Assembly (NCBI GenBank): GCA_039586575.1
Contig: JBDHKD010000005.1
Location: forward strand, 6,062 to 70,061
Reading direction: 5' to 3'
Length of the DNA stretch: 64,000 nucleotides
Origin: Gemmatimonadota bacterium
GTDB taxonomy: Bacteria; Gemmatimonadota; Gemmatimonadetes; Palauibacterales; KS3-K002
In this document: positions 1 to 64,000 of the stretch, piece after piece
How positions within the stretch are numbered: position 1 is the stretch's first letter
How the letters are laid out: each line of letters opens with the position of its first letter
Made by a program: the position numbers and the translations under genes
Notes under the pieces: generated by a model
Database searches by the model: none
What the model was told of the DNA's origin: nothing
Seen by the model: the letters and a program-made list of their open reading frames with translations, nothing else

Positions 1-1081
1 AGGAGCTCCGCAACCGCCGTTCCTCGGAACGGTTGGAGAGATAGCCGACCTCGACCAGCACGGCCGGCATCGTCGCACCGACCAGCACCTTAAAGGGACC
101 CTGCTTGACGCCGAGATCAGGCGCGCTGACGGACTGGGCCATGCAGCGGTTGACCGTGGTCGCGAAGAGCCTGGACTCCTGTAGGTTGGCGGTCGACTGC
201 AGGTCGGAGAGCATGAAGAGCAGCGGATCGTCGCTCGATCCCTCCCTACCCTCCTCCAACTCAGCCGAGGCGTTCTCGCGCAGCGCCACCTGCAACGCCT
301 CGTCGGTCCGGGCGATGGCGAGGAAGTAGCTCTCGAACCCGTGTGTCGAGTTGGGCCGCCTGGGCATCGAGTTCGCGTGGACCGAGATGAACAGGTCGGG
401 CGGCGTTTGCTTCCCGCGCAGCTGGAGGACACGCGGTCGGTCGGCAAGGGCGATAAGCGTATCGGCGTCGCGCGTCAGGTGAACCTCGATACCGCGCTCG
501 CGCTGCAGCCGGTCCGCCAGCTGGCGGGCGATCGACAGCGTGATGTCCTTCTCCCGTGTACCGCCGAGCCCGAGCGTCCCGGGATCGCGGCCGCCGTGTC
601 CCGCATCGATCAGCACGACCCAGGAGTCCCGCGCCGCCGGCCGCATGGCGACCGGCGGACGCTCGACCAGGACGCCGTCACGGTACGCCCACCGTCGCGG
701 CCGCGCGGCCGGCAACCACTCCAGCGCCCAACTCACCGGCACCATCAGGTGGGAGCCGCTCGAGTAGACCGGGTTGGGCATCTGGTACACGCGCTCACCG
801 AGGGTGAAGAAGGGAGAGCCGGGGGTGAAGCGCGCCGTCTCGCCATCCACCTGGATCGTGCGGCCGGCGTGCCGATATCCCAGGGCCCCGGCGAGTGTGC
901 CGGCGCGCGCCGCGGGATAGCCCCTGGACCGCTCCAACGGGACCGCATGGGAAGACCCGTCCCTCACCACGGTCAGCGTCTCGGCCACCGGCAGAGCCCA
1001 GCCGAGCGCCCCGACCAGCACTGCCAGCAGCCCAACGCTAGCGATTCTTTCGCGCACGCCCGATCTCGCGTTCCGCCTCAC
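1..1081 (-). CDS. N-acetylmuramoyl-L-alanine amidase (Amidase_3, AmiC-like) with N-terminal signal peptide and AMIN-like region; C-terminus runs off the window start (partial)
   Basis: Own minus-strand translation; the frame is absent from the ORF track because no stop lies inside the window. It reads ...VVLIDAGHGGRDPGTLGLGGTREKDITLSIARQLADRLQRERGIEVHLTRDAD...PDLFISVHANS...MPAVLVEVGYLSNRSEE, the classic Amidase_3 catalytic motifs. The N-terminus RRNARSGVRERIASVGLLAVLVGALGWALPVA looks like a signal peptide. Putative GTG start at ~1081 or 1057, overlapping the smpB 3' end in another frame. Confidence 0.8.
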   Translation of the reverse strand, partial: MRRNARSGVRERIASVGLLAVLVGALGWALPVAETLTVVRDGSSHAVPLERSRGYPAARAGTLAGALGYRHAGRTIQVDGETARFTPGSPFFTLGERVYQMPNPVYSSGSHLMVPVSWALEWLPAARPRRWAYRDGVLVERPPVAMRPAARDSWVVLIDAGHGGRDPGTLGLGGTREKDITLSIARQLADRLQRERGIEVHLTRDADTLIALADRPRVLQLRGKQTPPDLFISVHANSMPRRPNSTHGFESYFLAIARTDEALQVALRENASAELEEGREGSSDDPLLFMLSDLQSTANLQESRLFATTVNRCMAQSVSAPDLGVKQGPFKVLVGATMPAVLVEVGYLSNRSEERRLRSS

Positions 1082-1496
1082 GTCGCTTGATGTCCTCACG
1101 CCGGTCCCTGAATCTCTTGCCCCTGGCCAGGGCGAGCTTGAGCTTGGCCACCCCATCGCGGAAGTAGACTTCCAGCGGTATCAACGTCAGCCCCGCCTGC
1201 TCGACCTTCCCGATCAGGCGCCTGATCTCCTGCTTGTGAAGCAACAGCTTGCGGCGCCGCTTGTATTCGTGGGCATCGGGGCCCGCCGGCCCGTACGGCC
1301 CGATATGCATGTTGTAGAGCCAGACTTCGCCGCCTTCCACGCGCGCGTAGGCGTCCGACAGGCTCGCATTCCCGTGGCGCAGCGCTTTCACCTCGCTGCC
1401 GATCAGCACCAATCCCGATTCCCATGTCTCCAGGATGTGATACTGGTGGTGAGCCTTCCGATTCCGGGCTACTAGCCTGATGCTTTCTTTGGACAT
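1038..1496 (-). CDS. smpB: SsrA-binding protein SmpB
   Basis: 152-aa ORF. Start ATG at 1494-1496 and stop TAG at 1038-1040 confirmed in sequence. Full-length similarity to SmpB (…HHQYHILETWESGLVLIGSEVKALR…GKRFRD…). Confidence 0.93.
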   Translation of the reverse strand: MSKESIRLVARNRKAHHQYHILETWESGLVLIGSEVKALRHGNASLSDAYARVEGGEVWLYNMHIGPYGPAGPDAHEYKRRRKLLLHKQEIRRLIGKVEQAGLTLIPLEVYFRDGVAKLKLALARGKRFRDRREDIKRREAEREIGRARKNR

Positions 1497-1569
1497 AGGG
1501 GATTACGGCCGGAGGCCGCTGGGGGGTGACCCTATTATCGCACTTGAGGCATAGGCGCGCAAGTCGTGC

Positions 1570-2544
1570 CTATTCCAGCACTTCGATCTGCTGGCGCCTC
1601 ACCCGGCGCAACTCGTATACCTGGGCGACCTCGGCGCCCAGCACGAAGACGATCGATAGGTAGTAGAACCAGACGACCACGACGACGAGAGTGGCAATCC
1701 CCCCGTAGATCGAGGTGAAGCTGGCGATCCGGGTCAAGTAGAAGGTGAAGCCCTGCTTGAGGAGTTCCCAACAGATGGCGGTGAAGGCGGCGGCGGTCAG
1801 GGCCATGCGCCAAGGCACGCGGCGTGCCGGCACGTACTTGTAGAGCAGCAGGAAGAGCAAGAAGATGAAGGCCAGCGCGGTGACCTGAGCGGATATCCGC
1901 TCCAGGATCCCGACGTGCTCGGGCGACAGTCCCAGGAACTCGAAGCCGCGGCTCTTGACCAGATTGAAGACGATGGTGATGCCGATATTTAGAATGACAA
2001 GCACACTGGAGACCAGAACCATCTCGGCATCGAAGATCTTGCCCTGGATCACACCGCGGCTCTGACGCAGGTCGAAGATCTCTCTGAGGATGGCCCTGAC
2101 GGAGCCGAACAGACGGGTCGACAACCAGACGAAGGCCACGAAGCTGATCACCCCGATCGCCTGGCCTCGCGTCACCACACCCTGGATGACTTCCTCGGGG
2201 AGGTTACGCTCCGCTCCGGCCGCTAGACCCTCACCGAGCACCGGAACGATGACATCGAGGTAGCGGCGCAGCTGCTCGATGGGCTCGAGACCGGCCGCCT
2301 CCGCCGCCGCTTCGAGCGTCAGGCTGATGAGGGCAACGACGATGAGGAGGAAGGGAACGGCGGCGGCGACGACGTTGAAGGTGAGGCCGCTGGCGAGCAC
2401 GAAGACGTTATCGTCGTCGGCCTTCTCGAAGACGCGGACCACGTAGTCCTTGAGGGCAGCCCAGGACTCAGCCGCAAAGCGCTGCGCCCTCCCCAGCAGC
2501 TCTTGCTTGCGGGAGGGCGCTACCGCCGGATCGTGGACTTCCAA
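1570..2544 (-). CDS. YihY/BrkB family inner membrane protein
   Basis: 324 aa with multiple TM helices; YihY-like pattern (…FNVVAAAVPFLLIVVALISL…YGGIATLVVVVVWFYYLSIVFVLGAEV…). Confidence 0.8.
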   Translation of the reverse strand: MEVHDPAVAPSRKQELLGRAQRFAAESWAALKDYVVRVFEKADDDNVFVLASGLTFNVVAAAVPFLLIVVALISLTLEAAAEAAGLEPIEQLRRYLDVIVPVLGEGLAAGAERNLPEEVIQGVVTRGQAIGVISFVAFVWLSTRLFGSVRAILREIFDLRQSRGVIQGKIFDAEMVLVSSVLVILNIGITIVFNLVKSRGFEFLGLSPEHVGILERISAQVTALAFIFLLFLLLYKYVPARRVPWRMALTAAAFTAICWELLKQGFTFYLTRIASFTSIYGGIATLVVVVVWFYYLSIVFVLGAEVAQVYELRRVRRQQIEVLE

Positions 2545-2582
2545 GATCGGGTGGCGTTTCGGCCTTCAGCCGCTAACCGTGG

Positions 2583-3026
2583 TCAGCTCTCTCCGGACTC
2601 GTCGCCGTCACCGCGCGACTCGCCCAGTCGATCCTCCATCTCGCTACGCGCCGCGCGCGCGGCCTTGCGCCCGGCGTCCAACGCCTGCCCGGCGCGCGCC
2701 CGGCCTTCCGCCACCTTGCCCTTCGCCACCTCGTACTTGTCCTCCACCTGGCGGCGGCCCTGCGAGAAGGCCTCTTGCAGTGTATCCTGCAGTTCGCCTG
2801 CTTTCTCTTCGGCACGCTCGCGCAGTTGCCTGGCCCGCTCCTTGAGTTCCTGTTGGGTCTCGGCGCCGGACTTCGGCGCGAGCAACAGGGCAGCGGCGGC
2901 GCCGAGGAGCGCGCCCCAGACGAACGGAATCAGACCGGAGCCAGTACGTTCGATCACCACGTAGGGGACGCCATCGTCATCGTAGTCACGCATCTGTCTG
3001 TCCTTTCGCCGATCTCGCTTATCCAC
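2583..3026 (-). CDS. YtxH domain-containing protein (N-terminal TM helix followed by a charged coiled coil)
   Basis: 147 aa; GALLGAAAALLLAPKSG then an E/K/R/A-rich helical region typical of the YtxH family. Confidence 0.65.
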   Translation of the reverse strand: MDKRDRRKDRQMRDYDDDGVPYVVIERTGSGLIPFVWGALLGAAAALLLAPKSGAETQQELKERARQLRERAEEKAGELQDTLQEAFSQGRRQVEDKYEVAKGKVAEGRARAGQALDAGRKAARAARSEMEDRLGESRGDGDESGES

Positions 3027-3038
3027 TCCGCGGCCCGG

Positions 3039-3302
3039 CTAGCTCTCACGCAGGACGCGGCGCAGCTCTTCCATGTTGACCGGTTTCGTCAGTGCGATCC
3101 AGCGGGCATCGCCCGGGGGTGCCGGCCCTGCTGCCAGCCCCTCCCTATATACTACGAAATCGGGGGTGATTTCGTTCACCCGGTCCGCTCGGCCCACCAC
3201 CCCCTCTACCCGCACCTGGTAGCCCTCGCATGAGAGAACCCGAGCTAGCGCGTCCCGGCACGGACCAGCTGCATCTATGAGGAGGATACGCCGGGGGGCC
3301 AT
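3039..3302 (-). CDS. Small CheY-like pseudo-receiver domain protein (lacks the canonical phospho-acceptor Asp)
   Basis: 87 aa; ILLIDAAG…IALTKPVNMEELRRVL resembles a truncated receiver fold with the K-P motif kept and the DD / D motifs degenerate. Confidence 0.45.
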   Translation of the reverse strand: MAPRRILLIDAAGPCRDALARVLSCEGYQVRVEGVVGRADRVNEITPDFVVYREGLAAGPAPPGDARWIALTKPVNMEELRRVLRES

Positions 3303-3393
3303 CGTTGACCTCGCGAAGCCAGGTCGGGGAACAACGAAACCGCGGTGTTCCTGAACTCAAGATAGATGAAGCGGGCCAGTCGAGCAATCGAGC

Positions 3394-4173
3394 TTACTCG
3401 ATATCGACGATCAGGCCGTCGTACGCCGGCTCCATCCCTTCGGGCAATCGCGCCCGCAAGTCGCCGTAGTCGAGCCGGTGGGTGAGGTGAGTCAGATAGG
3501 TCCGCCGTGCGCCGAGCGACTGTGCCGTCGCCACCGCCTCCTCGACGTTGAAGTGGGTGGGGTGCGGGTCGCCCCACCAGAGCGCGTTGATCACCAGGAC
3601 ATCGACACCTTGTAGGATGGCGCGTGCTTCATCGGGGACGGTCTTGCCGTCGACGATCACGCCAAGCTTGCCGCTGCGGAAACCGTACGAGTTCATCCGG
3701 CCATGGGGAAAAAGCAGCGGCCTCAAGTGGAAGCCGGCCAAGTCGAGCTCGCCGTTCGGGTCGAAGGTGCGCAGCGCGATCTCCGGTGCGCTGGTGCCCG
3801 GCTCGGGCTGGATCGAGTCGTCGAAGATGTAGTCGAAGCGGGCCCTCAGCACGTCGGCGAACTCCCGCGCCACGTACATGGGGAGCGGCGCCCTGTTCCG
3901 CAGGCTGAAGACGCGCAGGTCGTCGATCCCATGGAGGTGGTCGGCGTGCAGGTGCGTGAGAAAGACCGCGTCGACTCTCGCGATCGCAGCGCTCAGCAGC
4001 TGCCACCGGAGTTCCGGCGGCGTGTCGACCAGCAGGAGTCGACCCGCCGATTCCAGGGCCAGGCCGTGGCGCGAGCGCCGGTTACGCGGGTCGTCGGACC
4101 GGCATACCCCGCACCCGCACCCGACAACAGGCACACCGAAGCTGGTTCCGGTTCCCAGGAATCGTAGCCGCAC
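3394..4173 (-). CDS. MBL-fold metallo-hydrolase (PhnP/cyclic phosphodiesterase-like)
   Basis: 259 aa; LTHLHADHLHGIDDL metallo-beta-lactamase motif, GTGTSFGVP N-terminus. Confidence 0.85.
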   Translation of the reverse strand: MRLRFLGTGTSFGVPVVGCGCGVCRSDDPRNRRSRHGLALESAGRLLLVDTPPELRWQLLSAAIARVDAVFLTHLHADHLHGIDDLRVFSLRNRAPLPMYVAREFADVLRARFDYIFDDSIQPEPGTSAPEIALRTFDPNGELDLAGFHLRPLLFPHGRMNSYGFRSGKLGVIVDGKTVPDEARAILQGVDVLVINALWWGDPHPTHFNVEEAVATAQSLGARRTYLTHLTHRLDYGDLRARLPEGMEPAYDGLIVDIE

Positions 4174-4176
4174 GGA

Positions 4177-5610
4177 TCAGAGCGTCTCGATGCGGAGCAT
4201 GTTGGTGGTTCCGCGCACCTGGAAGGGGATGCCCGCGGTGACGACGATGCGATCCCCGGCTCGGGCCAACTTGCGGCGCAGGAGCTCCGCCCGCGCGACC
4301 TCCCACATGACCTCCTGTGTAGCCTCGCGGCGGCAGAGCACGGGAAGCACACCCCAGACCATGGCGAGCTGACGGAGAACGGTATTCGTGTCGGTGACCG
4401 CCAGGATGGGGACCGGGGGGCGTTTCGACGAAATCACCCGGGCGGTGTGACCGCTGCGGGTGTAGGTGACGATCGCCGGCGCGCCTATCGCGCGGATCGC
4501 CTCGAGCGAGGCGCAGGCCACCGCCAATTCGGTCGTCGCCGACTCGCCCGGCTGCGGTGGCAGGACATCGTAGGGCGGGCCGCCGGCCAGAATCGCGCTG
4601 CCCGCCTCGACCTCGGCGATGACCCGGGTCAACGCCCGTAGCGCTTCCAGCGGGTAGCGGCCGACGGCGGTCTCGGCGGAGAGCATCACGGCATCGGTGC
4701 CGTCGAGGATCGCGTTGGCTACATCGGAGACCTCGGCACGCGTGGGGCGAGGCCGTTCGATCATCGACTCGAGCATCTCTGTCGCGATGATCACCGGCCG
4801 ATAGCGGGCGTTGGCGCGACGTACGATACGTTTCTGAGCCAGCGGGACTTGTTCGAAGGGAAGCTCGGTTCCGAGATCGCCGCGGGCGACCATCACGGCG
4901 TCGCTCGCCTCCAGTATCGGCTCGATCTCCTGCAGCGCGACGTCCTTCTCGATCTTCGCCAGCAACAAGAGGTCTTCGGGGACCCGCGAGCGCAATTCAC
5001 GCAGATTATCGGCGGAGCGCACGAACGAGAGCGCCAGGTAGTCGGCACCGACCTCGAGGGCAAGCTCCACGTCCGCCAGGTCCTTCTCGGTCAGCGCCGG
5101 CGCACTGACTCGCACGCCCGGGAGGTTGATCCCCTTCCCGCTCGTGACCGCGCCGCCGATGACGACCTCGGCTTCAACGCGCGGTGCCGCCACCCGCCGG
5201 ACGCGGAGCTCGATCCTGCCATCGTCGATGAGAAGCCGATCGCCGACGGAGAGATCGTCGGCCAGCCCGGAGTAGGTCACCGGAAGCTCGCCCGGCGCGG
5301 CCGCGGCGGCGGCCACCAACACCACGCGACCCCCACGATCCAACGTCACGGGACCTTCCAGCCGACCGACCCGGATCTTCGGACCTTGCAGATCGACGAG
5401 TATGGCCAGCGGCTTGCCGGCCCGCTCCGCCGAGTCACGAATTCTGCGTACCGTCTCGCGGACGAACTCCGCCGTGCCGTGCGACATATTGAGCCGCGCC
5501 ACGTCCATCCCCGCGTTACAGAGCGCCTCCAGCGTCGCCGGGTCGGCGGAAGCCGGTCCGATCGTGCAGACGATCTTGGTCTTGAGGAAGCGTGAGGCGT
5601 GTGAGTTCAT
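4177..5610 (-). CDS. pyk: Pyruvate kinase
   Basis: 477 aa; KIVCTIGPAS…MDVARLNMSHG…LVDLQGPKIR…MVARGDLG…motifs; full-length pyruvate kinase architecture. Confidence 0.95.
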   Translation of the reverse strand: MNSHASRFLKTKIVCTIGPASADPATLEALCNAGMDVARLNMSHGTAEFVRETVRRIRDSAERAGKPLAILVDLQGPKIRVGRLEGPVTLDRGGRVVLVAAAAAAPGELPVTYSGLADDLSVGDRLLIDDGRIELRVRRVAAPRVEAEVVIGGAVTSGKGINLPGVRVSAPALTEKDLADVELALEVGADYLALSFVRSADNLRELRSRVPEDLLLLAKIEKDVALQEIEPILEASDAVMVARGDLGTELPFEQVPLAQKRIVRRANARYRPVIIATEMLESMIERPRPTRAEVSDVANAILDGTDAVMLSAETAVGRYPLEALRALTRVIAEVEAGSAILAGGPPYDVLPPQPGESATTELAVACASLEAIRAIGAPAIVTYTRSGHTARVISSKRPPVPILAVTDTNTVLRQLAMVWGVLPVLCRREATQEVMWEVARAELLRRKLARAGDRIVVTAGIPFQVRGTTNMLRIETL

Positions 5611-5654
5611 CGCTCACAAACTCGGGGCGGGTGGGGCGCCCGTCAAATTGCCGC

Positions 5655-7031
5655 TCAGGGCCGGTAGCGACTCCAGAGCTCGGGCACCTGGCCGGCGAGT
5701 TCCCGCAGCGCCCCGGCGATGTCGAGGATGGGGCGCGTCGGGTCGGTGGGGTCGCCTGCCGGCACCAGTGTCCCGGCAACGAAGGTGCCGGCGAGCGGCT
5801 CGGCGAAGGCTACGGCGAAGACCGCGACCACGCTGGCACCCGGGGCCAGCGTTATCGGGCCGTGGGTCTCGGTCAGCCGGTAGTCGGCGGGTTGATCCGA
5901 TACGTGACCGATCTCGGGCGCCGGGTGATCGCTCAGCGGGTCGCCGGCGCGCAAGCGACCGGCCAGCAGGCGCCAGGCGAACCCGAAGTCCTCGCTCTCA
6001 TCCCAGTCGCGAGAGCTGGGCCACAGGGTGAAGCGGCGCTCCGTCGCTCCGCCGGGCGGCTCGACGGCGACCAGCCCGACCAGCGCCGGGCGCTCGGAAA
6101 AGGCACCGAGCTCGGCGTCCTGGAAATCGGCATCGTACATGAAGGCCAGATCGAGGTCCGGATCGAAGGTGCCGAGGTCATCGGGGGCGGCCCCGACGTC
6201 CGTATCGAATCCGAACCCGACGTAGAGGTCGCGGAACGTGTAGCCGCCCTCAGGGATCCAGGGATACAGCGCCTGATAGCGCTCATCGGCACTGTTATTG
6301 GTGAGCACGTAGCGAATGAACACCACGTCACGCACGGTCGCGCTGTCCACCGCCACGATCGTCTGGCTCACCGACAAGCCGTACGGAGCGGCGCCGGGGC
6401 CGCGGCCGGTCGACCAGTACTCCAGATCGATGATCCGTCGCACGACGCCCGAGGCGAGCACCGCTGGCGAGCGGCCGGTCCAGGACTGGTCGTACACCTG
6501 CGTTGCCACGGTGTCACCCGCCAGGTCACCCGCGTCAGCGCCGAGAACCGCCGCGACGAGCAGTCGGCCGCCGGCTCCATAGTCTCCGCCGTTCGTCGGC
6601 GGCCACTGGAGTCCCGGCTCCGCACTGTGGAACGCGCTGGCACAGGTATCCCCGTTACTGGTCGACCGGCAGCGTACGCGTCCGCGATCCGTCACAAACG
6701 CGCAGTCGATGACACAGCCGCCCTCCAACGCCGCGTCGATCGTGTCCGACACGTTGTCGAGCACGGAGATCACGCCGGACCAGGTGAACGTCTGTGCGAG
6801 CGGGGCCGTCAGAACGAGCTCGAGTCTATGCGGGCCGGTCGGCACATCGGTGAGCATCGCCGGCGTCGTGACGCCGAGGGGTCGATCATCGAGGAGGACC
6901 TCGGCTCCGCTGGGGTCCGAGAGGACGACCAGCTCGCCGAATGTCGGGATGGTCGGTCGCTTGCGTTCATCGCACCCCGCAAGCAGCGCTGCGAGCAAGG
7001 CGACCCCCAGAAGCGGGTGAGCTCCCTTCAC
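5655..7031 (-). CDS. PEGA domain-containing secreted lipoprotein, function unknown
   Basis: The ORF-track start (7256) would overlap the cobB gene. An in-frame GTG at 7029-7031 gives VKGAHPLLGVALLAALLAGC (a lipoprotein signal). It is followed by a PEGA-like segment (LVVLSDPSGAEVLLDDRPLGVTTP) and an Asp/Gly-rich secreted domain. Confidence 0.7.
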   Translation of the reverse strand: MKGAHPLLGVALLAALLAGCDERKRPTIPTFGELVVLSDPSGAEVLLDDRPLGVTTPAMLTDVPTGPHRLELVLTAPLAQTFTWSGVISVLDNVSDTIDAALEGGCVIDCAFVTDRGRVRCRSTSNGDTCASAFHSAEPGLQWPPTNGGDYGAGGRLLVAAVLGADAGDLAGDTVATQVYDQSWTGRSPAVLASGVVRRIIDLEYWSTGRGPGAAPYGLSVSQTIVAVDSATVRDVVFIRYVLTNNSADERYQALYPWIPEGGYTFRDLYVGFGFDTDVGAAPDDLGTFDPDLDLAFMYDADFQDAELGAFSERPALVGLVAVEPPGGATERRFTLWPSSRDWDESEDFGFAWRLLAGRLRAGDPLSDHPAPEIGHVSDQPADYRLTETHGPITLAPGASVVAVFAVAFAEPLAGTFVAGTLVPAGDPTDPTRPILDIAGALRELAGQVPELWSRYRP

Positions 7032-7048
7032 CCCTACGCCTCGAGCTC

Positions 7049-7810
7049 TCACAACCGGAGCGCCTCGACGCCCGCCAGCAGCTGGGGCAAGACGTTGCCC
7101 GCCGATCCTTGCAGGAAGAGGTCCATGTAAGGCGTGAGCTGCGATGGCTCGGTGTTGATCTCGATGACCGTGGCACCGGCGGCCCGGGCGGCGAGCGGCA
7201 GGCTGGCCGCCGGTTGCACGATGCCCGATGTCCCAACAACGAGCATCACGTCGCAAGCCCGGCCCAGCGCGTCCGCCTTCTCGAACACGCCCGCAGGCAA
7301 CATCTCACCGAACCAGACCACATCGGGCCGGATCGGTGAGCCGCAGCGTTCACACTTCGGTGGCTCGACTTCGCCGTCGGCTTCGGCCAGCGGCACCTCG
7401 ATCTGCACGGGGTGATCCTGCTCGAAGCACTTGAACCGGTTGATGTTGCCGTGCAGTTCCAAGACGGTGCTGGAGCCCGCCCGGCTGTGCAGGCCATCGA
7501 TGTTCTGCGTAACCAAGACGACCTGCGGCACGAGCCGCTCGAGCTCGGCCAGCGCGTGATGCCCCGCATGCGGCGTGCGCGCCGCGATGAGCCCGCGCCG
7601 GTAATTGTACCAGCCCCAAACGCGAGCCGGGTTTCCCCTGAAGCCTTCGCGGCTGGCCAGCTCTTGCGGGTCGTAGCGAGCCCAAAGGCCTTCCTGGGCA
7701 TCTCGAAACGTTGGGATGCCGCTCTCCTTCGACATCCCGGCGCCCGTCGCGGCGACGACAAGATCCGCCGCCGCGACAGCTGCCACGGCTCGTTGAAGCT
7801 CCTGCATCAT
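7049..7810 (-). CDS. cobB: NAD-dependent protein deacylase (Sir2/CobB family)
   Basis: Start relocated to MMQELQ (ATG ATG at 7805-7810; the upstream 114 codons are an Arg-rich non-coding-looking extension). GAGMSKESGIPTFRD…VTQNIDGLH…KCERCGSPIRPDVVWFGE (zinc ribbon)…VVGTSG are Sir2 motifs. Confidence 0.88.
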   Translation of the reverse strand: MMQELQRAVAAVAAADLVVAATGAGMSKESGIPTFRDAQEGLWARYDPQELASREGFRGNPARVWGWYNYRRGLIAARTPHAGHHALAELERLVPQVVLVTQNIDGLHSRAGSSTVLELHGNINRFKCFEQDHPVQIEVPLAEADGEVEPPKCERCGSPIRPDVVWFGEMLPAGVFEKADALGRACDVMLVVGTSGIVQPAASLPLAARAAGATVIEINTEPSQLTPYMDLFLQGSAGNVLPQLLAGVEALRL

Positions 7811-7841
7811 CGATCCCGCCGTCAGTACGCTTCTGACTCCG

Positions 7842-9422
7842 TCACTCGTGGTACACCAGTTCGCCGCCCACCACCGTGGCGACGGTACCAGCCGAAAGCA
7901 GCTCTTCCGGCTCCGCTCGAACCGGATCGACCTGCCAGGCGGTGAAATCGGCCCGGAAACCGGGAGAGAGGCGGCCCTGGCCGTCGGCCTGGCCGGCCGC
8001 CAGCGCCGGCCCCTCGGTATAAGCACGCAGCGCCTCGTGTCCGTCGAGCCGCTCCTCCGGATACCAACCGCCCTCCGGATGGCCAGCGCGCTGACGCCGC
8101 GCCATCGCCCCAAACAGCCCCTCGCGCGGGTCAGCTTGCTCGACCGGCGCATCGGACCCGAACGCCAGTACGGTCCCTGCGTCGAGCAGGCTGCGCAGCG
8201 CCATCGTCCATCGACATCGCTCCGGGCCCCACCGCTCCTCCGCCAGCGGTATGTCGGTCAGCAGGTGCGAGGGCTGCATCGACGCGACGATCCCGGCCCG
8301 CGCCGCCCGCCCCAGGTCGTCCGGGTGGACGCACTGGAGATGCTCGATCCGGTGCGGGATCGCCAGCCCGGCAGAACCCGCCTGCTCCAGGACATCGAGC
8401 ACCATCCGCACCGCCGCGTCGCCGATCGCGTGGACGGTGGCGGCGAGCCCCGCCCGCCGCGCCCGGCCGACGTCCGCCGCTAACTCGTCGGGCTGCACGC
8501 GCAACAGGCCGCGTTCCTCACCGTCTTCGTAGGGTTCGAGCATCCAGGCCGTGCGCGAGCCCAGCGCACCGTCGCTGAAGTACTTGATCCCGCCCACACG
8601 TAACCACTCGCTGCCAAACCCGCTCGCGATACCGCACTCGATCAACGAGTCCAGGAACCGCTGCGGGAAGTGATGCAGGATGCGCAGCCGCAGATCCCCG
8701 GAACGCTCGACCTCCTCCACGACCTGGAACGATTCCGGCGCCTCCACCGAATGGACCGCTGTCACCCCGAGCCGGTGAAGCGCCGCTTGACCCTCCAGTA
8801 ACGCCGCCCGCCGCTCCGCCGCAGCCGGGCGCGGCCGGCCCTCGTAGTAACAATCGAGCGCCCGCTCAAACAGCACACCGGTCGGCCGCCCCGCAGCATC
8901 CCGCTCCACCCTGCCGCCCGCTGGATCGTCTCGTCCGCCAGCGAACCCCAGCCGGATCATCGCCTCGCTGTTCAGCCAGCCCGAATGCAGGTCGTGACCC
9001 ACCAGCACCACCGCCCGACCCTGCGACGCCTCGTCCAGATCGGTGAGATCCGCCTGCCTGCGCCAGGCCGGATCCCAGCCCTTGAACTCCAACCACCCTG
9101 CCGCCGGCGCCGAACTCGCCGCGCGCCTCACCCGCCTCAGCACCTCCACCATCGAGCCCGAGTCCCCGAGGTCCGGCGTCCGCCGGCCCAGCGCCCACTC
9201 GATCAGATGGATGTGCGCGTCGCAGAAACCGGGGACCACCGTCGCCGGGCGCACGTCCAGCCACTCATCCGGATCGCCGACCTCCGCTCGAACTTCCTCC
9301 AGCGACCCGATCGCCGCCACCCGCCCCGCCCGCACCGCCAGGCACTCCACCTCCGGACGCACCGCGTCCAGCGTCCGGATCCGGCCCGCACGCAGCGCCA
9401 GTACACGCTCAACTTCCATCAC
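7842..9422 (-). CDS. Amidohydrolase family protein (Amidohydro_3/YtcJ-like metal-dependent hydrolase)
   Basis: 526 aa; PGFCDAHIHLIEW metal-binding start and GSDAPVE near the C-terminus are typical of Amidohydro_3. Confidence 0.8.
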   Translation of the reverse strand: MMEVERVLALRAGRIRTLDAVRPEVECLAVRAGRVAAIGSLEEVRAEVGDPDEWLDVRPATVVPGFCDAHIHLIEWALGRRTPDLGDSGSMVEVLRRVRRAASSAPAAGWLEFKGWDPAWRRQADLTDLDEASQGRAVVLVGHDLHSGWLNSEAMIRLGFAGGRDDPAGGRVERDAAGRPTGVLFERALDCYYEGRPRPAAAERRAALLEGQAALHRLGVTAVHSVEAPESFQVVEEVERSGDLRLRILHHFPQRFLDSLIECGIASGFGSEWLRVGGIKYFSDGALGSRTAWMLEPYEDGEERGLLRVQPDELAADVGRARRAGLAATVHAIGDAAVRMVLDVLEQAGSAGLAIPHRIEHLQCVHPDDLGRAARAGIVASMQPSHLLTDIPLAEERWGPERCRWTMALRSLLDAGTVLAFGSDAPVEQADPREGLFGAMARRQRAGHPEGGWYPEERLDGHEALRAYTEGPALAAGQADGQGRLSPGFRADFTAWQVDPVRAEPEELLSAGTVATVVGGELVYHE

Positions 9423-9444
9423 TCGGATACGATAGGGAGAGAAT

Positions 9445-9487
9445 TCAGGAGAGAACAGATCGGCCGGGCGCGAAACCCACGCCGGCC
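9445..9487 (-). terminator. Possible intrinsic terminator: GC hairpin (GGCCGGCGtgggtttcgCGCCCGGCC) followed by a T-rich run on the minus strand
   Basis: Seen in the intergenic region downstream of the 9535-9867 gene. The T-tract is weak and the hairpin lies close to the next start. Confidence 0.3.
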
Positions 9488-9534
9488 CCGCACCGCCAGG
9501 GCCACCCGTCCGCTTTCCAGCCCGCGCAGCGCCG

Positions 9535-9867
9535 CTAGTCCAACACTACGTCCAGGTCCGCAACCAACTCCGGACGGTGACGCGCGATCCACGAATGCAA
9601 CGCCCGAACCTGATTCATCGACAGCTTCTGCAGCACCTGCAACGGTAGACCCGGAATGATCGCCGCCAGCGATCGCCGCATCAGATAGTCCCGCTGCTTA
9701 CGCCGCAACGCCGACGACATCGCCGGCCCGCTCGGCGTGTCCGGTATCGGCTCCAGCAGCGTCCGGAAACTGTGGACCTGTCGATCGGAGAACTCCTCGG
9801 GGATCTGGTGACGACGGTTACCGACGAGGAAGGAACCGTCAGAGGCGACCATCAACGATCTAGCCAT
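9535..9867 (-). CDS. Hypothetical protein (110 aa)
   Basis: Single ORF with good codon usage and an upstream AT-containing regulatory region; no recognisable motifs. Confidence 0.5.
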   Translation of the reverse strand: MARSLMVASDGSFLVGNRRHQIPEEFSDRQVHSFRTLLEPIPDTPSGPAMSSALRRKQRDYLMRRSLAAIIPGLPLQVLQKLSMNQVRALHSWIARHRPELVADLDVVLD

Positions 9868-9925
9868 CCGCCTTCCTTGTGCTCACATGTGTCGAAGAGA
9901 CTCGTACCCGCCCCCGCAAAGGGCA

Positions 9926-9967
9926 GGTAGATTACAGTTTTTGTGGGTGCAACTGTAGAAATCTACC
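9926..9967. promoter_or_regulatory. Imperfect palindrome GGTAGATTACAG-N18-CTGTAGAAATCTACC, a candidate operator or hairpin upstream of the 9535-9867 gene
   Basis: Read directly from the sequence. It lies in a 140-bp intergenic region of unusually low GC for this genome. Confidence 0.35.
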
Positions 9968-10007
9968 AAAGAGCCACCAGACTGGCAACAAACTGGAAGG
10001 CCAGCAA

Positions 10008-10427
10008 CTAAGCGAGTTCTGACCGGGGGCGGGCGTCGGGGGCCTGCATGACGTACAGCGGCACACTTTTCATGTGGCGCTCGTCCACCAAGATCTCGAA
10101 GGAGTAGTCGCCGGGCTTGTGGAAGGTGATGCCGCTGAGGCCCATGATGACGTGGGGCTTGACGGGGCGGCCGGGTTCGCCGCCCGGGACCTTGAGGGGG
10201 CCTCCGGCCTTGAAGAGCTGGCCGCCATCGGCGTCCATCAGGCGGACAACGAGCTGGTGGAGGCCCTGGTCGGTGAAGTCGGCGCGGACGCGGAGCACGA
10301 AGACCATGGAGGCGTGGCGGAAGGGGAAGTCCCGAGCCCAGATGGTGTCAAAGACACCGAGGATGTTGAGCTTGCCCTCCTGGCTGACGTTGGCGGCGTC
10401 GGCGACGACGGCGAGGTCCACTTCCAT
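10008..10427 (-). CDS. Hypothetical protein (139 aa), predicted all-beta; co-transcribed downstream of the giant regulator (8-bp gap)
   Basis: ORF with good codon bias; no known motif recognised (…KLNILGVFDTIWARDFPFRH…GDYSFEILVDERHMKSVPLYV…). Confidence 0.55.
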   Translation of the reverse strand: MEVDLAVVADAANVSQEGKLNILGVFDTIWARDFPFRHASMVFVLRVRADFTDQGLHQLVVRLMDADGGQLFKAGGPLKVPGGEPGRPVKPHVIMGLSGITFHKPGDYSFEILVDERHMKSVPLYVMQAPDARPRSELA

Positions 10428-10435
10428 GCGGCTGG

Positions 10436-13400
10436 CTACTCTTGGAGTGACGCGACGAGCGAGTCGACGTTGGGCAGCGAGCCGCGATAGCCGAGGTAGC
10501 GGGCGAGACGCCGGAGCTCTGGCCAGTCGTAGGGATCGATGGTGTAGGCCACCTGAAGGTTCCCTTCACCACCGCCGCGGACGCCGATCATGCGCTGCAT
10601 GAGCGCTTGGCTGCGGAGCGCGCCGGCATCATCTCGGTACTTGTAGAACAGGTCATCGTAAGTGAGGGCGGCCTCGGACAACCGGTCGTCCCAGGCATGC
10701 CGGTCACCCAGCAGACGCAGGCGCTCGCGCTCTGTGAGGCGCTCGGCGAAGCGCCAGGCGTTCTCGAGGGCGCTGCGAGCGGACCGACGCTGGCCGTTCA
10801 TAGCATGGGCCTCGGCGAGCAGGCGGTGAGCCATGGCAAAGGTGGAGTCGATGGAAGCGGCGCGACGGGCCGCGGTGACCGCCTCGGTGTAGCGCCCGGC
10901 GAGGTAATGGATGCGCGCCTCTGCATAAGCGGTGAGGGCATCGTCCGAGGTGGACAGCACCTGGGTCGGGGGCAGGGTCGCTGCGATGTCGTCACCGGGC
11001 TCACCGAGGCGGCGACGCACCGCGCGTGTCAGGCCGGAGAGCGTCTCCAGCGTATTGGCCTCACCCGACACGGCGGCGGCAACGCCGTACAGCGTGTCGC
11101 CGACAGCATTGAACACCTGGAGTCGGACGCTGTCGACACCTTCGTGGAGGGTGACCCGGCCGGCGACCACGGCGGCGTATCCGTTGGCGGCGGCCAAGGC
11201 GAGGGCCTCTTCCATGGGCAGCGTCTCCAGCCTCCTGCCGAGTTCGCGCCGCAGCGCCACGAGCGCCCGCTCGTGCGGCACGACGTAGAAGAACCGGGCC
11301 TGGCGGAGATCGGCCTCCAACGCCAGCGACAACGCCTGGGCCGGCACGCCGTCGCTGGCCGCGCTCCGGCTCTCGCCCTCGGGGCCTTCGACTCGTACGT
11401 CGGCCACCAGCAACCACTCGCCGGACTCTTCGAGCAGCGGTCCGGAGAACATCCCGGCGATCCTCGAGACGCCGGTCTCGACAAAAGATGGCGTGCGGAT
11501 CGTCACACGGGGCAGCGAGACCCGAGGCAGCGAAGGCGTCTGCACATCGGGCAGCCGCGACGGCAGATCCTCCGTCAGCCCACGCACCATACCGATGGCG
11601 CGCGGGCCGTACACCACCGCGAGCCCGACGACGGCGAGGCCGACGGGAGCCCACCAGAAGCGCCGCAACGCGGGTCCGATGGACGGCGCTCGGCGACGAA
11701 CCCGCTTCTTACGAGGTGGCGTGACCTCAACCAGCGGGACCTCGGCGGCCGCCGCCGCGTAATCGACGGCAGGTGCTTCTTCTACCGGCGGCTCCACGAA
11801 GACCGGCGATTCGACGGGGGAGGTCGCGGGCCTGGGCGCGGGCTTGCGAGTCGGCGGCGGCCGAGCGGGCTCCTCCCAGGGCGGCGAAGCCGGCTCGAGC
11901 GGCTCGGCCTTGCCCTTTCTCTTGGCTTGCTTGGCCTCCTTGGCCCTCTCGGCTCTCTTGGCTTTCTCGCTCTGCCGGGCTGCCTTGGCTGCCGCCTTCC
12001 GGGCTCGTGTGTCGGCCTTCGCCTGCGTCTTGGCGCGTGCCTTGTCGGCACGCGACACGGCCGCCCGCTTCTTGGCCGCTCTGGCCGACCCGACCGCCGA
12101 GCGACTGCGGCCTGCCAGAGCCTTGAGCCCGCGACCTGCCAGCTGCAGGCCGATCACGGTCGCGCCGGCCAGCAGCTTGACCGCGGCGACGACCGCCTGC
12201 AGCACCGCGGTGCGCACCGGCTCCAGGTCGCTCCACCACTGCCGGAGCTGGGGTCCCCACGGCTTGCGCACCGAAGTGACCTCGTGGCGGACCCCGGTCG
12301 GGCCGACGTCGGAGTAGGCGGCCGCCGCTTTCCGCGCCTCCTTCAGCCACTCGTCGTCCTTGAGGGAGCGCTTGCGCTTCGGGGTGGTCGTCGGCCCCGG
12401 CTTGTCGGCGAGAACCGATCCGGCGGCCGGGCCGCCCGGTTTGGGCGGCGGCGGACCCGGCTTCGACGCAGGCGTTATGTCGAATTCGTCGGTCGAGGCG
12501 ATATCGACGATTTCTTTCCACGCCTCTTCCCGCTTCCCCGGTGTGTCGGGCACCGTCTTGTCCATCGGCACAGCCGAACCGGCCTGGAAACCGTCGATGG
12601 TCCCGGCGCTCGGCTTCGCCGGCTCGATGGGTGTCGGCTCTATATCGAAATCGGGAACGCTGGGGTCCGCCGGTGGTGGTGGCGGCGGTGGTGATGCGAC
12701 CCGGCGCTTGACCCCCGGCGGTAGTGGCGGCGGCTTGATCTTACCGTCGGCGATATCGCGCAGCACCTTGTGCTTCGCGACCATCTCCTTCACGAGGTCC
12801 GCCGGTTGTCCGATCCCCGACTCCTTGAGCCGCTCGATATAGTCGGCGTAGGCGCGGGCGGCATCATCGTTTTGTCCCGAATCGGCGAGCGCCCCCAGTA
12901 GGCCTGCCACCGCCTCCGGCCGCATCGGTGCTCGCGCCACCAGTACGCGCCACCAGTCCGCAGCCGACTCCCATCTTCGGCGGCGTTCCGCATCGTGAGC
13001 TGCGGCGAGCATGGCGTGGCTCCAGGCGCGCTTCAAGCGGCCGCGCTCCTTCGCCGCCCACTCGTCGAACGCTGGCGCTCCCGACTGGAATCCCTCCAAG
13101 AACTCGCCGTTGTAGAGCTCGGCCACCTGACGCGCGTGGCCGCCATCGATGGCGGTATCGACTTCCCGCGTGTCTATAGTGACGCCGCCAAACGCCTCGA
13201 TCGTTTCGGCGGTCAGCCGGACGTTGGTCCCAGGAACGTTCTCGCGCAGCCAAGTAACGGCCCGCGTCAGCGCCTCCATCTCCTTTCCATCATCCTGGCC
13301 CCGGCCCAAGAGCTCGATGACCTCGGACGGATGCATCGGGCGACGTTCGTGGAAGAGATAGATCAGGAGGGCGAGGTGTTTCGGCCCCAGCTTCGACGTC

Positions 13401-13612
13401 TCGTCAACGCCCTGGCGCACGAGCTGCACGCCACCCAGCGTGATCAGCTCGGTGGCCTTACCGCCGCCCGCGCGCGCCTTGCCGCCGCGACCGGCTTCAG
13501 ACGGTCCGCGCCCGGGGCTGTTCATGGCCGATGGTGCACAATTCTGCCTGTCTGCGGGGGAAGTCCGTGGACCCGGGGTGGCACCCCCCGTGGGGGCTCG
13601 GAAGTCCCCCAA
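10436..13612 (-). CDS. Membrane-anchored transcriptional regulator: N-terminal wHTH + BTAD (SARP-like) module, long K/A/P-rich charged linker, single TM helix, periplasmic TolB-N-like/TPR domain
   Basis: 1058 aa. N-terminus LITLGGVQLVRQG…LGPKHLALLIYLFHERRPMHPSEVIELL…AELYNGEFLEGF…FDEWAAKERGRL matches the SARP/BTAD pattern. Residues ~300-600 are low-complexity (PPPPPPP, AKKRAAVSRADKARAKTQAKAD…). TM segment FWWAPVGLAVVGLAVVYG. C-terminal helical repeats (…YLAGRYTEAVTAARRAASIDSTFAMAHRLLAEAHAMNG…). Start may be the internal Met at 13525. Confidence 0.75.
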   Translation of the reverse strand: MGDFRAPTGGATPGPRTSPADRQNCAPSAMNSPGRGPSEAGRGGKARAGGGKATELITLGGVQLVRQGVDETSKLGPKHLALLIYLFHERRPMHPSEVIELLGRGQDDGKEMEALTRAVTWLRENVPGTNVRLTAETIEAFGGVTIDTREVDTAIDGGHARQVAELYNGEFLEGFQSGAPAFDEWAAKERGRLKRAWSHAMLAAAHDAERRRRWESAADWWRVLVARAPMRPEAVAGLLGALADSGQNDDAARAYADYIERLKESGIGQPADLVKEMVAKHKVLRDIADGKIKPPPLPPGVKRRVASPPPPPPPADPSVPDFDIEPTPIEPAKPSAGTIDGFQAGSAVPMDKTVPDTPGKREEAWKEIVDIASTDEFDITPASKPGPPPPKPGGPAAGSVLADKPGPTTTPKRKRSLKDDEWLKEARKAAAAYSDVGPTGVRHEVTSVRKPWGPQLRQWWSDLEPVRTAVLQAVVAAVKLLAGATVIGLQLAGRGLKALAGRSRSAVGSARAAKKRAAVSRADKARAKTQAKADTRARKAAAKAARQSEKAKRAERAKEAKQAKRKGKAEPLEPASPPWEEPARPPPTRKPAPRPATSPVESPVFVEPPVEEAPAVDYAAAAAEVPLVEVTPPRKKRVRRRAPSIGPALRRFWWAPVGLAVVGLAVVYGPRAIGMVRGLTEDLPSRLPDVQTPSLPRVSLPRVTIRTPSFVETGVSRIAGMFSGPLLEESGEWLLVADVRVEGPEGESRSAASDGVPAQALSLALEADLRQARFFYVVPHERALVALRRELGRRLETLPMEEALALAAANGYAAVVAGRVTLHEGVDSVRLQVFNAVGDTLYGVAAAVSGEANTLETLSGLTRAVRRRLGEPGDDIAATLPPTQVLSTSDDALTAYAEARIHYLAGRYTEAVTAARRAASIDSTFAMAHRLLAEAHAMNGQRRSARSALENAWRFAERLTERERLRLLGDRHAWDDRLSEAALTYDDLFYKYRDDAGALRSQALMQRMIGVRGGGEGNLQVAYTIDPYDWPELRRLARYLGYRGSLPNVDSLVASLQE

Positions 13613-13845
13613 GTATAAGCAATCAAACCCGTTCTCGCTATCGTGCGGACCGCCCCGGCGCCGACTTCGGCCGCACCCGGGCTCCCGACCGGTCTCCCGG
13701 AACTTGAAGCCAGGCGCGCGGTTCCGCCGCCCTCTTGGAGAAGCGTCAAGACTTTCTTACCATAACCTGGTGCGTCTGTTCCGGTTAGAGCGCAGCGGCC
13801 CGGTGCCGCGCCCCGACTCTACACACATAAGCCAGCCGAGACATC

Positions 13846-14409
13846 ATGCAAACCCTGACACGCGAGCGATTCGAGAGCGGCTTGACCTACGCCGAGTACT
13901 GTCAGTCAGTCGAGAAACACCAGGGTCTGTGGAACGGCGTCTACGAGCAAACCACGATCCCCGAGGATGCCGCGTCGCGCTTGCATGAGTTGCCCGGCCG
14001 ACGCCTGGTCGCCGTGCTGGCCGAGGACTGGTGCGGCGACGCGGCGTCGCTCGTTCCCATCCTGGCGAAGCTGGCCGACTCCGCGCCTGAGATGGTCAAG
14101 CTCCGCGTGCTCGAGCGCGACGAGAACCACGACATCATGGACCGCTATCTGAGCCATGGAGGCCGCTCGATCCCCATCGCGATCGTGATGGACGAGCAAT
14201 TGAATCTACTCGGCTGGTGGGGTCCGCGACCGGCGCCCGCTCAGGCGATCTTCAGGCAGAAGATCAGGGAGTTTCGGGCCGGCAGGCTCAAAGACAAGAA
14301 GGAAGAGGTGAACAAGCCGGTACTGCGCTGGTACCGTAAGGACCGCGGACGCCACACGATCGACGAGTTTCTGATGGTGCTGGAGCGAGGTGGCGAGCTG
14401 CGCGCTTAG
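13846..14409 (+). CDS. Thioredoxin-family protein
   Basis: 187 aa; LAEDWCGDAASLVPILAKLA thioredoxin-fold motif with a single Cys. Confidence 0.7.
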   Translation: MQTLTRERFESGLTYAEYCQSVEKHQGLWNGVYEQTTIPEDAASRLHELPGRRLVAVLAEDWCGDAASLVPILAKLADSAPEMVKLRVLERDENHDIMDRYLSHGGRSIPIAIVMDEQLNLLGWWGPRPAPAQAIFRQKIREFRAGRLKDKKEEVNKPVLRWYRKDRGRHTIDEFLMVLERGGELRA

Positions 14410-14439
14410 CGGGAAGGCACGGCGCTGGGCCGCGAGCGT

Positions 14440-15567
14440 TCAACGCACCGCCGCCTCCGCGTCCGCCAAGACGCGGAGTATGTTGCCACCCAAGATCTTC
14501 TCCACTTCCGCATCGCCGTAACCGCGGCGTAGCAGCTCCTCGGTGATCGCCGGGTACTTCGAGACATCTTCCAGACCCTCGGGCGTCAGCGGCACACCGT
14601 CGAAGTCGGAACCGAGCCCGACGTGATCCGCCCCCACCGTCCGAACGATATGGTCGATGTGATCGACCAGGTGGGCCACGGTCCCGCGCGGTATCGGACT
14701 GCTCGCCCACCACTCCTTCCAAGCTCGCTCCACCGCAGCGTCGTCGTCCCCGAACTTGGCGCGCAGCTCGTGCTCCAGCTGGAACATGTTGCGGACGACG
14801 GGTGCCGCCTCCGGCACGACGAAGCCCGAGAAGAAGTTCACCATCACCATGCCGCCGCCCGCCGCGATCTCTCGCAGTGTCCCGTCCGCTATGTTCCGAG
14901 CATGATCGTTGACAGCGCGCGCCCCACTGTGCGAAGCGATAATCGGCGCCCGGCTCACACGCAGCACATGCATCATCGCCGCGTCAGACACGTGCGAGAT
15001 GTCGACCAGCATGCCCTGCCGGTTCATCTCGCGCACCACCTCTTCGCCGAACCCGCTCAGTCCCCCGTGCCGGGGCTCATCGGTCGCCGAGTCCGCCCAG
15101 GCGTTGGTGGTGGAGTGCGTCAGGGTCATGTAGCGCACGCCCAGCTCGCGGAACCTGCGCAGCGTGTCGAGTGAGTTCTCGATCGCGTGCCCGCCCTCGA
15201 CCGCCATCAGGATGGCGACCTTCCCCGTTCCGGCGATCCGACGGACATCCGCCGCCGTGACGGCCAGCTCCAGCTCCGCGTAGGTCCTTATCGCCTGTTG
15301 GATAACGTCGATCAGCTCGAGGGCGACGCGATCGGCACCACGACCTTCATACGATGAGGGCACGTAGGCGGCCAGGAACTGGGCATCGATTCCGCCCTCA
15401 CGCAACCGGGGGATGTCGGTGTGGCCGCTCTCCTGGCGCGTCGCGAGATCGAATCGCCCGAGGTCGGAATCGAACTCGGCGCGCAGCCGCCACGGGAGGT
15501 CGTTGTGGCCGTCGATCACCAGCGCCCGTTCGTGCAGCGCCGCTGCTCTCTCGCTGATTGTCGGCAC
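14440..15567 (-). CDS. Membrane dipeptidase (peptidase family M19)
   Basis: 375 aa; LVIDGHNDLPW…MTLTHSTTNAWADS…VDISHVSD…SHSGARAV…LGSDFDG motifs diagnostic of renal-type dipeptidase. Confidence 0.9.
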   Translation of the reverse strand: MPTISERAAALHERALVIDGHNDLPWRLRAEFDSDLGRFDLATRQESGHTDIPRLREGGIDAQFLAAYVPSSYEGRGADRVALELIDVIQQAIRTYAELELAVTAADVRRIAGTGKVAILMAVEGGHAIENSLDTLRRFRELGVRYMTLTHSTTNAWADSATDEPRHGGLSGFGEEVVREMNRQGMLVDISHVSDAAMMHVLRVSRAPIIASHSGARAVNDHARNIADGTLREIAAGGGMVMVNFFSGFVVPEAAPVVRNMFQLEHELRAKFGDDDAAVERAWKEWWASSPIPRGTVAHLVDHIDHIVRTVGADHVGLGSDFDGVPLTPEGLEDVSKYPAITEELLRRGYGDAEVEKILGGNILRVLADAEAAVR

Positions 15568-16895
15568 TACTCTCCGATCGCCTTTCTAATCAGCTCATCC
15601 AATTCCTCCGGCTCAGCCGGTGCGAGGTCGTAGGTGACGCGCACCGTCGGCTTGTCGATATCGATGAGTCGGGCCAGATCGATGGGTGTGCCGATGACGA
15701 CGACTTCGGCGTCCGAGTTGCGGATCGTCTCCGCCAGTTCGTCGATCTGCTCGTCGCTATAGCCCATCGCCGGCAGCACGGGTCCGGTGGCCGAGTACTT
15801 CTCGAACGTCTCGACGATCGAGCCGACGGCGAAGGGCCGCGGGTCGACCAGCTCCTTGGCGCCGTGCGCCTGTGCAGCGAGGCTCGCCGCGCCTAGCCGC
15901 AACTCGCCGTGCGTGAGGCTCGGCCCGTCTTCAACCGCCAGCACCCGCTTCCCCTTCAGAGCCTCGGGGTCCGCCACGCTCAGCGGCGAGCGTGCGGCGA
16001 AGACGCGCGCTCTCGGGTTGGCCATCGCGATGTTGCGGCGCACGGTCTCGACGTCCTCGGCGGAGGCCGACCCGACTTTGTTGATGATGACCGCATCCGC
16101 CATGCGCAGGTTGGCCTCGCCCGGGTGATAATTCAACTCGTGCCCGGGCCGAAACGGATCGGCGACGACGATGTGCAGGTTCGGGCGATAGAACGGCAAG
16201 TCATTGTTGCCGCCGTCCCAGAGAACGACATCTCCATCGTTTTCCGCCGCGCGCAGGATGGCCTCGTAGTCTACACCGGCGTAGACGATCGTACCGCTCT
16301 TCAGGTGCGACTCATACTCCTCGCGCTCCTCGATGGTCGCATCGTGGCGCTCCAGGTCGGCGTACGTTTCGTACCGCTGCACGCGCTGCTTCGCCAGATC
16401 ACCGTACGGCATCGGGTGACGAACCACGACCGGCTTGCGACCCAGCCGGCGCAGCCGCTCGACCACGTAACGCGTCGTCTGGCTCTTGCCGGCGCCGGTC
16501 CGCACGGCGCAGACGGCGATCACCGGGTGCTTCGAATCCAGTTGCGTCTGCCGCGGCCCGAGCAGCATGAAACCGGCTCCCGCGGCGAGGCAGCGGCTGG
16601 CCAGGTGCATGACATGCTGGTGCGATACGTCGGAGTACGAGAAGGTGCAGAAATCGACGGACTCATCTCTGACTATCTCTTCCAACTCTTCTTCCGACAG
16701 GATCGGCACGCCGTCAGGGTAGTCGGCGCCGGCGATGGCCGCCGGGTAGAGCCGATCCTCGATGTTCGGTATCTGGGTCGCCGTGAAGGCGACGACCTTA
16801 TAGTCGGGGTTGCCCCGGAAATAGGTGTTGAAATCATGGAAATCGCGCCCGGCGGCGCCCAGGATGATGACTCGTGGTCGTCCTTTGTCTGGCAT
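15567..16895 (-). CDS. P-loop NTPase, cyclic 2,3-diphosphoglycerate synthetase-like (CPGS family) protein
   Basis: 442 aa; Walker A AVRTGAGKSQTT; overall size and layout resemble archaeal/bacterial CPGS-family proteins. The family assignment is from memory only. Confidence 0.55.
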   Translation of the reverse strand: MPDKGRPRVIILGAAGRDFHDFNTYFRGNPDYKVVAFTATQIPNIEDRLYPAAIAGADYPDGVPILSEEELEEIVRDESVDFCTFSYSDVSHQHVMHLASRCLAAGAGFMLLGPRQTQLDSKHPVIAVCAVRTGAGKSQTTRYVVERLRRLGRKPVVVRHPMPYGDLAKQRVQRYETYADLERHDATIEEREEYESHLKSGTIVYAGVDYEAILRAAENDGDVVLWDGGNNDLPFYRPNLHIVVADPFRPGHELNYHPGEANLRMADAVIINKVGSASAEDVETVRRNIAMANPRARVFAARSPLSVADPEALKGKRVLAVEDGPSLTHGELRLGAASLAAQAHGAKELVDPRPFAVGSIVETFEKYSATGPVLPAMGYSDEQIDELAETIRNSDAEVVVIGTPIDLARLIDIDKPTVRVTYDLAPAEPEELDELIRKAIGE

Positions 16896-16952
16896 AACTC
16901 CTCTTTCGCGGTTTGTCTGCCCTGCCGGGCAGGATGTGATCTTTGCTGACCG

Positions 16953-17618
16953 CTAGACTCCCAGCCATTCCGCCAACTCTGCCAAGTCGGCGACTACCCG
17001 CACCGGCTTCAACCCCTCCGCCAGCTCCTCCCCCTTCCGGTTCACCCACACGGCGTCGATGCCCAGTTCACTCGCCGGGCGGATGTCGTGAAACTGACTC
17101 TGCGCGGCATGTAGGAGGCGCTCGCGATCTCCATCCACTCGCCCGAGCGCCGAGTGGAAGTGCGCGTGCCCCGGTTTGTAGCTCCGGACCTCTTGGGCGG
17201 TGACGGTCCAGTCGAATGCGACGCCGATCCGAGCGATCGTCGCCTGCAACAGGTCGTCGTCGATGTTCGAGAGGATCGCCACCTTGAAGCGCGACTTCAG
17301 CCGCTCGAGCGCCGGGCGTGTATCAGCGAAGAGCGGCCAATCGGGCAACGCTTCGACGAGAAAGCCGGTCTGCTCCCGAGTCAGCGGCCAACCGAGTCGC
17401 TCGGCCACCCCGCGCTCGACGGCGGCGAGCACTTCTCGGTAGGAACGGTAGGTGGCCGACTGCACCTGCGGCTCCACCTCGTGGTAGGCGGCGATCATAT
17501 CGGCCGGCTCGAGCGTCACGCCGGCGCCGCTCGCCGCTCCCCCGAATGCCCCGGCGATCCCAGCCTCCCAGTCGACCAGCGTCCCATAGCAATCGAAGCT
17601 CAGCGTGTCCCAGCTCAT
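16953..17618 (-). CDS. HAD-superfamily hydrolase (haloacid dehalogenase type II-like)
   Basis: Start moved to MSWDTLSFDCYGTLVDW (HAD motif I DxYGT; ATG at 17616-17618). Motifs …AILSNID… and …SYKPGHAHF… present. Confidence 0.8.
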   Translation of the reverse strand: MSWDTLSFDCYGTLVDWEAGIAGAFGGAASGAGVTLEPADMIAAYHEVEPQVQSATYRSYREVLAAVERGVAERLGWPLTREQTGFLVEALPDWPLFADTRPALERLKSRFKVAILSNIDDDLLQATIARIGVAFDWTVTAQEVRSYKPGHAHFHSALGRVDGDRERLLHAAQSQFHDIRPASELGIDAVWVNRKGEELAEGLKPVRVVADLAELAEWLGV

Positions 17619-17631
17619 CGGATCCCGGTGA

Positions 17632-18837
17632 CTAGGCCCCGAACTTAGCGAGGCGCTCGGCATGCGCGAGCGCTAACGGCATCAAGTCCTCCGATCGGCA
17701 CAATCCGCCCTCGCCGGTCCGGCACCAGCGCTCGCCGAACTTCTCTGCCGCATCGCGTCGGCAGAGGGGCGACCACAGCAAGAAGGGCACCGGGTGCCAG
17801 CTGTGGCTTCTGAGGGCGGCCGGAGTGGAGTGGTCGCCGGTGACGAGGATGACGTCGGGAACCAGGCCAGCGACACGGGGCACATACCCGTCGATCATTT
17901 CGATCACCGCGACCTTCTTGTCGAAATCGCCGTCCTCACCGGCCTTGTCGGTCTCCTTCACGTGGACGAAGGCGAAGTCGTAGTTGAGCCAGACGCGCTC
18001 GAGCGCAGCGAAAAGGTCGTCGCGCTGGGGACCGACCTCGACCGCATCCATGCCGAGGAGCTTCGCCACGCCCCGGTACATGGGATACTGCGCTAGCGCC
18101 ACCGAGCGCAGGCCGAAGACCTCCGGGAAGAGCGGCCAATCAGGCTTCCGGGCGAAGCCACGCAACGTCACCATGTTTGCCGGCTCTTCGCCAGCCAGTC
18201 GCTTGCGCGCCTCTTCCACGAACCGGCGAACCAGCGCGGCGGTCGGCTCGGCCTGCGGTGCGCTGGCGGTGGCGTCGAGCGGCGGCACGCCGGTATGGCC
18301 GGGATCGGTGTCCGTCACACCTTCGGTCAGCCCCTCGCCACGCAGAACCAGCAGGAAGCGGTGCTCGCGGACCGGCTCGACGAAAAGCTCCACACCTGGC
18401 AGCTCGATCTCGCCGAGCTCGGCGCAGAGCTCGGCACAGCGCTCGGTGGGGATGCGGCCGGCGCGCCGGTCCGTGATGCTCCCGGCGGCATCCACCGTGC
18501 AGAAGTTGCCTCGCGCGGCCAGGTCGTTCGGCCCCAACTCGAAGTCGATGCCCAGCGCCTCGAGCACGCCGCGCCCGATCTGGTAGCGCAGTGAGTCATA
18601 GCCGAACAGCCCGATGTGCCCCGGCCCGCTGCCCGGCGTGATCCCCGGGCCCACCGGTTGATGCAGCCCGACGATGCCCTCGGCGGCCAGTCGATCGAGA
18701 TTCGGCGTGTCGGCCGCTTCCAGCTCGGTCGGTCCACCGGGCTCGATCGGCAGGCCGCCCAGCCCGTCGAGGACGAGCAGCAGGATCTTGGTCTCAGCAG
18801 GCGTCAGTAATCCGTGTATCAGTTCCAAGTCTGCCAT
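17632..18837 (-). CDS. apgM: 2,3-bisphosphoglycerate-independent phosphoglycerate mutase, archaeal type
   Basis: 401 aa; LLVLDGLGG…HIGLFGYD…VTGDHSTP…typical of cofactor-independent ApgM-type PGAM. Confidence 0.88.
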   Translation of the reverse strand: MADLELIHGLLTPAETKILLLVLDGLGGLPIEPGGPTELEAADTPNLDRLAAEGIVGLHQPVGPGITPGSGPGHIGLFGYDSLRYQIGRGVLEALGIDFELGPNDLAARGNFCTVDAAGSITDRRAGRIPTERCAELCAELGEIELPGVELFVEPVREHRFLLVLRGEGLTEGVTDTDPGHTGVPPLDATASAPQAEPTAALVRRFVEEARKRLAGEEPANMVTLRGFARKPDWPLFPEVFGLRSVALAQYPMYRGVAKLLGMDAVEVGPQRDDLFAALERVWLNYDFAFVHVKETDKAGEDGDFDKKVAVIEMIDGYVPRVAGLVPDVILVTGDHSTPAALRSHSWHPVPFLLWSPLCRRDAAEKFGERWCRTGEGGLCRSEDLMPLALAHAERLAKFGA

Positions 18838-18858
18838 CGGTCTCGACCCTTCGATTGT

Positions 18859-20388
18859 TCAGCGCACCATCATCGCTGCGGCGAGCGTCTCGATCGCCGA
18901 CCAGAAGTTGCCCAGCCGGAGGTTTTCGTTCGGGCTGTGCTGGTTGTTGTCGTGGTTCACCGTCGGAATGCCCACCGTGGGCACGCCCAGCACATCCGTG
19001 AAGTTGTAGAGCGGCACACTGCCTCCCAGCGTCGGCAGCTTCACCGCCCTCTGCCCCGTATGCCCCTCAACCGCCTCGATCAGCGCCCGCGCGACCGGCA
19101 GGTCCATTGACGTTCTGAACGCCGGATAGCCGTCCGAGGTCACGACCCGGGCCAGCCGGGGGTGACGGCGCCGGGTCTCGGCGTCCGGTTCATCCCTTAC
19201 CACGTGGTAGCCTTGCTTCTTGATGTGCGCGATCAGCCGCCCGACCTGTTCCGCTGGGTCGATCGCCTTAACAAGGCGCATGTCGATGCTGGCGATGGCG
19301 CGGTCGGGAACGATCGTGCGCGCCTCGTCCCCCACCCAGCCGCTGCGCAGCCCCCGTACGTTGAGCGACGGCCGGTGGATGAGCTCCAGGCGTCGACCCT
19401 CGCTCTCCGGGGCCGCCAGCGCGTACGCCTGAAGCTGCTGCTCGTCGTCGTTCGGCGCTTCGGCGATCGCCGCCCGTTCATAGCCGCTCAGCTCCACGAC
19501 ATCGTCGTAGAAACCCTCGATCAACACCCGGCCCGTCTCCGGGTCTTTCATCGTAGCCAGGAGCTGAGCCAGCCGCATCGCCGGGTTGGGCGCCCAATTG
19601 CCGTAGTGGCCGCTGTGCAGCGAGCGTAGCGGCCCGTAAACGGTAATCTCGGCACTGACGATACCCCGGGCGCCGAAGTACAGGGTCGGCCGGCCCGACG
19701 GATCTGCCGGACCATCGGCGGCGACGACGAGGTCGGCAGCGAGCAGATCGCCGTGTTCGCGAATCAGCCGTCCCAGGTTCGGGGACCCGGCTTCCTCGTC
19801 GCCTTCGAAGATGAACTTGAGGTTCGCCGCGGGCCGCAGCAGTCCAACCTCCAACCCATCCATGGCCACCAGCAGCGCCACGATGGGCGACTTGTCGTCG
19901 GCAGCCGAGCGCGCGTAGATCCGCCAGTCCCGCTCGTACGGGTAGCCACGGGGCGGGAACTCGATCAGCTGGCCACCGGCTTCCAGCGCCCCGTCGCGCA
20001 GCACCGGCTCGTAGGGCTCGTGACCGACCCAGCGGCTGGGGTCCACCGGCTGGCCGTCATAGTGGGCATAGAAGAGGACCGTCCGGGTAGCCTCGGGCAC
20101 ATTGTACTCGCCGTAAACATAGGGCGGCCCGTCGGTCTCGAGCAGCCGCGCCTCGATGCCCCTGCGCCTCATCATCTCGAGCAACGCTTCGGCGTTCCGC
20201 CGAACGGCCGGGAGATCGGAGGCCACGTTGGGCAGCCTGAGGAACTCCACCAACTCGGCAACGATCTCGGCCCCATGCGAGGCGCGATAGCTGCGCACGG
20301 CGTGCACTTGAACGGACTGGCCGTGGGCGTTGCCGGCCAACAAGACGGCAACCGCGCCGATCCACCAGCCTGGCGGGCGTATCCTCAT
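18859..20388 (-). CDS. Secreted M20-family dipeptidase/peptidase
   Basis: 509 aa; signal peptide; LFYAHYDGQPV…SAADDKSPIVALL…FEGDEEAGSP… are M20/M25/M40 motifs. Confidence 0.85.
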   Translation of the reverse strand: MRIRPPGWWIGAVAVLLAGNAHGQSVQVHAVRSYRASHGAEIVAELVEFLRLPNVASDLPAVRRNAEALLEMMRRRGIEARLLETDGPPYVYGEYNVPEATRTVLFYAHYDGQPVDPSRWVGHEPYEPVLRDGALEAGGQLIEFPPRGYPYERDWRIYARSAADDKSPIVALLVAMDGLEVGLLRPAANLKFIFEGDEEAGSPNLGRLIREHGDLLAADLVVAADGPADPSGRPTLYFGARGIVSAEITVYGPLRSLHSGHYGNWAPNPAMRLAQLLATMKDPETGRVLIEGFYDDVVELSGYERAAIAEAPNDDEQQLQAYALAAPESEGRRLELIHRPSLNVRGLRSGWVGDEARTIVPDRAIASIDMRLVKAIDPAEQVGRLIAHIKKQGYHVVRDEPDAETRRRHPRLARVVTSDGYPAFRTSMDLPVARALIEAVEGHTGQRAVKLPTLGGSVPLYNFTDVLGVPTVGIPTVNHDNNQHSPNENLRLGNFWSAIETLAAAMMVR

Positions 20389-20394
20389 CTGAGC

Positions 20395-20781
20395 CTACCT
20401 CTCGTCTTCTACTACGACACGGATGGCGTCGCCGACCCTGACCTCGCCGCCTCTCTTCACCCAGGCCAGCACACCGCCCCGGCCACGCAGCTCCTTCTGC
20501 AGGCCGTCGCGGATCTCGTCCATGAGATCGCAGGGATGACACGGCCCGGTGACCCATAGCTCGACCTCGTCGCCCAGTCGCAGACGCGCGTCCAAAGGCA
20601 ACGACGTGAGATCGATGCCACGCGTGGTCACGTTCTCTTTGAGCAACCGCGGCTCGAGACCCAGCGTGTCCAGCGTCTCTTGCTCGAGCAGCAGGATTTG
20701 CCGCCGGCTCTTCGGCCTGGCGTGCCGGCAGCCCTCGATCCCGCAATCGACGACGAAGACTGCCGGATCGACAGGCCGCAT
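20395..20781 (-). CDS. MOSC domain-containing protein (YiiM-like)
   Basis: C-terminal 129 aa from MRPVD… (ATG at 20779-20781) carries the MOSC beta-barrel with a conserved Cys (…TGPCHPCDLMDE…GGVLAWVKRGGEVRVGDAI). The ORF is open to 21009, so a longer N-terminus overlapping the nrdJ 3' end is possible. Confidence 0.65.
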   Translation of the reverse strand: MRPVDPAVFVVDCGIEGCRHARPKSRRQILLLEQETLDTLGLEPRLLKENVTTRGIDLTSLPLDARLRLGDEVELWVTGPCHPCDLMDEIRDGLQKELRGRGGVLAWVKRGGEVRVGDAIRVVVEDER

Positions 20782-20986
20782 GGGAAGTCCATGTTCCGGG
20801 CAAATCTGCAGTGCGGTAATGATTCCCGAGATAGCGCTCAAGACCGCCTCCCAACCCGTCGGTTCCAAAGGATCGTGATGGTGCGGCCCTAAACTAGTCA
20901 GCTGAAGTATGGAAAGGCCAGATATGGGAAGGGCGCCCAGGAGGGGCGCCCTTATTGGCCGGACAACGGTGGGGGACTGCTTTCCG

Positions 20987-23647
20987 TCAGCCGCACTCCG
21001 AGTAGCCACAGGCGGTGCACTTCATGCACCCCTCGGCGAACTGGAGCGAGAAGCCGCAGTCGGGGCAGGTTTCGATGAATGCCTTGATGTCCCGGCCGAA
21101 GTGCTTGGTCGGGTCGTCGAAGAGCCCGCGGGTGATGTGGGGTTTCTCGGCGCTCTGAGTGCCCCCGTTGCCCTTCGAGCCCGTCTGTGGGTCTTTGAGC
21201 GGCAGCACCTGCTGCTCGCCTTCTTTCTCGGCCAGGTACTCTTCGATCGCCAGTGCCACGGCGTCCGGCACCGAGAGGATCTTCTTGGCGCCGAAGCCGA
21301 CCGCCCGATCGCACGAGATGCCGCGCAACTGCTTGCAGATGGTGCCGAGCGGAATTCCGCTGCGCAGCCCCAGCGAGATCAGCCGGCTGATCGCCTCGGC
21401 GTCGGCCATCGCCGCGCCGCCCGCCTTGCCCAGCGTGGTGAAGACTTCGAAGGGTCGGCCCTTCTCGTCCTCGTTGATAGTCACATAGAGCGTGCCGAGC
21501 GGCGAGAGCATCTTGCGAGTGATGCCGCGCAAGGCATCCGGCCGCTCGCGCACGAACGGCTTGCCCTGGAGCTCGCCCTGTTTGGCGGAGAGCTCGCGTT
21601 TGAGCCGCTCATTTTCTCTGGCCAGTTTGTCGAGTTCGGCACGCAGCTCGCGATTCTCGGCCGCGAGCTCGGCACTGGCGAGCTCGGCCTCGGAGGCGAC
21701 TCCAGCATCCCCTGCCACGTCTTCGCCCTTCCGCCCAACCTCCGAGACCGAGCTCATAGCGTTATCACCCTCGTACGACTTCACGACCGCCTCTGCCGTC
21801 TTTCCGGTGGATAGCACCTGCCCCTCCCGAGAGCCGTCGCGATAGACCGTCACGCCCTTGCAGCCGAGCTCGAAGGCGAGCTCGTAGATCGCGCGGACGT
21901 AGCCGGGGCTCGCCTCAGCCGGGAAGTTGCAGGTCTTCGAGATGGCGCTGTCTACGTACTGCTGAAACGCCGCCTGCATCCGTACATGCTGTTCCGGAGT
22001 AACATCGTGAGCGGTGACGAACGTGCGCTGCACTTCCTCCGGAACTTCGTCGAAATGAATGTGGCCCTCGCACGCGATCCGCTCCATTAATTGATCCGAG
22101 TACCACCCCTGCCGACGTGCGAGGGCCACAAAGTCCGCATTGACATCGGGCATCAGCGTGCCCGCCTGATTCCGCATGAAAGCCACCGCGAACAGCGGTT
22201 CGATACCACCCGCGCAGTTCGCGATGATCGAGATCGTCCCCGTCGGGGCAACGGTCGTCAGATTGCAGTTGCGCAGCCGGCGCTCGGGGCGTACCCGGTT
22301 GCCGCCCGCGTCGCGCGCGCAACTCGCGTCCGGACCCCAGATCGAGCGCTCCCATTCGGGGAAAACGCCGCGCCTCGTCGCCAGTTGCTCCGACTTGACC
22401 TTCGCCTCCTCGTCTACGAAGTGCATCACCCGCCCGGCCAGCTCCAGCGATTCCTGGGAGCCGTAGGGGATACCGAGCCGCACTAGCATGTCGGCCCAAC
22501 CCATCACGCCCAGCCCGATCCGTCGGATCCGCTGCGCCAGGTCGGTGATCTCCGGGAGCGGGTAGCGGTTCGCGTCGATTACGTTATCGAGGAAGTGCGT
22601 CGCCGTATGGACCGCTTCCCGCAGACCGTCCCAGTCGATGATCCCGTCCTCGACGAACGCTCCCAGGTTGATCGAACCGAGGTTGCAGACGTCGAAGGGC
22701 AAGAGCGGCTGCTCGCCGCACGGGTTCGTAGCCTCGTAGGAGCCGAGATGCGGGACCGGGTTGTACTGGTTCGCCCGATCGACGAAGAACACACCGGGCT
22801 CGCCGTTCTGCCAGGCGCCCTCGACAATCATGTCGAAGACCTCGCGCGCCCGCAGTCGATCGACCACCCGGCCGTTCCGCGGGCTGACCAGCTCGTACTC
22901 CTCATCAGCCTGCACGGCCCGCATGAACTCGTCGGTCACCGCCACCGAGATGTTGAAGTTGGTGACCCTGTTGTTGTCACGCTTGCAGTCGATGAACTGC
23001 AAGATGTCCGGGTGATCGACCCGCAGGATCCCCATGTTCGCGCCGCGCCGTGTGCCGCCTTGCTTCACCGCCTCCGTCGACGCGTCGTAAACCTCCATGA
23101 ACGAGACCGGACCGGAGGCGACACCCATCGTCGACCGCACCACATCCCCGCTGGGCCGGAGCCGCGAAAATCCGAACCCGGTGCCGCCCCCGGACTGATG
23201 TATCAAGGCCATGTTCCGCAGCGTCGTGTAGATCCCTTCCAAGGAATCCTGCACCGGCAACACGAAACACGCCGACAACTGGCCCAACGGACGACCCGCG
23301 TTCATCAACGTCGGGGAGTTCGGCATGAACTGCCCGGCGGCCAACATGTGGTAGAATCGCTCCGCTGTGCCTAACGCTTCCGCTCCGCTAGTCCCGTAGC
23401 TCTGGTCGACCGCCCCGATCGTCCGCGCCACCCGCCAGAACAGCTCCCGCGGCGTCTCCACCGGACGCAACTCGTCGTCCTTCACCAAGTAGCGCCGCTC
23501 CAGCACCGTGATGGCGTTGTCGGTGAGGTCTGGGTCAGGCAGGTCCACCGGCGGCCTTGCCGGCAGCTCGACCTCCCTTCCCCGCTGAGCGGTCGTCGCG
23601 GTCATCGACCGATAACTCTCCGTCCTGTTGAGGTCCTGTCTCTGCAA
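20987..23647 (-). CDS. nrdJ: Adenosylcobalamin-dependent ribonucleoside-diphosphate reductase (class II)
   Basis: 886 aa; …VLERRYL…PNSPTLMNAG…CFVLP…SRLRPSGDVV…NPCGEQPL…TVAPTGTISI… are canonical class II RNR motifs. Residues ~600-700 form a low-complexity coiled-coil linker. Confidence 0.95.
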   Translation of the reverse strand: MQRQDLNRTESYRSMTATTAQRGREVELPARPPVDLPDPDLTDNAITVLERRYLVKDDELRPVETPRELFWRVARTIGAVDQSYGTSGAEALGTAERFYHMLAAGQFMPNSPTLMNAGRPLGQLSACFVLPVQDSLEGIYTTLRNMALIHQSGGGTGFGFSRLRPSGDVVRSTMGVASGPVSFMEVYDASTEAVKQGGTRRGANMGILRVDHPDILQFIDCKRDNNRVTNFNISVAVTDEFMRAVQADEEYELVSPRNGRVVDRLRAREVFDMIVEGAWQNGEPGVFFVDRANQYNPVPHLGSYEATNPCGEQPLLPFDVCNLGSINLGAFVEDGIIDWDGLREAVHTATHFLDNVIDANRYPLPEITDLAQRIRRIGLGVMGWADMLVRLGIPYGSQESLELAGRVMHFVDEEAKVKSEQLATRRGVFPEWERSIWGPDASCARDAGGNRVRPERRLRNCNLTTVAPTGTISIIANCAGGIEPLFAVAFMRNQAGTLMPDVNADFVALARRQGWYSDQLMERIACEGHIHFDEVPEEVQRTFVTAHDVTPEQHVRMQAAFQQYVDSAISKTCNFPAEASPGYVRAIYELAFELGCKGVTVYRDGSREGQVLSTGKTAEAVVKSYEGDNAMSSVSEVGRKGEDVAGDAGVASEAELASAELAAENRELRAELDKLARENERLKRELSAKQGELQGKPFVRERPDALRGITRKMLSPLGTLYVTINEDEKGRPFEVFTTLGKAGGAAMADAEAISRLISLGLRSGIPLGTICKQLRGISCDRAVGFGAKKILSVPDAVALAIEEYLAEKEGEQQVLPLKDPQTGSKGNGGTQSAEKPHITRGLFDDPTKHFGRDIKAFIETCPDCGFSLQFAEGCMKCTACGYSECG

Positions 23648-23816
23648 GGCTCTGCGAAGTTCTAGAGAATAAAAGGCTAATGCACGCGCCCGCGCGCTTT
23701 CGACTCCCGGATGACTCTATCTTTTGGTTTGAGCCTGTTCCCCGTTCGGGCCTCCTGGCTGGTGGCGGGGGGAGGAGGCCTCAGACTGCCAGGTTACGGG
23801 TGCTGCACACAATATG

Positions 23817-23863
23817 TTGTGCTCCGTCCAGCCGGCGACCCCAAATATAGGGTGATCTCCCCC
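23817..23863 (-). promoter_or_regulatory. Tandem NrdR boxes in the nrdJ leader (nrdJ-sense: ACCCTATATTTGGGGT and GCACAACATATTGTGT, 31 bp start-to-start)
   Basis: The downstream box matches the published NrdR palindrome acaCwAtATaTwGtgt at 14/16 positions; the upstream box matches at about 11/16. The spacing of three helical turns is typical of NrdR operators. NrdR is a known regulator of nrd genes. Confidence 0.6.
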
Positions 23864-23881
23864 CGTGTCAAGCTTTTCTTC
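23854..23881 (-). promoter_or_regulatory. Sigma70-like promoter of nrdJ: -35 TTGACA, 16-bp spacer, -10 TATATT (overlapped by the upstream NrdR box)
   Basis: Read on the minus strand: cTTGACAcggggggagatcacccTATATTtgggg. Confidence 0.55.
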
Positions 23882-23930
23882 ACCGGGAGTCTCGACAGCC
23901 CGCCGCACTCTACAAGTCTCTACCCTGTAA

Positions 23931-24455
23931 CTACTTATACCCCTGGGCGGGCCGAAAGTGGCCGGCTCTGTGAGAGCGGGCCAATTCGAGGTAGTCGCGC
24001 CAGGTGAGTTCGATGCGGGCGCGCAATTCGTCGTCCACCGATCGAACGAGTTTGGCGGGCCGGCCCATAACGAGGGAGCCGGCGGGAACGTGGGTGCCTT
24101 CGGTGATCAACGAACCGGCAGCGATGACGGAGCCGGTTTCGATGACGGCGCCGGAAAGCACGATGCTGCCCATGCCGACGAGGCAATCGTCCTCGATGAC
24201 GCAGCCGTGCAAGAGGGAGCGGTGCCCGACGCCGACGCGGGCACCGACACGCGTCGGGAAACCGGGGTCGATGTGGATGACGGTGTTATCCTGGATGTTG
24301 GTCTGCTCGCCAATGGTGATGGGCTCGATGTCACCACGCAGCACGCAGCCGAACCAAACGCTCGCCTCGCGTTCCAGGGTGACGCGACCGATGACCGTCG
24401 CACCTTCCGCGATGAAAGCGGAAGGGTGGATGGTGGGCGTGTGGTGTTTGGCCAT
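23931..24455 (-). CDS. Gamma-class carbonic anhydrase family protein (hexapeptide repeat, YrdA-like)
   Basis: 174 aa; left-handed beta-helix hexapeptide repeats with conserved His (…VIHIDPG…GHRSLLHGCVIEDDCLVGMGSIVL…). Confidence 0.9.
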   Translation of the reverse strand: MAKHHTPTIHPSAFIAEGATVIGRVTLEREASVWFGCVLRGDIEPITIGEQTNIQDNTVIHIDPGFPTRVGARVGVGHRSLLHGCVIEDDCLVGMGSIVLSGAVIETGSVIAAGSLITEGTHVPAGSLVMGRPAKLVRSVDDELRARIELTWRDYLELARSHRAGHFRPAQGYK

Positions 24456-24504
24456 TCAGACTCCTTAATGAACGGTGACCTCCGAGCCGAATACTGATCT
24501 CTGA

Positions 24505-26586
24505 TCACTGATGACTTGCGGCACGTTGGGCAAAGAACTCGCGAATACCGAGCAGCACACCGCGCGCGTACGCTTCCTGCCAAACCGGGTTCCGCAGGCC
24601 TGCTTCCTGGTCGGGCATCATCATGAAGGCACCCTCGGTGAGCGCGGCGGGCATCCAGGTGGGCCGCACGAGGGCGAGGCTGGCGCGGCCGAAGCCGAGA
24701 TCGCGGAGTCCCATCGTCACCAGCAGGTTGCGCTGTAGGGCGCGGGTCAGGTCGAGTGAGTGGCGCTGGAAGTAATAGGTGCTCGTGCCGTGGCGCTCGA
24801 ACGGGTTCACGCCATCCGGGAGCGCGTTGTTGTGGATGGAGATGAGCAATTCGGCGTCCAGCAGTTCTGCCAGGTACGTGCGGTCGTAGAGCCGCACGAC
24901 GCGGCGGTCGGCGCGGGTCAGGATTACCCGGGCGCCTTCCGCTTCCAATAGGCGCTTGAGCTTGAAGGCGATGGCGAGGTTGGTCTCTCCTTCGTAGAAG
25001 CGTGTCGGTCCGGTGGCGCCCGCCGGCGGGTGGCCGGGATCGACGACGATGGTGCGGCCCGCCAGCGGTTGCCCCGAATCGATGGGCGGCGGTTTGCGGA
25101 TCTCCAAGACGAGGCCGCCCGGCCGGGGACGGACGCGATAGCCCCAAGGCTCGGCCGCCAGATCGATGAGCAGCTGGTAGCGATCGGAAGTGACCTGCTC
25201 CCACCGGGCCGCGCTTAGGAACTCGTCGGCGGGGCCATACTGGAGCCAATCGGTATTCGAGTAGGCGCCGTACAATATGAGCGTCACACGCTTGCCATCG
25301 ACCTCGACCTTGTGGGGCACCGGCTCGCTGACCGACACGTTGACGTGCAGTCGATCGGGCGCGCCACTGAACCGCACGGTGCCGACCCGGGCGCGATCCG
25401 GCTGCCTGACGCCGGGCAACCAGCCGAGCTCGTCCGCGGCGACCCAGGCCTCGGTCTCCTGATCGAGGGCGAGGCGCACGGCTCCGTTGCGCCGGCCGCT
25501 GACGCGCGCCCGTACGCCGTCAGTCCACTGCCAGAAGGTCGTAGCGCCGATCCCGGCACGGCCGATGACGAAGCCGTCGCGGCCCACGCCGGAAGGTTCC
25601 TCGCGCAGCTCGACGACCGGCCCGCTACCTTCGAGGATCCACAGATCGAGCGGTAGCGGAGTGCGCGCCGTGTCGCCCGCGACGATGACCTCGAATCGGG
25701 CACACTCCTCCGCCACGACCCAATCGGGGACATCCAGTTCGCCGGCAGGCGCGGGACCCTCACCTTCAGGCAGCTCGGGGATCGAATCGGCTGCGACGTC
25801 CAGCATGTCCGTCGCGGCGCTATCCAGTGGCTGCGCTGGCGGTGGCGGCGCGCAGTAGTGGATGAGATCCGGGAGCCCCGCCGGCAGCGGCGGCAGCGCC
25901 GGGCTCAGCCTCCCCCGGCCCACCGGCGACCGCGCCACGAGTTCCCCCTCGTAGATCCCCGTCCCGAGCGAGGCGGAGCCCGTACCCATCGGGATCCGAC
26001 CGAAGATCCAGTTCGCCGCCGCGCTCGTCCCCTCGACATTGCCGCTCTCCGCCAGCGGCACCCACTCGCCATCCGGCAGGACGAGCCGCACCCGGGCACC
26101 CGGCGCGGCACGCACGCGCAGCGGGATCGTCTCACCTTCGCGCACCCACCAGGCACCGGCTGGCGATGCGCTTTCCGGATCGACCGCAGCCGAGTCGGAC
26201 GGCAGCGGCGCCAGCGGTCGCGGCAGGAATACCGCGTGAAGCTTACTCACCCGCTGTGAGCCGGCGGCCGCCAGCAACTCGTAGTACGCCACGGTGTCGT
26301 TCGCCGCCGCCGGAACCGGCAGCCAGGCGATGAATGCGCCGTTCGGCTCGACGCGTACGCCGTAGCCGTTGATGGTCAGCCGGGCGTTCCCGTTGCCGAC
26401 CGAGCCGAAGATGAAGTTGGAGTCGCGGGCGGTGATGAAGCTCGAGTCCCGCGGGTAAACGACATCGATGGCTAGCGGGCCATCGTGGAATGGAACCGGT
26501 GGCGGGCCGGTCACCTCGGGTGCGCGGGCAGCGCAGCCGGTGCACGCAAGTGCAAGGCAGGCGAGCCTCGCGACGTCTCGCCCCAT
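24505..26586 (-). CDS. Periplasmic lipoprotein with C-terminal N-acetylmuramoyl-L-alanine amidase (Amidase_3) domain and a large N-terminal domain of unknown function
   Basis: Start set at MGRDVARLACLALACTGC (lipobox; ATG at 26584-26586). C-terminus IVVDPGHPPAGATGP…LISIHNNALPDG…LTEGAFMMMPDQE are Amidase_3 motifs. Confidence 0.85.
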   Translation of the reverse strand: MGRDVARLACLALACTGCAARAPEVTGPPPVPFHDGPLAIDVVYPRDSSFITARDSNFIFGSVGNGNARLTINGYGVRVEPNGAFIAWLPVPAAANDTVAYYELLAAAGSQRVSKLHAVFLPRPLAPLPSDSAAVDPESASPAGAWWVREGETIPLRVRAAPGARVRLVLPDGEWVPLAESGNVEGTSAAANWIFGRIPMGTGSASLGTGIYEGELVARSPVGRGRLSPALPPLPAGLPDLIHYCAPPPPAQPLDSAATDMLDVAADSIPELPEGEGPAPAGELDVPDWVVAEECARFEVIVAGDTARTPLPLDLWILEGSGPVVELREEPSGVGRDGFVIGRAGIGATTFWQWTDGVRARVSGRRNGAVRLALDQETEAWVAADELGWLPGVRQPDRARVGTVRFSGAPDRLHVNVSVSEPVPHKVEVDGKRVTLILYGAYSNTDWLQYGPADEFLSAARWEQVTSDRYQLLIDLAAEPWGYRVRPRPGGLVLEIRKPPPIDSGQPLAGRTIVVDPGHPPAGATGPTRFYEGETNLAIAFKLKRLLEAEGARVILTRADRRVVRLYDRTYLAELLDAELLISIHNNALPDGVNPFERHGTSTYYFQRHSLDLTRALQRNLLVTMGLRDLGFGRASLALVRPTWMPAALTEGAFMMMPDQEAGLRNPVWQEAYARGVLLGIREFFAQRAASHQ

Positions 26587-26711
26587 CGTCACAGCTCGCT
26601 CCTCTGCGACCGCCCCAAGAAACTCTCGCTCATCACGGTCCGGCAATGTACGACCCCCGTTCCCCACCGGTCAAAGCGGCGAGCGGGCCGGGGCACGGCC
26701 ATCCCTGTGAC

Positions 26712-28442
26712 CTATGCCGACCGAGCGCGGGCGGAGGATCGGCCGAGGAGCACGTATGCCACCACCGCCGCAGTCAGCGCGGCGCCAGCGCGTCCCCATG
26801 CACCGAGGACCAACCACCCCACGCCGAACAGCAGGGCGAAGAGCAGCACGATCCCCAGAATGCCGGACCGGACGTCGGCGCCGAGATCCTGGAGCGGGGC
26901 GAGACCCGTCGCCTCACGCTGCCGCCGCCAGCCGGGGCCGCCCGGTCGAGTACGACGGTAGAACTCGGCCAGCGTTTTCTCCGACTCGGGCCGGGTGAGC
27001 AGCATGGTGGGCAGCCAGACCGCCAGCGAGCCGAACGCCGTCACCGCCAGCCGTACGCCGAAGTCGACCTCGCCGACGGCGGGCAAGTAGGACAGGACCG
27101 CGATGAGCATACCGGCGACCATCGCCGCCAGCTCGGCCCAAGCGTTCACCCGCCACCAGAACCACCTCAGGATGAGCACCGCGCCCGGCCCCGTCCCGAT
27201 GGCGATCATGAAGCGGAACACGGTGCCGATATCCTGGGCGAAGAAGGCGGCCATCGCCGCCAGGGCCACGATGACGACGGAAGCCAGGCGGCCGACCAGC
27301 ACCTTCTCCTTGTCGTTGGCCTCAGGGTGTGCCCAGCGGACGTAGAGGTCGTTCACGACGTAGGAGGCGCCCCAGTTGATGAGCGTCGAGACCGTCGACA
27401 TGAAGGCGGCGAGGAACGAGGCGATCACCAGCCCGAGGAGGCCCGCTGGCAGGTAGTCGAGCATCAGCTGGATGTAGCCGATCTCGGGATCGGCGAGCGT
27501 CGGGTAGAGGATGAGCGCGACGAGCGCGACGACGAGCCACGGCCAGGTGCGCACCACGTAGTGCATCAGGTTGAACAGCCAGGCCGCTTTCTGCGCATCC
27601 GCTTCCGTCTTGGAGGCGATGAAGCGCTGGATGAACTGGCCGCCGCCATCGGTGTTCCTGAACGCCCACCACTGGATGCCGATATAGGCGAGGAACGTGG
27701 TCATCGACAGCTGGGCGACGTCGGACCAGGGCATGAAGTCCAGCCGGTCGCTCAAGCCCCGCTCCCCCAGCGTTGCCTTGATGCCGGCGATGCCGCCGAC
27801 ATCGGGCAGGGCGAAGGCGACGACGATGAGCGCGCCGACCAAGGCGAGCACGAACTGGATGAAGTCGGTGGCGACCACGCCCCAGAGGCCGGCGAGCCCG
27901 GCGTAGACCAGCACGAAGACCGAGAGAGCGACGACGATCCACAGCCGCGGCTCGCCGGGCAGATCGATGGCGAGTGCATCCCAGAGGCCCAGCGCCTCGA
28001 TCACCTTGCGCATCGCCAGCATCGCGTAGCCCATGCCGATGCAGTTGATCGGGACGGCGAAGATGAAGGCGCGGAAGCCGCGCAGCAGCGCCGCCGGCTT
28101 GCCGCCGTAGCGCAGCTCGCAGAGTTCGACGTCGGTGACCACCTCGCTGCGCCGCCATAGGCGGGCGAACAGGTAGATCATCAGGACGTGGGTGATGGCG
28201 AACGCCCACCACTCCCAATTGCCGGCGATGCCGCGGCGGGCGACGAGCCCGGTGACGTAGAGCGGTGTGTCGACGCTAAAGGTGGTGGCGGCCATCGAGG
28301 TGCCGGCAAGCCACCAAGGCAGCGCGCGGCCGCCGACGAAGAACTCGGCGAAGCTGCGGGCGCCGCGGCGCGAGAACCAGAGGCCGAGGCCCAAGGTGCC
28401 GACGAGGTAGGCCCCGATGACGAGCCAGTCGAGCGCGGTCAT
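26712..28442 (-). CDS. Sodium:solute symporter family (SSF) transporter; MurT-like candidate (anhydro-)MurNAc/muropeptide importer
   Basis: 576 aa, ~13 TM helices, SSF signature regions. Embedded between the amidase and nagZ with 4-bp overlaps. The functional inference rests on context and on the known SSF-family MurNAc transporter MurT of Tannerella. Confidence 0.8.
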   Translation of the reverse strand: MTALDWLVIGAYLVGTLGLGLWFSRRGARSFAEFFVGGRALPWWLAGTSMAATTFSVDTPLYVTGLVARRGIAGNWEWWAFAITHVLMIYLFARLWRRSEVVTDVELCELRYGGKPAALLRGFRAFIFAVPINCIGMGYAMLAMRKVIEALGLWDALAIDLPGEPRLWIVVALSVFVLVYAGLAGLWGVVATDFIQFVLALVGALIVVAFALPDVGGIAGIKATLGERGLSDRLDFMPWSDVAQLSMTTFLAYIGIQWWAFRNTDGGGQFIQRFIASKTEADAQKAAWLFNLMHYVVRTWPWLVVALVALILYPTLADPEIGYIQLMLDYLPAGLLGLVIASFLAAFMSTVSTLINWGASYVVNDLYVRWAHPEANDKEKVLVGRLASVVIVALAAMAAFFAQDIGTVFRFMIAIGTGPGAVLILRWFWWRVNAWAELAAMVAGMLIAVLSYLPAVGEVDFGVRLAVTAFGSLAVWLPTMLLTRPESEKTLAEFYRRTRPGGPGWRRQREATGLAPLQDLGADVRSGILGIVLLFALLFGVGWLVLGAWGRAGAALTAAVVAYVLLGRSSARARSA

Positions 28443-29902
28443 CGGGTCGGGCCGGGGATCAGATGCTCGGCCACTGCCTCCTGCATGAGCGGGTCACCGC
28501 CCCAGGCGCAGAGGACATTCAACGCGGCGGGAAACTGAGCGGCGAGCCGCGGGTGGCCGAACAGCACGACGGTCGCAGCGGGCCGTTCCTCGAGGACGCA
28601 GTTCACCTCACGCGCCTTATCGGCCGCCAGCCACGACCGTCGCTTCCAGCCCCTTACATCCGAGAAGATGGCGAGCAGGTCGATGGCTGGGTCGAGCGAC
28701 CGGGGCTGAAGCAGCCGGGCGCCGCGCTCCTCGAGGCCGAGTCTTAGGCGGCTGCGGTCCAGCACCGCCGTGCCCGGTCCGGCCAGCGCCTCAGGCAGCT
28801 CCACGACATCGTCATCGATCACATGCAGGCGAAAGGCCTGCCGGGGGAGCGGGTGCGGGGGCGAGCCGCGCAGCGTTCGGATCGACGCGGCAGCCAGCTC
28901 CAGCGCCCGGGCGTAGCTCGGCACCGGTGCCCAGTCCTCAACCGCCAAGTCCGCGGTACGGGCGGCGATCTCGACGCGCTCCATGGACCTGGCGACCTGA
29001 CGTCCGTCGAGATGCTTCGACTCGAGCGCGGCCTTGAGCGCGGCGATGGTGTCGCCGGGCGATGACGGGTAGAGCAGGACATCGCAGCCGGCTCGCACCG
29101 CCTCGACCGCGGCGCCCGTCTCGGTGAGCCCCGTGGCCGTCAGGCCCGCCATGATCAGAGCGTCGCTGGCGACCAGGCCGTCGAACTTCAGCTCATTACG
29201 CAAGAGGCGGACGATCTTCCGCGAGAGGCTGGCCGGCTTACCCGACGGGTCGAGCGCCGGATAGGCGACGTGAGCGAGCATGACCGAGCTGACCTCCGCC
29301 TCGATCGCGGCGCGGAAGGGTGCGAGATCGGCTTCCAACGTCTCGCGCGTCCATCGGACAACGGGCAGCTCGGTGTGGGAGTCGGTCGTCGTACGCCCGT
29401 GGCCGGGGAAGTGTTTGGCGCAGGCGTGAATGCCCTCGTCCTGGACGGCCGTCACCCAGGCGCGCACGCGATCGGACACCGACGCCGCATCGGACCCGAA
29501 GCTCCGGGTCCCGATGATCGGGTTCAGCGGCTCGGCGTCCAGGTCGGCGACCGGACCGAGCACCCAGCCGACGCCGGCCGCCGCCGCCTCCTGCGCCGTC
29601 AGCCGCCCGGCCTCGGCCACCGCCTGATCGCCGATCCTCGCCAGCGCCGCCGCTGGCGGCAACGGCGTCGCCTCCTCGAACTGCTGGCCCGCCCCGCGCT
29701 CCAGGTCGGCAGCGAAGAGGAGCGGTCGGTTCTCACGCTCCAGCGCGCGAGCCACCAGCTCACGCATCCCGCTAACGCCGCCACCGAAGACGACGAAGCC
29801 ACCCACGCCTTGGTCGAGCGCGTGCCGCACCTCGGGCCACACTCTGTCGACGCTGCGCTCACCCCAGCGGATCACCGGGAAGACGAGGCGAGCCGGGTTC
29901 AT
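28439..29902 (-). CDS. nagZ: Glycoside hydrolase family 3 beta-N-acetylhexosaminidase (NagZ-like) with C-terminal extension
   Basis: 487 aa; KHFPGHG…D motif region typical of NagZ (…IHACAKHFPGHGRTTTDSHTELPVV…SDALIMAG…). Confidence 0.85.
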   Translation of the reverse strand: MNPARLVFPVIRWGERSVDRVWPEVRHALDQGVGGFVVFGGGVSGMRELVARALERENRPLLFAADLERGAGQQFEEATPLPPAAALARIGDQAVAEAGRLTAQEAAAAGVGWVLGPVADLDAEPLNPIIGTRSFGSDAASVSDRVRAWVTAVQDEGIHACAKHFPGHGRTTTDSHTELPVVRWTRETLEADLAPFRAAIEAEVSSVMLAHVAYPALDPSGKPASLSRKIVRLLRNELKFDGLVASDALIMAGLTATGLTETGAAVEAVRAGCDVLLYPSSPGDTIAALKAALESKHLDGRQVARSMERVEIAARTADLAVEDWAPVPSYARALELAAASIRTLRGSPPHPLPRQAFRLHVIDDDVVELPEALAGPGTAVLDRSRLRLGLEERGARLLQPRSLDPAIDLLAIFSDVRGWKRRSWLAADKAREVNCVLEERPAATVVLFGHPRLAAQFPAALNVLCAWGGDPLMQEAVAEHLIPGPTR

Positions 29903-31041
29903 GGCGGGGTCAGCTTGCCCAATAGGCGGGGCCCGCGGGCGCCGGTGACGGACGGCAGGTTACCCGGCCTCCCGGTCTGGAACAGGTGAGCGAGGATGGC
30001 GAAGGCGGCCGCCTCCTTGGCGTCGGGGTCCCAGCCCAGCGCCGAGAGATCGGTCACGGGGATCGCCGCCAGCGATTCCGCCAGCATCTGCATGAGCGCC
30101 GGGTTACGGGCGCCTCCACCCGAGACGATGCATTCGGCCGGCTGCGCATCGCCGCTGAACAATTCGGCGAACGCGCCGGCGATGGTCAGGGCGGTGAGCG
30201 CCGTCGCGTTGGCGACGAGATCGTCATCGGAGAGCCCCAGCTCTCGCCCCTGCCGTACCAACTCCCTGGCGTAGGCCATGCCGTAGCGCTCGCGGCCCGT
30301 CGACTTGGGCGGCTGCCGCCGGAAGTACTCGTCATCGAGCAGTCGGGCCAGTAGGTCATCGCTGACCCGGCCACGTGCGGCGCGCCGACCGTCCTCGTCG
30401 TAGCGCTCCGCCCCATCGCTCACGATCTCCACCACCGCATCGATCACCGCCACGCCGGGGCCGCTGTCGAACGCCAAGACGGGCGCGCCGCTCCCCTCCG
30501 GCGGCAGCAGCGTCACGTTGGCCATCCCACCGATATTCTGGAGCGCACGCCAGGCGTCGGGGATCGAGAAGAGCAGTTGATCGATCAGCGGCACGAGTGG
30601 CGCACCGTGCCCGCCCGCCGCCACATCGCGAGCCCGGAAGTCGGAAATCACCGGTACACCCAGCCGCTCGGCGATCACTGCGGCGTCACCCAGCTGCAGC
30701 GTTGCACCCAGCGCCTCTGCCGTCGGCGGCTCGTGCCAGAGCGTCTGGCCGTGCGAGCCTACGGCGGCCAGCTCATCCGGCGACAGGCCGGCGCCTTCCA
30801 GCAAGGCCAGCGCCGCGTCGGCGAACCAGCCACCCAGCTCGACGTTCAGGCGACACAGCTCGCGCGCTCCACCGTCGAGCGCCCGCTTGATAGTGGCGCG
30901 CTGCTCCGGCGTATAGGGTATGGAGACGAACGACTCGACGAACGCGCCCAGCCCGCCGTCCCGCTCCTCCACCTGAACCAGCGCCACATCGACGCCGTCC
31001 AGGGAAGTCCCCGACATGAGTCCCAGGTATCGGAAGGTCAA
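29899..31041 (-). CDS. anmK: Anhydro-N-acetylmuramic acid kinase
   Basis: 380 aa; N-terminal YLGLMSGTSLDGVDVALV motif diagnostic of AnmK. Confidence 0.9.
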   Translation of the reverse strand: MTFRYLGLMSGTSLDGVDVALVQVEERDGGLGAFVESFVSIPYTPEQRATIKRALDGGARELCRLNVELGGWFADAALALLEGAGLSPDELAAVGSHGQTLWHEPPTAEALGATLQLGDAAVIAERLGVPVISDFRARDVAAGGHGAPLVPLIDQLLFSIPDAWRALQNIGGMANVTLLPPEGSGAPVLAFDSGPGVAVIDAVVEIVSDGAERYDEDGRRAARGRVSDDLLARLLDDEYFRRQPPKSTGRERYGMAYARELVRQGRELGLSDDDLVANATALTALTIAGAFAELFSGDAQPAECIVSGGGARNPALMQMLAESLAAIPVTDLSALGWDPDAKEAAAFAILAHLFQTGRPGNLPSVTGARGPRLLGKLTPP

Positions 31042-31045
31042 CGCG

Positions 31046-32485
31046 CTATGGGTTGACGAGACGCCGAATCGCCTCGAGGTGAAAGTGATCGTGATCCACG
31101 ACGTGCCGCATCAGCTGGTAGATCGAGATCGGCCCGAAAGCCTCGTGCCGGCCCCGGTGCTCCCACGCGGTGGCGGCGGCGCGCTCCAGCCGGGCGGCCA
31201 GCGCGGCGCGGCTCGCCGCCCAGCGCTCGAGCAGCTCGGCGACCGGCGTCTCCCGCGCACCACCCTCGAGAATCTTGCGGTTCTCTACGTCGTCGTCGCG
31301 ATCGGCCAGGGTCGGCTCGTCCAGGGAGAGCATCGCCACGAGACGCTCAGCGAAGAACGCGTCGCCCTCGATTAGGTGCTGAATCTGTTCTTTCACGCAC
31401 CAGGAGTCCGCGCTCGGCCGGTGGCTCAGCGCATCGTCCGATAAGCCGGCGACCACGGCCGCGAGCCGGCCCGGCGACTCGCGGACCGCCTTGCTGACCA
31501 GCCCACGCGACTCGCCGTCCGGCGGCGCCGCCGGGTAGACCGCGTAGGGGTTCTTCGCCTTGCCGATCGCCTCGGCGTGCTCCAGCGCCAGGCGGACGAA
31601 GCCGCCCGACTCCGCCAGGTAGAGCGCGGCAAGCTCGCTGCTCGAGCCGGCCAGCTCCATCACCACTGCCAGCTTTACCGAGCCGCCAGCCGCCTCGATC
31701 AATGGCAGCGCCTGCTCACGGCTGCAGCCCGTCGCCGCCATCACGATGCGCGCGCTGCGATCGATCAGCTTGTCGCTCATCGCCTGCAGGTCGACCATCA
31801 GGTTCCCGTAGACTTTGCCCAGCCGGATCATCGCCCCGGTGGTCAGCGTGTTGAGGACGAGCTTGGTCGCTGTGCCCGCCTTCATGCGAGTCGAGCCGGC
31901 AACGACCTCGGGCCCGACCAGCGGGACCACGCACACATCGACCAGCTCACGCATCTCCGCGCCGGGCTCGGTGCAACACAGGAAGCCGGTGCGGGCCTCG
32001 CGCTCCGCCGCCCGCGCCAGCGCGGCACGCACGTACGGTGTAGTACTCGACGTCGCGATGCCGAAGACGAAGTCGTCGGGGCCGACCCCCGCTTCGTCGA
32101 TCGCCGCCGCGCCATCCTCGATCCGGTCCTCGGCACCCTCCTGGCTGCGGGTAAGAGCCGGCAGACCGCCGGCGATGATACCCTGGACCATCTCGGGATC
32201 GGAGCCGAAGGTGGGCGGACACTCGGTGGCATCGAGCACGCCCAGACGCCCACTCGTCCCCGCACCTATATAGATGAGGCGGCCGCCGCGTTTGAAGCAG
32301 TCGACCGCGATCTCGATAGCTTCTGCGATTCGCTCGCGCTCCGCCTGCACCGCCTTCGGCACATCGCGGTCTTCCGCGTTGATCAGGTCGACTATCCCCA
32401 GCGGCAGCGCGAGGTCGATGTCCCTGGTCCGCGGGTTACGCTGTTCGGTCAGCCGGGAATCGAAGAGGTCGTCGCTCATAAGCAC
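31046..32485 (-). CDS. murQ: N-acetylmuramic acid 6-phosphate etherase (MurQ, SIS domain) fused to a C-terminal DinB_2-like domain
   Basis: The first ~300 aa are MurQ-like (…IYIGAGTSGRLGVLDATECPPTF…GSTRMKAGTATKLVLN…). The last ~170 aa carry DinB/YfiT-like His motifs (HRPSADSWCVKEQIQHLIE… HVVDHDHFHLEAI). Confidence 0.85.
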   Translation of the reverse strand: MLMSDDLFDSRLTEQRNPRTRDIDLALPLGIVDLINAEDRDVPKAVQAERERIAEAIEIAVDCFKRGGRLIYIGAGTSGRLGVLDATECPPTFGSDPEMVQGIIAGGLPALTRSQEGAEDRIEDGAAAIDEAGVGPDDFVFGIATSSTTPYVRAALARAAEREARTGFLCCTEPGAEMRELVDVCVVPLVGPEVVAGSTRMKAGTATKLVLNTLTTGAMIRLGKVYGNLMVDLQAMSDKLIDRSARIVMAATGCSREQALPLIEAAGGSVKLAVVMELAGSSSELAALYLAESGGFVRLALEHAEAIGKAKNPYAVYPAAPPDGESRGLVSKAVRESPGRLAAVVAGLSDDALSHRPSADSWCVKEQIQHLIEGDAFFAERLVAMLSLDEPTLADRDDDVENRKILEGGARETPVAELLERWAASRAALAARLERAAATAWEHRGRHEAFGPISIYQLMRHVVDHDHFHLEAIRRLVNP

Positions 32486-32594
32486 ATCGGAATGCCTCGA
32501 GGCCGAAGGCCCGCACTCGTGGGCCGCCGTTGCCGAAGTCTCCCCGGCAACCTAACCTTCGCGGGTTCGCACAAAAAGAACCCCAGAGAGGAAG

Positions 32595-33782
32595 ATGGAG
32601 CTACTCTCCCGAGCCAACGAGCTCGCTACCGAGCTCACCGAGATCCGGCGCGACATCCACGCGCACCCCGAGCTCTCGTTCCAAGAGACCCGCACCGCCG
32701 CACTGGTCGCCGAGCGACTCAAGAGCCTGGGCTACGCGGTGCGGACCGGCGTCGGCCTCACCGGTGTGATCGGCGAGCTGGGGAGCGGCGAGGGACGCCG
32801 GGTCGCGCTGCGCGCCGACATGGACGCGCTGCCGATACAGGAGGCCAACGACGTTGCCTACCGCTCGCAGCGGGACGGCGTCATGCACGCCTGCGGACAC
32901 GACGCCCACGTCGCCTGCCTGCTGGGGGCGGCCAAGCTGCTGGCGGAAAGTGCGGAGCGCGGCATGCTACCAGCGGGTCGGGTGCGGCTGATCTTCCAGC
33001 CGTCGGAGGAGACGACCGACGTCGAGAACATGAGCGGCGCGCAGCGGATGATTGCCGATGGCGCAATGGAGGGCGTCGATACGGTCCTCGGTCTACACGT
33101 CGCCGCCGAATCGCCGGCCGGTACGGTGCTTTTCCGCAGCGGCCGACTGATGGCCGGCAACGATACTCTCTTCGGCACCGTCGGCGGCGCCAGCGCGCAC
33201 GCCGCCCTACCCCACGAGGGTCAGGACGCCGTGTTGCTCGCTAGCCATGTCGTGCTCGCCGTGCAGGCGATCGTCGCCCGTCGTATCGATCCGCTACTAC
33301 CGGCGGTCATCACCTTCGGTAAGATCGCAGGCGGGACCGCCGAGAACATCGTGTCGAGCGAGGTCCGGCTCGAGGGCACACTCCGCTACTTCGACAACCA
33401 TGTTCGCGACAAGCTCCACGAGGAGCTGCGACGCGCCTTCGCCGTAGCCGACGCCATGGGCGGCGCCGGCACCGTCGAGATCCGGCCCGGCTACCCGCCG
33501 GTCATCAACGACGCCCGGCTCACTGAGATGGTTCGGGCCGCGGCGCGCTCGCTGGTCGGCGAAGCGGATGTGGCAACCGCCGACCTGATCATGGGCGCCG
33601 AGGACTTCGCCTTCCTGGCCCGCGAAGCGCCCGGCTGCTTCTTCTGGCTAGGCGCCGGCATCGAGGGTGATCGGCGCCACCACCACTCCCCCCGCTTCGA
33701 TATCGATGAGAGCTGCCTGACCCGCGGCGCCGCCGTGCTGGCGGCGGCGGCTCAGACGGTGCTGGCCGAATGGTACCGGTGA
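32595..33782 (+). CDS. M20D-family amidohydrolase (N-acyl-L-amino acid amidohydrolase/hippurate hydrolase-like)
   Basis: 395 aa; …HPELSFQE…MHACGHDAH…GGTAENI… are motifs of peptidase M20D. Confidence 0.88.
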   Translation: MELLSRANELATELTEIRRDIHAHPELSFQETRTAALVAERLKSLGYAVRTGVGLTGVIGELGSGEGRRVALRADMDALPIQEANDVAYRSQRDGVMHACGHDAHVACLLGAAKLLAESAERGMLPAGRVRLIFQPSEETTDVENMSGAQRMIADGAMEGVDTVLGLHVAAESPAGTVLFRSGRLMAGNDTLFGTVGGASAHAALPHEGQDAVLLASHVVLAVQAIVARRIDPLLPAVITFGKIAGGTAENIVSSEVRLEGTLRYFDNHVRDKLHEELRRAFAVADAMGGAGTVEIRPGYPPVINDARLTEMVRAAARSLVGEADVATADLIMGAEDFAFLAREAPGCFFWLGAGIEGDRRHHHSPRFDIDESCLTRGAAVLAAAAQTVLAEWYR

Positions 33783-34453
33783 AGGCGCCGCCCCAATCGA
33801 CGCGCCGGCGCGTACGAGCCTTGAATCGCCGGCTCGAGCGTGAGTACGGACGGCCCCGGAAGCAGCGACTCGACCCCTTGGACGAGTTGATGTTGACGAT
33901 CCTCAGCCAAAACACGTCCGACACGAATCGCGACCGGGCCTACGAGTCGTTGCGCGAGCGCTTCCGCGACTGGGAAGAGGTACGCCTAGCCGCCAGAAGC
34001 GAGGTGGAAGACGCGATCCGCTCCGCCGGCCTCTGGAAGCAGAAAGCCCGGACGCTGCAGGAAGCACTCGACGCCATCCACGCCGAGCAGGGTGACCTCG
34101 ACCTGTCGCACCTGCACCGGATGTCCGACGCCGAGGTGATCGAGTACCTGACGCGCTTCCGCGGTGTCGGCGTCAAGACCGCGGCGTGCGTGCTCTGCTT
34201 CGCCATGGGCCGGCCTTACATGCCGGTGGACACGCACGTCCACCGGGTGACACGCCGGCTCGGCTTGATCCCGGCAGACATCACCGCCGACCAGGCTCAC
34301 TGGCTCCTGAACCACGACAGCTCGGTCCCGGCCGAGCTGCGCTTCTCCTTTCATATCCAGTTGATCAGGCACGGTCGCGCCGTTTGCCGGGCGAGCCGTC
34401 CGGCGTGCAGGTCTTGCGTGCTGGAGGGTCTTTGCCCAAGAATCGGCATCTAG
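33770..34453 (+). CDS. nth: Endonuclease III-like HhH-GPD base-excision repair glycosylase with a [4Fe-4S] cluster
   Basis: 227 aa; HhH-GPD (…FRGVGVKTAACVLCFAMGRPYMPVDTHVHRV…) and C-X6-C-X2-C-X5-C (CRASRPACRSCVLEGLC). Confidence 0.8.
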   Translation: MVPVKAPPQSTRRRVRALNRRLEREYGRPRKQRLDPLDELMLTILSQNTSDTNRDRAYESLRERFRDWEEVRLAARSEVEDAIRSAGLWKQKARTLQEALDAIHAEQGDLDLSHLHRMSDAEVIEYLTRFRGVGVKTAACVLCFAMGRPYMPVDTHVHRVTRRLGLIPADITADQAHWLLNHDSSVPAELRFSFHIQLIRHGRAVCRASRPACRSCVLEGLCPRIGI

Positions 34454-34486
34454 TCGCCAGCCGAACCTGAGAGAAAGGATCGACCT

Positions 34487-36232
34487 ATGCGGCGCCTCAG
34501 CCTCCTCCTCGCCCTCATCACCGTGGCGGCCTGCGCCCCGCCGCCAGGGCCCGGTGCGGGCGGAGCGCCCGGTGTGGTCTTCCCGTTCGACTGGGAGTTC
34601 CGGGGGCTCGACCCCACCGGCACCGGGACCCAGGGGATGGTGGCCACCACCGACGTGCGGGCCACACGCGTCGGTGTGGAGATCCTGCAGGCCGGCGGTA
34701 ACGCCGCCGATGCGGCGATCGCCGTGGCCTTCGCGCTCGCCGTGGTACACCCAGCGGCCGGCAACATCGGCGGCGGTGGTTTCGCCGTGGTCCGGCTGAC
34801 CGACGGCGAAACGGCGGCCCTCGATTTCCGCGAGATGGCGCCGCTGTTGGCGATGCCCGAACGGTTCCTGGACGAGACGGGCAAGCCCACCGACGCCTCG
34901 GTGCTCGGCCATCTGGCCTCCGGTGTACCGGGCTCGGTAGCAGGGCTCTGGGAGCTGCACAAGCGTTTCGGCTCGCTCCCCTGGGCCGACCTCATCGCTC
35001 CGGCCATCGACCTGGCGGAGAACGGCTTCACCGTCAGCGAGCGGTTCCATAACGGGCTCGCCGGCAAGCGGACGGCGTTCGCCGACTTCGAGACCACCCA
35101 GCAGATCTTCTACCCCGGCGGCGAAGCACCCCGCGTCGGTTCCACCTTCCGGCAACCGATGCTCGCGCGCACGCTCCGGTTGATCGCCAACGAGGGCAAG
35201 GCGGTGTTCTACAGCGGGGTCATCGCCGACATGATCGTCGACGAGATGCGCCGGAACGGCGGCCTGATCACTCACGAGGACCTGCGACGCTACAGCGCGC
35301 GCTGGCGTGACCCGATCACCTTCGAGTACCGCGGCCACACCATCATATCGATGCCACCGTCCTCGTCGGGCGGCGTGACGATCGCCGAGGCCCTGAACAT
35401 CCTCGAGGGCTACAACCTGCGCGAGCTGGGGTTCGGCTCGGCAGACGCCATCCATCTTATCGCCGAGGCCTTCCGTCGCGCCTTCGCCGACCGCAACTAC
35501 TACCTGGGCGACCCCGACTTCGTGGAGATGCCGGTCGAGCGCCTGATCAGCGACGAGTACGCCGCGGAACTGCGCGCCGGCATCTCACGCAGCCGCGCTT
35601 CGCCATCCGAACAGTTCAACCGCGTCCCCGTACTGAACGAGGGGTCGAATACCACGCACTTCTCGGTGGTCGACGGGCAGGGTAACGCGGTATCACTGAC
35701 CACCACGATCAACTCGGGCTACGGTTCCGGAGTCGTCGTGGCGCGGGCCGGCTTCTTCCTCAACAACGAGATGGACGACTTCACGTTGCGCCCCGGCTAC
35801 GCGAACCAGTTCGGGCTCGTGCAGAGCGAGGCGAACCTGGTGGGCCCCGAGCGACGGATGCTCTCCGCCATGACCCCGACGATCATACTCGACCCGCAAG
35901 GCGAGCTGCGGATCGTCGTCGGCTCGCCGGGCGGCCCACGGATTATCACCGCGGTCGCGCAGGCGATCATCAACGTCATCGACTTCGGGATGGACGTGCG
36001 CTACGCTGTCGACGCGCCGCGCATTCACCATCAGCTGCTGCCGGACGAGATCCAGTACGAGAAGAACGGCATCGACGACAGAACCGTTTCGCTGCTGCAA
36101 GGCTTTAGGCATTCGCTCTCGCACAAGCAGTATTACTTCGGCGACGTTCAGATGATCGTCCGGGCGCCAGACGGAACGCTGTACGGAGCGTCCGACCCGA
36201 GAAGCGAGGGCGGTCGGGCGATCGGCTACTGA
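34487..36232 (+). CDS. ggt: Gamma-glutamyltransferase (secreted)
   Basis: 581 aa; signal peptide; …GGNAADAAIA…GNIGGGGF…TTHFSVVD (catalytic Thr)…GSPGG… are GGT motifs. Confidence 0.93.
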   Translation: MRRLSLLLALITVAACAPPPGPGAGGAPGVVFPFDWEFRGLDPTGTGTQGMVATTDVRATRVGVEILQAGGNAADAAIAVAFALAVVHPAAGNIGGGGFAVVRLTDGETAALDFREMAPLLAMPERFLDETGKPTDASVLGHLASGVPGSVAGLWELHKRFGSLPWADLIAPAIDLAENGFTVSERFHNGLAGKRTAFADFETTQQIFYPGGEAPRVGSTFRQPMLARTLRLIANEGKAVFYSGVIADMIVDEMRRNGGLITHEDLRRYSARWRDPITFEYRGHTIISMPPSSSGGVTIAEALNILEGYNLRELGFGSADAIHLIAEAFRRAFADRNYYLGDPDFVEMPVERLISDEYAAELRAGISRSRASPSEQFNRVPVLNEGSNTTHFSVVDGQGNAVSLTTTINSGYGSGVVVARAGFFLNNEMDDFTLRPGYANQFGLVQSEANLVGPERRMLSAMTPTIILDPQGELRIVVGSPGGPRIITAVAQAIINVIDFGMDVRYAVDAPRIHHQLLPDEIQYEKNGIDDRTVSLLQGFRHSLSHKQYYFGDVQMIVRAPDGTLYGASDPRSEGGRAIGY

Positions 36233-36233
36233 G

Positions 36234-37994
36234 GTGCTGAAGCAGCTCGCGCCGCTACTTCCCTACGCGCGCCGCTACCGGAGGCGCATCGCTGCCGGGC
36301 TTGCCCTGGTGGTGGTGAGCAACCTGTTCGCCCTCACCTGGCCCTACCTGCTGAAGCTGGCCATCGACGCGTTGGATGAGGGGATCACGCCGCGCGGGCT
36401 CGCCGCCTACGCGGGGGCGATCGTCGGGTTCTCCCTGCTGGGCGGCATCGGCAGGTACTTGATGCGCGAGCTGCTCAACGGGATGAGTCGCCATGTCGAG
36501 ACCGATCTGCGCGACGACTACTTCGGCCACCTACTGAGGCTGGCGCCGGACTTTTATGGGCGCGTCCCCACCGGCGAGCTGATGAGCCGGGCCACCAACG
36601 ACATCCCGGCGGTACGCATGGTGATCGGTCCGGCGATCATGTACCTGGTGAACACCGCCGTGGTCTCGGTCATCGCGCTCACGATGCTCATACTGATCGA
36701 CCTGCGGCTCACCATTCTCTCCATCCTGCCGCTCGCTCTGGTCCCGCTGGTCACCATCTATTTCGGTCGCGAGATCCACAAGCGCTTCGAGGCGATCCAG
36801 GCGCAGTTCGGTCGCATCTCCACCATGGCCCAGGAGAACCTGGCGGGCGCCCGCATCGTGCGCGCCTACGTGCAGGAGGACTCGCAGGCCGGCCGCTTCG
36901 CCGAGCTCAACCGCGACTACATGGTGCGGAATATCCGATTGGCGAAGATCTGGGGTCTCTTCCACCCCGCACTGATGACGCTCACCGGGCTGGGTGCTGT
37001 CATCGTGCTCGGTGTCGGCGGCCGCGACGTGATCATGGGTCGCATCACCATCGGCGACTTCGTCGCCTTCGCCTTCTACCTGTTGCAGCTCATCTGGCCG
37101 ATGATCGCTCTGGGCTGGGTAATCAACCTGTTCGAGCGTGGCGCCGCATCGATGGGGCGGATCCAGGAGATCATGAGCGCCGAGCCCTCGATCCGCGACG
37201 CGCCGGACCCGTTGGAGGTCGCGGCGCCACGAGGCGCCATCGAGTTCAGAGACGTCTCGTTCCGCTACCCCGGCACCGACCGCTACGTGTTGCGGAACCT
37301 CTCGTTCACTATCGCGGCCGGCCAGACCGTGGCCATCGTCGGCCGCACCGGCTCCGGCAAGAGCTCGATCGTCAAGCTGATCCCGCGCTTCTACGATCCC
37401 GACCACGGCGCGATCCTCCTCGACGGCGTCCCGATCCAGCGCGTCCGCATCGAGCAGCTACGCCGCCTCATCGCCATGGTGCCACAGGAGCCCTTCCTGT
37501 TCTCCGAACGGCTGGACGCTAACATCGGCTTCGGATTGCAGAACGGTGACGACCGGGAACGCATCGAGCTAGCGGCCGAGATCGCCCAGCTGGCCGAGAC
37601 GATCCAGGACTTCCCGAAGGGCTACGATACCCAGCTGGGCGAGCGCGGCATCAACCTGTCGGGCGGCCAAAAGCAGCGAGCGACACTGGCCCGGGCGCTG
37701 ACTCGCGACGCCCCGGTACTGATCCTGGACGACGCCCTCTCATCGGTCGACACCCACACCGAGGCCGCCATACTCGCCGGCCTGAAGGACGTGTTCGTAG
37801 GGCGCACCAGCCTGATCGTCTCGCACCGGGTGAGCGCCGTGAAGGACGCCGACCTCATACTGGTCGTGGAAGACGGCGAGATCGTGGAGTGCGGTGTCCA
37901 CTCGCAGCTCTTGGAAGCGGATGGCGTGTACGCCCGATTGCTCAGGCGCCAGTTGCTGGAGGAGAGCCTCGAGGTCGATGCCGGCGCCGCTTAG
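36234..37994 (+). CDS. ABC transporter ATP-binding/permease fusion (MsbA-like exporter)
   Basis: 586 aa; 6 TM helices + NBD with Walker A GRTGSGKSS, signature LSGGQKQR, Walker B ILILDDALS. Confidence 0.93.
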   Translation: MLKQLAPLLPYARRYRRRIAAGLALVVVSNLFALTWPYLLKLAIDALDEGITPRGLAAYAGAIVGFSLLGGIGRYLMRELLNGMSRHVETDLRDDYFGHLLRLAPDFYGRVPTGELMSRATNDIPAVRMVIGPAIMYLVNTAVVSVIALTMLILIDLRLTILSILPLALVPLVTIYFGREIHKRFEAIQAQFGRISTMAQENLAGARIVRAYVQEDSQAGRFAELNRDYMVRNIRLAKIWGLFHPALMTLTGLGAVIVLGVGGRDVIMGRITIGDFVAFAFYLLQLIWPMIALGWVINLFERGAASMGRIQEIMSAEPSIRDAPDPLEVAAPRGAIEFRDVSFRYPGTDRYVLRNLSFTIAAGQTVAIVGRTGSGKSSIVKLIPRFYDPDHGAILLDGVPIQRVRIEQLRRLIAMVPQEPFLFSERLDANIGFGLQNGDDRERIELAAEIAQLAETIQDFPKGYDTQLGERGINLSGGQKQRATLARALTRDAPVLILDDALSSVDTHTEAAILAGLKDVFVGRTSLIVSHRVSAVKDADLILVVEDGEIVECGVHSQLLEADGVYARLLRRQLLEESLEVDAGAA

Positions 37995-38172
37995 CTCGGT
38001 CACCCAGGCATCCTCGACTTCAACCAGACCCAACATCGACCCGCCCTCGATGCGGGTGTGGACGTACACGCGCCGGCGCTCTCGGTCGAGCTGGTAGGTC
38101 GTGGCACCCGGTTTGAAGGGAAGCGCCGAATAGTGGAACTTGGCTGCACACGAACCGAGCGGAGGAGAGTGG

Positions 38173-38619
38173 ATGCCCAAGTACGAATCCAGTGTCACGA
38201 TCAAGAGCCCCGTACAGACGGTCTTCGACTATATGCAGGACATCGACCGCGAGCGCGAGTGGCAGCCGAGTCTGCGTGAGGCTTCCCAGTCGCCGGAGGG
38301 CGAACCCGGCGTCGGCACCGAACGGCGGTACGTGAGCGAGTTCTTGGGCCGGCGATTCGAGAACGTCTACGTCAACACGAGCTACGAGCCGCCACACAAG
38401 GTCGTCTATCGGAGCACCCCGGAGTCCGACACGCAGGCGACCGGCGAGATTACCTGGGAGGCCGTGGACGGCGGCACCAAGGTCACGATGCGGGTGGAGG
38501 CAAAGATCGGAGGTCTGCTCAGGCTGGTCCCCAAAGCGGTGATCGAATCGGTCGGCCGCAAGGAGCTGAACGAGGCGCTGGCCCGCGTCAAGAAGCTCCT
38601 GGAAGCGCAGGGCGCCTGA
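38173..38619 (+). CDS. SRPBCC family protein (polyketide cyclase/dehydrase-like)
   Basis: Start taken at MPKYESSVTIKSPVQTVFDYM (a typical SRPBCC N-terminus); the ORF track starts at 38140. Confidence 0.75.
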   Translation: MPKYESSVTIKSPVQTVFDYMQDIDREREWQPSLREASQSPEGEPGVGTERRYVSEFLGRRFENVYVNTSYEPPHKVVYRSTPESDTQATGEITWEAVDGGTKVTMRVEAKIGGLLRLVPKAVIESVGRKELNEALARVKKLLEAQGA

Positions 38620-38653
38620 GACCGGCGGACGACCTGACGGTCGCCCGGCGTCA

Positions 38654-39133
38654 TTACGGCAGTGGACAGAAGAACGGGGCAGGCAGCGGCAGCGGTTCGC
38701 GCGTTCCGGCGCCAACGCAGGAAAACTCGCCGCCGTCAAAGGTGCTGGTCTTTGTGAAGTGCTGGTCGTCGCTGAATACCCACTCGCCGCTCTCGTCGTT
38801 ACCGGGATCGATCGCCTCCCAGGTGAAGGTGTTGCCGCATAGCTCACCCCGGAAGATCGATCCGGAGTCGCCGGGCAAGGTGGAAGCGACGATCGTTGCC
38901 GTGACCTGGGTCAGGTCGGTCAGGCTCTGGGCGACCTCGAAGCGGTCGTCGCCGGTGATGCAGGACCCGTTCTCGCACTTGAAGGTACCGTTCCAAGACC
39001 CGGCCACGAGCAGGGTGGTCGAGCAGCTCGCGGTAACGGCCATGCTTTCCGACTGCTGGCAGCCGAGGCACAAGGCACTCGCAGCCGCCAGCACCAGGGT
39101 CGGCGCAATCGACCGCGCGGGCGTGGATTTCAT
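38654..39133 (-). CDS. Cys-rich secreted lipoprotein, function unknown
   Basis: 159 aa; signal peptide with lipobox (ALCLGC), about 12 Cys, beta-rich. Confidence 0.55.
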   Translation of the reverse strand: MKSTPARSIAPTLVLAAASALCLGCQQSESMAVTASCSTTLLVAGSWNGTFKCENGSCITGDDRFEVAQSLTDLTQVTATIVASTLPGDSGSIFRGELCGNTFTWEAIDPGNDESGEWVFSDDQHFTKTSTFDGGEFSCVGAGTREPLPLPAPFFCPLP

Positions 39134-39220
39134 CGGAACCCTCCGGCGTCACGAGTAAAGAACCGACGAGCAAGCTTTGATTGGGCAGCAGGTCTCACAA
39201 GTCTGGTGGCTCAGTCACAC

Positions 39221-39961
39221 CTAGATCCGTTCCAACAGGAAGTCGGGCGTGAACTGGATCAGGTAGCCAGCCAGCACCGTGAACTTGCCCGTGACCAGCA
39301 GCAGCCCCACCAGGATGAGCAGGATCCCCGCCACCCATTCCACGTAGCGGACGTAGCGGCGGAATCGCTGGAACCAAGAGAGGAAGGCGGTGAGGGCTAC
39401 CGCGCTCAGCACGAAGGGGATCGCCAGGCCCAGCGAATAGACGAAGAGCAGCCCCACACCCTCCGCGACGTTCGCACGGGTCGCCGCCAGCGTCAGTATG
39501 GAACCGAGGATCGGGCCAATGCATGGGACCCAGCCAGCGCCGAAGGCGACGCCGACCGCTACCGTACCTACGTAGCCGACCGGCTTGTTCTGGAACTGGT
39601 AGCGCTTCTCGCGGCTCAGCGCCGGTACCGGTATCACGCCCAGCAGCAGGACACCGAAGAGTATGATGATGACGCCACCCACGCGTGCGATGATGTCTTG
39701 ATACGAACGCAAGAGCTGCCCGATATAGGTCGCCGAGGCGCCCATTAGCAGAAAGATCAACGTGAAGCCGGCGACGAAGAGCAGCGAGTGAACGAGCGTC
39801 ACCCGCTTCACTTCCCCGCCGCCCTGCTCCAGCTCCTCCAGCCCTAGGCCGGTGACGAACGAGACGTAGGAGGGCACCAGCGGGAGAACGCAGGGGCTGA
39901 GGAAAGAGAGCAGCCCGGCGAGCAGTGCTACGACTATGCCGATCGAGGTGCCTTCTTGCAT
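39221..39961 (-). CDS. ccdA: Cytochrome c-type biogenesis protein CcdA (DsbD-family thiol-disulfide transporter)
   Basis: 246 aa; 6 TM helices with conserved Cys in TM1 and TM4 (…FLSPCVLPLVP… …GAGWVPCIGPILG…). Confidence 0.9.
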   Translation of the reverse strand: MQEGTSIGIVVALLAGLLSFLSPCVLPLVPSYVSFVTGLGLEELEQGGGEVKRVTLVHSLLFVAGFTLIFLLMGASATYIGQLLRSYQDIIARVGGVIIILFGVLLLGVIPVPALSREKRYQFQNKPVGYVGTVAVGVAFGAGWVPCIGPILGSILTLAATRANVAEGVGLLFVYSLGLAIPFVLSAVALTAFLSWFQRFRRYVRYVEWVAGILLILVGLLLVTGKFTVLAGYLIQFTPDFLLERI

Positions 39962-39972
39962 GTGTCCAGCCT

Positions 39973-40112
39973 GACAGTGGGTCTGTGGTTCGGGGGAAGT
40001 GGGTCAGTGGGTCAGTGGGTCAGTGGGTCAGTGGGTGTCAGTAACCTAAGTGCCGATCTACTGACTTTCTGACTACTGACTTACTGACCTACTGATCTCC
40101 TGGCCTACTGAT
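39973..40112. repeat. Intergenic double array of 8-bp tandem repeats in inverted orientation: about 5x AGTGGGTC then about 7x (C)TACTGAC, sharing the 6-bp core GTCAGT/ACTGAC
   Basis: Read directly: aagtgggtcagtgggtcagtgggtcagtgggtcagtgggtgtcagt … ctactgactttctgactactgacttactgacctactgatctcctggcctactgatctactgg. It lies between the speB stop and the ccdA start. Confidence 0.85.
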
Positions 40113-41015
40113 CTACTGGCCCACCGACCTACCTCCCCTCCCCTCTTCCCAATACCCGATCATCTTGTAGACCAGCTTGGCCACCAAAAAGTCCGGGGCC
40201 ACGAGCCCCGCTATGGGCGCCAGCTCGACGACGTCGGCGGCGACGACGTTACGCTCGGCGAACACACGTCGGAGCAACGCCAGCGCCTGCACCCAGGTTC
40301 CGCCACCCGGCTCGGGCGTTCCGGTGGAAGGGACGTAGGCGGGGTCGAAGAAGTCGACGTCGAAGCTGATGTAGACATTCTCACCCAACGCCCCCATCGC
40401 GCGATCCATCCAGCCCGGCCCCTCCAGCTCCTCGCCATATATCATGGTGAGGCCGAGATCGTCGATCAGCTTTTTCTCCTCGCTGTCGATGGCGCGAATA
40501 CCGACGCCCACAGGCTTCACCCGATCTACCACCCTGCGCATGACGCAGGCATGGCTCCAGCGGGTGCCGTGGAAGCTATCACGCAGATCGGCGTGGGCAT
40601 CGAACTGCAGGATCGTCAGATCGTCGCCCAAGCGGTCGGCCCAGTACAGCACCGGCACCTGGGTGAGGGTGTGCTCGCCGCCCAGCATGATGACGAATTG
40701 ACCCTGGTCGCAAACCTCCGCGTAGCGCTGGCCGAACTCCGCCAGCGCCGACTCCGGGCCGGCGGCACTCAACTCCAACAGCGGGTAGGTGTGGATGCCG
40801 GCCCGATACGGCTCGCTGTTCAGCTCGTGGTCATAAAGCTCAACGTGCCGAGAGGCGCGGAGGATCGCCTCGGGTCCGCGGCGCGCCCCCTCCATGTAGG
40901 AGGTCGTCGCCTCGTAGGGTACCGGGAGTAGCGCGACCTTGGCGCGGTCGCGGGCGCTGTACTCTTCCCCCAACCCGAGGAACGCGTAAGGATCTTCCCA
41001 AGAGAAATCGGACAT
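40113..41015 (-). CDS. speB: Agmatinase (ureohydrolase family)
   Basis: Start at MSDFSWEDP (ATG at 41013-41015). Mn-binding arginase-fold motifs …GGEHTLT…DAHADL…SFDVDFFDP…. Confidence 0.9.
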   Translation of the reverse strand: MSDFSWEDPYAFLGLGEEYSARDRAKVALLPVPYEATTSYMEGARRGPEAILRASRHVELYDHELNSEPYRAGIHTYPLLELSAAGPESALAEFGQRYAEVCDQGQFVIMLGGEHTLTQVPVLYWADRLGDDLTILQFDAHADLRDSFHGTRWSHACVMRRVVDRVKPVGVGIRAIDSEEKKLIDDLGLTMIYGEELEGPGWMDRAMGALGENVYISFDVDFFDPAYVPSTGTPEPGGGTWVQALALLRRVFAERNVVAADVVELAPIAGLVAPDFLVAKLVYKMIGYWEEGRGGRSVGQ

Positions 41016-41023
41016 CGATCCGG

Positions 41024-41581
41024 CTAGCGCAGCAGCACGGCAGCGGTGACGACGCTCACCCACTTGCCGTCGTCAGGCCCCTCGGCCGTCTGCGTGACGT
41101 TCGTCGTGTGCACGATCTTGCCGGAGACCTGCCACTGGGCACGCTGCGCGTCCCACGCCGTGTCCGAGTCGAACGGCACGCCAAGAATCGTCGCCAGCAT
41201 GCTGGCCGCCAGATCCTCGGCGTAGTCGCCCGCCGTCCTCTCGCTCTGGCCGTACTCGTGGTGTTCCGACAGGTAGCCGAATTGCTGCCGATCTTTGGGG
41301 ATCGCCACGCCGATGCTGGCGGCGATGAGCCGGCTCGGCTCGTTCGTTTCGAGCCTCGACATCACGGCGAAGACGATCTGTCCCGGCGTCAGCAGCTCGA
41401 GCCCCTCCTCTCGCTCGATCAGCTCGCAGTGCGGCGGGAAGATCGACGAGACGCTGACCAGGTTATAGCGAGCGATGCGGGCATCGCGCAGCGCCATCTC
41501 AAAGGCTGAGAGACGCTCGCGATGTACACCGACCCCCTTGGTCAGGAAGATCTTGCTCGGTACAAAAGAGTTACCGGGCAC
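41024..41581 (-). CDS. pdaD: Pyruvoyl-dependent arginine decarboxylase
   Basis: 185 aa; …[41 protein letters not shown]… matches the PdaD family including the SS processing site. The ORF begins with GTG. Confidence 0.88.
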
Positions 41582-41595
41582 GGCTCATCCCTCAC

Positions 41596-41616
41596 AACAA
41601 AAACGCGGATCCGCGT
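41596..41616 (-). terminator. Rho-independent terminator after fur: palindrome CGCGGATCCGCG followed by TTTTTGTTGTG (minus strand)
   Basis: Read directly. Two further GC hairpins (CGGGCCGCGGCCCG, GCGCGGGCCGCGC) lie just upstream. Confidence 0.6.
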
Positions 41617-41697
41617 GGCGCGGCCCGCGCAAATGGAAGCCTACACCCGGGCCGCGGCCCGAGTACTAGTGTAAGGGTTGTCGCACAACTCGGTAGA

Positions 41698-42135
41698 CTA
41701 GTTCCGGCACTTCGGGCAGTAGCCGATCAACTCCAGCCGATAATCGAGAATCTCGAAACCGTCGTCGCTGCGAATCCCCTCTATCAGGTCCGTGTCGTGC
41801 GTGCCGACGACGTCCCGCACCACACCGCACTTCAGACAGCGAACGTGATCGTGGTCATCCGTACGGCCATCGTAGCGCGCCGGACCACCGCCCAGTGCAA
41901 GCTTGCGGGCCACGCCCGCCTCGACGAACGCCTCCAACGCCTTGTACACCGTCGCCAGACTGATGTCCGGCAGCACCTCACGCACCTGCGTGAAGATCTC
42001 GTCGGCCGTGGGATGCGACGTCACCTTGCGCAGGTAGCGGTAGATCGCCGCTCGCTGCGTCGTGTGCCGGTGGCCGGCCGTCTCCAGCGCCGACCTCAGC
42101 CTGTCCTCCGAGCTACCGCTTGGCGTGACTTCCAT
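41698..42135 (-). CDS. fur: Fur-family transcriptional regulator (Fur/Zur/PerR type not resolvable)
   Basis: 145 aa; wHTH (…HRHTTQRAAIYRYL…HPTADEIF…) and metal sites HDHVRCLKCG … CPKC. Confidence 0.88.
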   Translation of the reverse strand: MEVTPSGSSEDRLRSALETAGHRHTTQRAAIYRYLRKVTSHPTADEIFTQVREVLPDISLATVYKALEAFVEAGVARKLALGGGPARYDGRTDDHDHVRCLKCGVVRDVVGTHDTDLIEGIRSDDGFEILDYRLELIGYCPKCRN

Positions 42136-42141
42136 GGTTCT

Positions 42142-42750
42142 CTAATCCGATTCTCTGGGCCGCTCGTCCCGAGGAATGACCGTTTCAATAATAGTACTAA
42201 AAGTTACTTCTGGTAGCACGCTGCTGTCAATGAAAATTGCTTTATGTTTGGCGCCCGAGCCGTTCCCGTTGCCGGAGCCGTTTCCGTTGGCGAAACGAGA
42301 GACCGCCTCGTCCCAAGCCTCGGACTTGCCGCCGACCTGGACGACCTCGGGGACTCCGGCATCGGCGAGTCGATTCAACAGGCGGTCCGGTATGTCGGCC
42401 ACCCACCGCTGTGGCGCCGTGCCTTGCTCACGGATCCGCTGAACCCACTCGAACTCGTCGCTCTCCGGGTCGTCGAACTGGGCGTCGACGTGAGACGTCA
42501 GGATCCGCCGACGATCGTCACCGCCGTCGAAGCAAACGAGAACGATGAAATGGCAGGCGTGCTCGCGGTTGGGGAGCGGTGGGAAGACCCACAGCTCATC
42601 GATCGACGAGGCGGGAATGTTGTCGGCAATGGCTCGCAGCCGTCGGTCAAGCGGCAGTGCCCGATCCGGCTTGGTCGGACCGCGCACACCCTTTAGAAGC
42701 ATTCGACGCCTGGGTCCATTTCCACTGCTGTGCTTTCGATGCCAGCTCAC
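42142..42750 (-). CDS. Hypothetical protein with an NGNGSGNGNGSG repeat, co-transcribed upstream of fur (7-bp gap)
   Basis: 202 aa; no recognised domain; acidic C-terminal half. Confidence 0.5.
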   Translation of the reverse strand: MSWHRKHSSGNGPRRRMLLKGVRGPTKPDRALPLDRRLRAIADNIPASSIDELWVFPPLPNREHACHFIVLVCFDGGDDRRRILTSHVDAQFDDPESDEFEWVQRIREQGTAPQRWVADIPDRLLNRLADAGVPEVVQVGGKSEAWDEAVSRFANGNGSGNGNGSGAKHKAIFIDSSVLPEVTFSTIIETVIPRDERPRESD

Positions 42751-42926
42751 CAGCCTCCACCTCCCTCACCCGACACCATCAGGCTGCTGCACCTAGACCG
42801 GTTCGCCCGGGGATGCCCTCATCCCGCAGAGCGCGAATACCGCAGCGACAGGCCGACTTACGGCCTTTGTTCACCCCGCTGACTGTCCCAAGATACGGCC
42901 AGCGGCGCTGTCACTCAAGACCGAGC

Positions 42927-43937
42927 CTAGCCAGGCCGCCTAAGGGCGGCTCGGCAAGCCGCCAAGACCCGTTTGGTGACCTCGCCCACGCTACCTTCGA
43001 CCACCGCCCCGGCCGCCTTCTCGTGGCCGCCGCCGCCGAAGGAGCGGGCCACGGCCGCGACGTCGGTGGCACCCGTTGAGCGAAGCGAGATCTTCACCTC
43101 TCCGCCCTCCAGCTCGCGGAGAAGGACTGCTACCTCGGTCCCCTGCAAGTTGCGCAGCTGGTCTATTACGCCCTCGTACTCCTGCAGTGGACCGATGCGG
43201 TGCGAGAGTTCCAGGTCGAGGACGCACCAGGTGATGCCGCTCTGCTCGTCGCGCCGCATGGCGGCAAGCGCCGAACCCAGCGTCTCCAGCTCCGCCGGCG
43301 TGAGGTTACCGAAAAGCGGCCGATACAGCGCCTCCGGGTCGACCCCGGCCTCGATGAGCGCTGCGGCGAGCCGGTGGGCCTGCGGTGTGGCGTTAGAATA
43401 ACGGAACGACCCGGTGTCGGTGACGAGACCCACGTAGAGGGACTGCGCCGTCGCTAGCTCGATCGGGATCCCGGTCTGCAGTAGCACGTCGTAGATCAGC
43501 TCCGCGGTCGCCGCCGCCCGCGGATCGATGAGCCGGAGCGCCGCGCCGATCTCGCGCGCCGCGACCGCGTGGTGATCGATGACGATCGTACGGTCTCGCT
43601 CGTAGCCCGGCGCGAATTCGCCGAGGCGGCTCGGCTCCGAGGCATCCACCACCAGCTGCAGATCGGCGGTCCGCAGCGCTTCCAGCCCCGGCCCGCCGGG
43701 AGCCAGCGGCGCGGCCTCATCCGGTAACAGGAAACGGAAACGGTCGGGCAGCGGGCTGGCGGCGAGCAACCTCACATCGCAGCCACGGGGACCGAAGTGA
43801 TGAGCGATAGCGCAGGCGGAGCCCCAGCCGTCGCCATCGCCGTTGACGTGGGTGGAGACGGCGATCGAGGTTGCCGCCTTCAGCTTACCCGCGATGCGCT
43901 TCGCCAGGTCGAGACGGTGGGAGGGTGTCGAGATCAC
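42927..43937 (-). CDS. DHH/DHHA1 family phosphoesterase (NrnA-like oligoribonuclease/pAp phosphatase)
   Basis: 336 aa; DHH motif (IDHH) and DHHA1 GGGH (SFGGGGHEKAAG). Confidence 0.8.
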   Translation of the reverse strand: MISTPSHRLDLAKRIAGKLKAATSIAVSTHVNGDGDGWGSACAIAHHFGPRGCDVRLLAASPLPDRFRFLLPDEAAPLAPGGPGLEALRTADLQLVVDASEPSRLGEFAPGYERDRTIVIDHHAVAAREIGAALRLIDPRAAATAELIYDVLLQTGIPIELATAQSLYVGLVTDTGSFRYSNATPQAHRLAAALIEAGVDPEALYRPLFGNLTPAELETLGSALAAMRRDEQSGITWCVLDLELSHRIGPLQEYEGVIDQLRNLQGTEVAVLLRELEGGEVKISLRSTGATDVAAVARSFGGGGHEKAAGAVVEGSVGEVTKRVLAACRAALRRPG

Positions 43938-43938
43938 A

Positions 43939-45681
43939 CTATAGCGCTTTGTACCTTTGCTGTGCCTTCCAGCGCCGATGCGCCTCGCGATTATCGACCC
44001 ACGGCTTCCGCTCGAAATAGCTCAGCGTCAACTCCCGCACCTTGCCCGACAAGAGCAGCAGGGCCAGCAGGTTTGGAAGGATCACGATACCCAAGAACAC
44101 ATCGCCCAGCGTCCAAGCGACCGACAGGGTCAGGATCGCCCCGATGAAGTGCATGGTGACGAAGGCGAACTTATACGGCAGCACGGCCCGGTGACCCAAG
44201 AGGTAGTTGGCGCAACGATCGCCGTAGTAGCTCCAGGAGATCGCCGTCGAGATCGCGAACAGGAAGACGCTGATCACCACGATGTAGAGACCCAGGTTGC
44301 CCGGTAGCCCGCGTTGAAAGGCGATCATCGTGAGCGGCGCGCCGCTCTCCGCTGCATCGCCGTACAGCGAGGACAGCTCGCGGCCGTCGGCGGACAGCGC
44401 GATCCCGCGATCGGTATCGATGGTGCCCGTGAAGAGCAAGGTCTGCTCTTCATCCAGGTAGAGCGGCTCGACCCGTACTTCGTGCCAGGTCAGGACGCCG
44501 ACACTCGGCGCCACGTAGCGGCCGCTTTCCACCGGGATCGCCACATCGCCGTCGAAATCGTCGTAGCCGCCACCCGGCTGCTCCGCGACGAACGAGATGT
44601 CGCCCTTGTCCAGAGTGATCTCGGTGGGCACCCGGATGTTCCATACGCCGGTCATTATTATGACGAGGCCGGTCATCGTGCAGATGACGATCGTGTCGAT
44701 GAACGGCTCGACGAGGGCGACGACGCCTTCGGAAACCGGCTCATCGGTCTTGGCGGCGGCGTGAGCGATGGGCGCCGAACCCTGGCCCGCCTCGTTCGAG
44801 AACAGGCCGCGCTTCACACCCCAGATCATCGTCAGCAGGAACACGCCGACCCCCGACCCGGCGATGCTCGCCGTGGGGTGGAAGGCCTCGCGGAAGATCA
44901 CCCCGAAGGTAGGTATCACCTGGTCGTAGTGCAGCGCGATGATCGTGAGCGCGCCGGCCACGTAGATCGCCGCCATCGTCGGCGCCAGCACGCCGGTCAC
45001 CTTGCCGATCCGCGTGATCCCACCGATCACCACCATGGCCACTATGCTCGCCGTCACCAAGCCGCTCGCCCAGACGGGAAAGCCGAGCGTCGTGTTGAGC
45101 GTGTCGGCCACCGTGTTGGCCTGGATCGCGTTACCCGTCAGGAACGCCGTTGTCCCCAGCATGGCCGCGAAGAAGACCGCCAGCGGCTTCCAGCTCGGTC
45201 CCAGGCCACGCTCGATGTAATACATGGGGCCGCCGGAGACCGTGCCTTCCCATTTGTAAGGGTCGAGGTCCTCGCGCTCTATCTCACGGTAGCGCTGCGC
45301 CAGCGTGACCTCCGAGTACTTGGTCGCCATCCCCAGCAGCGCGGTGACCCACATCCAGAACAGCGCGCCGGGCCCACCCCAGTGAATGGCGAGGGCAACG
45401 CCGGCGATGTTGCCGATGCCCACCGTCGCCGACAGTGCCGTGGTCAGCGCCTGGAAGTGGGAGACGTCGCCTGGCTCGTTCGGATCGTCGTAGATGCCCG
45501 AGGTGACGGCGAAGCCGTGCCCCAACTTCCTGAGCTGCAGGAACCCGAGCCGGATGGTCAGGAACACTCCGGTCCCCAACAGCGCTACAACCACCCAGGG
45601 GATCTCCTGACCCTGGAACGGGATGCCTTTGTCCCAGATGTACTCGGACAGTTTGTTGACGATGTTCTCCAGAAGTTCCAT
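43939..45681 (-). CDS. Alanine/glycine:cation symporter (AGCS family) with a large internal soluble insert
   Basis: 580 aa; …ALSATVGIGNIAGVA…FWMWVTALLGMATKYSE… are AGCS motifs. An insert of ~130 aa lies between TM helices. Confidence 0.85.
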   Translation of the reverse strand: MELLENIVNKLSEYIWDKGIPFQGQEIPWVVVALLGTGVFLTIRLGFLQLRKLGHGFAVTSGIYDDPNEPGDVSHFQALTTALSATVGIGNIAGVALAIHWGGPGALFWMWVTALLGMATKYSEVTLAQRYREIEREDLDPYKWEGTVSGGPMYYIERGLGPSWKPLAVFFAAMLGTTAFLTGNAIQANTVADTLNTTLGFPVWASGLVTASIVAMVVIGGITRIGKVTGVLAPTMAAIYVAGALTIIALHYDQVIPTFGVIFREAFHPTASIAGSGVGVFLLTMIWGVKRGLFSNEAGQGSAPIAHAAAKTDEPVSEGVVALVEPFIDTIVICTMTGLVIIMTGVWNIRVPTEITLDKGDISFVAEQPGGGYDDFDGDVAIPVESGRYVAPSVGVLTWHEVRVEPLYLDEEQTLLFTGTIDTDRGIALSADGRELSSLYGDAAESGAPLTMIAFQRGLPGNLGLYIVVISVFLFAISTAISWSYYGDRCANYLLGHRAVLPYKFAFVTMHFIGAILTLSVAWTLGDVFLGIVILPNLLALLLLSGKVRELTLSYFERKPWVDNREAHRRWKAQQRYKAL

Positions 45682-45748
45682 GACGCTTCCGCAGTTTGAT
45701 GGAACGGCCGCTAGGGTCGCGCTACTCTAGAAGCCGCCACCGGCGGTG

Positions 45749-46390
45749 TCAACCGACAAGCTTCGCCCAGCTGGAGGCCAGGTGAACCAGGTAGCTGGAA
45801 TAGCGCCCAACGACACGGCCGACGCGCAGTGCTTCGAGGAAGCCCACCTGGCCCTCGAAGGCCGGCACCTCGATGACCCCGCGCCCGATCTCACGCAGTG
45901 TGTGGGCATCGGAGCCGGCACCGCCCGGTAGGCTGCGCGCCTCGGCCCAGCGCGTGGCTCGCTCGTTGAGCGCCGGTTTGTGGATGCGCGCGTTGAAGAT
46001 CTCGACCACATCGACGTAGGGCTCGATCGTCGCCAGCACTTCCTGCCCGAGGCCCTTGCCGCCGGCGAACGGGTGGGGGACGTAGACGAGGCCCCCTTGG
46101 GCGCGGATCGCCTGGGCCGTCTCGAGTGCCGGTGTGCCCTTGGGGATCTTCTCGGAGATGAAGAGGCCGGTTAGATCAAAGCCTTCCGCCGTCTTCACTT
46201 CCTCGCCGACGATGACCAGCTCGGGCGCTCGCTCGCGGGCCCGCAGCGCGCCTTCGATCTCGTTGTGGTCGGTGATGGCGATGCGATCGAGGTCGCGCGC
46301 GCGAGCCGTAGAGATGACGTCGTCGTAGTCGCTGAGGCAGTCGTGGGAGGCGCGCGTGTGTATGTGTAGGTCGAGTCTCAGCACGCTCAT
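45749..46390 (-). CDS. PHP domain-containing phosphoesterase
   Basis: Start at MSVLRLDLHIHTRASHDC (PHP motif I; ATG at 46388-46390, 4-bp overlap with coaE). Confidence 0.8.
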   Translation of the reverse strand: MSVLRLDLHIHTRASHDCLSDYDDVISTARARDLDRIAITDHNEIEGALRARERAPELVIVGEEVKTAEGFDLTGLFISEKIPKGTPALETAQAIRAQGGLVYVPHPFAGGKGLGQEVLATIEPYVDVVEIFNARIHKPALNERATRWAEARSLPGGAGSDAHTLREIGRGVIEVPAFEGQVGFLEALRVGRVVGRYSSYLVHLASSWAKLVG

Positions 46391-46995
46391 CCCGCCCGGC
46401 TCAACTTCTCGATCTCTTTCCACGTCTCCCAAGCCCGGCGTTCCAGCGTCGGGATGTCAGAATCATTGTCGATGATCAGGTCGGCGCGTGCGCGTTTCTG
46501 TTCAGCCGGTACCTGAGCCGCCGCGACGGCATGAGCATCCTCGACGCTCAGACCACGCTTGTTGACCAACCGTTCGATTCGCAGATCGAGCGGCGCGTCG
46601 ACGAGCAAGACGACATCGAACTCCTCGTCCATCTTCTTTTCATAGAGCAGCGGGACGACGCCGATGATGATGCGGTCACCTCGTGCTTCCGCCTCGATGA
46701 ACAGCTCGCGGAATCGGGCGCGGATCGCCGGGTGGAGGATCGCCTCGAGCTGCTCACGCGCGCCCGCGTCGGCGAAGACGATGCGGCGCATCGCCTCGCG
46801 ATCGAGCCGGCCGTTCTCGGCGATGACGTGCTCGCCGAAGATCTCAGCGACCAGCTTCAACACAGCTCCGCCGGGCTCGACGACCTCGCGCGCCAGCACA
46901 TCGGCATCGATCACCGTGGCACCCCAACCGGCGAACAGGCTGACCAGCGTCGACTTGCCAGCGCCGACATTCCCGGTGAGACCGACACGCAGCAC
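46387..46995 (-). CDS. coaE: Dephospho-CoA kinase
   Basis: 202 aa; GLTGNVGAGKST P-loop and overall CoaE layout. Confidence 0.9.
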   Translation of the reverse strand: MLRVGLTGNVGAGKSTLVSLFAGWGATVIDADVLAREVVEPGGAVLKLVAEIFGEHVIAENGRLDREAMRRIVFADAGAREQLEAILHPAIRARFRELFIEAEARGDRIIIGVVPLLYEKKMDEEFDVVLLVDAPLDLRIERLVNKRGLSVEDAHAVAAAQVPAEQKRARADLIIDNDSDIPTLERRAWETWKEIEKLSRAG

Positions 46996-47006
46996 GGTTT
47001 CCAGCT

Positions 47007-48110
47007 TTAGGGTCCGCCGGCGGCGGTCGAGTCGAGCAGGCCGCCGCCCGTCTCGTCCTCCACCCCCAGCTCTTTGATGAAGCGATTCACCAGCTCCTCG
47101 CTCTTGAGCCGGACGTCTTCGGCGGAGAGGTCGCCGACCGGGACGCGGGCGCCGGCCATCATGCCGTGACCGCCGGCGCTACCGTCCTTGCCTATGACCC
47201 GGCGTAAGAGGTCACCCGCCGCCGCCTCGCGAAGCGATGTGCGTATCGAGATGACGATATCGTCCTCGAAACGGCCGATGCAGAACGACCAGCGGGCGCC
47301 CTCGAAGCGCAGGTAGAAGTCGGCCAGCTCCGCCACCAGGTCGGGATAGTCGAGCATGCCGAGATAAGAGACGATCACCGGCCCGCGCGTCCGCGCCCGC
47401 TCGAGCGAGCGGTGCAGCGACTTGAAATAGGGACGCGGCAGCGACGGGTAGCGTATCTTCGAGATCAACTCACGATCGGCACCGGGGTAGAGGGCAAGGC
47501 TGGCCGCGAGGTCGGCCGCCTCCGCCTCGCGTCCCAGGTCCTGCGTCTCCGACTGGATGCCATAGAAGAGCGCCGTGGCCAGGGATCCCACCAGCGGAAA
47601 GCCGGCCGCCTGCAGGTATTGCGTCATGATCGTACAGGTCGATCCGCAACCCTCCCTCACATCCTTGAACCTCGCTTTCTTCGTCTGCGGCCGTAGCGCA
47701 TGGTGGTCGATGACGATCGCCGCTTTTTCAACGTCCGGCAGAGAGTTGTTCTTCGTCCCCGGCTGCGTATCGACGAGGGCGATGAGATCCACGTCTTCGA
47801 AGCTGACGTAGCGCGTCGGTGTGACGGGCAGACTCAGCTCCCGTATCATCGTGCGATTCTCGGCACGACCGACCAGGCCGCCGAAGGCGATACGCCCCGA
47901 GACGCCATCGAACGATTCTGCCAGCTTCAGCAGGGCGAAGGCACTGGCCAACGCATCGGGGTCGGGGTTGTCGTGGGTCAGGATGAGAAGGTTGCCACCG
48001 CCCTTCAGCACCGCCTTCAAATCGGCCAGTCGCGGCTCGCCGCAGCCGCGCCCGGCCCGCTGCTTTTGCTTCTTGTTCACGCTACCTCTCGAACCGTGAT
48101 TCCGCGCCAC
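47007..48110 (-). CDS. DHH/DHHA1 family phosphoesterase (second NrnA-like paralogue)
   Basis: 367 aa; LLILTHDNPDPDALAS (DHH motifs) … SAGGHGMMAG (DHHA1). Confidence 0.8.
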   Translation of the reverse strand: MARNHGSRGSVNKKQKQRAGRGCGEPRLADLKAVLKGGGNLLILTHDNPDPDALASAFALLKLAESFDGVSGRIAFGGLVGRAENRTMIRELSLPVTPTRYVSFEDVDLIALVDTQPGTKNNSLPDVEKAAIVIDHHALRPQTKKARFKDVREGCGSTCTIMTQYLQAAGFPLVGSLATALFYGIQSETQDLGREAEAADLAASLALYPGADRELISKIRYPSLPRPYFKSLHRSLERARTRGPVIVSYLGMLDYPDLVAELADFYLRFEGARWSFCIGRFEDDIVISIRTSLREAAAGDLLRRVIGKDGSAGGHGMMAGARVPVGDLSAEDVRLKSEELVNRFIKELGVEDETGGGLLDSTAAGGP

Positions 48111-48175
48111 TCAGTCGGAACAATCGCCCGGCGGGCCGGCGGCGTCACTGTCGAATCGCCGCGGCTCGCCCGCGC

Positions 48176-48826
48176 TCAACCGCTCCAACCGAACACCCCC
48201 GTCAGGAATGGGTTGACTTGCCGCTCGCGCCCCACAGTCGTCGCCGGTCCGTGCCCCGAGTAGAGAATCGTCTCGTCGGGAAGGGTGAGGAGTTCTTTCT
48301 TAATCGACTCCATCAGCGCCCGGTAGTCACCGCCCGGTAGATCGGTGCGACCGATCGAGCCGGCGAACACACAATCGCCTACGAGGGCGAAGCCATCGCC
48401 GATCAGGCAGACGTGTCCCGGCGAGTGGCCGGGCGTATGGCGCACCTCGAGCGTGCCGCGACCGATCTCGACGATCTGGCCGTCCTCGAGCTCGCCGTCG
48501 GGGTCCGGCGGCGTTTCGATCTGCAGCCCGAACGCCTGCGCCTGAGACGAGGCCGCCCCGTAGAGCCTTTGATCGGCCGCATGCAAGTAGACGGGCGCAC
48601 CGGTCTCGCGCTTCGCCGCGGCCACGCCGCCGACATGGTCCAGGTGCGCGTGCGTCAGCAGGATCAACTCGACGTTAGCCTTCTCGTCCGCCGCCGCCTT
48701 CACCAAGCGCTCCGCCTCGGCGCCGGGGTCGACCAGCGCGCACGAGCCCGTCTCCTCACATATGGCGAGGTAGGCGTTGGCCTGCAACGGCCCGACGGGA
48801 AACCCGACAATCTTCATTGGCCTCAA
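48176..48826 (-). CDS. MBL-fold metallo-hydrolase (hydroxyacylglutathione hydrolase/GloB-like)
   Basis: 216 aa; LLTHAHLDHVGG … HTPGHSPGH motifs. Confidence 0.85.
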   Translation of the reverse strand: MRPMKIVGFPVGPLQANAYLAICEETGSCALVDPGAEAERLVKAAADEKANVELILLTHAHLDHVGGVAAAKRETGAPVYLHAADQRLYGAASSQAQAFGLQIETPPDPDGELEDGQIVEIGRGTLEVRHTPGHSPGHVCLIGDGFALVGDCVFAGSIGRTDLPGGDYRALMESIKKELLTLPDETILYSGHGPATTVGRERQVNPFLTGVFGWSG

Positions 48827-48899
48827 GATAATCCCTGGTCAGGTACACAAAAAGGAAGGCCCGCTCGCGCGGGCCCCGCTCTCCCGATTCGCTCTTCGC

Positions 48900-49244
48900 T
48901 CAGACGGCGAAAGACGATCCACAGCCGCAGCCGCCCGCCGCGTTCGGATTGCTGAACGTGAACCCGGAACCCTGGAACGAGCTGTAGTAGCCGATCACCG
49001 TGCCCTTCAGATACTGAGAGCTGAACGGATCGACGAATATCCGGATACCGTGTGACTCGATGACCGCGTCATCCGCCCGCGGCGCTTCCTCGATGCTCAG
49101 TCCATACTGAAAGCCCGAACAACCACCGGGCAGCACCGCCACTCGCAAGCCCGCCGACTCCGGCGTCAGCTCTTCCGCCGCCATGAACTCACGGGCCTTC
49201 TCGGCGGCCTCGGCGCTGAGCGAGATCGTTTCCACAGTCTGCAT
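48900..49244 (-). CDS. Iron-sulfur cluster insertion protein (HesB/IscA/ErpA family)
   Basis: Start at MQTVETI (ATG at 49242-49244, giving 114 aa); GGCSGFQY … CGCGSSF are conserved Cys motifs. Confidence 0.88.
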   Translation of the reverse strand: MQTVETISLSAEAAEKAREFMAAEELTPESAGLRVAVLPGGCSGFQYGLSIEEAPRADDAVIESHGIRIFVDPFSSQYLKGTVIGYYSSFQGSGFTFSNPNAAGGCGCGSSFAV

Positions 49245-49390
49245 TGTACCGCCCTCTATATGTGACGTATGTGACATGTCTGACCCTTGCTTCGGCTGAG
49301 TTCCGCCGCGTCTGGCGGTTACTATTGATAACCAGGAACCGGCCCCGAGATCAATACTGATTACTGGTTAGCGGATGGGGGGGCCACCGC

Positions 49391-50359
49391 TCAGCGACTC
49401 GCCGTCGCCTTCGCCTCCTTCAACTCCGTCAAATACTTCTCCGCAGCGATGGTCGCGGTCGTCGCGTCGCCGACGGCGGTGGTGATCTGGCGAGTGAGTT
49501 GGGCGCGGACATCGCCGGCGACGAAGAGACCGGGGATCGAAGCCCGCATGTCGCGGTCGCTGATCAGGTAGCCACCGGCGTCGTGCTCGGCGTGATCCTC
49601 GAGCAGGCCGGTGTTGGGCCGGAAGCCGATAAAGACGAAGAGGCCGGTTGCCTCGAGGAGGCTCTCTTCGGCGGTCTTGACGTTTTGGAGGCGGAGCCCG
49701 GTCATGCCCTGGGCGTCACCCACCACCTCGTTGATCACGGTATCCCAGATGATCTCGATCTTCGGGTTATCGAATACCCGCTTCTGGAGGATCTTCTGGG
49801 CGCGTAGCTCGTCGCGCCGGTGGATGAGGTAGAGCTTGTCGACGTAGCGGGTCAGGAACTCGGCCTCTTCCGTGGCTGCGTCGCCGCCACCGGCTACGGC
49901 GATCGTCTCGCCTTTGAAGAAGGCGCCGTCACAGATGGCGCAGTAGCTGACACCGCGGCCGGCGTATTCCGCTTCGCCGGGGACCTCGAGCTTGTACGGC
50001 GTGCCTCCGGCGGTGAGGATGACGGCCTGCGCGTAATAGAGCGGGCCCTCTTCGGTGCTGACGCGGAAGTCGCCGTCCTCGAGTTTCTTGATGCCTTTGA
50101 CCGTGACGGTGTCGATCTGCAGACCGAACTTGGTGGCGTGCGCAGTCATCCGTTCCGCCAGATCCCGGCCTTCAATCTCCGGTAGGCCGGGATAGTCGTC
50201 GATCAGATCGGTGTTGAGCAGCTGCCCTCCGGTCAGACCGCGCTCGAGGACCACCGCCTTCAGCTCCGACCGCTTGGCGTACAGACCGGCCGTGAGACCC
50301 GCAGGCCCGCCGCCGACGATCACCAGCTCGTAGTTCTTCTCTTTCGTTTCGTTCGACAT
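49391..50359 (-). CDS. trxB: Thioredoxin-disulfide reductase
   Basis: 322 aa; GGGPAG FAD site, redox-active CAICDG, NADPH site GGGDAA. Confidence 0.93.
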   Translation of the reverse strand: MSNETKEKNYELVIVGGGPAGLTAGLYAKRSELKAVVLERGLTGGQLLNTDLIDDYPGLPEIEGRDLAERMTAHATKFGLQIDTVTVKGIKKLEDGDFRVSTEEGPLYYAQAVILTAGGTPYKLEVPGEAEYAGRGVSYCAICDGAFFKGETIAVAGGGDAATEEAEFLTRYVDKLYLIHRRDELRAQKILQKRVFDNPKIEIIWDTVINEVVGDAQGMTGLRLQNVKTAEESLLEATGLFVFIGFRPNTGLLEDHAEHDAGGYLISDRDMRASIPGLFVAGDVRAQLTRQITTAVGDATTATIAAEKYLTELKEAKATASR

Positions 50360-50395
50360 ACCTGACTTGCCTCTCTCCCAACGCCGGCGCGCGGG

Positions 50396-51271
50396 TCACC
50401 CCCCGGCGCGCGCTATGGCTGCCTCGCGCAGTCGAATGTACCACTCGTAGGGAACCGGCTGTGAGGCCAGCTGCCCGCGGCGCGTTTCGCGGGGGCCGTG
50501 CCAGTCCGAGCCGCCGGTCTCCAGCAGATCCAGCTCGGCGACGAGCCGCCGCAGCCGTCTCACCTCGTAAGGGCCGTGCTCGGGGTGCAGCGTCTCCAAC
50601 CCGTCCAGTCCGGCCTCGGCCAGCGCCCGGATGGCCGATTCGCTGTGGCTCTTGCCGCCATGCGCCAGAATCGCCAGCCCTCCGGCTTCCTGAATACGCC
50701 CGATGCCGTCGGCCGGACTCATGCGCCAGGTGGGCACGTAGGCCGGCTGGCCGGCGGCGAGGAAGCGAGCGAACGCCCGGTTGTAGCTCTCCACCCAACC
50801 GCCCGAGACCAGTGCACGGGCCACGTGCGGCCGGGCGATCAGCCCGTCTTCCGACGCCTGAGCCTTCACCTCGTCCAGCGTCAGCTCCACACCCAGCCGC
50901 TTGAGCTTTTCCAACATCCTCTCCGCCCGCAGTACGCGGCGCTGACGTGCGTCCTCCAGATACTCGAGCAGGCGGGCGTGGCCCGGATCAATGTAGTAAC
51001 CGAGCAAGTGTGTCGACCCACTGTCGTCGTAACACGAGAACTCGATGCCGGGAACGAACGGCACCCCCAAAGACGCTGCCGCTTGCTGCGCCTCGTCCAG
51101 CCCGCCCACGGTGTCGTGGTCGGTCAGGGCTACCGCCTTCAGCCCTTCCTCGTGCGCCGCGGCGATCACTTCCGCCGGTCTCAGCAGCCCGTCCGATGCG
51201 TCGGAATGCAGGTGAAGATCTACCCGGTCGACGACGTCGGGCGGGGCATCAAATCGGTCCTCGGTCAGCAC
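50396..51271 (-). CDS. PHP domain-containing protein (second paralogue)
   Basis: 291 aa; VDLHLHSDASDG … ALTDHDTV … ILAHGG motifs. Confidence 0.8.
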   Translation of the reverse strand: MLTEDRFDAPPDVVDRVDLHLHSDASDGLLRPAEVIAAAHEEGLKAVALTDHDTVGGLDEAQQAAASLGVPFVPGIEFSCYDDSGSTHLLGYYIDPGHARLLEYLEDARQRRVLRAERMLEKLKRLGVELTLDEVKAQASEDGLIARPHVARALVSGGWVESYNRAFARFLAAGQPAYVPTWRMSPADGIGRIQEAGGLAILAHGGKSHSESAIRALAEAGLDGLETLHPEHGPYEVRRLRRLVAELDLLETGGSDWHGPRETRRGQLASQPVPYEWYIRLREAAIARAGG

Positions 51272-51437
51272 TCAGGGCTCCATGTCTAGAAACAGATTAG
51301 GGTTCCCATTACAGAAATGGCCGCGAGTCGGTGGGGCCCACGGCCGGCGGCCGAAACCTACCCGCGCAGAGCAGAGCGGTCAACGGAGCCGGATTGACAG
51401 GCCCGGGGCGCCCGCCGAGTTTTAGCCCGGACGAAAA

Positions 51438-52160
51438 ATGATGACTACTGCGCAGGGCGGAGATCGTTCGCACGCCGTCGAGGACTATCTGAAGGCGATC
51501 CGGTACCTCCAGCAGGAGAGCACGCCGGTGAGCACTTCCGCCCTCGCTCAGTTGCTCGACCGCTCGCCGGCCTCGGTCACCAACATGATCAAGAGTCTGG
51601 CCGAGCGGGGGCTCGTCGAGCACGAGCCCTACCATGGGGTGCGCCTGAGCGAGGCGGGTGAACGGGAAGCCTTGCGGATCATCCGGCGTCATCGAGTCAT
51701 CGAGGCGTATCTGATCGAGAAATTGGGATACTCCTGGGACCAGGTGCACGCCGAGGCGGAGCGGCTCGAGCACGCTGCCTCGGACGAACTGGTGGAGCGG
51801 CTGGCTGATGCTCTGGGACATCCGGCGGCGGACCCGCACGGTTCGCCGATCCCGACGGCGGAAGGTGAGGTCGCGGAGTGGCAGCATCCGGCGCTCTCGC
51901 GTGTCGCGGCGGGCGCGCGTGTGATTGTGCGCGAGGTGAGCGATGCGGATGAAGGACGACTGCGCTACCTGGCGGAGCTGGGTCTTTATCCGGGTACGCG
52001 GGTCGAGGTCATGGAGCACGAACCGTTCGAGGGCCCGATCCGCGTGCGGGTGGCCGGCGCGGAGCGATCGGTGAGTCGCGCCCTGGCCGATATCGTGAGA
52101 GTAGAGTTGCAAGGTGATGGACCCGGTGGTGGAGCGGATTGCAACGCCATCGACAGCTGA
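51438..52160 (+). CDS. Metal-dependent transcriptional regulator, DtxR/IdeR/MntR family with C-terminal SH3-like (FeoA) domain
   Basis: 240 aa; HTH + metal-binding helix (…VEDYLKAIRYL… PASVTNMIKSLAERGLV … RHRVIEAYL…) and a FeoA-like C-terminus. Confidence 0.88.
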   Translation: MMTTAQGGDRSHAVEDYLKAIRYLQQESTPVSTSALAQLLDRSPASVTNMIKSLAERGLVEHEPYHGVRLSEAGEREALRIIRRHRVIEAYLIEKLGYSWDQVHAEAERLEHAASDELVERLADALGHPAADPHGSPIPTAEGEVAEWQHPALSRVAAGARVIVREVSDADEGRLRYLAELGLYPGTRVEVMEHEPFEGPIRVRVAGAERSVSRALADIVRVELQGDGPGGGADCNAIDS

Positions 52161-52172
52161 GATCCGGAGAAC

Positions 52173-52442
52173 ATGACCAGTATCAAGATCGACGGTGACG
52201 TCTGGAAGGTACGTTTGGGCGAGGAGCGTCCGCGCCCCGGTGTCCGCTTAGTCCTTTTCCTCAGCCAGCCCACGGGCCAGCGGCCCTATCGAGTTGTCGA
52301 AGTGCCAGAGGATCGGTTCGCCTCGCAGGACGATGTTCGGAAGACCTCGAAGAAAGACCTGGTCGAACTCTTCCAGCGTAGCACGTCGATGGACGTGCCG
52401 GTCTATCGGTCGGATGAGCTGAACGACGTACGGCGGAAATGA
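52173..52442 (+). CDS. Hypothetical small protein (89 aa) immediately downstream of the DtxR-family regulator
   Basis: 12-bp gap after the regulator; no recognised motif. Confidence 0.45.
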   Translation: MTSIKIDGDVWKVRLGEERPRPGVRLVLFLSQPTGQRPYRVVEVPEDRFASQDDVRKTSKKDLVELFQRSTSMDVPVYRSDELNDVRRK

Positions 52443-52590
52443 CGGCGTGAGCGGCGACTCCATGAGTGATTGAGTAATAGATCGACAGAGTATTTGAATT
52501 CAGAGAGAGCGCGCCTCCGTTACACTCCGAGTTCGAGCATTCAATTGATCTATCAGTCAATCGGGCATGGAGTCTCGCATTCCCGACAAA

Positions 52591-53658
52591 TCATCCCGGC
52601 ACGAAGTCTTCGTCGGCAGACAGGCTGCGCACCGTAGCGGCGATGAGTTCCGCTGCCCGATCCACGTCATCCAGAGCTACCATTTCGTTCGGCGAGTGCA
52701 TGTAACGGTTGGGCACCGAGACCAGGGCGGTGGCGATACCCATCCGCGATGTCACGATGCTGTCCGCATCGGTTCTCGTGCGGCTCGGTGCCGCCTCGAT
52801 CGAGAACGGTATCTGCTCGCGTTCCGCCACTTCGACGACGCGCTCGAACAGCACGGGGTTGACTGCCGAGCCGCGGCTGAGGACCGGGCCGCCGCCCAGC
52901 CGGTGATCACCGTGCCCTTTCTTCTCGGCGCCGGGATAATCGGTGGCGTGGGTCACATCGATCACGATGGCGACGTGTGGGTCGAGGCCGAACGCGCCCG
53001 GCCGCGCACCACCACCGCCCAGCCCGATCTCTTCCTGTGTCGTCGCCACGGCGAAGGCTGCCGCCGAAGGCCGCTCGGCCGCGAGCCGGCGCGCCGCCTC
53101 CAACGCCACCAAGGCGCCCACCCGGTTGTCGATGCTCCGTGATGCCAGTCGTCCGTGCGGTAGCTCAACGATCTCGGCAGCCAGCACGGCCGCATCGCCG
53201 ACGCGAACACGCTGGCGCGCGTCTTCTCCGTCCGCGGCGCCGATGTCGATCCACAGATCCTTGATCTTCGAGGCGCGGTCGCGGTCGGCCTGTTCCAGGA
53301 GGTGGATCGCCTTCTTGCCGACCACGCCGGCGACCAGTCCGTCCCGGGTGATGACCTCGACGCGTTGGCCGACGATGATCTCCGGATCCCAGCCACCGAT
53401 CGCCGAGAAGTAGAGGAAGCCGTCGTCATCGATGTGATTGACCATGACGCCGATCTCGTCGATGTGCCCTGCAAGCATGACGCGCGGCGCTCCATCCGGG
53501 TTGACCACGGCGAAGCTGTTGCCCGCCACATCGCCCCAGACGCGATCGGCAAAGGTCTCGGCTTCGGCGCGCCAGGCTCGCGCCGGCGCGCCTTCGAACC
53601 CGGAAGGGCCGGGCAGCGCCAGCAGGCGCTTGAAGAACTCCACTGAGCTCGCCTTCAT
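52591..53658 (-). CDS. M42-family aminopeptidase (FrvX/CelM-like)
   Basis: Start at MKASSVEFFKRLL (ATG at 53656-53658); …PGPSGFE … AGHIDEIG … motifs of M42 peptidases. Confidence 0.85.
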   Translation of the reverse strand: MKASSVEFFKRLLALPGPSGFEGAPARAWRAEAETFADRVWGDVAGNSFAVVNPDGAPRVMLAGHIDEIGVMVNHIDDDGFLYFSAIGGWDPEIIVGQRVEVITRDGLVAGVVGKKAIHLLEQADRDRASKIKDLWIDIGAADGEDARQRVRVGDAAVLAAEIVELPHGRLASRSIDNRVGALVALEAARRLAAERPSAAAFAVATTQEEIGLGGGGARPGAFGLDPHVAIVIDVTHATDYPGAEKKGHGDHRLGGGPVLSRGSAVNPVLFERVVEVAEREQIPFSIEAAPSRTRTDADSIVTSRMGIATALVSVPNRYMHSPNEMVALDDVDRAAELIAATVRSLSADEDFVPG

Positions 53659-53686
53659 CCTCGGTCCTCGTTGTCGGTTCAGCGGG

Positions 53687-54871
53687 CTATCGATCAAACG
53701 GTGCCGGGCCCGGGTAGCTCGACTCCGGCCACTCCCCGTACACACCCTCGACCACGGTCCCCGAGCCGGGCATCGCCGCTCGGCTGGCCAATGCCGCCTC
53801 GGCCGCCGACTCGACTTCCGCGGTCACTTCCGCTTCCAGCTCCGCAAGAACGGAACGATTCGAGTCGGCCGCCGCACCGGCAGTCACCTCCGCGCTCGTG
53901 GCCAAATCGAGCGTCCCCTCGATCAGCCATGCCTCGTAGCAGCCGATGGGATCACGGCGTCCCCAGTAGGCGAAGGTCTCGGGGCCGAACAGGTCGCGCG
54001 CCTCCTGCTCGTCGTGCGTCGCGTGGCCGCCCATGCGGAACGTCTCCGCCGTGAGAAAGACCGGGCCCGCGCCGGCACGGCATCGTTCCACCGCCCAGCG
54101 CGTGGCCGCGTAGGCGTCCAGAACGTTGTTTCCGTCGAATTGCGCGCCCGTGACACCGTAGATGCCGGCCCAACCGGCGAAGCCGTCAGCCGCATGGTGC
54201 TCCGCGAGCGGGGTGCCCAGCGCCACCTGGTTGTTCTGGATGATGTAGACGACAGGCAGGCGCTGCGCCGCCGCGAGATTGAACGCCTCGTGCACCTCAC
54301 CCGTCTTCGTCGCGCCGTCGCCTACCCAGGTCAACGCCACCCGTTTCGATGCCTGGAGACGGAAGGCGAGCCCGAGGCCGGCGATCACCGGGGCCAACGT
54401 GCCCACCATACTGATGGGAGCGATCAACCCGTACTCGCGACCCCCGATATGCAAGTCGCGACCCCGGTTCGGCGAGTCGGCCGTCGCCAGATAGCCACGC
54501 AACATGTCGGCGACCGGCATGCCCATCTCGTGGCAGGCACCCGCGTTACGGATCATCGGGGCGACCACATCGCCAGTCGCTCCACTCCGATCGATGGCGT
54601 GTACCGGCCCAACCGTGACCGCCTCCTCGCCGGTGCCCAGCCACGCTTTCGTAATGATGCCCTGCCGTACCCACCGCTTCAGGGTGATGTCGTGCAGCCG
54701 GAAGCGAAGGAGTCCGGCGTAAAGCGCCAGTCGCCGCTCCACCGTCAATCCATCGATGGTGTTTCGCCGCTCGATGTCTGCCTCGATCGTCTCGCGGTAG
54801 CGCTCCATCACTTCGCGGTCGGGCGAGAAGTCGACGTATTCCGGCGGTTCGAACGCGGGATAGCGCCTCAT
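53687..54871 (-). CDS. Thiamine-diphosphate-dependent 2-oxoacid dehydrogenase E1 component, alpha subunit (no adjacent beta subunit)
   Basis: 394 aa; TPP-binding GDG…NN motif (VGDGATKTGEVHEAFNLAAAQRLPVVYIIQNNQVA). Confidence 0.8.
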   Translation of the reverse strand: MRRYPAFEPPEYVDFSPDREVMERYRETIEADIERRNTIDGLTVERRLALYAGLLRFRLHDITLKRWVRQGIITKAWLGTGEEAVTVGPVHAIDRSGATGDVVAPMIRNAGACHEMGMPVADMLRGYLATADSPNRGRDLHIGGREYGLIAPISMVGTLAPVIAGLGLAFRLQASKRVALTWVGDGATKTGEVHEAFNLAAAQRLPVVYIIQNNQVALGTPLAEHHAADGFAGWAGIYGVTGAQFDGNNVLDAYAATRWAVERCRAGAGPVFLTAETFRMGGHATHDEQEARDLFGPETFAYWGRRDPIGCYEAWLIEGTLDLATSAEVTAGAAADSNRSVLAELEAEVTAEVESAAEAALASRAAMPGSGTVVEGVYGEWPESSYPGPAPFDR

Positions 54872-55056
54872 CCGCTCCCTTCCCTGATCTCGATCAGATC
54901 ACCCGACTCGGCAATACTGTCACCGAAGCGATCGCCGGCTGCGAACAGAGCTTCGCGCAGGTTCTCCGCCTCGACCTCGAAGACTTCGTACTGCGGCACC
55001 TTGCGCTGGTAGCGGATCGTCACGAGGTATACGCGCTGGTCGCTCATAGCTGTCAA
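54868..55056 (-). CDS. Small hypothetical protein (62 aa) translationally coupled (ATGA overlap) to the E1-alpha gene
   Basis: ORF with coding-like composition; no motif. Confidence 0.4.
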   Translation of the reverse strand: MTAMSDQRVYLVTIRYQRKVPQYEVFEVEAENLREALFAAGDRFGDSIAESGDLIEIREGSG

Positions 55057-55153
55057 CCGGTCTGCCTGGTTGCTGTCCTACGGCCCACTCTTGCGTGAGC
55101 GGCTCCTGGTGAGTGAGACGGGAAGCGTGGCGGGAGAGTGGCGGCGCTCGGGA

Positions 55154-55441
55154 TCAGGGGCGGCTCTCCTCCTCCAAAATGGCCTCGAAGATCTTACGCC
55201 TGAGCTCCGGCGGCGCGCTGACCCGACCCTGATCGGCCACAAAGCGCAGGAACGCCTGCTCGAAGTCCAGACGCGGGTAGCACCGCTTGCACACCTCGAG
55301 GTGCTCGCGGATCTTCTCTACCGTCTCCTCGTCCAGCTCCTCGTCGATGTATTCGTAGAGCTGCGCCAAGACGCCATTGCAGTCGATACTTCCCTGCCCC
55401 GGCATCATCTTCCCCATCATGTCCCTGAAGAACCCCGTCAT
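55154..55441 (-). CDS. Zinc-associated anti-sigma factor (ZAS family, RsrA-like)
   Basis: 95 aa; HLEVCKRC (HxxxCxxC) plus an upstream Cys (DCNGV); 4-bp overlap with the ECF sigma gene. Confidence 0.8.
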   Translation of the reverse strand: MTGFFRDMMGKMMPGQGSIDCNGVLAQLYEYIDEELDEETVEKIREHLEVCKRCYPRLDFEQAFLRFVADQGRVSAPPELRRKIFEAILEEESRP

Positions 55442-55992
55442 CTGATGTACCCCATCTCCTTGGCGTATTCGTAGAGGCGTCGCTGTAAGCGACGCCGGCC
55501 GCGGAACAGGCGGGACTTGACCGTGCCCACAGGCAGCTCGAGTATCTCAGCGACCTCCGCGTAACTCAGACCTTCAACATCGCTCAGGATCACCGGAATC
55601 CTGAACTCCTCCGGCAATTCCTGGATCGCCTGTTTCACTTCATCATCGACGATGAAACGGAAAAACGAGCCCGACGGATCCCGATCCTGCACTTGCTCGA
55701 AGACGTTGATGTCCTCAACGGCGTCGAACTGCACCGAGCTGGGCCGCCTGCTATCTCGCCGGAATTGATTGATGAACGTGTTGCGCATGATCGTCACCAA
55801 CCAAGCTCGACAGTTCGTGCCACGCTGATACTTGTCCCAGGCCCGATAGGCCCTCAACACCGTGTCTTGGACCAGGTCGTCCGCGTCCGACGCGCTACCG
55901 GTCAGCCGCAACGCCACGCTGTAGAGCGTGTCGAGGTGAACCAACGCCTCTTGCTCGAATTCCTGCCGTCTCGTGCTCGCGTTCTCTCCCAT
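55438..55992 (-). CDS. RNA polymerase sigma-70 factor, ECF subfamily
   Basis: 184 aa; sigma2 region (…DLVQDTVLRAYRAW…) and sigma4 region (…LSYAEVAEILELPVGTVKSRLFRGR…). Confidence 0.92.
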   Translation of the reverse strand: MGENASTRRQEFEQEALVHLDTLYSVALRLTGSASDADDLVQDTVLRAYRAWDKYQRGTNCRAWLVTIMRNTFINQFRRDSRRPSSVQFDAVEDINVFEQVQDRDPSGSFFRFIVDDEVKQAIQELPEEFRIPVILSDVEGLSYAEVAEILELPVGTVKSRLFRGRRRLQRRLYEYAKEMGYIR

Positions 55993-56246
55993 CGTCCTAT
56001 TAGATGGTTGGGGTCAGGGCCGTGCTCATCTAATTAAACGCCCAGCCCCTAGTGTGCAACGCCAGCGGCGGCCAAAAGGTTCGCCACGGCCGCCGGGTCC
56101 CCGGGAACCGCCCGAGTGGTGGCTGGTCTGGCGCCGACCTGGTCGAGTATATTGTAGGAGACCCTACCGTCCCCGTTGCCGAGGGCCCGGGCCGGCACTA
56201 GGATAGGAGCGCCGTCCCAGCGACCTCATCAGAGAAGGAGTCGATC

Positions 56247-56951
56247 ATGCGATTCGGCCAACGGCCGATGGCAGTCCTAAAGAGTCTCAACCCCTCGGCT
56301 CTGGAAGCGCTGCGCTCCCTTGGCTCGGTGCGCAACTACCGCAAGAACGAGGGGATCTACGAGGTGGACCAGCCGGCCGACGCTCTGTACGTGGTGCTCC
56401 GGGGCCGCGCCCGGCTCCGGGACCGCGATTGGGAGGGCCGCGATATCACGGTCAGCTTCGCCGCCGAGGGCGAGCCGTTCGGGCTGGAGGCGCTTGCCGG
56501 TCTGACGCGTCGCACGCTGACGGCGATAGCCGCCGAGAGCAGTGAGCTACTCAGCATCGACGCGGAGGCGCTCCGGGGCTTGCTGGAGCGGGATCCGTCC
56601 CTGGCCCGGGCACTGCTTCGTTACACTGCCGAGGTCATGACCCATATGGACGAGCGGATCAAGATGCTCGCCTTCCTCGATGTGCCGTCGCGGCTTGCGG
56701 GCACGATCCTCTGGCTGGCCGATCGTTACGGCAGCGAGAGCGAGCGGGGTGTCGAGGTGCCTTACTGGTTCACGCACCAGGAGATGGCCGACCTGATCGG
56801 CTCGACGCGCGAGACGGTCACCACGGTTCTGGCCGAGTTCAAGCGCCAAGGGCTGGTGGACAGCCGTAACCACCACTTTGTGGTGATGGATCGGCGGGCG
56901 CTCACCGAGCGCATCCGGTTGCCGCACTTCGGCGAGGCTGTTGCAGGGTAG
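56247..56951 (+). CDS. Crp/Fnr family transcriptional regulator
   Basis: 234 aa; cNMP-binding-like beta-roll + C-terminal HTH (…HQEMADLIGSTRETVTTVLAEFKRQGLV…). Confidence 0.88.
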   Translation: MRFGQRPMAVLKSLNPSALEALRSLGSVRNYRKNEGIYEVDQPADALYVVLRGRARLRDRDWEGRDITVSFAAEGEPFGLEALAGLTRRTLTAIAAESSELLSIDAEALRGLLERDPSLARALLRYTAEVMTHMDERIKMLAFLDVPSRLAGTILWLADRYGSESERGVEVPYWFTHQEMADLIGSTRETVTTVLAEFKRQGLVDSRNHHFVVMDRRALTERIRLPHFGEAVAG

Positions 56952-57101
56952 CAAGCCCGCCGGGCATGCCCTGCGCAGCTCGGTCGCCCGGCACTCCGAT
57001 TCGCTGGCGACGAGCCACCCCGTACCGCTCAGCAACAGCTCGTCTAGCATCTAGCCAAACGCGCCAACATCGCTGAGGGCGACCGCGTCGCCGTCAAACC
57101 C

Positions 57102-57542
57102 CTAGGGCAGGCCGCGATGGCGCCCCTGGTAGACCCGGGCGCCGGTCGTTCGATCGTATAGATCGAGGCGCACGACGACACCATCGTAGGCGAGGCTGCC
57201 TCGGTACGCGGTCCCGCAACGCAGCGTCAGGCGAAGCGTAACGGGGGATTCCTCGCGCTGGCGCTGGTAGTAGTTGCGCAGCTTGACGAGTCCCAGCAGA
57301 GCCAGAGCTTTGCACTCACCCTCGGCCACCTCGGAAGCGCCGTAGCGCAGCTCACCCTCGACACCGCCGACCCACGTGCGCAGGCCCGTCCACTGGACCA
57401 ACGTGGTATCGATCGCCGACACGTCCTCTGGAGTGATATCGAAGGGTAGTTGAGCAGCCGCAGGCTCGCGCGGACAGATCGCCAGGGTTGCGACGAGTGC
57501 GGTCGTCTTGATCCAGGATCCTATCGTCACCCTTACCGCCAC
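57102..57542 (-). CDS. Hypothetical secreted protein (146 aa)
   Basis: N-terminal signal peptide (IKTTALVATLAICPREPAAAQ); no motif. Confidence 0.5.
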   Translation of the reverse strand: MAVRVTIGSWIKTTALVATLAICPREPAAAQLPFDITPEDVSAIDTTLVQWTGLRTWVGGVEGELRYGASEVAEGECKALALLGLVKLRNYYQRQREESPVTLRLTLRCGTAYRGSLAYDGVVVRLDLYDRTTGARVYQGRHRGLP

Positions 57543-57627
57543 CGTTTGCCGAGTCGTATGGGGACAGCCGAGAACAGGAGAGAACCTAGCTGATTCCCTC
57601 TACGGATGGCAGGGGGGACGGCTCGGG

Positions 57628-57837
57628 TCAGCCGACGGTTTTCGCCGTGCCTCTGAGCTCGGTGATCACGGCCTCGAGCAGGTCGCCGGCGCGTACCATG
57701 CTCTCACCGTTCGCACTCTTGCTTCTCACGAACGCCGCTTCCGCAGCAGCGGCGTTCAACTCACGGTAGGCCGCGAGCGTTTGGCGGGCCAGCTCACGTA
57801 AGCGCTTCCACTCTGCTTTCGCTTTGTTCTCCGCCAT
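57628..57837 (-). CDS. Possible small protein (69 aa)
   Basis: Only an ORF with helical, charged composition; could be non-coding. Confidence 0.25.
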   Translation of the reverse strand: MAENKAKAEWKRLRELARQTLAAYRELNAAAAEAAFVRSKSANGESMVRAGDLLEAVITELRGTAKTVG

Positions 57838-57860
57838 CGAACTTCATCTCCTCTTCGGGC

Positions 57861-58820
57861 TCAACTCGCACCCCAGGCCGCGGCTACCTGGGCAGCTCCT
57901 ACGGTACTTGCCTGGTTCAGTGCCCTCAGGGCCGCTGCCAAGAGCAGCTCGGGACTGGCCTCGATCTGGCCGTTGCGGCCTTCGGCGCCGGCAACGCCGG
58001 CACTGAAGGTGACCGGGTACTCGCCGTCCACACGCTTCGACAGGGACAGCGAGGTGAAACGTGCAGCGAGTTGAAGGCCGCCCCTCGGTGGCGTGTTCGG
58101 TGCCAGCACGATGAACTTCAGTAGCTCCAGGTGGCCCACCACATCCGAGTTGCGCGTGCCGTGGTGCAGAGCGAGCGAGAACTTCATCTCGAGATCCAGC
58201 GCATGCTCAGCCGATACGCCCGCTTCGGCGGGCGTGCCATCGGCAGCGAATACGATGCACGTCAGCGGCGTTTGAGTTCGCCGAGCCAACGCGACCAGTT
58301 CCCTCAGCCTGCGCTTGATCCCCAACGACGTATAGTGGCCGGTCTTAACGTCGAGCAGCATGCCGGACTGAATCCCATCCACGTCCCGCTTGAGCCAGAT
58401 CCAAGTGCCCAGCTTCGCCGCCAGCTCGACCGATTGGCCGGGCAACTCGATCACGTCCCAAAAACCGTCGCCCAAGGCTGCGGTCCGTCCCTCGTAGCTC
58501 AGCCGCTCATCGCAGATACCGATCAGCGGGATCGTCGGTCGCCGACCCCCGGCACGTAGCTGTCGGCCGATCTCGATGCGTGTGCTCACCGGCAGCCGCC
58601 TGAGATCGAGTAGCACCGCATCGCTGCGACGGTCGCCGAGGTAGCTGCTCAATGGGTCGGGCCGCGGCCGCGGCTCGAGCCGGTAACGATCGTCATGAAG
58701 GATACCCGACAGCGCTTCCAACAGCGCATCGTCGGTCGTGATCACCGTAACGGTCGCGGGCCCATGCGGGGATGTCGTCGTGCCTGCATCCAGCGGGAAC
58801 CGCTCCTGGACCATCGCCAT
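57861..58820 (-). CDS. Response-regulator receiver domain fused to a degenerate GGDEF-like domain
   Basis: Start at MAMVQERF (ATG at 58818-58820). Receiver-like (…DAVLLDLRRLPVS…IPLIGIC…) then a GGDEF-like fold (…DVKTGHYTSLGIKRRLRELVALARR…LTCIVFAADG…) with the GG(D/E)EF signature replaced (…HLELLKF…). Confidence 0.6.
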   Translation of the reverse strand: MAMVQERFPLDAGTTTSPHGPATVTVITTDDALLEALSGILHDDRYRLEPRPRPDPLSSYLGDRRSDAVLLDLRRLPVSTRIEIGRQLRAGGRRPTIPLIGICDERLSYEGRTAALGDGFWDVIELPGQSVELAAKLGTWIWLKRDVDGIQSGMLLDVKTGHYTSLGIKRRLRELVALARRTQTPLTCIVFAADGTPAEAGVSAEHALDLEMKFSLALHHGTRNSDVVGHLELLKFIVLAPNTPPRGGLQLAARFTSLSLSKRVDGEYPVTFSAGVAGAEGRNGQIEASPELLLAAALRALNQASTVGAAQVAAAWGAS

Positions 58821-59098
58821 TTGCTGATCGCCTCCGTCTTCCAACTGAGCCCAGGGCCTTTGCGCGACCAGGTTGCAAGAGGTGAGCCGCGTCGGGTGCC
58901 CGATGCGGCGTGCTCTGTAACCCAAGGACAATGAATGATTTAGGCCGACAGATGCCTGGCGGCCGCGGCTGGCGGGAGACGATTGCGGCAGGCAAGCCCT
59001 ACCCGCTGCGTGCAAACATTTCCGGGTCCGGAGGGCGGTGTGCGAGGGGGCCGGCTACCGGGGCCTGGTAACCGGCCGGCGGGCTGGGTGCCGTCGAA

Positions 59099-59383
59099 TC
59101 AGAGCAAGTCGTCGGTCGCTTTGGCGTGCTCGAAGATCGGCCGCAGCGTCTCCTCCCAGCGGGCGGCGGCCTCCGGGTCTGCGGTATCGTTGAGGTAGGC
59201 CTCCACGACGTCGGCGGCCAGTTCGGCGTGCGCGATGGGGCGCGAGTGGATCCGCAGCCGCCAGTGGTCGGGCGGCGCGTCCCCCTGGCCCGGCGGGGTC
59301 GGCGACACGTTCCAGTAGCCACCCCAGTCGCGGAAGGTCTGCATCAACTGATCGCGCAGCTGTCGGCGACGGTCTTCACTCAT
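59099..59383 (-). CDS. Hypothetical small protein (94 aa), last gene of the ApbE-associated cluster
   Basis: ORF with coding-like composition; no motif. Confidence 0.45.
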   Translation of the reverse strand: MSEDRRRQLRDQLMQTFRDWGGYWNVSPTPPGQGDAPPDHWRLRIHSRPIAHAELAADVVEAYLNDTADPEAAARWEETLRPIFEHAKATDDLL

Positions 59384-59403
59384 GAAATCCCTGTCCTCTC
59401 TGA

Positions 59404-59910
59404 TCAGTCTCCCGGGGCGACAGCCGGGTGCTGCGCGGCACCCGGTCGACGCTCGCGCGTGGCGGCGCTCGGCACGTCATGCCGCGCACCGGACTGCGAC
59501 TTCGCGACGAGCCGATGCCACGTCAGGCCCGCCGAGAAGATAAGGCCGAGTACTATGTGGGCTACCGCCATGGCGCGCAACCAGCCGATGTGAGTGATGA
59601 CTTGTATCAGATATCCGCTGAGGACCAGTGGCGCGACCGCCAGCACCATGACCAACCCGCTCTGCCGGCCCCGCTCCAGCCCCGCTCGGTAGTGGTTCCA
59701 GACATGGCGTGTGGCGACGAGTCCCAGGGCAAAGATGAATAGCGGCGACACTATGATGTGCGCTTTGAGGAAAGCGGGCTGCAGCGGGTGATTGATCACC
59801 GCCCAGGGGTCGGCGCTCGTTAGGAAGTACTTGGTGTAAAGAAGACCGATGCCGGTGAGCGTCGTCGCCGCCGCCGTGAGCCAGACGCTCCACCTCTCGA
59901 AACGGTTCAT
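59404..59910 (-). CDS. His-rich 4-TM membrane protein (DUF4405-like; possible b-type haem-binding electron-transfer subunit)
   Basis: 168 aa; four predicted TM helices with His inside or near them (INHPL, KAHII, TRHVWNHY, ITHIGW, VAHIVLG, TWHRL); 4-bp overlap with the FMN-binding protein gene. Confidence 0.65.
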   Translation of the reverse strand: MNRFERWSVWLTAAATTLTGIGLLYTKYFLTSADPWAVINHPLQPAFLKAHIIVSPLFIFALGLVATRHVWNHYRAGLERGRQSGLVMVLAVAPLVLSGYLIQVITHIGWLRAMAVAHIVLGLIFSAGLTWHRLVAKSQSGARHDVPSAATRERRPGAAQHPAVAPGD

Positions 59911-60503
59911 CGCCGGCTCGCGCCGCCCACGCCGGCCAGCGGCCCGATCACCTCGTGCAACGCCAGCGCACGGCGCGCCGCATCGGTGACGGTTCGCGAC
60001 GTCAACGTCGCACCGCTCATGAACCGGATGGAGCCCTTGCCCGAGAGCTCAGCAGTGAGCGCCTGCCCTGCAAACTGTTCCAGCCATCCGTCGGGCGCTC
60101 GGTACTCGGGCGGTTCCGAGAACTTGAGTACCTCGATGCGCGCGATACGGGAGTCGGGCGTCACGACGATCATCAACACTTCCGGCAGAGTGCGGACGCG
60201 ATGGGCATCGAAGTAAGCGACACCGAGGGGCGCATCGCCCTGCCGTCCCATGTAGTAGGTGATCACGCGCTGTTCCAGCGCCACTTCGCTGCCGGCCAGT
60301 TCCCGTGCACGCGCCAGGTCGTCATCATCGAGAAACGCCGTCTGCCGCTCGATGACCGCCGGCTCGGGAAAGACCAGGCGTAGCGCCTCATCCTGCGTCA
60401 GGCGGACCTGTGCCAGCGCTGCTGAACCGGAGACCGCCAAGCAGAGCGGCGTCACGGCCAGCCCCGCTTGGAGCAGCTTAGAAGATGTAGCCGAACGCGA
60501 CAT
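59907..60503 (-). CDS. Secreted FMN-binding domain protein (FMN_bind; NqrC/RnfG-type) with SGAT flavinylation motif
   Basis: 198 aa; signal peptide; C-terminal …GSIRFMSGATLTSRTVTDAARRAL… contains the [S/T]GAT motif that ApbE flavinylates. Confidence 0.75.
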   Translation of the reverse strand: MSRSATSSKLLQAGLAVTPLCLAVSGSAALAQVRLTQDEALRLVFPEPAVIERQTAFLDDDDLARARELAGSEVALEQRVITYYMGRQGDAPLGVAYFDAHRVRTLPEVLMIVVTPDSRIARIEVLKFSEPPEYRAPDGWLEQFAGQALTAELSGKGSIRFMSGATLTSRTVTDAARRALALHEVIGPLAGVGGASRR

Positions 60504-61884
60504 TGAACCGGTCGATTCCCGTATTGGCCTCGTTTCCGTGGCTCTGGTGGTCGGCCTTCACCACGATGTGGGTGACCGGCTTCCAGGCCAGGCCGAGCGT
60601 GACGATCCGCCTGTCGTAGGCCGGGTCCGCCACGAAGCCGTTCGGCACCCGGTCCTGGGTGTCGATCTCCTCGTACCGCAGGTAGGGGATCAACTGCTGA
60701 CGCGTGCGCACCCGGTTAAGCACATCGTATCCCAGCTGGACGTACCAGCCGCTCAGCCGCTCACCCACCGACTCCGAGACGCTCAGGTTCTTGGCGGCGT
60801 TGATATGCTCCACGTCATCGATGTGGGCACGCGCGTACAGTGCGCGCAGGTCGAAGCCGCGGGCCCGGTACTCGGCGTGGCCCTCCCAGATCAGGGTCGT
60901 CGCAGCGATCGTCGTACCGTCGAGCGGCGATTCGGCGCCCTGGCCCGACCGTCCGACGTAGAGCGAGGTTCCCAGGACGAGCCCCAGAAGGCCCACGTAG
61001 TCGACGCGGCCGACGCCGCCGAAGTCTTCCGCCACCGCCTTCGAGCCCTTCTGCCGACCGCCACGCAGGCCGGCGGCGCTGAAGCCCGAAGCGTTCGAGC
61101 TACCACCCCCGACGGCGTCGAGGCCGTTCACCAGGTAGGCCCGGTAGGCGAAGCCGGCGGCGTCACCGAAGACGCCGATCCCGTTCTCGCGCCAAGTCGT
61201 AGGTATGATCTGCCGTTCCGTCTCGGGGCGCGTGGTTCCCAGGAAGGTCGTCGGCTCGTGCAGCTCGTTGATGAAGCCCATGGGCACGAGGACCAGACCA
61301 CCACGTACTCCCAGATAGTCGGACGCCAGGTAGTCGATGTAGGCGAACTCGACGGACACCGACCCGGCCTGCCCCGTCGATGCATGCTCCAACTCGATCT
61401 CCGAGTTGAATACGAAGCGGTCGTTGAACTTGTAGCCGAAGTAGAACACGGCGCGCAGGAAGTCGATTTGATCGCTGCGGGCCGCCGCCGCCCCGTCCTC
61501 GCGCTCGTTCGCGAAGTTCTCGTAAAGGAGTTCCCCGTAACCACCGATGGAAACCCCCTGGTTGAGCTGGTAGACCTTAGAAGCCGCCGGGCCGAAACCG
61601 TAGACCCCCGTGTCCGCCTCCACGACGACCTCCTGGCCGAGCCGGAGCTCCTCGATCTCCCGGGTCAACGCTTCGACCTGCCGCTCGAGCCGGGCCAGCT
61701 CCGTGCTGTCACGGCTGGCCAGCTGCTGGCGCAACCACTCCACCTGACGCTCGAGCTCGGCCAGCCGCTCCTGCAACTCCGCCTCCTGGCCGTGCGCCGC
61801 CGACGCCGAGACCGCCAGCGCCAGCCCCACGGCGACCGCTAGAACGCAACGGGGTCGAGTCTTCACCGACATAACATGCTTCAT
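60478..61884 (-). CDS. Outer-membrane beta-barrel porin with N-terminal periplasmic coiled coil (DcaP-like)
   Basis: Start at MKHVM (the ATG shares its A with the apbE TGA at 61884). Signal peptide, coiled coil (ELQERLAELERQVEWLRQQL…LERQVEALTREIEELR), alternating amphipathic beta-strands, C-terminal …NVAFGYIF (terminal Phe). Confidence 0.75.
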   Translation of the reverse strand: MKHVMSVKTRPRCVLAVAVGLALAVSASAAHGQEAELQERLAELERQVEWLRQQLASRDSTELARLERQVEALTREIEELRLGQEVVVEADTGVYGFGPAASKVYQLNQGVSIGGYGELLYENFANEREDGAAAARSDQIDFLRAVFYFGYKFNDRFVFNSEIELEHASTGQAGSVSVEFAYIDYLASDYLGVRGGLVLVPMGFINELHEPTTFLGTTRPETERQIIPTTWRENGIGVFGDAAGFAYRAYLVNGLDAVGGGSSNASGFSAAGLRGGRQKGSKAVAEDFGGVGRVDYVGLLGLVLGTSLYVGRSGQGAESPLDGTTIAATTLIWEGHAEYRARGFDLRALYARAHIDDVEHINAAKNLSVSESVGERLSGWYVQLGYDVLNRVRTRQQLIPYLRYEEIDTQDRVPNGFVADPAYDRRIVTLGLAWKPVTHIVVKADHQSHGNEANTGIDRFNVAFGYIF

Positions 61885-62933
61885 CACACCTCGCCCACGA
61901 GTAGCCACGGTTCCAACGCTCGATTCCAAGTCGCCCTGATCTCCTCACCTTCTTGCTCGAGGAACAGCACGCCCACCTCAACCCGCGGTGCCGCCCACTC
62001 CATCCCTCGCTCGGGACCCAGCACGAAGAGCGCGGTCGCTGCCAGATCGGCCACCAGCGGATCTTCGGCCACGACCGTCACGCTCCCCCAGGCCGGCATG
62101 GGTCGACCGCTCCGCGGATCGAGGATATGGCCGTGCCGCTCACCTTCGATCTCGACGAAGCGCTCCGCTGCGCCGCTCGTCGCCGCCGAGCGATCGGCGA
62201 GCCGAATCCGAAACGCCGGCTCCGTCCGCCGCGCCGGATGCGCGATCGCCACCACCCAGGCCTGGCCTTCCGCCGGACCGCCGATCGCCAGGAGCTGGCC
62301 GCCGAAGTCGAGCAGTCCCGACTCGATCCCTGCCGCCCGCAGCACCCGACCGGCCGCTCGCAGCGCGGCGCCCTTGCCGAAGCCGCCCGCCGTCATCCAG
62401 CTCCCCTCGGCTCTCCGCGTCACCCTCGACCGCCCCTCGTCGAGCACGAAGGCGTCCGCTCCGCTCAAAGCCCGCGCCCGCGCGAGCTCCGCCGGCCCCG
62501 GTCGCCGACCTCCGTCCCGCAGCCCCCAAGCATCGATCAACGCGCCCACCGCCGGCTCGAATGCACCACCGAAGCCCGCACCCCACTCCTCCACCTCGAC
62601 CAGCAAGCCGAACAGCTCGCCAGACAGCGGCGTCGGCACGCCGGGCGGCGTACGGTTGAGGCGCGACAACTCCGAGTCCTCGCGCCAGCTGCTCAATACA
62701 CCCTCCAAGCGGCCCACCTCGCGGAACGCCCGCTCGATCGCCTCCGCCCCCTCGCCAGCGCCGGCCGCTGTCACCTGCACCCTGAGCCGCGTCCCCATGA
62801 GGTAGGCTTCCCGCTCCACGAGCACGCCCGACGCCGCCGGGACCGCAGCCGAAGGGGGTAGGACGGCCACGACCCCGGCGAGCATCAGGGCGACCCAGGC
62901 TAGGAGGGGTCGGAATGCAGTCATACGGTTCAT
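61884..62933 (-). CDS. apbE: FAD:protein FMN transferase (ApbE family), periplasmic
   Basis: Signal peptide; …EAYLMGTRLRV… and …ERHGHILDPRSGRP… are conserved ApbE motifs. Start at M18 (62931-62933) or M21. Confidence 0.88.
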   Translation of the reverse strand: MNRMTAFRPLLAWVALMLAGVVAVLPPSAAVPAASGVLVEREAYLMGTRLRVQVTAAGAGEGAEAIERAFREVGRLEGVLSSWREDSELSRLNRTPPGVPTPLSGELFGLLVEVEEWGAGFGGAFEPAVGALIDAWGLRDGGRRPGPAELARARALSGADAFVLDEGRSRVTRRAEGSWMTAGGFGKGAALRAAGRVLRAAGIESGLLDFGGQLLAIGGPAEGQAWVVAIAHPARRTEPAFRIRLADRSAATSGAAERFVEIEGERHGHILDPRSGRPMPAWGSVTVVAEDPLVADLAATALFVLGPERGMEWAAPRVEVGVLFLEQEGEEIRATWNRALEPWLLVGEV

Positions 62934-63114
62934 CCGTCGGGTCGAGCCGGGGGGCGGAGTTATGAGATTGAAACCCATTCTCATTCACCGCGCCAAACTA
63001 GCCCGGACTTTCCACCCCGTCAAGTCGCACGCCGCCATGAGAAATGACAGCAGAAGCGGCGAGCGAGCTGAAGCCCGCCCCCGCCACTCGCGGTCGGTCG
63101 CGCTGAGCCGTGGC

Positions 63115-64000
63115 TCAGCGGGTCCAGACGTTGTTCGAGCGGTCGACGTCGGGAAAGGCTTGAGCGGCGTCGATCTCCACCCGGGCAACCGGAGCGCCGG
63201 GTGGCAGGAGGATGGCCGCGCGGGCGGCGCCAGCGAGCCAGGTGTCCACGGGGATGGTCTCCTCGATCACCTGTCCGCCTTCACGGGTGATGGTCAAGCG
63301 GACGGGCATCGGGACGAGGCCGCGGTCTTCGACGATGATGCGTGTGCCCTCGCTTGTTTCCTCGACGCCGGCCACCGCCTGGTCGAGGGTCCAATTCTCG
63401 AAGTACCAGCTGCGCCAGAACCAACCGAGGTCACGGCCGCTGACGCGCTCGAAGGTGCTGAACATGTCCCACGGGTAGGGGTGCTTGAAGGCCCACTCCC
63501 CGATGTAGGTGCGATAGGCACGCAAGAACGTCTCTTCCCCCAGCAGCCCTCTGAGGACGGCCAGCAGGGTAGCGGGCTTCTGGTATGAGGTTACGCCGTA
63601 GACGTTGACGTCGAGCTGATCGGACCAGCGCATGACCTCGCCACAAGAGTCGAGGCATGCCTTGGTCACGTACTCCTGCATGTCGAGGGCCTCATTGTTA
63701 CGACCGGGGAACAGGTCTTCGGCGGCCTGGCTCTCGATGAACGAGGCGGCCCCTTCATCCATCCACGCGTAGCGGCGCTCATCCGAGTTCACGATCATCG
63801 GCAACCACATGTGGGCCAACTCATGAGCGGTCACGTGATAGAAGGCGGTATCGTCCGACGCGTTGTAGTGTCCGATGCGCGTCATCATCGGGTACTCCAT
63901 GCCGCTCCTGTTGTAGCCCGACTCGACGGCGGTCATATGCGGCCACGGGTAGGCGAGTCCAGTGTACTCGGACTCGAAGGTGATGGAGTGCTGTTCGTAC
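63115..64000 (-). CDS. Zinc metallopeptidase, M1-like (HExxH…E gluzincin); N-terminus beyond window end (partial)
   Basis: …VTAHELAHMWLPMIVNSDERRYAWMDEGAASF… = HExxH(x18)E; the frame stays open past 64000. Confidence 0.75.
   Translation of the reverse strand, partial: YEQHSITFESEYTGLAYPWPHMTAVESGYNRSGMEYPMMTRIGHYNASDDTAFYHVTAHELAHMWLPMIVNSDERRYAWMDEGAASFIESQAAEDLFPGRNNEALDMQEYVTKACLDSCGEVMRWSDQLDVNVYGVTSYQKPATLLAVLRGLLGEETFLRAYRTYIGEWAFKHPYPWDMFSTFERVSGRDLGWFWRSWYFENWTLDQAVAGVEETSEGTRIIVEDRGLVPMPVRLTITREGGQVIEETIPVDTWLAGAARAAILLPPGAPVARVEIDAAQAFPDVDRSNNVWTR

Follow-up and report, generated by a model that had tools for sequence, protein, structure and literature searches.

ToxR-like receptors couple a periplasmic sensor to a cytoplasmic OmpR-type DNA-binding domain through a single TM helix, dimerize, and possess a linker that is disordered but required (PMC5430869). 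In CadC, this tether comprises ~50 aa (residues 108-158; CadC1-107, CadC1-159) and makes no DNA contact, and both CadC and ToxR function without proteolytic release (PMC5430869). The DNA-binding domain of these gammaproteobacterial proteins, as of TcpP and PsaE, is a bare OmpR-type domain, whereas in SARPs (AfsR, EmbR, and the DnrI/ActII-ORF4 type) the wHTH is directly followed by a BTAD domain. In Actinomycetota, the classical SARPs reside in the cytoplasm as soluble proteins, and they are often pathway-specific and encoded within biosynthetic clusters. Sequence databases also hold a common, wider class of ~900-980 aa proteins (e.g. MEO7367758.1 and HEX5072733.1, Gemmatimonadaceae) with a SARP head, a P-rich linker, a TM segment, an LpoB/FlgO-like domain, and TPRs, which automatic pipelines name "BTAD domain-containing putative transcriptional regulator" or "SARP family activator/TolB-like protein"; our literature search found no experimental characterization of this BTAD-TM-sensor class.

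The regulator described here, encoded in a 64,000-nucleotide stretch of Gemmatimonadota DNA (the window), is a long-linker variant of this database-known but experimentally uncharacterized class. Its family, with 46 full-length homologues, stands apart from the wider class, and the conserved W-rich motif and helix, like the C-terminal end, are peculiar to it. The regulator has far fewer TPRs after the sensor core than the wider class and a tether of ~360 residues, 5 times the wider-class median of 69 aa and 7 times the length of the CadC tether. Unlike CadC and ToxR, the regulator carries a SARP head (wHTH + BTAD) and belongs to Gemmatimonadota; it has no detectable sequence homology to either protein, with 9-11% identity in structural alignments, and no LysP- or ToxS-type partner lies adjacent to it in the window. 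From SARPs it differs in its predicted membrane anchor and extracytoplasmic sensor, in its location amid housekeeping genes, and in a wHTH too divergent for Pfam Trans_reg_C.

The regulator gene and its start

The three minus-strand ORFs reported in an earlier note on this DNA (10436..13612, 10008..10427, and 9535..9867) are all present, and the PPPPPPP runs, K/A-rich stretch, hydrophobic helix, and C-terminal TPR region it described are all visible in the translation. The length of 1058 aa it gave the regulator, obtained by reading the largest ORF from TTG 13612, needs correction. Because this TTG falls in the conserved -10 box of the gene's own promoter, the true start is probably ATG 13525, giving a CDS at 10436..13525 (minus strand, stop codon included) that encodes 1029 aa; ATG is the start in every homologue and in independent gene calls. 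The predicted promoter (13612..13642, minus strand) consists of a -35 region (GATAGCG / TAGCGA), a 17-nt spacer, and a -10 hexamer, TATACT, at 13617-13612, the last base of which is overlapped by the TTG (13612-13610). In an alignment of 14 orthologous upstream regions, the hexamer is conserved in 13 loci, and a conserved 5' UTR of ~85 nt separates it from ATG 13525.

The earlier note had raised the concern that two genes might have been joined by a sequencing error. Such a fusion artifact is ruled out by the 46 full-length homologues (1000-1290 aa, all Gemmatimonadota), and the full-length architecture also recurs in independent assemblies, with a 99%-identical 1029-aa copy found in three independent sequencing runs. 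Judged by this conservation, the ORF is a real gene, neither a chance reading frame nor a fusion.

Domain architecture

The N-terminal head has a SARP fold. AlphaFold2 (AF2) models residues 23-270 with confidence, and strands, three helices, and wing succeed one another as in OmpR/PhoB-type domains. The modeled part begins with a predicted wHTH DNA-binding domain (residues 23-117; 13175..13459, minus strand; block-mean pLDDT 78-96) composed of strands 25-28 and 34-37, helices 48-60, 66-73, and 79-96, and a wing hairpin at 101-112. A BTAD helical bundle (residues 118-262; 12740..13174, minus strand; pLDDT >90) follows. The best Foldseek PDB matches of the head are the AfsR transcription-initiation complexes 8k60 and 8hvr (E ~1e-6; 252-258 columns), and the SARP domains of EmbR (2ff4, 2fez) are also matched, the AfsR and EmbR matches together spanning ~250-275 columns. 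Among the Pfam profiles that the earlier note proposed for checking, BTAD (PF03704) scored ~35.6-35.7 bits against a cut-off of 22.1 and was detected in 43 of 44 family members, TPR gave only weak matches in the C-terminal region, and Trans_reg_C matched none of the 44 members searched. The SARP-like N-terminus it described is thus well founded, while its OmpR-type wHTH stands at the level of fold but not of sequence. Since neither Trans_reg_C nor any solved SARP was matched in sequence searches, DNA binding is predicted from the fold.

The head is separated by the tether from a basic juxtamembrane patch and TM helix (residues 613-645; 11591..11689, minus strand), in which PPRKKRVRRR precedes the helix FWWAPVGLAVVGLAVVYGP. 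This helix is kept in 44 of 44 aligned homologues, has an Eisenberg <H> of 0.78 with a hydrophobic moment of 0.02, and is covered by an AF2 helix at 626-638, modeled at a confidence of only ~60. Nine K/R residues flank it on the N side versus three on the C side, a bias repeated across most of the family, and together with the single conserved TM helix this favors an N-in orientation over a wHTH placed outside the cytoplasm. The earlier note's single TM helix is correct as the one universally conserved span, but a second hydrophobic helix, present in the regulator's own clade, had been overlooked.

Beyond the membrane, a predicted extracytoplasmic segment next to the TM helix, marked by (S/T)LPxV repeats (residues 646-695; 11441..11590, minus strand; 60% family identity), for which AF2 predicts no structure, leads into an alpha/beta sensor subdomain of the LpoB / LpoP / FlgO / TolB-N type (residues 696-842; 11000..11440, minus strand) and a TPR-like helical subdomain (residues 843-1029; 10439..10999, minus strand). 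In structure comparisons, the two subdomains together resemble the whole CadC periplasmic domain, and the C-terminal domain also matches LpoB and LpoP domains and TPR proteins; these fold matches support the extracytoplasmic TolB-N-like/TPR domain first proposed from the sequence. LpoB and LpoP themselves, outer-membrane activators of PBP1B, are lipoproteins whose partner is a peptidoglycan synthase, and their fold corresponds to the first half of the sensor; the likeness is one of fold and need not extend to the binding partner. The sensor region also partially matches TIGR04510 (NCBIfam).

The sensor is shared with other signaling proteins. A BTAD head is present in just over half (53) of the 100 best matches outside the family, most of the others being kinases and cyclases with the same sensor; a TM-like segment lies between BTAD and the alpha/beta subdomain in 48 of the 51 relatives that have both. 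In the kinase and cyclase relatives, the same alpha/beta + TPR module (profile ~740-1010) sits behind a TM segment, with a Ser/Thr kinase or adenylate cyclase domain as output where the regulator has its SARP head. These output domains are cytoplasmic, and the fusions thus support an N-in/C-out topology for the regulator.

Proposed mechanism and alternatives

Because the order of SARP head, linker, and conserved TM helix is confirmed, the ToxR/CadC-like one-component logic suggested earlier is supported, and the regulator is, on balance, probably a one-component transcription activator built into the membrane, analogous to ToxR/CadC but with a SARP head. The wHTH+BTAD head would lie in the cytoplasm and the LpoB/TolB-N-like + TPR-like domain outside it, connected by a tether of ~360 residues, in which the W-rich motif with a hydrophobic, probably peripheral helix is followed by a helix that is long and charged. 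With CadC as the model, the sensor likely changes its oligomeric state or its conformation in response to a periplasmic cue, which, to judge from the TPR and LpoB-like folds, is probably a protein, a peptide, or a state of the envelope. The change would be relayed through the TM helix and tether to the SARP heads, two of which, in a putative dimer, would bind repeats near the -35 region of a target and, like AfsR, bring in RNA polymerase. The analysis pointed to no target site, regulon, or ligand; the neighbors are housekeeping genes in clade-wide synteny. Family identity is 55-67% in head and sensor but drops to 17-25% in the tether, the pattern expected of two functional ends joined by a spacer. 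Signal relay through a 360-residue tether is hard to picture, however, and counts against the one-component reading.

The tether confirms the long low-complexity linker described earlier and is mostly disordered. It opens with a proline-rich cytoplasmic linker that includes the PPPPPPP runs (residues 263-410; 12296..12739, minus strand; pLDDT <50; 22% Pro; 25% family identity) and ends with a second proline-rich disordered linker (residues 537-612; 11690..11917, minus strand; pLDDT <50; 23% family identity). These properties lend some weight to regulated proteolysis, which survives best among the alternatives but which we consider unlikely. The regulator would then be an inactive membrane-tethered precursor, cleaved upon a periplasmic cue in the (S/T)LPxV segment and then in or near the TM helix, and the freed SARP head, with part of the tether, would act on the nucleoid. 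Release would explain a tether too long for conformational signaling, and one so disordered and poorly conserved makes conformational relay unlikely; segment 646-695, conserved yet predicted to be unstructured, also looks as a recognition or cleavage site would. TcpP, a member of the ToxR family, undergoes regulated proteolysis. Against release, the locus has no linked protease gene, the tether contains a conserved W-rich motif and helix that suggest some function of its own, and CadC and ToxR act without being released (PMC5430869).

Between the two proline-rich linkers lies the K/A/R/E-rich segment (residues 481-536; 11918..12085, minus strand), modeled as a single 55-residue helix (481-535, pLDDT 78-88), whose "histone-like" character had led to the suggestion that the linker itself binds nucleic acid. 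As a histone-H1-like, non-specific DNA/RNA clamp, it would hold a membrane-bound factor on the nucleoid, and the composition from W-rich motif to TM helix (net charge +28; 21% Ala, 10% Lys, 13% Arg) and a net charge that stays positive among the ~12 nearest homologues (+6 to +22) are consistent with this idea. Across 44 homologues, however, linker net charge spans +50 to -63, the segment being acidic in about half of the family, and identity is 17% for the segment and 17-25% to the window protein for linker segments generally. The basic character is thus, by this alignment, local to the regulator's own clade, the composition is what low-complexity spacers in high-GC genomes usually drift toward, and the CadC linker offers no precedent for DNA contact (PMC5430869); we regard a clamp as distinctly improbable.

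The missing Trans_reg_C signal and solved-SARP matches could alternatively mean that the wHTH has lost DNA binding and that the protein serves at the membrane as a scaffold or adaptor, engaging other proteins through its BTAD and TPR surfaces. This seems very unlikely, as the wHTH is the most conserved part of the regulator (67% mean identity), is confidently folded in the SARP arrangement, and carries a recognition-helix motif, ALTRAVTWLRENV, that fits the 'L...V..LR..L' pattern of BTAD-headed relatives.

The overlooked hydrophobic helix, AVLQAVVAAVKLLAGATVIGLQLAG, follows the W-rich motif VRHEVTSVRKPWGPxLRxxW (together residues 411-465; 12131..12295, minus strand; AF2 helices 424-433 and 435-463, block-mean pLDDT ~69-79) and probably does not span the membrane, lying instead in the cytoplasm or at the membrane periphery. 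For the window protein and its close clade, the helix scores 2.06 on the Kyte-Doolittle scale, with K and Q in the segment, versus 1.65 for the TM helix, and 3.2 versus 5.3 on the summed Hessa scale; it is hydrophobic in this clade only and charged in distant homologues. Least likely of all is a two-span topology, in which both helices would cross the membrane, the K/A-rich helix would be periplasmic like TolA domain II, the LpoB-like/TPR domain would be cytoplasmic, and the protein would be a cytoplasmic SARP-TPR regulator anchored merely by the hairpin: the Kyte-Doolittle values, a weak, compositional match of the linker profile to TolA (E 0.05), and the existence of large cytoplasmic SARPs with C-terminal TPRs (AfsR) speak for it, but the first segment lacks hydrophobic character across most of the family (E and R residues; summed Hessa reaching 8-16) although topology is normally conserved within a family, its Eisenberg <H> (0.40-0.59) falls below that of the TM helix, its strongly basic C-side flank (~8 K/R in 30 residues) disfavors N-in/C-out insertion there, the C-terminal domain finds its fold matches among periplasmic proteins (the CadC periplasmic domain, LpoB, LpoP), and the module follows a single TM segment where it is fused to kinases and cyclases.

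Neighboring small genes

The 139-aa gene downstream (10008..10427, minus strand) encodes a DUF6941 protein (E 7.5e-35), a predicted cytoplasmic Ig-like beta-sandwich. The 8-bp gap between the regulator's stop and its ATG, reported previously, is present here and in the 99%-identical copy but is not general, as a gene for a secreted RHFGP-repeat protein intervenes in most orthologous loci. The 22 genome loci found for the regulator all represent one syntenic region, with the whole 12-gene region syntenic in every orthologous locus, and elsewhere DUF6941 genes adjoin HicAB pairs rather than regulators, distant ones having quite different neighbors. Because of this region-wide synteny, the intervening gene, and the unlike DUF6941 surroundings, comparison of neighborhoods gives no functional tie between the regulator and the two small genes, neither of which, by gene context, shows a specific link to it.

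The 110-aa gene (9535..9867, minus strand) appears to be an independent transcription unit, conserved at 81% mean column identity in 13 orthologues, and its product has no Pfam, NCBIfam, PADLOC, or PHROGs match. A predicted sigma-70-type promoter precedes it (9960..9988, minus strand; TTGCCA, 17 nt, TG-TAGATT), the only site in a promoter scan for which 0.2 were expected, and this promoter is conserved in 15 loci. The "palindrome" noted before this gene dissolves into the -10 box TAGATT, which forms one arm, and a conserved AAACTGTAA element, and it is not palindromic in other loci. Rfam gave no family at the gathering threshold for the 5' leader (9868..9959, minus strand), which an alignment of 15 loci shows to be conserved and which holds AAACTGTAA, a hairpin (CCTGCCC..GGGCGGG), GAGTCTCTTCGACACA, and an AAGGA ribosome-binding site.

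Gene model and integrity of the regulator

Three minus-strand ORFs lie where they had been reported, at 10436..13612 (1058 aa from a TTG), 10008..10427 (139 aa) and 9535..9867 (110 aa), and 8 bp separate the stop codon of the first, the regulator gene REG, from the ATG of the second. The length of REG itself has to be revised: all homologues and independent gene calls start at the ATG at 13525, and the TTG at 13612 shares the last base of a -10 hexamer, TATACT, that is kept in 13 orthologous loci together with a GATAGCG element 17-19 nt upstream and a leader of ~85 nt, so we take REG to encode 1029 aa. The window has a GC content of ~67%, and long antisense shadow ORFs are therefore frequent in it; a 695-aa plus-strand ORF antisense to REG (10607..12694), of R/G/P-rich nonsense composition, was rejected as one of these. 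A search of 5.8 billion proteins recovered 46 full-length homologues of 1000-1290 aa, and a 1029-aa copy 99% identical to REG was found in three independent sequencing runs, each with the 8-bp spacing to the DUF6941 gene downstream, which identifies the minus-strand frame as the real one and rules out that two genes were fused by a sequencing error, the finding that, according to the earlier note, would have refuted it. Some 210 nt upstream of the REG ATG, within 13526-13845, a conserved minus-strand element, GCGGAACC-N16-TTATGGTAAGA (~13733-13765), resembles an ECF-sigma-type promoter on the REG strand (GGAAC, 16 nt, GGTAAG); this putative promoter sits in the intergenic region shared with a divergent thioredoxin-like gene.

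A SARP head and a CadC-like sensor

Pfam places a BTAD domain (PF03704) directly after the DNA-binding domain of REG (residues 131-238; 35.7 bits against a cut-off of 22.1) and detects it in 43 of the 44 aligned family members. The AlphaFold2 (AF2) model, built on 44 homologues, is confident over residues 23-270 (block-mean pLDDT 78-96), where two N-terminal strands, three helices and a wing hairpin are followed by a helical bundle. Its top Foldseek match in the PDB is the SARP domain of AfsR in RNA-polymerase complexes (8k60, 8hvr; E ~1e-6; 252-258 columns), at best with E 6e-7 over 258 columns and a TM-score on the target of 0.53, and EmbR comes second. Because PDB sequence searches (phmmer and profile) with the N-terminal 280 aa or the family profile matched no solved SARP, the SARP assignment draws on the Pfam BTAD match and the fold search, and because the Trans_reg_C model was also absent, at E<=1 in the window protein and at E<=0.01 in all 44 members, the winged helix is called by fold. 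REG is a SARP by BTAD sequence and by fold, not by the Trans_reg_C model; the SARP-like N-terminus proposed earlier thus holds for the BTAD and, structurally, for the winged helix, but its OmpR type does not emerge from sequence.

The second confident part of the model, residues 700-1029, forms an alpha/beta unit followed by paired helices. It matches the C-terminal domain of LpoB (E 1.4e-4), which follows EmbR in the Foldseek list, and next the periplasmic domain of CadC (3ly7, 3ly8, 3ly9 and 3lya; ~360 columns, TM-score on the target 0.55-0.58), alongside which designed TPR proteins rank; the assignment of CadC and LpoB matches to this region, and of SARP matches to residues 23-270, was inferred from target lengths and the domain boundaries of the model. 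Pfam TPR matches were sub-threshold. PADLOC, PHROGs and NCBIfam returned nothing useful for REG or the two small genes' products apart from a partial match (residues 758-998 in the 1058-aa numbering) to the sensor part of the cyclase family TIGR04510. ToxR-like receptors are defined by a cytoplasmic N-terminal OmpR-type DNA-binding domain, a single transmembrane (TM) helix and a C-terminal periplasmic sensor (PMC5430869). REG has the C-terminal sensor and matches the OmpR-type domain by fold, not by sequence. Identity in the structural alignments is 9-11%, and PDB sequence searches linked REG to neither ToxR nor CadC; judged by sequence, it is not a member of the ToxR/CadC family.

Wider class and membrane topology

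When the C-terminal 380 aa were used in a word-index search, the only matches were fragments from REG's own family, so an exhaustive HMMER search was required to see the wider class. Among 1.84 billion representatives this gave 18,031 matches at E<=1e-3, of which 6,092 reached E<=1e-10; outside REG's own family the matches fall on the sensor module. In the 100 best non-family matches, a family-specific HMM finds a BTAD head 53 times, and a TM-like segment separates the BTAD from the alpha/beta subdomain in 48 of the 51 that have both domains; another 45, judged from their first 70 residues rather than by domain scan, mostly have Ser/Thr-kinase-type N-termini, a few cyclase-type ones and others a TM-like N-terminus only. 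The sensor is thus a promiscuous module. The cytoplasmic linker of the BTAD-headed relatives has a median length of 69 aa (range 39-433). REG shares their domain order, with homology detectable in both head and sensor, and its linker of ~360 aa, from the end of the BTAD (residue 262) to the TM helix (residue 623), lies outside the short P-rich linker (~40-140 aa) of the BTAD-TM-(LpoB/FlgO-like)-TPR class. REG therefore represents a subfamily with a long tether within a large class that carries database annotation but has not been characterised. As a single gene it is no surprise, since pipelines already name its relatives "BTAD domain-containing putative transcriptional regulator" or "SARP family transcriptional activator/TolB-like protein", with TPR also figuring in such names; literature searches found no experimental work on the BTAD-headed class, and nothing relevant on DUF6941, COG5616, membrane-bound SARPs or Gemmatimonadota SARPs. 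The 22 genome loci of the REG family all belong to Gemmatimonadota MAGs, one of them Candidatus Kutchimonas denitrificans (order Candidatus Palauibacterales), and the window holds no paralogues of REG's domains elsewhere.

The TM helix (FWWAPVGLAVVGLAVVYGP, residues 623-641) is present in 44 of 44 aligned homologues. It has an Eisenberg <H> of 0.78 and almost no hydrophobic moment, appears in the AF2 model as a short helix (residues 626-638, pLDDT about 60), and is flanked by nine K/R on its N side (PPRKKRVRRR) against three on its C side. This charge distribution, together with an N-terminal side that has no signal peptide, points to a cytoplasmic DNA-binding domain. Ser/Thr kinase and cyclase domains must be cytoplasmic. 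Since the sensor follows one TM-like segment in those 48 of 51 BTAD relatives and also stands behind kinase and cyclase domains, the predicted topology of REG is N-in/C-out with one span.

Proposed mechanism and alternatives

We consider it more likely than not that REG is a membrane-integrated one-component activator, working like a ToxR/CadC receptor with a SARP head. The domain order and the one-component reading of the earlier note are retained here; the nucleic-acid-binding function it suggested for the basic linker is not, and a functional tie to the two small genes finds no support. In the mechanism we propose, the extracytoplasmic CadC-like sensor, made of protein-binding folds, would act by way of a single TM helix and the long tether on the cytoplasmic SARP heads, which may dimerise, and would control their binding to promoter repeats and their recruitment of RNA polymerase. 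No known transmembrane signalling device is simpler than the ToxR-like receptors, for which nearly all studies concern a few Gammaproteobacteria; work on SARPs has treated them as soluble proteins of Actinomycetota that activate antibiotic production. The locus joins these two ideas by tethering a SARP head to a CadC-like periplasmic sensor, in a phylum where, to our knowledge, experimental genetics is nearly absent. By our searches the plan is common to many proteins, none of them found characterised, and the subfamily with long linkers offers a possible natural experiment on the tether length that a membrane-bound transcription factor tolerates.

Conservation across REG is bimodal: mean identity to the window protein is 67% in the winged helix, 64% in the BTAD, 55% in the alpha/beta and 64% in the TPR subdomain of the sensor, 17-25% in three low-complexity stretches and 36% in a W-rich motif plus helix. 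Outside the domains, the extracytoplasmic juxtamembrane segment with its (S/T)LPxV repeats (residues 646-695; window 11441-11590) reaches 60%, and AF2 gives it no structure (residues 642-692 unstructured). This segment could be a docking site or a cleavage site. The latter would suit release of the SARP head by regulated proteolysis, a route that we regard as unlikely.

Within the linker, AF2 leaves residues 273-420 unstructured save for a short low-confidence helix (392-402), predicts moderately confident helices at 424-433 and 435-463 and one long helix at 481-535 (pLDDT 78-88), which is the K/A-rich stretch, and again finds no structure at 538-618. The segment from the W-rich motif to the TM helix carries a net charge of +28 in the window protein, in keeping with the basic helix acting additionally as a DNA clamp, but across the 44 homologues the charge spans +50 to -63, about half of them being acidic here, so the nucleic-acid-binding, histone-like linker once suggested finds no support as a conserved function. 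The only structural "relative" of the K/A-rich stretch is a compositional match to TolA (E 0.05). A clamp is quite doubtful and, as its basic character is not family-wide, could at most be an add-on local to one clade.

That REG has lost DNA binding altogether is still less probable; set against this reading are the AfsR-like fold and the conservation of the winged helix. Least probable is a topology with two spans, which would leave the TPR domain in the cytoplasm: the window protein does have two hydrophobic segments, the one in the close clade having been overlooked when a single TM helix was described, but this first segment (residues 437-461), Ala/Val/Leu-rich but with K and Q (<H> 0.40-0.59) and with a strongly basic stretch after it, keeps its hydrophobicity in no more than the ~12 closest homologues, the equivalent helix elsewhere bearing E and R, and is probably cytoplasmic or membrane-peripheral.

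Neighbouring genes

REG lies among housekeeping genes in one block that is syntenic in all 22 loci: HAD hydrolase, 442-aa protein, M19 dipeptidase, thioredoxin-like (divergent), REG, DUF6941, 110-aa gene, amidohydrolase, Sir2 and PEGA-domain protein. Because the whole block is syntenic, adjacency is uninformative on specific function. SARPs activate transcription from direct repeats that they bind in or close to the -35 region; inspection of the conserved upstream regions by eye showed no such repeats, and nothing in the window points to a target promoter or to a signal. The 442-aa protein (15567-16895, minus strand) is 72-84% identical in all syntenic loci and has no Pfam match at E<=1e-5.

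In 10 of the orthologous loci examined (L001-L003, L006, L007, L009, L011, L017, L018 and L020) a gene of 147-210 aa stands between REG and DUF6941, for instance directly downstream of REG at 11191-11634 in L003. Its product has a signal-peptide-like N-terminus, 5-8 tandem heptads RHFGP(L/I)(Q/E) and a conserved Cys-containing core, CV(L/V)RKEP(N/S)GLIRG...GCVL. The gene is missing from the window, both from the REG-DUF6941 gap (10428-10435) and from everywhere else in the 64 kb, as well as from three other loci; the 8-bp spacing, though reproducible, is thus a local deletion state, and the slot 3' of REG is a hot spot of gene gain and loss. Two loci have an extra ORF of ~275-294 aa with a signal-peptide-like N-terminus between REG and the repeat-protein or DUF6941 genes (L011:11586-12470 and L014:4903-5730). 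By position the repeat protein is a candidate ToxS/TcpH-like partner or ligand of REG's periplasmic TPR/LpoB-like domain, which we rate as a long shot. Were it true, the two would form a new pair of signal and receptor in a large class of SARP-headed membrane receptors that is so far unstudied, the strain of the window, having lost the repeat gene, would hold an orphan receptor that might be locked in the on or the off state, and the long, charge-variable tether would set the reach of the DNA-binding head from the membrane.

Beyond the general synteny, three observations weaken any tie between REG and the two small genes: the repeat gene intervenes in 10 loci, distant DUF6941 genes have no regulator nearby and the 110-aa gene has its own promoter. 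The 139-aa protein matches DUF6941 (PF22091) at 120.4 bits against a Pfam cut-off of 27, over model positions 2-124 of 125, and AF2 predicts a confident all-beta Ig-like sandwich (pLDDT 94.7) with generic fold matches only. Homologues with 38-43% identity to the product of 10008-10427 occur in unrelated contigs, where the DUF6941 gene is followed by HicA-like (71-93 aa) and HicB-like (108-127 aa) genes (L025, L024:57-1058 and L023:6001-7002); L025 has this three-gene arrangement twice (3795-4882 and 6001-7023), and in one case the arrangement adjoins transposase and integrase genes, among all these contigs. This suggests that DUF6941 can be accessory to HicAB toxin-antitoxin modules. An equivalence of the 110-aa gene with the small genes after DUF6941 in these distant genomes was rejected, as those are HicA- and HicB-like.

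The 110-aa protein has no family match. A borderline phmmer match (E 0.009) of this protein (9538-9867, minus strand) to ribosomal protein S14 of mycobacteria, in register over ~80 residues, is treated as chance because it was lost with a 13-orthologue profile, which had no PDB match at E<=10, and Pfam found no S14 domain. Its gene is preceded by a promoter with a near-consensus extended -10 (TTGCCA-17-TGnTAGATT) that is kept in 15 loci and is the sole sigma-70-type match in 4.5 kb, with 0.2 expected by chance. The palindrome noticed here earlier comprises the -10 box and a conserved AAACTGTAA element; its palindromic symmetry is not preserved in other loci. No Rfam family matched anywhere in the window at the gathering threshold. 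Conservation over 15 loci extends to the whole leader and promoter region (9868-9988, minus strand), whose leader of ~90 nt comprises AAACTGTAA, a GC hairpin and GAGTCTCTTCGACACA; the region is possibly a cis-regulatory RNA or an operator.

Follow-up and report, generated by a model that had tools for sequence, protein, structure and literature searches.

An operon on the minus strand of a Gemmatimonadota MAG, analysed here in a 64-kb stretch of DNA (the window), probably serves to salvage peptidoglycan turnover products that contain 1,6-anhydro-MurNAc, with a member of a sodium:solute symporter clade as its permease (probability about 0.65). Its order is murQ (fused to DinB_2), anmK, cytoplasmic nagZ, a 576-aa SSS/SSF symporter, and a lipoprotein Amidase_3. 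The gene neighbourhood and a conserved Na2 site make it similarly probable that the symporter imports a MurNAc-type peptidoglycan sugar for NagZ, AnmK, and MurQ. We found no published description of such an operon in the literature.

Gene layout and enzyme identities

All five genes named in the preliminary description were found in position on the minus strand by family models and sequence (Table 1), and the enzyme identities given there for murQ, anmK, and nagZ are borne out by family models and motifs, with both AnmK and MurQ exceeding their NCBIfam equivalog cut-offs. The claim that the operon is unusual has to be reversed for this phylum: murQ-anmK-nagZ-SSF is retained in 12–13 of 14 independent Gemmatimonadota loci (clade A, SSF 56–90% identical), where it is the rule. 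Given this recurrence, the gene arrangement is more than chance.

Table 1. Features of the operon and its surroundings in the window.
Feature	Position	Strand	Evidence
Gamma-carbonic-anhydrase-like hexapeptide-repeat protein	23931..24455	-	PF00132; NF050158 176 bits, below cut-off 250
Lipoprotein N-acetylmuramoyl-L-alanine amidase (Amidase_3)	24505..26586	-	PF01520 108 bits; AF2; Foldseek
Amidase_3 catalytic domain	24541..25050	-	
Amidase signal peptide	26542..26586	-	lipobox LALAC
Sigma-70-like promoter match	26645..26674	-	TTGACC, 18 nt spacer, TACATT; consensus match only
SSS/SSF-family Na+:solute symporter, candidate peptidoglycan amino sugar importer	26712..28442	-	PF00474 107.5 bits
SSF clade signature	27147..27176	-	LILRWFWWRV
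SSF Na2-site S349/T350	27393..27398	-	aligned with vSGLT Ser364/Ser365
nagZ-type GH3 beta-N-acetylglucosaminidase	28439..29902	-	PF00933 227 bits; NagZ motif; NF003740 (NagZ equivalog) 170 bits, below cut-off 207
NagZ Asp-His signature, aa 163-176	29375..29416	-	KHFPGHGRTTTDSH (motif form KHFPGHGxxxxDSH)
anmK, anhydro-N-acetylmuramic acid kinase	29899..31041	-	NF007148 442.8 bits, cut-off 387; PF03702 357.9 bits
murQ-DinB_2, MurNAc-6-phosphate etherase with C-terminal DinB_2 domain	31046..32479	-	TIGR00274 346 bits, cut-off 302; NF003915 373.7 bits; PF12867
DinB_2 domain, aa 335-473	31067..31483	-	PF12867 65.8 bits
SIS domain	~31565..32479	-	
M20D amidohydrolase, divergently transcribed	32595..33782	+	TIGR01891 358 bits, cut-off 154
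Gamma-glutamyltransferase (GGT)	34487..36232	+	TIGR00066 563 bits

The 4-bp overlaps claimed for anmK/nagZ and nagZ/SSF can be read straight off the sequence as ATGA at both junctions, and the proposed translational coupling holds. Between the murQ stop TAG and the TTG start of anmK lie 4 nt; this TTG is chosen because the conserved N-terminal YLGLMSGTSLDG needs it. The murQ gene begins with ATG and encodes 477 aa, as does its orthologue in the closest relative, L003, the only locus that shares the DinB_2 fusion. NagZ bears a C-terminal extension of ~170 aa; its N-terminus, MNPARLVFPVIRW, has no hydrophobic leader, and the enzyme is predicted to be cytoplasmic because it has no signal peptide.

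The amidase gene lies about 120–125 nt beyond the SSF gene and starts at ATG 26586 or, according to public gene callers, at GTG 26592 (695 aa). Its product combines Ig-like beta-sandwich domains (aa 35–217 and 297–390), a disordered Pro-rich linker, a beta-sandwich (aa 399–497) that in the model may be read as AMIN-like, and the catalytic domain; Pfam detected no AMIN domain in the amidase. The top Foldseek match of the AF2 model (pLDDT 85.7, pTM 0.84) is E. coli AmiC (4bin), with 350 aligned columns in which a beta-sandwich domain precedes Amidase_3. Unlike AmiC, the window amidase is a lipoprotein and has three Ig-like domains more, as well as the Pro-rich linker. The catalytic domain, which is short (about 183 aa), matches CwlV, LytH, and a C. 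difficile amidase (TM 0.86–0.89), and its better fit to the CwlV/LytH type than to AmiA/AmiB suggests that the modelled enzyme lacks an autoinhibitory helix. The full-length architecture is kept at 42% identity in Longimicrobiales, and the amidase gene stands directly after the SSF gene or within 11 kb of it in nine of the 14 clade-A loci. The gap between the two genes contains a promoter-like site matching 9 of 12 consensus positions (2 sites in the region, 0.6 expected), so the amidase may have its own promoter. The amidase lies where the preliminary description placed it, but its dedication to recycling is an inference: its architecture resembles that of AmiC and is of the septal, cell-separation type, and it may be transcribed separately. 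For the same reasons, peptide stripping before import is not secured, and the enzyme may not be dedicated to this pathway.

Among the divergent neighbours of the operon, GGT is the best conserved in Gemmatimonadota, lying ~4.5–10 kb upstream of the SSF gene in 10 of the 14 clade-A loci. It is also found upstream of the SSF gene in L085, which belongs to Gemmatimonadota but groups in clade B (other lineages), and in Rhodothermales L079; in L030-32 and L035-37 it is on the strand opposite to murQ, ~2 kb upstream of that gene. An accessory role for it is possible. The M20D amidohydrolase is conserved beside murQ only in L001, L003, and L011, and its possible role as an accessory for peptide or acyl-amino-acid processing is a weak link. 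The hexapeptide-repeat gene begins 49 nt downstream of the amidase gene, which it also follows in L003, L010, and L015; whether it belongs to the operon unit is uncertain.

The symporter and its gene context

The SSF protein is a member of an uncharacterised clade of ~580 aa within the sodium:solute symporter (SSS, TC 2.A.21) family. It had no match among NCBIfam equivalogs and scored below the cut-off of TIGR00813 (sss). The best PDB sequence match was vSGLT (E = 5.5e-27), with SGLT1, SGLT2, and SiaT next, and the top folds for the AF2 model (pTM 0.81) were SGLT2, SGLT1, SiaT, and vSGLT with TM-scores of ~0.7. The model gives ~15 helices (13 core helices and a C-terminal hairpin) rather than the 13 TM helices counted previously. 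With vSGLT, SGLT1/2, and SiaT the protein shares the LeuT fold and a Na2-site Ser/Thr on the equivalent helix; the Ser/Thr is conserved, and A346, M348, S349, and T350 are family-invariant. However, identity to these transporters is just ~20–23%, and the protein differs from them by an extra C-terminal segment, which holds a conserved cytoplasmic FYxRxRPGGxGW motif and two further TM helices, and by the RWFWWR motif specific to its clade. Its best sequence and fold matches place the protein with the sugar transporters of the SSS family.

The preliminary idea that this transporter feeds NagZ, AnmK, and MurQ is upheld by linkage conserved across deep Gemmatimonadota lineages and by similar neighbours in other phyla. 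The clade-A loci contain AnmK (13), MurQ (12), NagZ (12), and the long amidase (9), and 10 of 12 share 4 or 1 nt between the GH3 stop and the SSF start. In clade B, 17 of 49 loci are linked to such genes (GH3 in 13, BadF/BadG kinase in 9, MurQ in 4, AnmK in 2). In clade-B loci L004, L051, and L081, an ATGA precedes the aligned SSF start by two codons, and in L004 the 4-nt overlap is confirmed by public gene calls. Further clade-B neighbours are MurA-like (L066, L082) and GlcD/GlcF-like, of the D-lactate-oxidase type (L076).

Proposed pathway and alternatives

In the pathway that we propose, lytic transglycosylases and the periplasmic AmiC-like Amidase_3 lipoprotein would release peptide-free GlcNAc-1,6-anhMurNAc, which the symporter would import on the Na+ gradient, as gene context and the conserved Na2 site suggest. 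Cytoplasmic NagZ would then remove GlcNAc, AnmK would open the anhydro ring and phosphorylate the sugar to MurNAc-6-P, and MurQ would convert this to GlcNAc-6-P and D-lactate. For the last three steps, the enzyme identities come from family models and motifs, and the activities are taken over from the E. coli pathway. For the preliminary claim that the symporter acts instead of AmpG, the analysis shows that the 64-kb window and +/-10 kb around 87 related loci have no AmpG or AmpD; elsewhere in the genome, AmpG, AmpD, or a further importer may be encoded.

Within the general claim of MurNAc-type import, we tentatively favour the disaccharide GlcNAc-anhMurNAc as substrate, at somewhat under even odds, because NagZ is predicted to be cytoplasmic. 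It is rather unlikely that the symporter instead brings in free anhMurNAc or MurNAc, with NagZ serving disaccharide-(peptides) that enter by another permease (AmpG/ABC) encoded elsewhere; such import would share the general claim and contradict the disaccharide detail. MurT is a precedent for an SSS-superfamily MurNAc importer, the substrates of the nearest structural relatives are monosaccharides or sialic acid, and in Streptomyces sp. SAT1 an SSS of a different, 490-aa clade adjoins anmK in the absence of nagZ. Against this stand the translational coupling of nagZ and the SSS gene, seen in almost every clade-A locus and also in other phyla, the leaderless NagZ, and the finding of no AmpG or AmpD homologue at E <= 1 in the window or within +/-10 kb of 87 related loci. 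Gemmatimonadota clusters with a lipoprotein GH3 could free monosaccharides in the periplasm, but they use additional, different SSS paralogues: the GH3 is a lipoprotein in clusters that also hold a 490-aa SSS-kinase pair, and cytoplasmic in the window, L003, L008, and L051. This difference in localisation between cluster types argues that the substrate of the window symporter still needs NagZ inside the cell.

It is improbable that the symporter imports GlcNAc or chito-oligosaccharides for amino-sugar or chitin use, with NagZ as a chitobiase and the proximity of anmK and murQ due to general amino-sugar clustering. Across the SSS clade, no other neighbour is nearly as common as GH3 (21 of 87 loci), NagA-like genes adjoin the SSS gene in L051 and L066, and the gene contents of chitin and peptidoglycan pathways overlap (PMC10194020). 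Yet in clade A the SSS gene is accompanied by AnmK and MurQ in particular, neither of which takes part in chitin use, the window cluster contains no NagA, NagB, NagK, or chitinase, and in Acidobacteriota the neighbours (MurQ, MurA-like, and D-lactate-oxidase-like) speak for MurNAc. Least probable of all is an unrelated solute (amino acid, vitamin, or monocarboxylate) with operon position as phylum-specific synteny of no functional meaning: public annotations do read 'Na+/proline symporter', no curated family model assigns a substrate, and two thirds of clade-B loci and all 22 cyanobacterial orthologues (47–62% identical) have none of these peptidoglycan genes nearby, but PutP and PanF models score just 41–60 bits, the nagZ stop/start overlap persists down to 56% SSF identity and is re-found in other phyla, and MurQ, AnmK, and GH3 associations occur independently in Acidobacteriota, Nitrospirota, and one further lineage.

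Comparison with known recycling systems

The recycling genes of E. coli are scattered, unlike those of the window, which form one operon. The E. coli route (AmpG, NagZ/AmpD, AnmK, MurQ) contains the same three cytoplasmic sugar enzymes; since NagZ (with its Asp-His motif), AnmK, and MurQ are shared, the chemistry from GlcNAc-anhMurNAc to GlcNAc-6-P and D-lactate should match. The differences concern the other components: AmpG, an MFS permease, is driven by protons ('muropeptide:H(+) symporter'), whereas the sole transporter of the window cluster is a LeuT-fold Na+ symporter, a lipoprotein Amidase_3 is present instead of AmpD (Amidase_2), and MurQ carries the extra DinB_2.

In the MurP/NagZ/AmiE/MurQ system of Bacillus subtilis (cf. 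PMC5061867), an amidase trims muropeptides outside the cytoplasm before sugar import, and MurQ acts last. Extracytoplasmic amidase trimming and MurQ as final step are likewise proposed for the window. In Bacillus, however, NagZ is secreted and MurNAc enters through a PTS (MurP), which phosphorylates it, whereas in the window NagZ is predicted to be cytoplasmic, the candidate importer is an SSS protein, and AnmK would phosphorylate the anhydro sugar.

The MurNAc importer MurT of Tannerella forsythia is a member of the superfamily of sodium symporters (PMC5790795) and is encoded in one operon with MurQ (PMC5790795, PMC7670621). The window resembles this MurT-MurK-MurQ arrangement in having a transporter of that superfamily in an operon with MurQ. 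T. forsythia, however, pairs MurT with MurK, a BadF/BadG-family MurNAc 6-kinase, in the absence of AnmK, whereas the window contains AnmK together with NagZ and lacks a BadF/BadG kinase. In Gemmatimonadota, the SSS proteins paired with BadF/BadG kinases form the different ~490-aa clade, ~25% identical to the window protein. The label "MurT-like" is therefore apt at the level of the superfamily and not more closely, since pairing of the murT-murK type belongs to that other clade; MurT itself was compared by description.

Importers of muropeptides or peptidoglycan sugars other than AmpG also occur in other lineages that retain the recycling enzymes. Agrobacterium tumefaciens uses YejBEF-YepA and has kept the recycling enzymes (PMC9790009), and an ABC system adjoins anmK-murQ in D. 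radiodurans (locus L098). Both are ABC importers that run on ATP and include a binding protein, in contrast to the single-component, ion-coupled symporter of the window.

To our knowledge, all characterised SSS substrates are small solutes or monosaccharides, so that import of a 478-Da disaccharide would have no precedent in the SSS family. Sugar import by this symporter, if true, would mean that an SSS protein fills the role that usually falls to AmpG, a permease unrelated to it.

Gene content and layout of the operon

The operon is real and conserved. The preliminary description placed five minus-strand genes at 24505-32485, and family models and coordinates bear out all of them (see the table). 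The 4-bp start/stop overlaps that it reported at the anmK/nagZ and nagZ/SSF junctions both read ATGA in the sequence, and the TAG stop of murQ is followed after 4 nt by the TTG start of anmK. The gap between the symporter gene (SSF) and the amidase gene is about 120 nt long and contains a sigma-70-like match. Two terminator-like matches lie within the operon, a number below chance expectation. The murQ/M20 and SSF/amidase gaps have no convincing operator-like inverted repeat, and the window, with a GC content of about 64-71%, has no tRNA or Rfam element.

Coordinates of the operon genes, their neighbours and features of compared loci (L numbers denote fetched loci; all other coordinates refer to the window)
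Feature	Coordinates	Strand	Support
gamma-Carbonic-anhydrase-like hexapeptide-repeat gene	23931..24455	-	
Amidase_3 lipoprotein	24505..26586 or 26592	-	PF01520 108.4 bits
SSS/SSF symporter	26712..28442	-	PF00474 107.5 bits (gathering threshold 22.8)
GH3 / nagZ	28439..29902	-	PF00933 227 bits
anmK	29899..31041	-	NF007148 442.8 bits (cut-off 387); PF03702 357.9 bits
murQ	31046..32479	-	TIGR00274 346 bits (cut-off 302)
DinB_2 domain, C-terminal in MurQ	31067..31483	-	PF12867 65.8 bits
M20D amidohydrolase	32595..33782	+	
gamma-Glutamyltransferase	34487..36232	+	
anmK-SSS gap, Longimicrobiales	L001:7990-9868		
SSS fused to NTP_transferase domain, then GHMP kinase	L005:1406-5346		
~490-aa SSS and BadF/BadG (MurK-type) kinase	L042:1303-3727	-	adjoining genes
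Divergent murQ and SSS, GlcF-like and GlcD-like genes	L076:3942-9320		
SSS and annotated anhydro-N-acetylmuramic acid kinase	L097:5944-9000		

In E. coli, NagZ, AnmK and MurQ turn GlcNAc-1,6-anhMurNAc into GlcNAc, GlcNAc-6-P and D-lactate, and the window operon would have this chemistry in common with the AmpG pathway. The TIGR00274 match of MurQ covers residues 12-302 and profile positions 2-291 of 291, passing the equivalog cut-off. The additional DinB_2 domain, from a four-helix-bundle, thiol-transferase-like superfamily, is not included in the MurQ family definition; among the fetched loci the fusion occurs only in the closest relative, L003 (CP070812.1), and the MurQ of Longimicrobiales has 306 aa and lacks the domain. 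Residues 7-16 of AnmK, GLMSGTSLDG, fit the nucleotide-binding motif GxMSGTSxDG.

The GH3 protein carries KHFPGHGRTTTDSH at residues 163-176, the NagZ-specific signature with its Asp-His dyad; we take KH(F/I)PG(H/L)Gx4D(S/T)H to be the family signature bearing the catalytic dyad. The same motif is found in the GH3 neighbours of L003, L004, L008, L051, L088, L043 and L058. The window protein stays under the NagZ equivalog cut-off (NF003740, 170.1 bits vs 207) and has a C-terminal extension of about 170 aa that is absent in single-domain NagZ. Because it combines the NagZ-specific motif with an N-terminus devoid of any hydrophobic leader, it is, as judged from its sequence, a cytoplasmic NagZ-type enzyme.

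The amidase, which is matched at 100% identity by a protein of the NCBI assemblies GCA_039587075.1 and GCA_041548365.1, has the lipobox LALAC at Cys15 (GIAAC in the Longimicrobiales orthologue). Its catalytic domain occupies only the last ~180 residues (~183 aa) of a multidomain lipoprotein of ~695 aa. The ~500 N-terminal residues have no Pfam hit, yet they are confidently folded in the AlphaFold model (pLDDT 85.7), which contains Ig-like sandwiches, a disordered Pro-rich linker (aa 235-290), an AMIN-like domain undetected by the Pfam sequence search, and the short Amidase_3 domain. The best whole-chain Foldseek match is AmiC (4bin, 350 columns); the catalytic domain itself superimposes better on the short CwlV, LytH and C. 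difficile domains (TM 0.86-0.89) than on AmiA/AmiB (0.66-0.79). In the regulated AmiA/B/C type, an autoinhibitory helix blocks the active site until EnvC/NlpD relieves it; the better fit to the short domains suggests that the window enzyme may lack such a helix. The model thus points to an AmiC-like architecture, that is, an exported protein with an AMIN-type beta-sandwich before Amidase_3, and the full architecture is essentially confined to Gemmatimonadota (364 hits, E <= 1e-10). Its role could be that of a general septal amidase, which would do no more than provide denuded glycan. The hexapeptide-repeat gene 49 nt downstream is found at this place in L003, L010 and L015 too, with no functional link to the operon apparent.

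The transporter clade and its genomic linkage

The symporter is 91% identical to proteins from Gemmatimonadota MAGs, and the best protein matches assign the whole window to a MAG of this phylum. It scores 133 bits against TIGR00813, under the cut-off of 184, and none of the curated family models assigns it a substrate. By sequence, its closest solved relatives are vSGLT (E = 5.5e-27), SGLT2, SGLT1 and the sialic-acid carrier SiaT; the AlphaFold model (pTM 0.81) has a LeuT-type fold with TM of about 0.7 to SGLT2, SGLT1, SiaT and vSGLT, and contains about 15 membrane helices rather than the 13 first proposed. Residues S349/T350 align with the Na2-site Ser364/Ser365 of vSGLT, inside the family-invariant motif A-x-M-S-T, and this conservation of Na2-site residues makes Na+ coupling plausible.

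Judged by sequence, the protein belongs to a large and well-delimited SSS (TC 2.A.21) clade of ~580-aa proteins, comprising 858 clusters at 50% identity (E <= 1e-30), typically of 560-630 aa. Clade members share the signature [ILV][LMA]RW[FYL]WWR[IVT], and their C-terminus is extended by a conserved FYxRxRPGGxGW segment and two additional helices. In L005, the clade member P0179 (871 aa) carries a fused NTP_transferase domain, and a GHMP (GalK-like) kinase comes next; this arrangement resembles a sugar-1-kinase plus nucleotidyltransferase salvage module joined to a transporter.

Linkage was surveyed in 87 loci encoding members of this clade, searched with the window proteins. In the NJ tree, 14 Gemmatimonadota loci with SSF proteins 56-90% identical form one clade with the window (clade A). 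AnmK is present in 13/14 of them, MurQ and NagZ in 12/14 each, and the long amidase in 9/14. Of the 12 loci with NagZ, 10 have a GH3 stop codon that shares 4 or 1 nt with the start of SSF. The more distant clade B (49 loci, 39-47% identical) includes Acidobacteriota, Planctomycetota, Nitrospirota, Poribacteria, Rhodothermales, Gemmatimonadota paralogues and others. GH3 adjoins SSS in 13 of these loci, and ATGA-type GH3/SSS junctions recur in L004, L051 and L081. The gene order is AnmK-(radical SAM)-GH3-SSS in L008 and GH3-SSS-NagA-like in L051 (Nitrospirota); L066 and L082 (Terriglobia) have GH3/SSS/MurQ/MurA-like genes with NagA-like present or absent. In L076 (an Acidobacteria MAG), divergent murQ and SSS genes lie beside GlcF-like (CCG/Fe-S) and GlcD-like (FAD_binding_4) genes, and D-lactate, one product of MurQ, is a plausible substrate of these putative oxidases.

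A rough estimate (12 kb in ~4 Mb) puts the chance of MurQ or AnmK lying within a few kb of SSS at well under 1% per locus; since both enzymes are single-copy, their proximity to SSS in several phyla is far above chance.

The sister group of clade A is cyanobacterial (47-62% identical) and includes marine Synechococcus and one Prochlorococcus; searches with the window proteins found no linked genes at these loci. The orthologues of the marine picocyanobacteria (L039, L045, L049, L053 and L059) are 47-50% identical. One is from a Prochlorococcus SAG whose locus has a GC content of 40.5% and is not of the high-light clade, and the others are from marine Synechococcus.

Several neighbouring genes were also recorded. 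In L001 (Longimicrobiales) the anmK-SSS gap holds a 416-aa protein without a Pfam hit and an opposite-strand gene of 202 aa; the former was considered as a divergent GH3 and rejected, both being unrelated to GH3. Ten of the 14 clade-A loci, and likewise L085, a Gemmatimonadota locus grouping in clade B, have a gamma-glutamyltransferase gene within ~4.5-10 kb upstream of SSF; in L030-L032 and L035-L037 this gene is encoded on the other strand, ~2 kb upstream of murQ. The M20D amidohydrolase is kept beside the operon in three loci. It is a matter of speculation that these two enzymes could process released stem peptides, which hold a gamma-D-Glu bond.

Relation to AmpG, MurT and a second symporter clade

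Among the steps of peptidoglycan recycling, import is conserved least, and the known importers are AmpG, MurP, MurT, Opp/MppA and, since 2022, YejBEF-YepA. The window transporter is a LeuT-fold SSS protein, not an MFS protein, and hence is not a member of the AmpG family, although it could work like AmpG. With E. coli AmpG as query, tblastn gave no match at E <= 1 in either the window or any of the 87 SSF loci, and an AmpD-type amidase is absent from the same set. The preliminary description had the symporter in place of AmpG, a conjecture given the local scope of this search. Parallels to such a putative change of importer are YejBEF-YepA in Agrobacterium (PMC9790009) and, in Deinococcus, an ABC system beside anmK-murQ. 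In the D. radiodurans locus L098, the partners of anmK-murQ are a GntR regulator and, in divergent orientation, an ABC importer; in Thermomicrobium roseum (L099), murQ-BadF/BadG occurs with an annotated beta-N-acetylhexosaminidase, AnmK and NagA. The partners at these two loci illustrate non-orthologous replacement of the import step.

The operon logic resembles that of murTKQ in T. forsythia, the MurK of which is a kinase of the BadF/BadG family and a member of PF01869 (PMC5790795). The preliminary description, whose gene identities and translational coupling hold, called the transporter MurT-like. The likeness stands at the superfamily level, both being sodium symporter superfamily proteins, but it does not extend to pairing with a BadF/BadG kinase: there is none in the window, where MurQ is accompanied by AnmK instead. 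That pairing belongs to a second SSS clade, of ~490 aa, often found in the same neighbourhoods, whose members are 44-50% identical across phyla and ~25% identical to the window protein. A BadF/BadG kinase directly follows the ~490-aa SSS gene in eight Gemmatimonadota loci (L042, L043, L046, L058, L073, L075, L081 and L088). These clusters also hold a GH3 enzyme and a ~600-aa SSS of clade B, so that each has two SSS paralogues. The GH3 enzymes of the Gemmatimonadota kinase clusters carry a lipoprotein signal; sugars would therefore be set free before import, outside the cytoplasm, and enter as monosaccharides. By analogy of gene neighbourhoods, MurT-type transporters are more likely to belong to the ~490-aa clade, and the window protein is a different paralogue.

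Neither SSS clade, used as query, retrieved a protein of Tannerella or one of Bacteroidota in a MurT context (Tf_MurT is Tanf_08375), and a profile search with the ~490-aa clade returned Gemmatimonadota-type proteins only. By tblastn of plasmid records we obtained SSS genes of Bacteroides, Parabacteroides, Spirosoma and Persicobacter, all of them outside a murK/murQ context, as well as an Indioceanicola match in an unannotated record. On a plasmid of Streptomyces sp. SAT1 (L097, NZ_CP016083.1), an SSS gene whose product shares 43% identity with the ~490-aa clade precedes a gene annotated as anhydro-N-acetylmuramic acid kinase; this is an SSS-AnmK pairing in an actinomycete.

Substrate and significance

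On strong comparative-genomic grounds, the ~580-aa SSS clade is predicted to import a peptidoglycan amino sugar. The nature of this sugar is where two readings compete. The serious alternative is a monosaccharide, anhMurNAc or MurNAc, in keeping with the small substrates of characterised SSS proteins. Against it, NagZ is cytoplasmic and co-translated with the permease, and clusters with a periplasmic GH3 use other SSS paralogues; for these reasons the disaccharide is favoured. We tentatively propose, with a probability of about 0.3, that the ~580-aa clade is a Na+-driven permease for GlcNAc-1,6-anhMurNAc that replaces AmpG in Gemmatimonadota; by way of the orthologues of 47-62% identity, the replacement would extend to Cyanobacteria, marine Synechococcus and low-light Prochlorococcus among them.

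Under the disaccharide proposal, the amidase and lytic transglycosylases would yield peptide-free GlcNAc-anhMurNAc in the periplasm, the SSS protein would bring it in with Na+, and NagZ, AnmK and MurQ would then process it. The extracellular peptide trimming of Bacillus resembles this route.

The novelty lies in the transporter clade and in its association with AnmK and a cytoplasmic NagZ; our literature search, of incomplete coverage, found no paper that ties an SSS protein to AnmK or anhydro-muropeptides. The occurrence within one phylum of clusters with cytoplasmic NagZ and of clusters with lipoprotein GH3 and a kinase is a natural experiment on disaccharide versus monosaccharide import by each SSS paralogue. 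If the disaccharide reading is true, the SSS family would gain its first carrier of a disaccharide or muropeptide, and several AmpG-poor phyla the importer missing from their peptidoglycan recycling pathways. If the clade imports cell-wall sugars, a very large group labelled only 'sodium:solute symporter' or, wrongly, 'Na+/proline symporter' would gain a function, SSF would be a simple single-gene candidate, and the entry point of recycling or necromass scavenging would be identified in the abundant soil and marine phyla Gemmatimonadota, Acidobacteriota and Cyanobacteria.

Follow-up and report, generated by a model that had tools for sequence, protein, structure and literature searches.

A strain-variable hairpin repeat element between speB and ccdA in Gemmatimonadota

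Several kinds of short repeat occupy the spaces between bacterial genes. A REP is one imperfect palindrome of ~35 bp; enterobacteria and pseudomonads carry hundreds of copies, which are linked to RAYT transposases. Folded into stem-loops, REPs shield the mRNA upstream of them from 3' exonucleases and govern expression ratios inside operons (malEFG-type, in which downstream expression is lowered). The STRR heptamers of cyanobacteria are CCCCAGT-type units. Hairpins of 7-bp STRR units lie between hupS and hupL, where a role in transcript stability or translational coupling has been proposed (PMC2670836). The TAACTGA heptamer repeats occur in marine Beggiatoaceae and in some Cyanobacteria and Bacteroidetes (MacGregor 2015, PMC4679880). 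Almost all of their sets are direct, with 2-6 copies; one set of 170 is indirect, no folding is predicted, and in one orientation the repeats carry stop codons in all frames (MacGregor 2015, PMC4679880). Long simple sequence repeats with units of 5-11 nt have been described in bacteria by Mrazek 2007, as summarised in PMC4679880, and PMC4692102 describes tandem repeats of 6-9-nt units in bacterial intergenic regions as little studied. Our search for literature on repeat elements in Gemmatimonadetes found nothing relevant.

Here we describe an element from a 64-kb stretch of DNA, referred to below as the window, whose SpeB homologues identify the organism as a member of Gemmatimonadota. The element is an imperfect palindrome of ~150-165 bp. 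Read in mRNA sense, it consists of an arm (GTCAGTAG)~10, a 13-nt loop and an arm (CCACTGAC)4-6. Since all three surrounding genes are on the minus strand, the order of transcription is pdaD, speB, array, ccdA, and the ATG of ccdA follows 36 nt past the last perfect unit. Coordinates are collected in Table 1, together with the repeat units found at the same junction in related lineages.

Table 1. Features of the speB-ccdA region in the window, and repeat units at orthologous junctions (TRF, Tandem Repeats Finder)
Feature	Position	Strand	Sequence or basis
pdaD, pyruvoyl-dependent arginine decarboxylase, first gene of the operon	41024..41581	-	Pfam PvlArgDC, E 7e-61
speB, agmatinase, upstream gene of the junction	40113..41015	-	Pfam Arginase, E 1e-61; Gemmatimonadota agmatinase homologues
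speB stop codon TAG, inside a repeat unit (CAG TAG)	40113..40115	-	ORF list and sequence
speB-proximal arm (5' arm in mRNA sense)	40058..40138	-	~10 degenerate GTCAGTAG-type units; TRF, direct repeat family D1
Loop/spacer between the arms	40045..40057	-	+ strand CCTAAGTGCCGAT; sequence and minimum-free-energy folds
ccdA-proximal arm (3' arm in mRNA sense)	39975..40044	-	(CCACTGAC)n; TRF, direct repeat family D2
Perfect CCACTGAC units	39998-40036	-	Part of the ccdA-proximal arm
Outer end GGGGGAAGTGG of the ccdA-proximal arm	39992-40002	given as + strand	Sequence
Degenerate units of the ccdA-proximal arm	39975-39996	-	Sequence
ccdA, DsbD-type transmembrane protein, downstream gene	39221..39961	-	Pfam DsbD_TM
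L126/L127 junction, upstream/downstream arm			TCGGTAA / CCACCGA
L210-L212 junction, upstream/downstream arm			TCAGTRA / TNACYGA
L213-L218 junction, upstream/downstream arm			CCGGTAG / CCACCGG
L219 junction, upstream/downstream arm			GCGGTRN / CCACYGC
L220-L222 junction, upstream/downstream arm			TCAGTGA / TTACTGA
L209 junction, unit			CCGGTAA, self-complementary
L128 junction, unit			(AATCAGTA)x3 plus degenerate partners
L208 junction, unit			Degenerate

Tandem Repeats Finder lists 58 rows for the window, and the two with the highest scores are the arrays between speB and ccdA. Both are given on the + strand: (CAGTGGGT)n at 39975-40036 has period 8, 8.0 copies and a score of 82, while (CTACTGAC)n at 40058-40132 has period 8, 9.5 copies and a score of 73. 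The CAGTGGGT and CTACTGAC arrays are mutually complementary. With at most one mismatch, GTCAGTNNGTCAGT occurs six times in the window, always at the element (the shuffle expectation is 0.26, and six was reached in none of 100 shuffles). The cores ACTGA/TCAGT have a density of 10 per 120 nt at the element, against three or fewer in any other 120-nt stretch of the window. Complementarity of the inverted arms is 75-86% (75% for arms of 40 nt). Along the + strand the units run GGGGGAAG, four copies of TGGGTCAG, TGGGTGTCAGTAA and CCTAAGTGCCGAT; then follow CTACTGAC, TTTCTGA, CTACTGAC, TTACTGAC, CTACTGAT, CTCCTGGC, CTACTGAT, CTACTGGC, CCACCGAC and CTACCTCCCC. Read from the outer end inward, the terminal inverted repeats are GGGGGAAGTGGGTCAGTGG (ccdA end) and GGGGAGGTAGGTCGGTGGGCCAGTAG (speB end). 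The ends of the element are fuzzy, and inspection of the sequence reveals no direct repeat (target-site duplication) at them. The 64-kb window holds this one element and no further copy of it, nor does it contain a REP-like GGGATGAC...CGAGGGATC palindrome.

Repeat finding, shuffles and core density thus bear out the original prediction of an inverted double array of 8-bp repeats between speB and ccdA. Its lower GC content stands as well (51-58%, compared with 64-70% in the flanks), and so does the exclusion of a CRISPR array, since the units are 8 nt long and contiguous whereas CRISPR repeats measure 24-48 nt and alternate with unique spacers. Some details of the layout need to be revised. The repeats of the first array are real, but it has four perfect AGTGGGTC units plus degenerate ones instead of about five; the second array does consist of tandem units, though these are ~9-10 degenerate CTACTGAC-type units and not about seven. 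The spacer, put at 18 bp, is actually 17 nt from the last GTCAGT (40037-40042) to the first ACTGAC (40060). The element was also said to fit exactly between the two genes; it does lie between them, but the degenerate array continues past 40112 to ~40138, into speB.

The codons at the 3' end of speB and its stop codon are therefore encoded by repeats. The SpeB tail RGGRSVGQ and the TAG stop correspond to the units GGTAGGTC GGTGGGCC AGTAGATC..., the repeat-encoded part being the last eight or so codons, and the tail exceeds most homologues by 4-6 residues. In relatives the speB stop is likewise found within or beside the first units (CAGTAG, CAGTAA, GGTAG). For annotation, the lesson is that the C-terminal tail and stop codon of this gene are repeat-derived.

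Copy number can be compared between strains in six contigs (L001-L006, from JGI and NCBI MAGs) that encode an identical CcdA and match the window at 99.8-99.9% identity over 4.9-20.7 kb. There are four perfect CCACTGAC units in the window and in L001, five in each of L002-L005 and six in L006. When L002, L004, L005 and L006 are aligned with the window by blastn (4.9-19.6 kb, ~99.9% identical), a single gap is opened in each, and the array length of each differs from that of the window by 8 or 16 bp. The speB-proximal arm has a fixed length in L001-L006 and a single SNP (AGGAGATC versus AGTAGATC), and the six junctions also show a few point differences. With four to six units in near-identical contigs, the perfect array is a VNTR. 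It is probably the main indel hotspot of the region, and its length changes in one-unit steps, as replication slippage would produce. The array can be used as a strain marker in metagenomes.

The orthologous junction was examined in relatives of decreasing similarity. A metagenome scan yielded mostly relatives with 45-57% identity, and closer relatives were collected individually. Adjacency of speB and ccdA is conserved across Gemmatimonadota down to ~50% SpeB identity. Where SpeB identity is 76% or less, the junction is 0-50 nt long or the genes overlap (examples are TGATG in L130 and the overlaps in L133, L139-L141 and L144); such overlapping or nearly touching genes point to one operon with translational coupling. 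At 80-87% SpeB identity, all nine of nine lineages have a junction of 72-167 nt that is filled by repeats with a period of 7-8. Each lineage uses a unit of its own (CAGT, CGGT, CCGGTA, GCGGT), most junctions have hairpin potential, and compensatory arm changes are seen in four lineages. L126 and L127 encode identical SpeB proteins, and their junctions differ by 21 nt, which is three units.

In L126, L127, L210, L213, L215 and L219, the junctions can be aligned through arm, loop and arm. The element was therefore inherited rather than inserted repeatedly, and it appears to date back to the ancestor of one Gemmatimonadota clade. It had been suggested that absence from relatives with the same gene order would indicate a recent, possibly neutral, insertion. 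The element is indeed absent from such relatives at 76% SpeB identity or less, but it is present in all lineages sampled at 80-87%; a short junction in the former and a homologous element in the latter speak for an old gain and not for recent mobility.

The far side of ccdA shows changes of its own. L213 (3268-3401) and L215 (3268-3360), which have the same SpeB, differ by a 41-nt indel just 3' of the ccdA stop, so the spacer downstream of ccdA is likewise unstable in that lineage. In L182, a distant Gemmatimonadota relative, (GATTGCA)x3.6 comes directly after the ccdA stop (1716-1740).

For the six junctions that can be aligned, RNAalifold predicts 25 pairs, eight of which are changed on both sides. 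Paired cells amount to 91.3%, compared with 83.4% in shuffles (a value reached in 0 of 500, for six related sequences), and the eight pairs changed on both sides compare with 3.7 expected (again reached in 0 of 500, for the same six related sequences). As a control for covariation, slid registers give only 13-48% paired. Since the sequences are only six and related, the covariation is supportive rather than conclusive. It suggests that the arms stay complementary between lineages by means of changes on both sides, while the unit sequence itself is not conserved. Conservation of pairing but not of sequence is evidence against a fixed protein-binding motif.

The upstream arm is also rich in stop codons. 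Each GTCAGTAG-type unit of the speB-proximal arm includes a TAG or TAA triplet, and the sense strand has 12 stops where 5.6 are expected (12 was reached in none of 1000 shuffles). In the window every frame meets a stop within 40 nt of the speB stop, and in most lineages the upstream arm closes all three within 14-40 nt. Only the window lineage, L128, L209 and L219 show a significant excess. Because enrichment follows automatically once the unit contains a stop, it is to be taken as a property of the arm and not as proof of selection. Stops in every frame would end any translation that enters the arm, and would thereby keep changes in length from doing harm at the end of the gene.

A long, bulged hairpin had been predicted from the two arrays, and folding of both strands confirms it. 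The + strand folds at -96.0 kcal/mol (z -6.8) and the minus strand, which has the mRNA sense, at -74.1 kcal/mol (z -4.0); for L006 the values are -124 kcal/mol for the + strand and -90 kcal/mol for the sense strand. The antisense folds better because, unit by unit, GTCAGTAG faces CCACTGAC with an A.C mismatch on the sense strand that becomes G.U on the antisense. Folding favours the antisense in the window lineage, L126, L127, L210, L213 and L219, while L220, L208, L209 and L128 show the opposite asymmetry or none. Because the lineages disagree, we dropped the use of G.U versus A.C asymmetry for assigning a strand. Systematically, CCAC stands in the downstream arm in place of CUAC, the sequence that could pair with TAG/TAA in the other arm. 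Possible causes of this pattern are GC pressure on an arm without the stop-codon constraint, a role for the + strand, either as RNA or in the form of single-stranded DNA, and common ancestry of the lineages that agree. A search of Rfam at permissive thresholds gives no family above its gathering score; the matches are all to microRNA-precursor models, the best with 35 bits against a threshold of 100, and such matches are what any long hairpin would give.

Similar repeats occur elsewhere. In a scan for ACTGACNNACTGACNNACTGAC with one genome per species, there are at least 119 loci in many phyla. The listed matches include (ACTG)n tetramers, single ACTGACCG arrays and double inverted arrays, and among these listed matches the double inverted arrays come from Gemmatimonadota, Chloroflexota (Promineofilum and relatives), Acidobacteriota and Verrucomicrobiota. 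Of the nine Gemmatimonadota matches listed, seven are accompanied by a partner array in inverted orientation no more than 250 nt away, and the matches are located at gene ends; three other Gemmatimonadota MAGs have at least 2-3 loci each. Several Gemmatimonadaceae elements share the outer end AAGTGRGTCAGT, often around a REP-like palindrome. Their architecture starts with the gene stop, (G)AAGTGR, [GTCAGTNN]n and other short repeats, and continues with the palindrome tgtcatcccgagcggagcgagggatctc...gagatccctcgctccgctcgggatgaca, [NNACTGAC]n, CCACTTC and the end or start of the next gene. In two Gemmatimonadaceae MAGs, an AGTGR-type motif is found at nine of ten outer ends and has the form AAGTGR in seven of these. 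The outer end on the ccdA side in the window, GGAAGTGG, is like these AGTGR-type ends; with similar ends and no central palindrome, the window element resembles a minimal member of the family. Among the roles that had been proposed, that of a generic REP/MITE-like repeat fits best, given that other Gemmatimonadota carry GTCAGT/ACTGAC octamer arms with the AAGTGR end.

Across 395 kb of Gemmatimonadota DNA retrieved for different purposes, arrays with a period of 7-8 are rare. Of 120 ACTGAC matches in viral contigs, 80 are (ACTG)n tetramers, and the ~40 octamer arrays compare with 45 and 68 for two control cores. Since octamer arrays are no commoner than those of control cores, we do not claim that ACTGAC is a special core across phyla; the argument for a family is based on shared ends and architecture within Gemmatimonadota.

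A number of individual loci deserve mention in their own right. Composite elements in Gemmatimonadaceae MAGs (L019 4440-4600; L031 1730-1990; L063 3550-3830; L113 2350-2520; L116 2590-2810) have GTCAGT/ACTGAC octamer arrays, sometimes along with AGAGAGCAGAA, around tgtcatcccgagcggagcgagggatctc...gagatccctcgctccgctcgggatgaca, and lie exactly between gene ends. In the Acidobacteria MAG RPQK01 (L009, L021, L040, L078, L092, L124), at least six contigs carry (ACTGACAR)n with up to ~21 units; many of these arrays are at the end of a contig and many have an inverted partner, which suggests that this genome is rich in arrays and that the arrays break the assembly. Actinomycetota (L015, L017, L018, L025, L029, L065, L112, L118 and others) have single (ACTGACCG)n arrays at or beside a stop codon. 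These lack an inverted partner and form a class distinct from the double arrays; their origin may be a tandem duplication around the stop codon. In Candidatus Promineofilum glycogenicum (L102, JADJHJ010000001.1), a near-perfect hairpin (GTCAGTAR)4 - GGTCACCGACC - (CTACTGAC)4 fills the whole spacer of two convergent genes, and its octamer is that of the degenerate arm in the window, in a different phylum. Within the window, a weak (ACTGATC)x3.4 at 24493-24516 has a sequence akin to that of the main element. The repeat is situated in the 49-nt gap that separates the stop of one minus-strand gene (26667-24505) from the start (24455) of the following gene on the same strand, and may be a small seed of a similar repeat at another co-directional junction. 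An 18-bp tandem repeat with 2.1 copies (42253-42289) falls inside the minus-strand ORF 42750-42142, where it encodes GNGSGNGNGSG; the protein of this ORF has no Pfam match.

What the element does can be read in more than one way. A very stable stem-loop that begins at the speB stop would suit a terminator or insulator between speB and ccdA, for example of the hairpin-only type proposed for high-GC bacteria, and similar double arrays do separate convergent genes in Promineofilum (L102) and in Gemmatimonadaceae (L019, L116). The strong terminator or insulator of the original prediction is nevertheless made less likely by the lack of a T-run after the stem on either strand (a terminator scan has no match at the element) and by the lack of a promoter-like site for ccdA between the hairpin and the ATG (a promoter scan has no match on either strand), with only ~36 nt from stem to ATG; moreover, the ancestral gene pair would have been overlapping or coupled, as distant speB and ccdA genes overlap or nearly touch. 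We consider this reading unlikely. There is even less to be said for the reading in which the units are binding sites of a sequence-specific protein that recognises DNA or RNA, be it the dimeric GTCAGT regulator proposed at the outset or a post-transcriptional regulator like the one suggested for the TAACTGA repeats. The core varies at the orthologous junction, which keeps its architecture while CAGT is exchanged for CGGT, CCGGTA or GCGGT; it is pairing and not sequence that is conserved; the number of sites differs between strains; and a spacing of 8 bp places successive sites on different faces of the helix. These points weigh more with us than the identical units, their regular spacing just upstream of a start codon and the protein binding proposed for the ACTGA-containing heptamers of Beggiatoaceae (MacGregor 2015, PMC4679880), so that a binding array seems very improbable. 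We reject a GTCAGT regulator site as such, because the core changes between orthologous junctions.

The strand asymmetry raises the further idea that the + strand gives rise to a structured RNA, which would be antisense to the operon. Folding of the + strand is much the better of the two in the window, at -96 against -74 kcal/mol, with G.U in place of A.C, and the direction is the same in L006, L126, L127, L210, L213 and L219; these lineages, however, may form one subclade and hence not be independent, and L220, L208, L209 and L128 do not follow them. As the + strand also has no promoter-like or terminator-like site, and no Rfam family scores above threshold, we give an antisense RNA scarcely any credence. 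A more serious possibility, though we find it doubtful, is neutral or selfish slippage DNA in a non-essential spacer, with arms matched by within-strand templated correction and no role in expression. Such DNA would be expected to change its copy number between strains and to differ in unit sequence, period (7 or 8) and length in every lineage, as is the case here; it would also account for the partial decay in L208 and L128, the A.C mismatches that persist in the mRNA strand and the existence of relatives without the element. It accounts less well for a repeat element at one and the same junction in each of the clade's nine lineages, most of which could form a hairpin there, for compensatory changes in excess of shuffled and slid controls, and for the rarity of such repeats in the rest of the 395 kb of related DNA.

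We thus favour, with a probability of about 0.55, a slippage-prone hairpin repeat element that is comparable to STRR and REP and probably forms an intercistronic RNA stem-loop. It is neither a locus-specific regulator nor a canonical terminator. The absence of a promoter match and the ~36 nt from stem to ATG suggest that the element is co-transcribed within a pdaD-speB-ccdA mRNA, in which the stem-loop would take the place of the ancestral translational coupling. Its most likely action would be that of a barrier to 3'-to-5' decay or of a partial terminator, in either case setting the speB:ccdA expression ratio; this putative mechanism is modelled on REP/BIME and on cyanobacterial STRR hairpins within operons. 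Against the favoured reading, the sense strand has an A.C mismatch in nearly every unit, which is unexpected for a selected mRNA hairpin, and complementarity could persist by template switching in the palindrome, without selection. The single element in the 64-kb window and the rarity of period 7-8 arrays in the 395 kb of Gemmatimonadota DNA also count against it, as regards dispersal within this genome.

A much bolder proposal, to which we attach little probability, is that tandem-repeat hairpins with an ACTGA core are a class of gene punctuation found across phyla. They would combine stops in all frames with a selected structure, possibly with a shared factor or antisense action, and copy number would tune ccdA against speB. 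Bearing on this proposal are the TAG/TAA/TGA triplets that the upstream arm keeps in spite of their pairing cost in mRNA, the covariation of the arms and the similar double arrays among the listed matches of four phyla. The junction offers a natural series: an ancestrally coupled junction, a repeat hairpin in nine lineages, compensatory changes and copy-number variation between strains. With this series, the question of whether STRR/REP-like operon hairpins are functional or tolerated can be tested by comparing transcripts of the variants.

Compared with the described systems, the element has the stem of an intrinsic terminator but not the U-tract, and it has terminal inverted repeats like those of MITEs. 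With REP/BIME it shares a palindromic structure at a gene end and between cistrons; its arms, however, are octamer arrays, while a REP is a single palindrome without tandem units. VNTRs and contingency loci resemble it in their short-unit arrays, in expansion and contraction by slippage and in polymorphism between strains. Contingency loci differ in that they switch the promoter or reading frame of surface or virulence genes, whereas the arm that varies here is part of the spacer separating two housekeeping genes, with no sign of an on/off logic. The likeness to the TAACTGA repeats includes the ACTGA core (here in CTACTGAC; TTACTGA in L210 and L220), the intergenic position near start codons, stops in all frames in one orientation and a patchy phylogenetic distribution. 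In contrast to those repeats, the arrays here are opposed and form a hairpin, and their unit has another length and one or two changed bases; the exact TAACTGA heptamer in direct repeats is not found. The cyanobacterial STRR are similar in having tandem units of 7-8 nt, a spacer inside an operon, hairpin potential and a function that is proposed rather than proven. They belong to heterocystous cyanobacteria, whereas the present element belongs to Gemmatimonadota, has period 8 and another unit sequence, and overlaps the end of the upstream gene. Units of 5-11 nt arranged head to tail, an intergenic position and a strain-variable copy number are all present, as in STRR and long simple sequence repeats, but the heptamer sequence of the cyanobacterial STRR is not. 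With its units CCACTGAC and GTCAGTAG, the element is thus STRR-like in its working but stands outside the named STRR families. Its class, that of short tandem repeats which lie between genes and form hairpins (STRR-, REP- or LSSR-like), is a known one, and what is new is a representative of that class in Gemmatimonadota.
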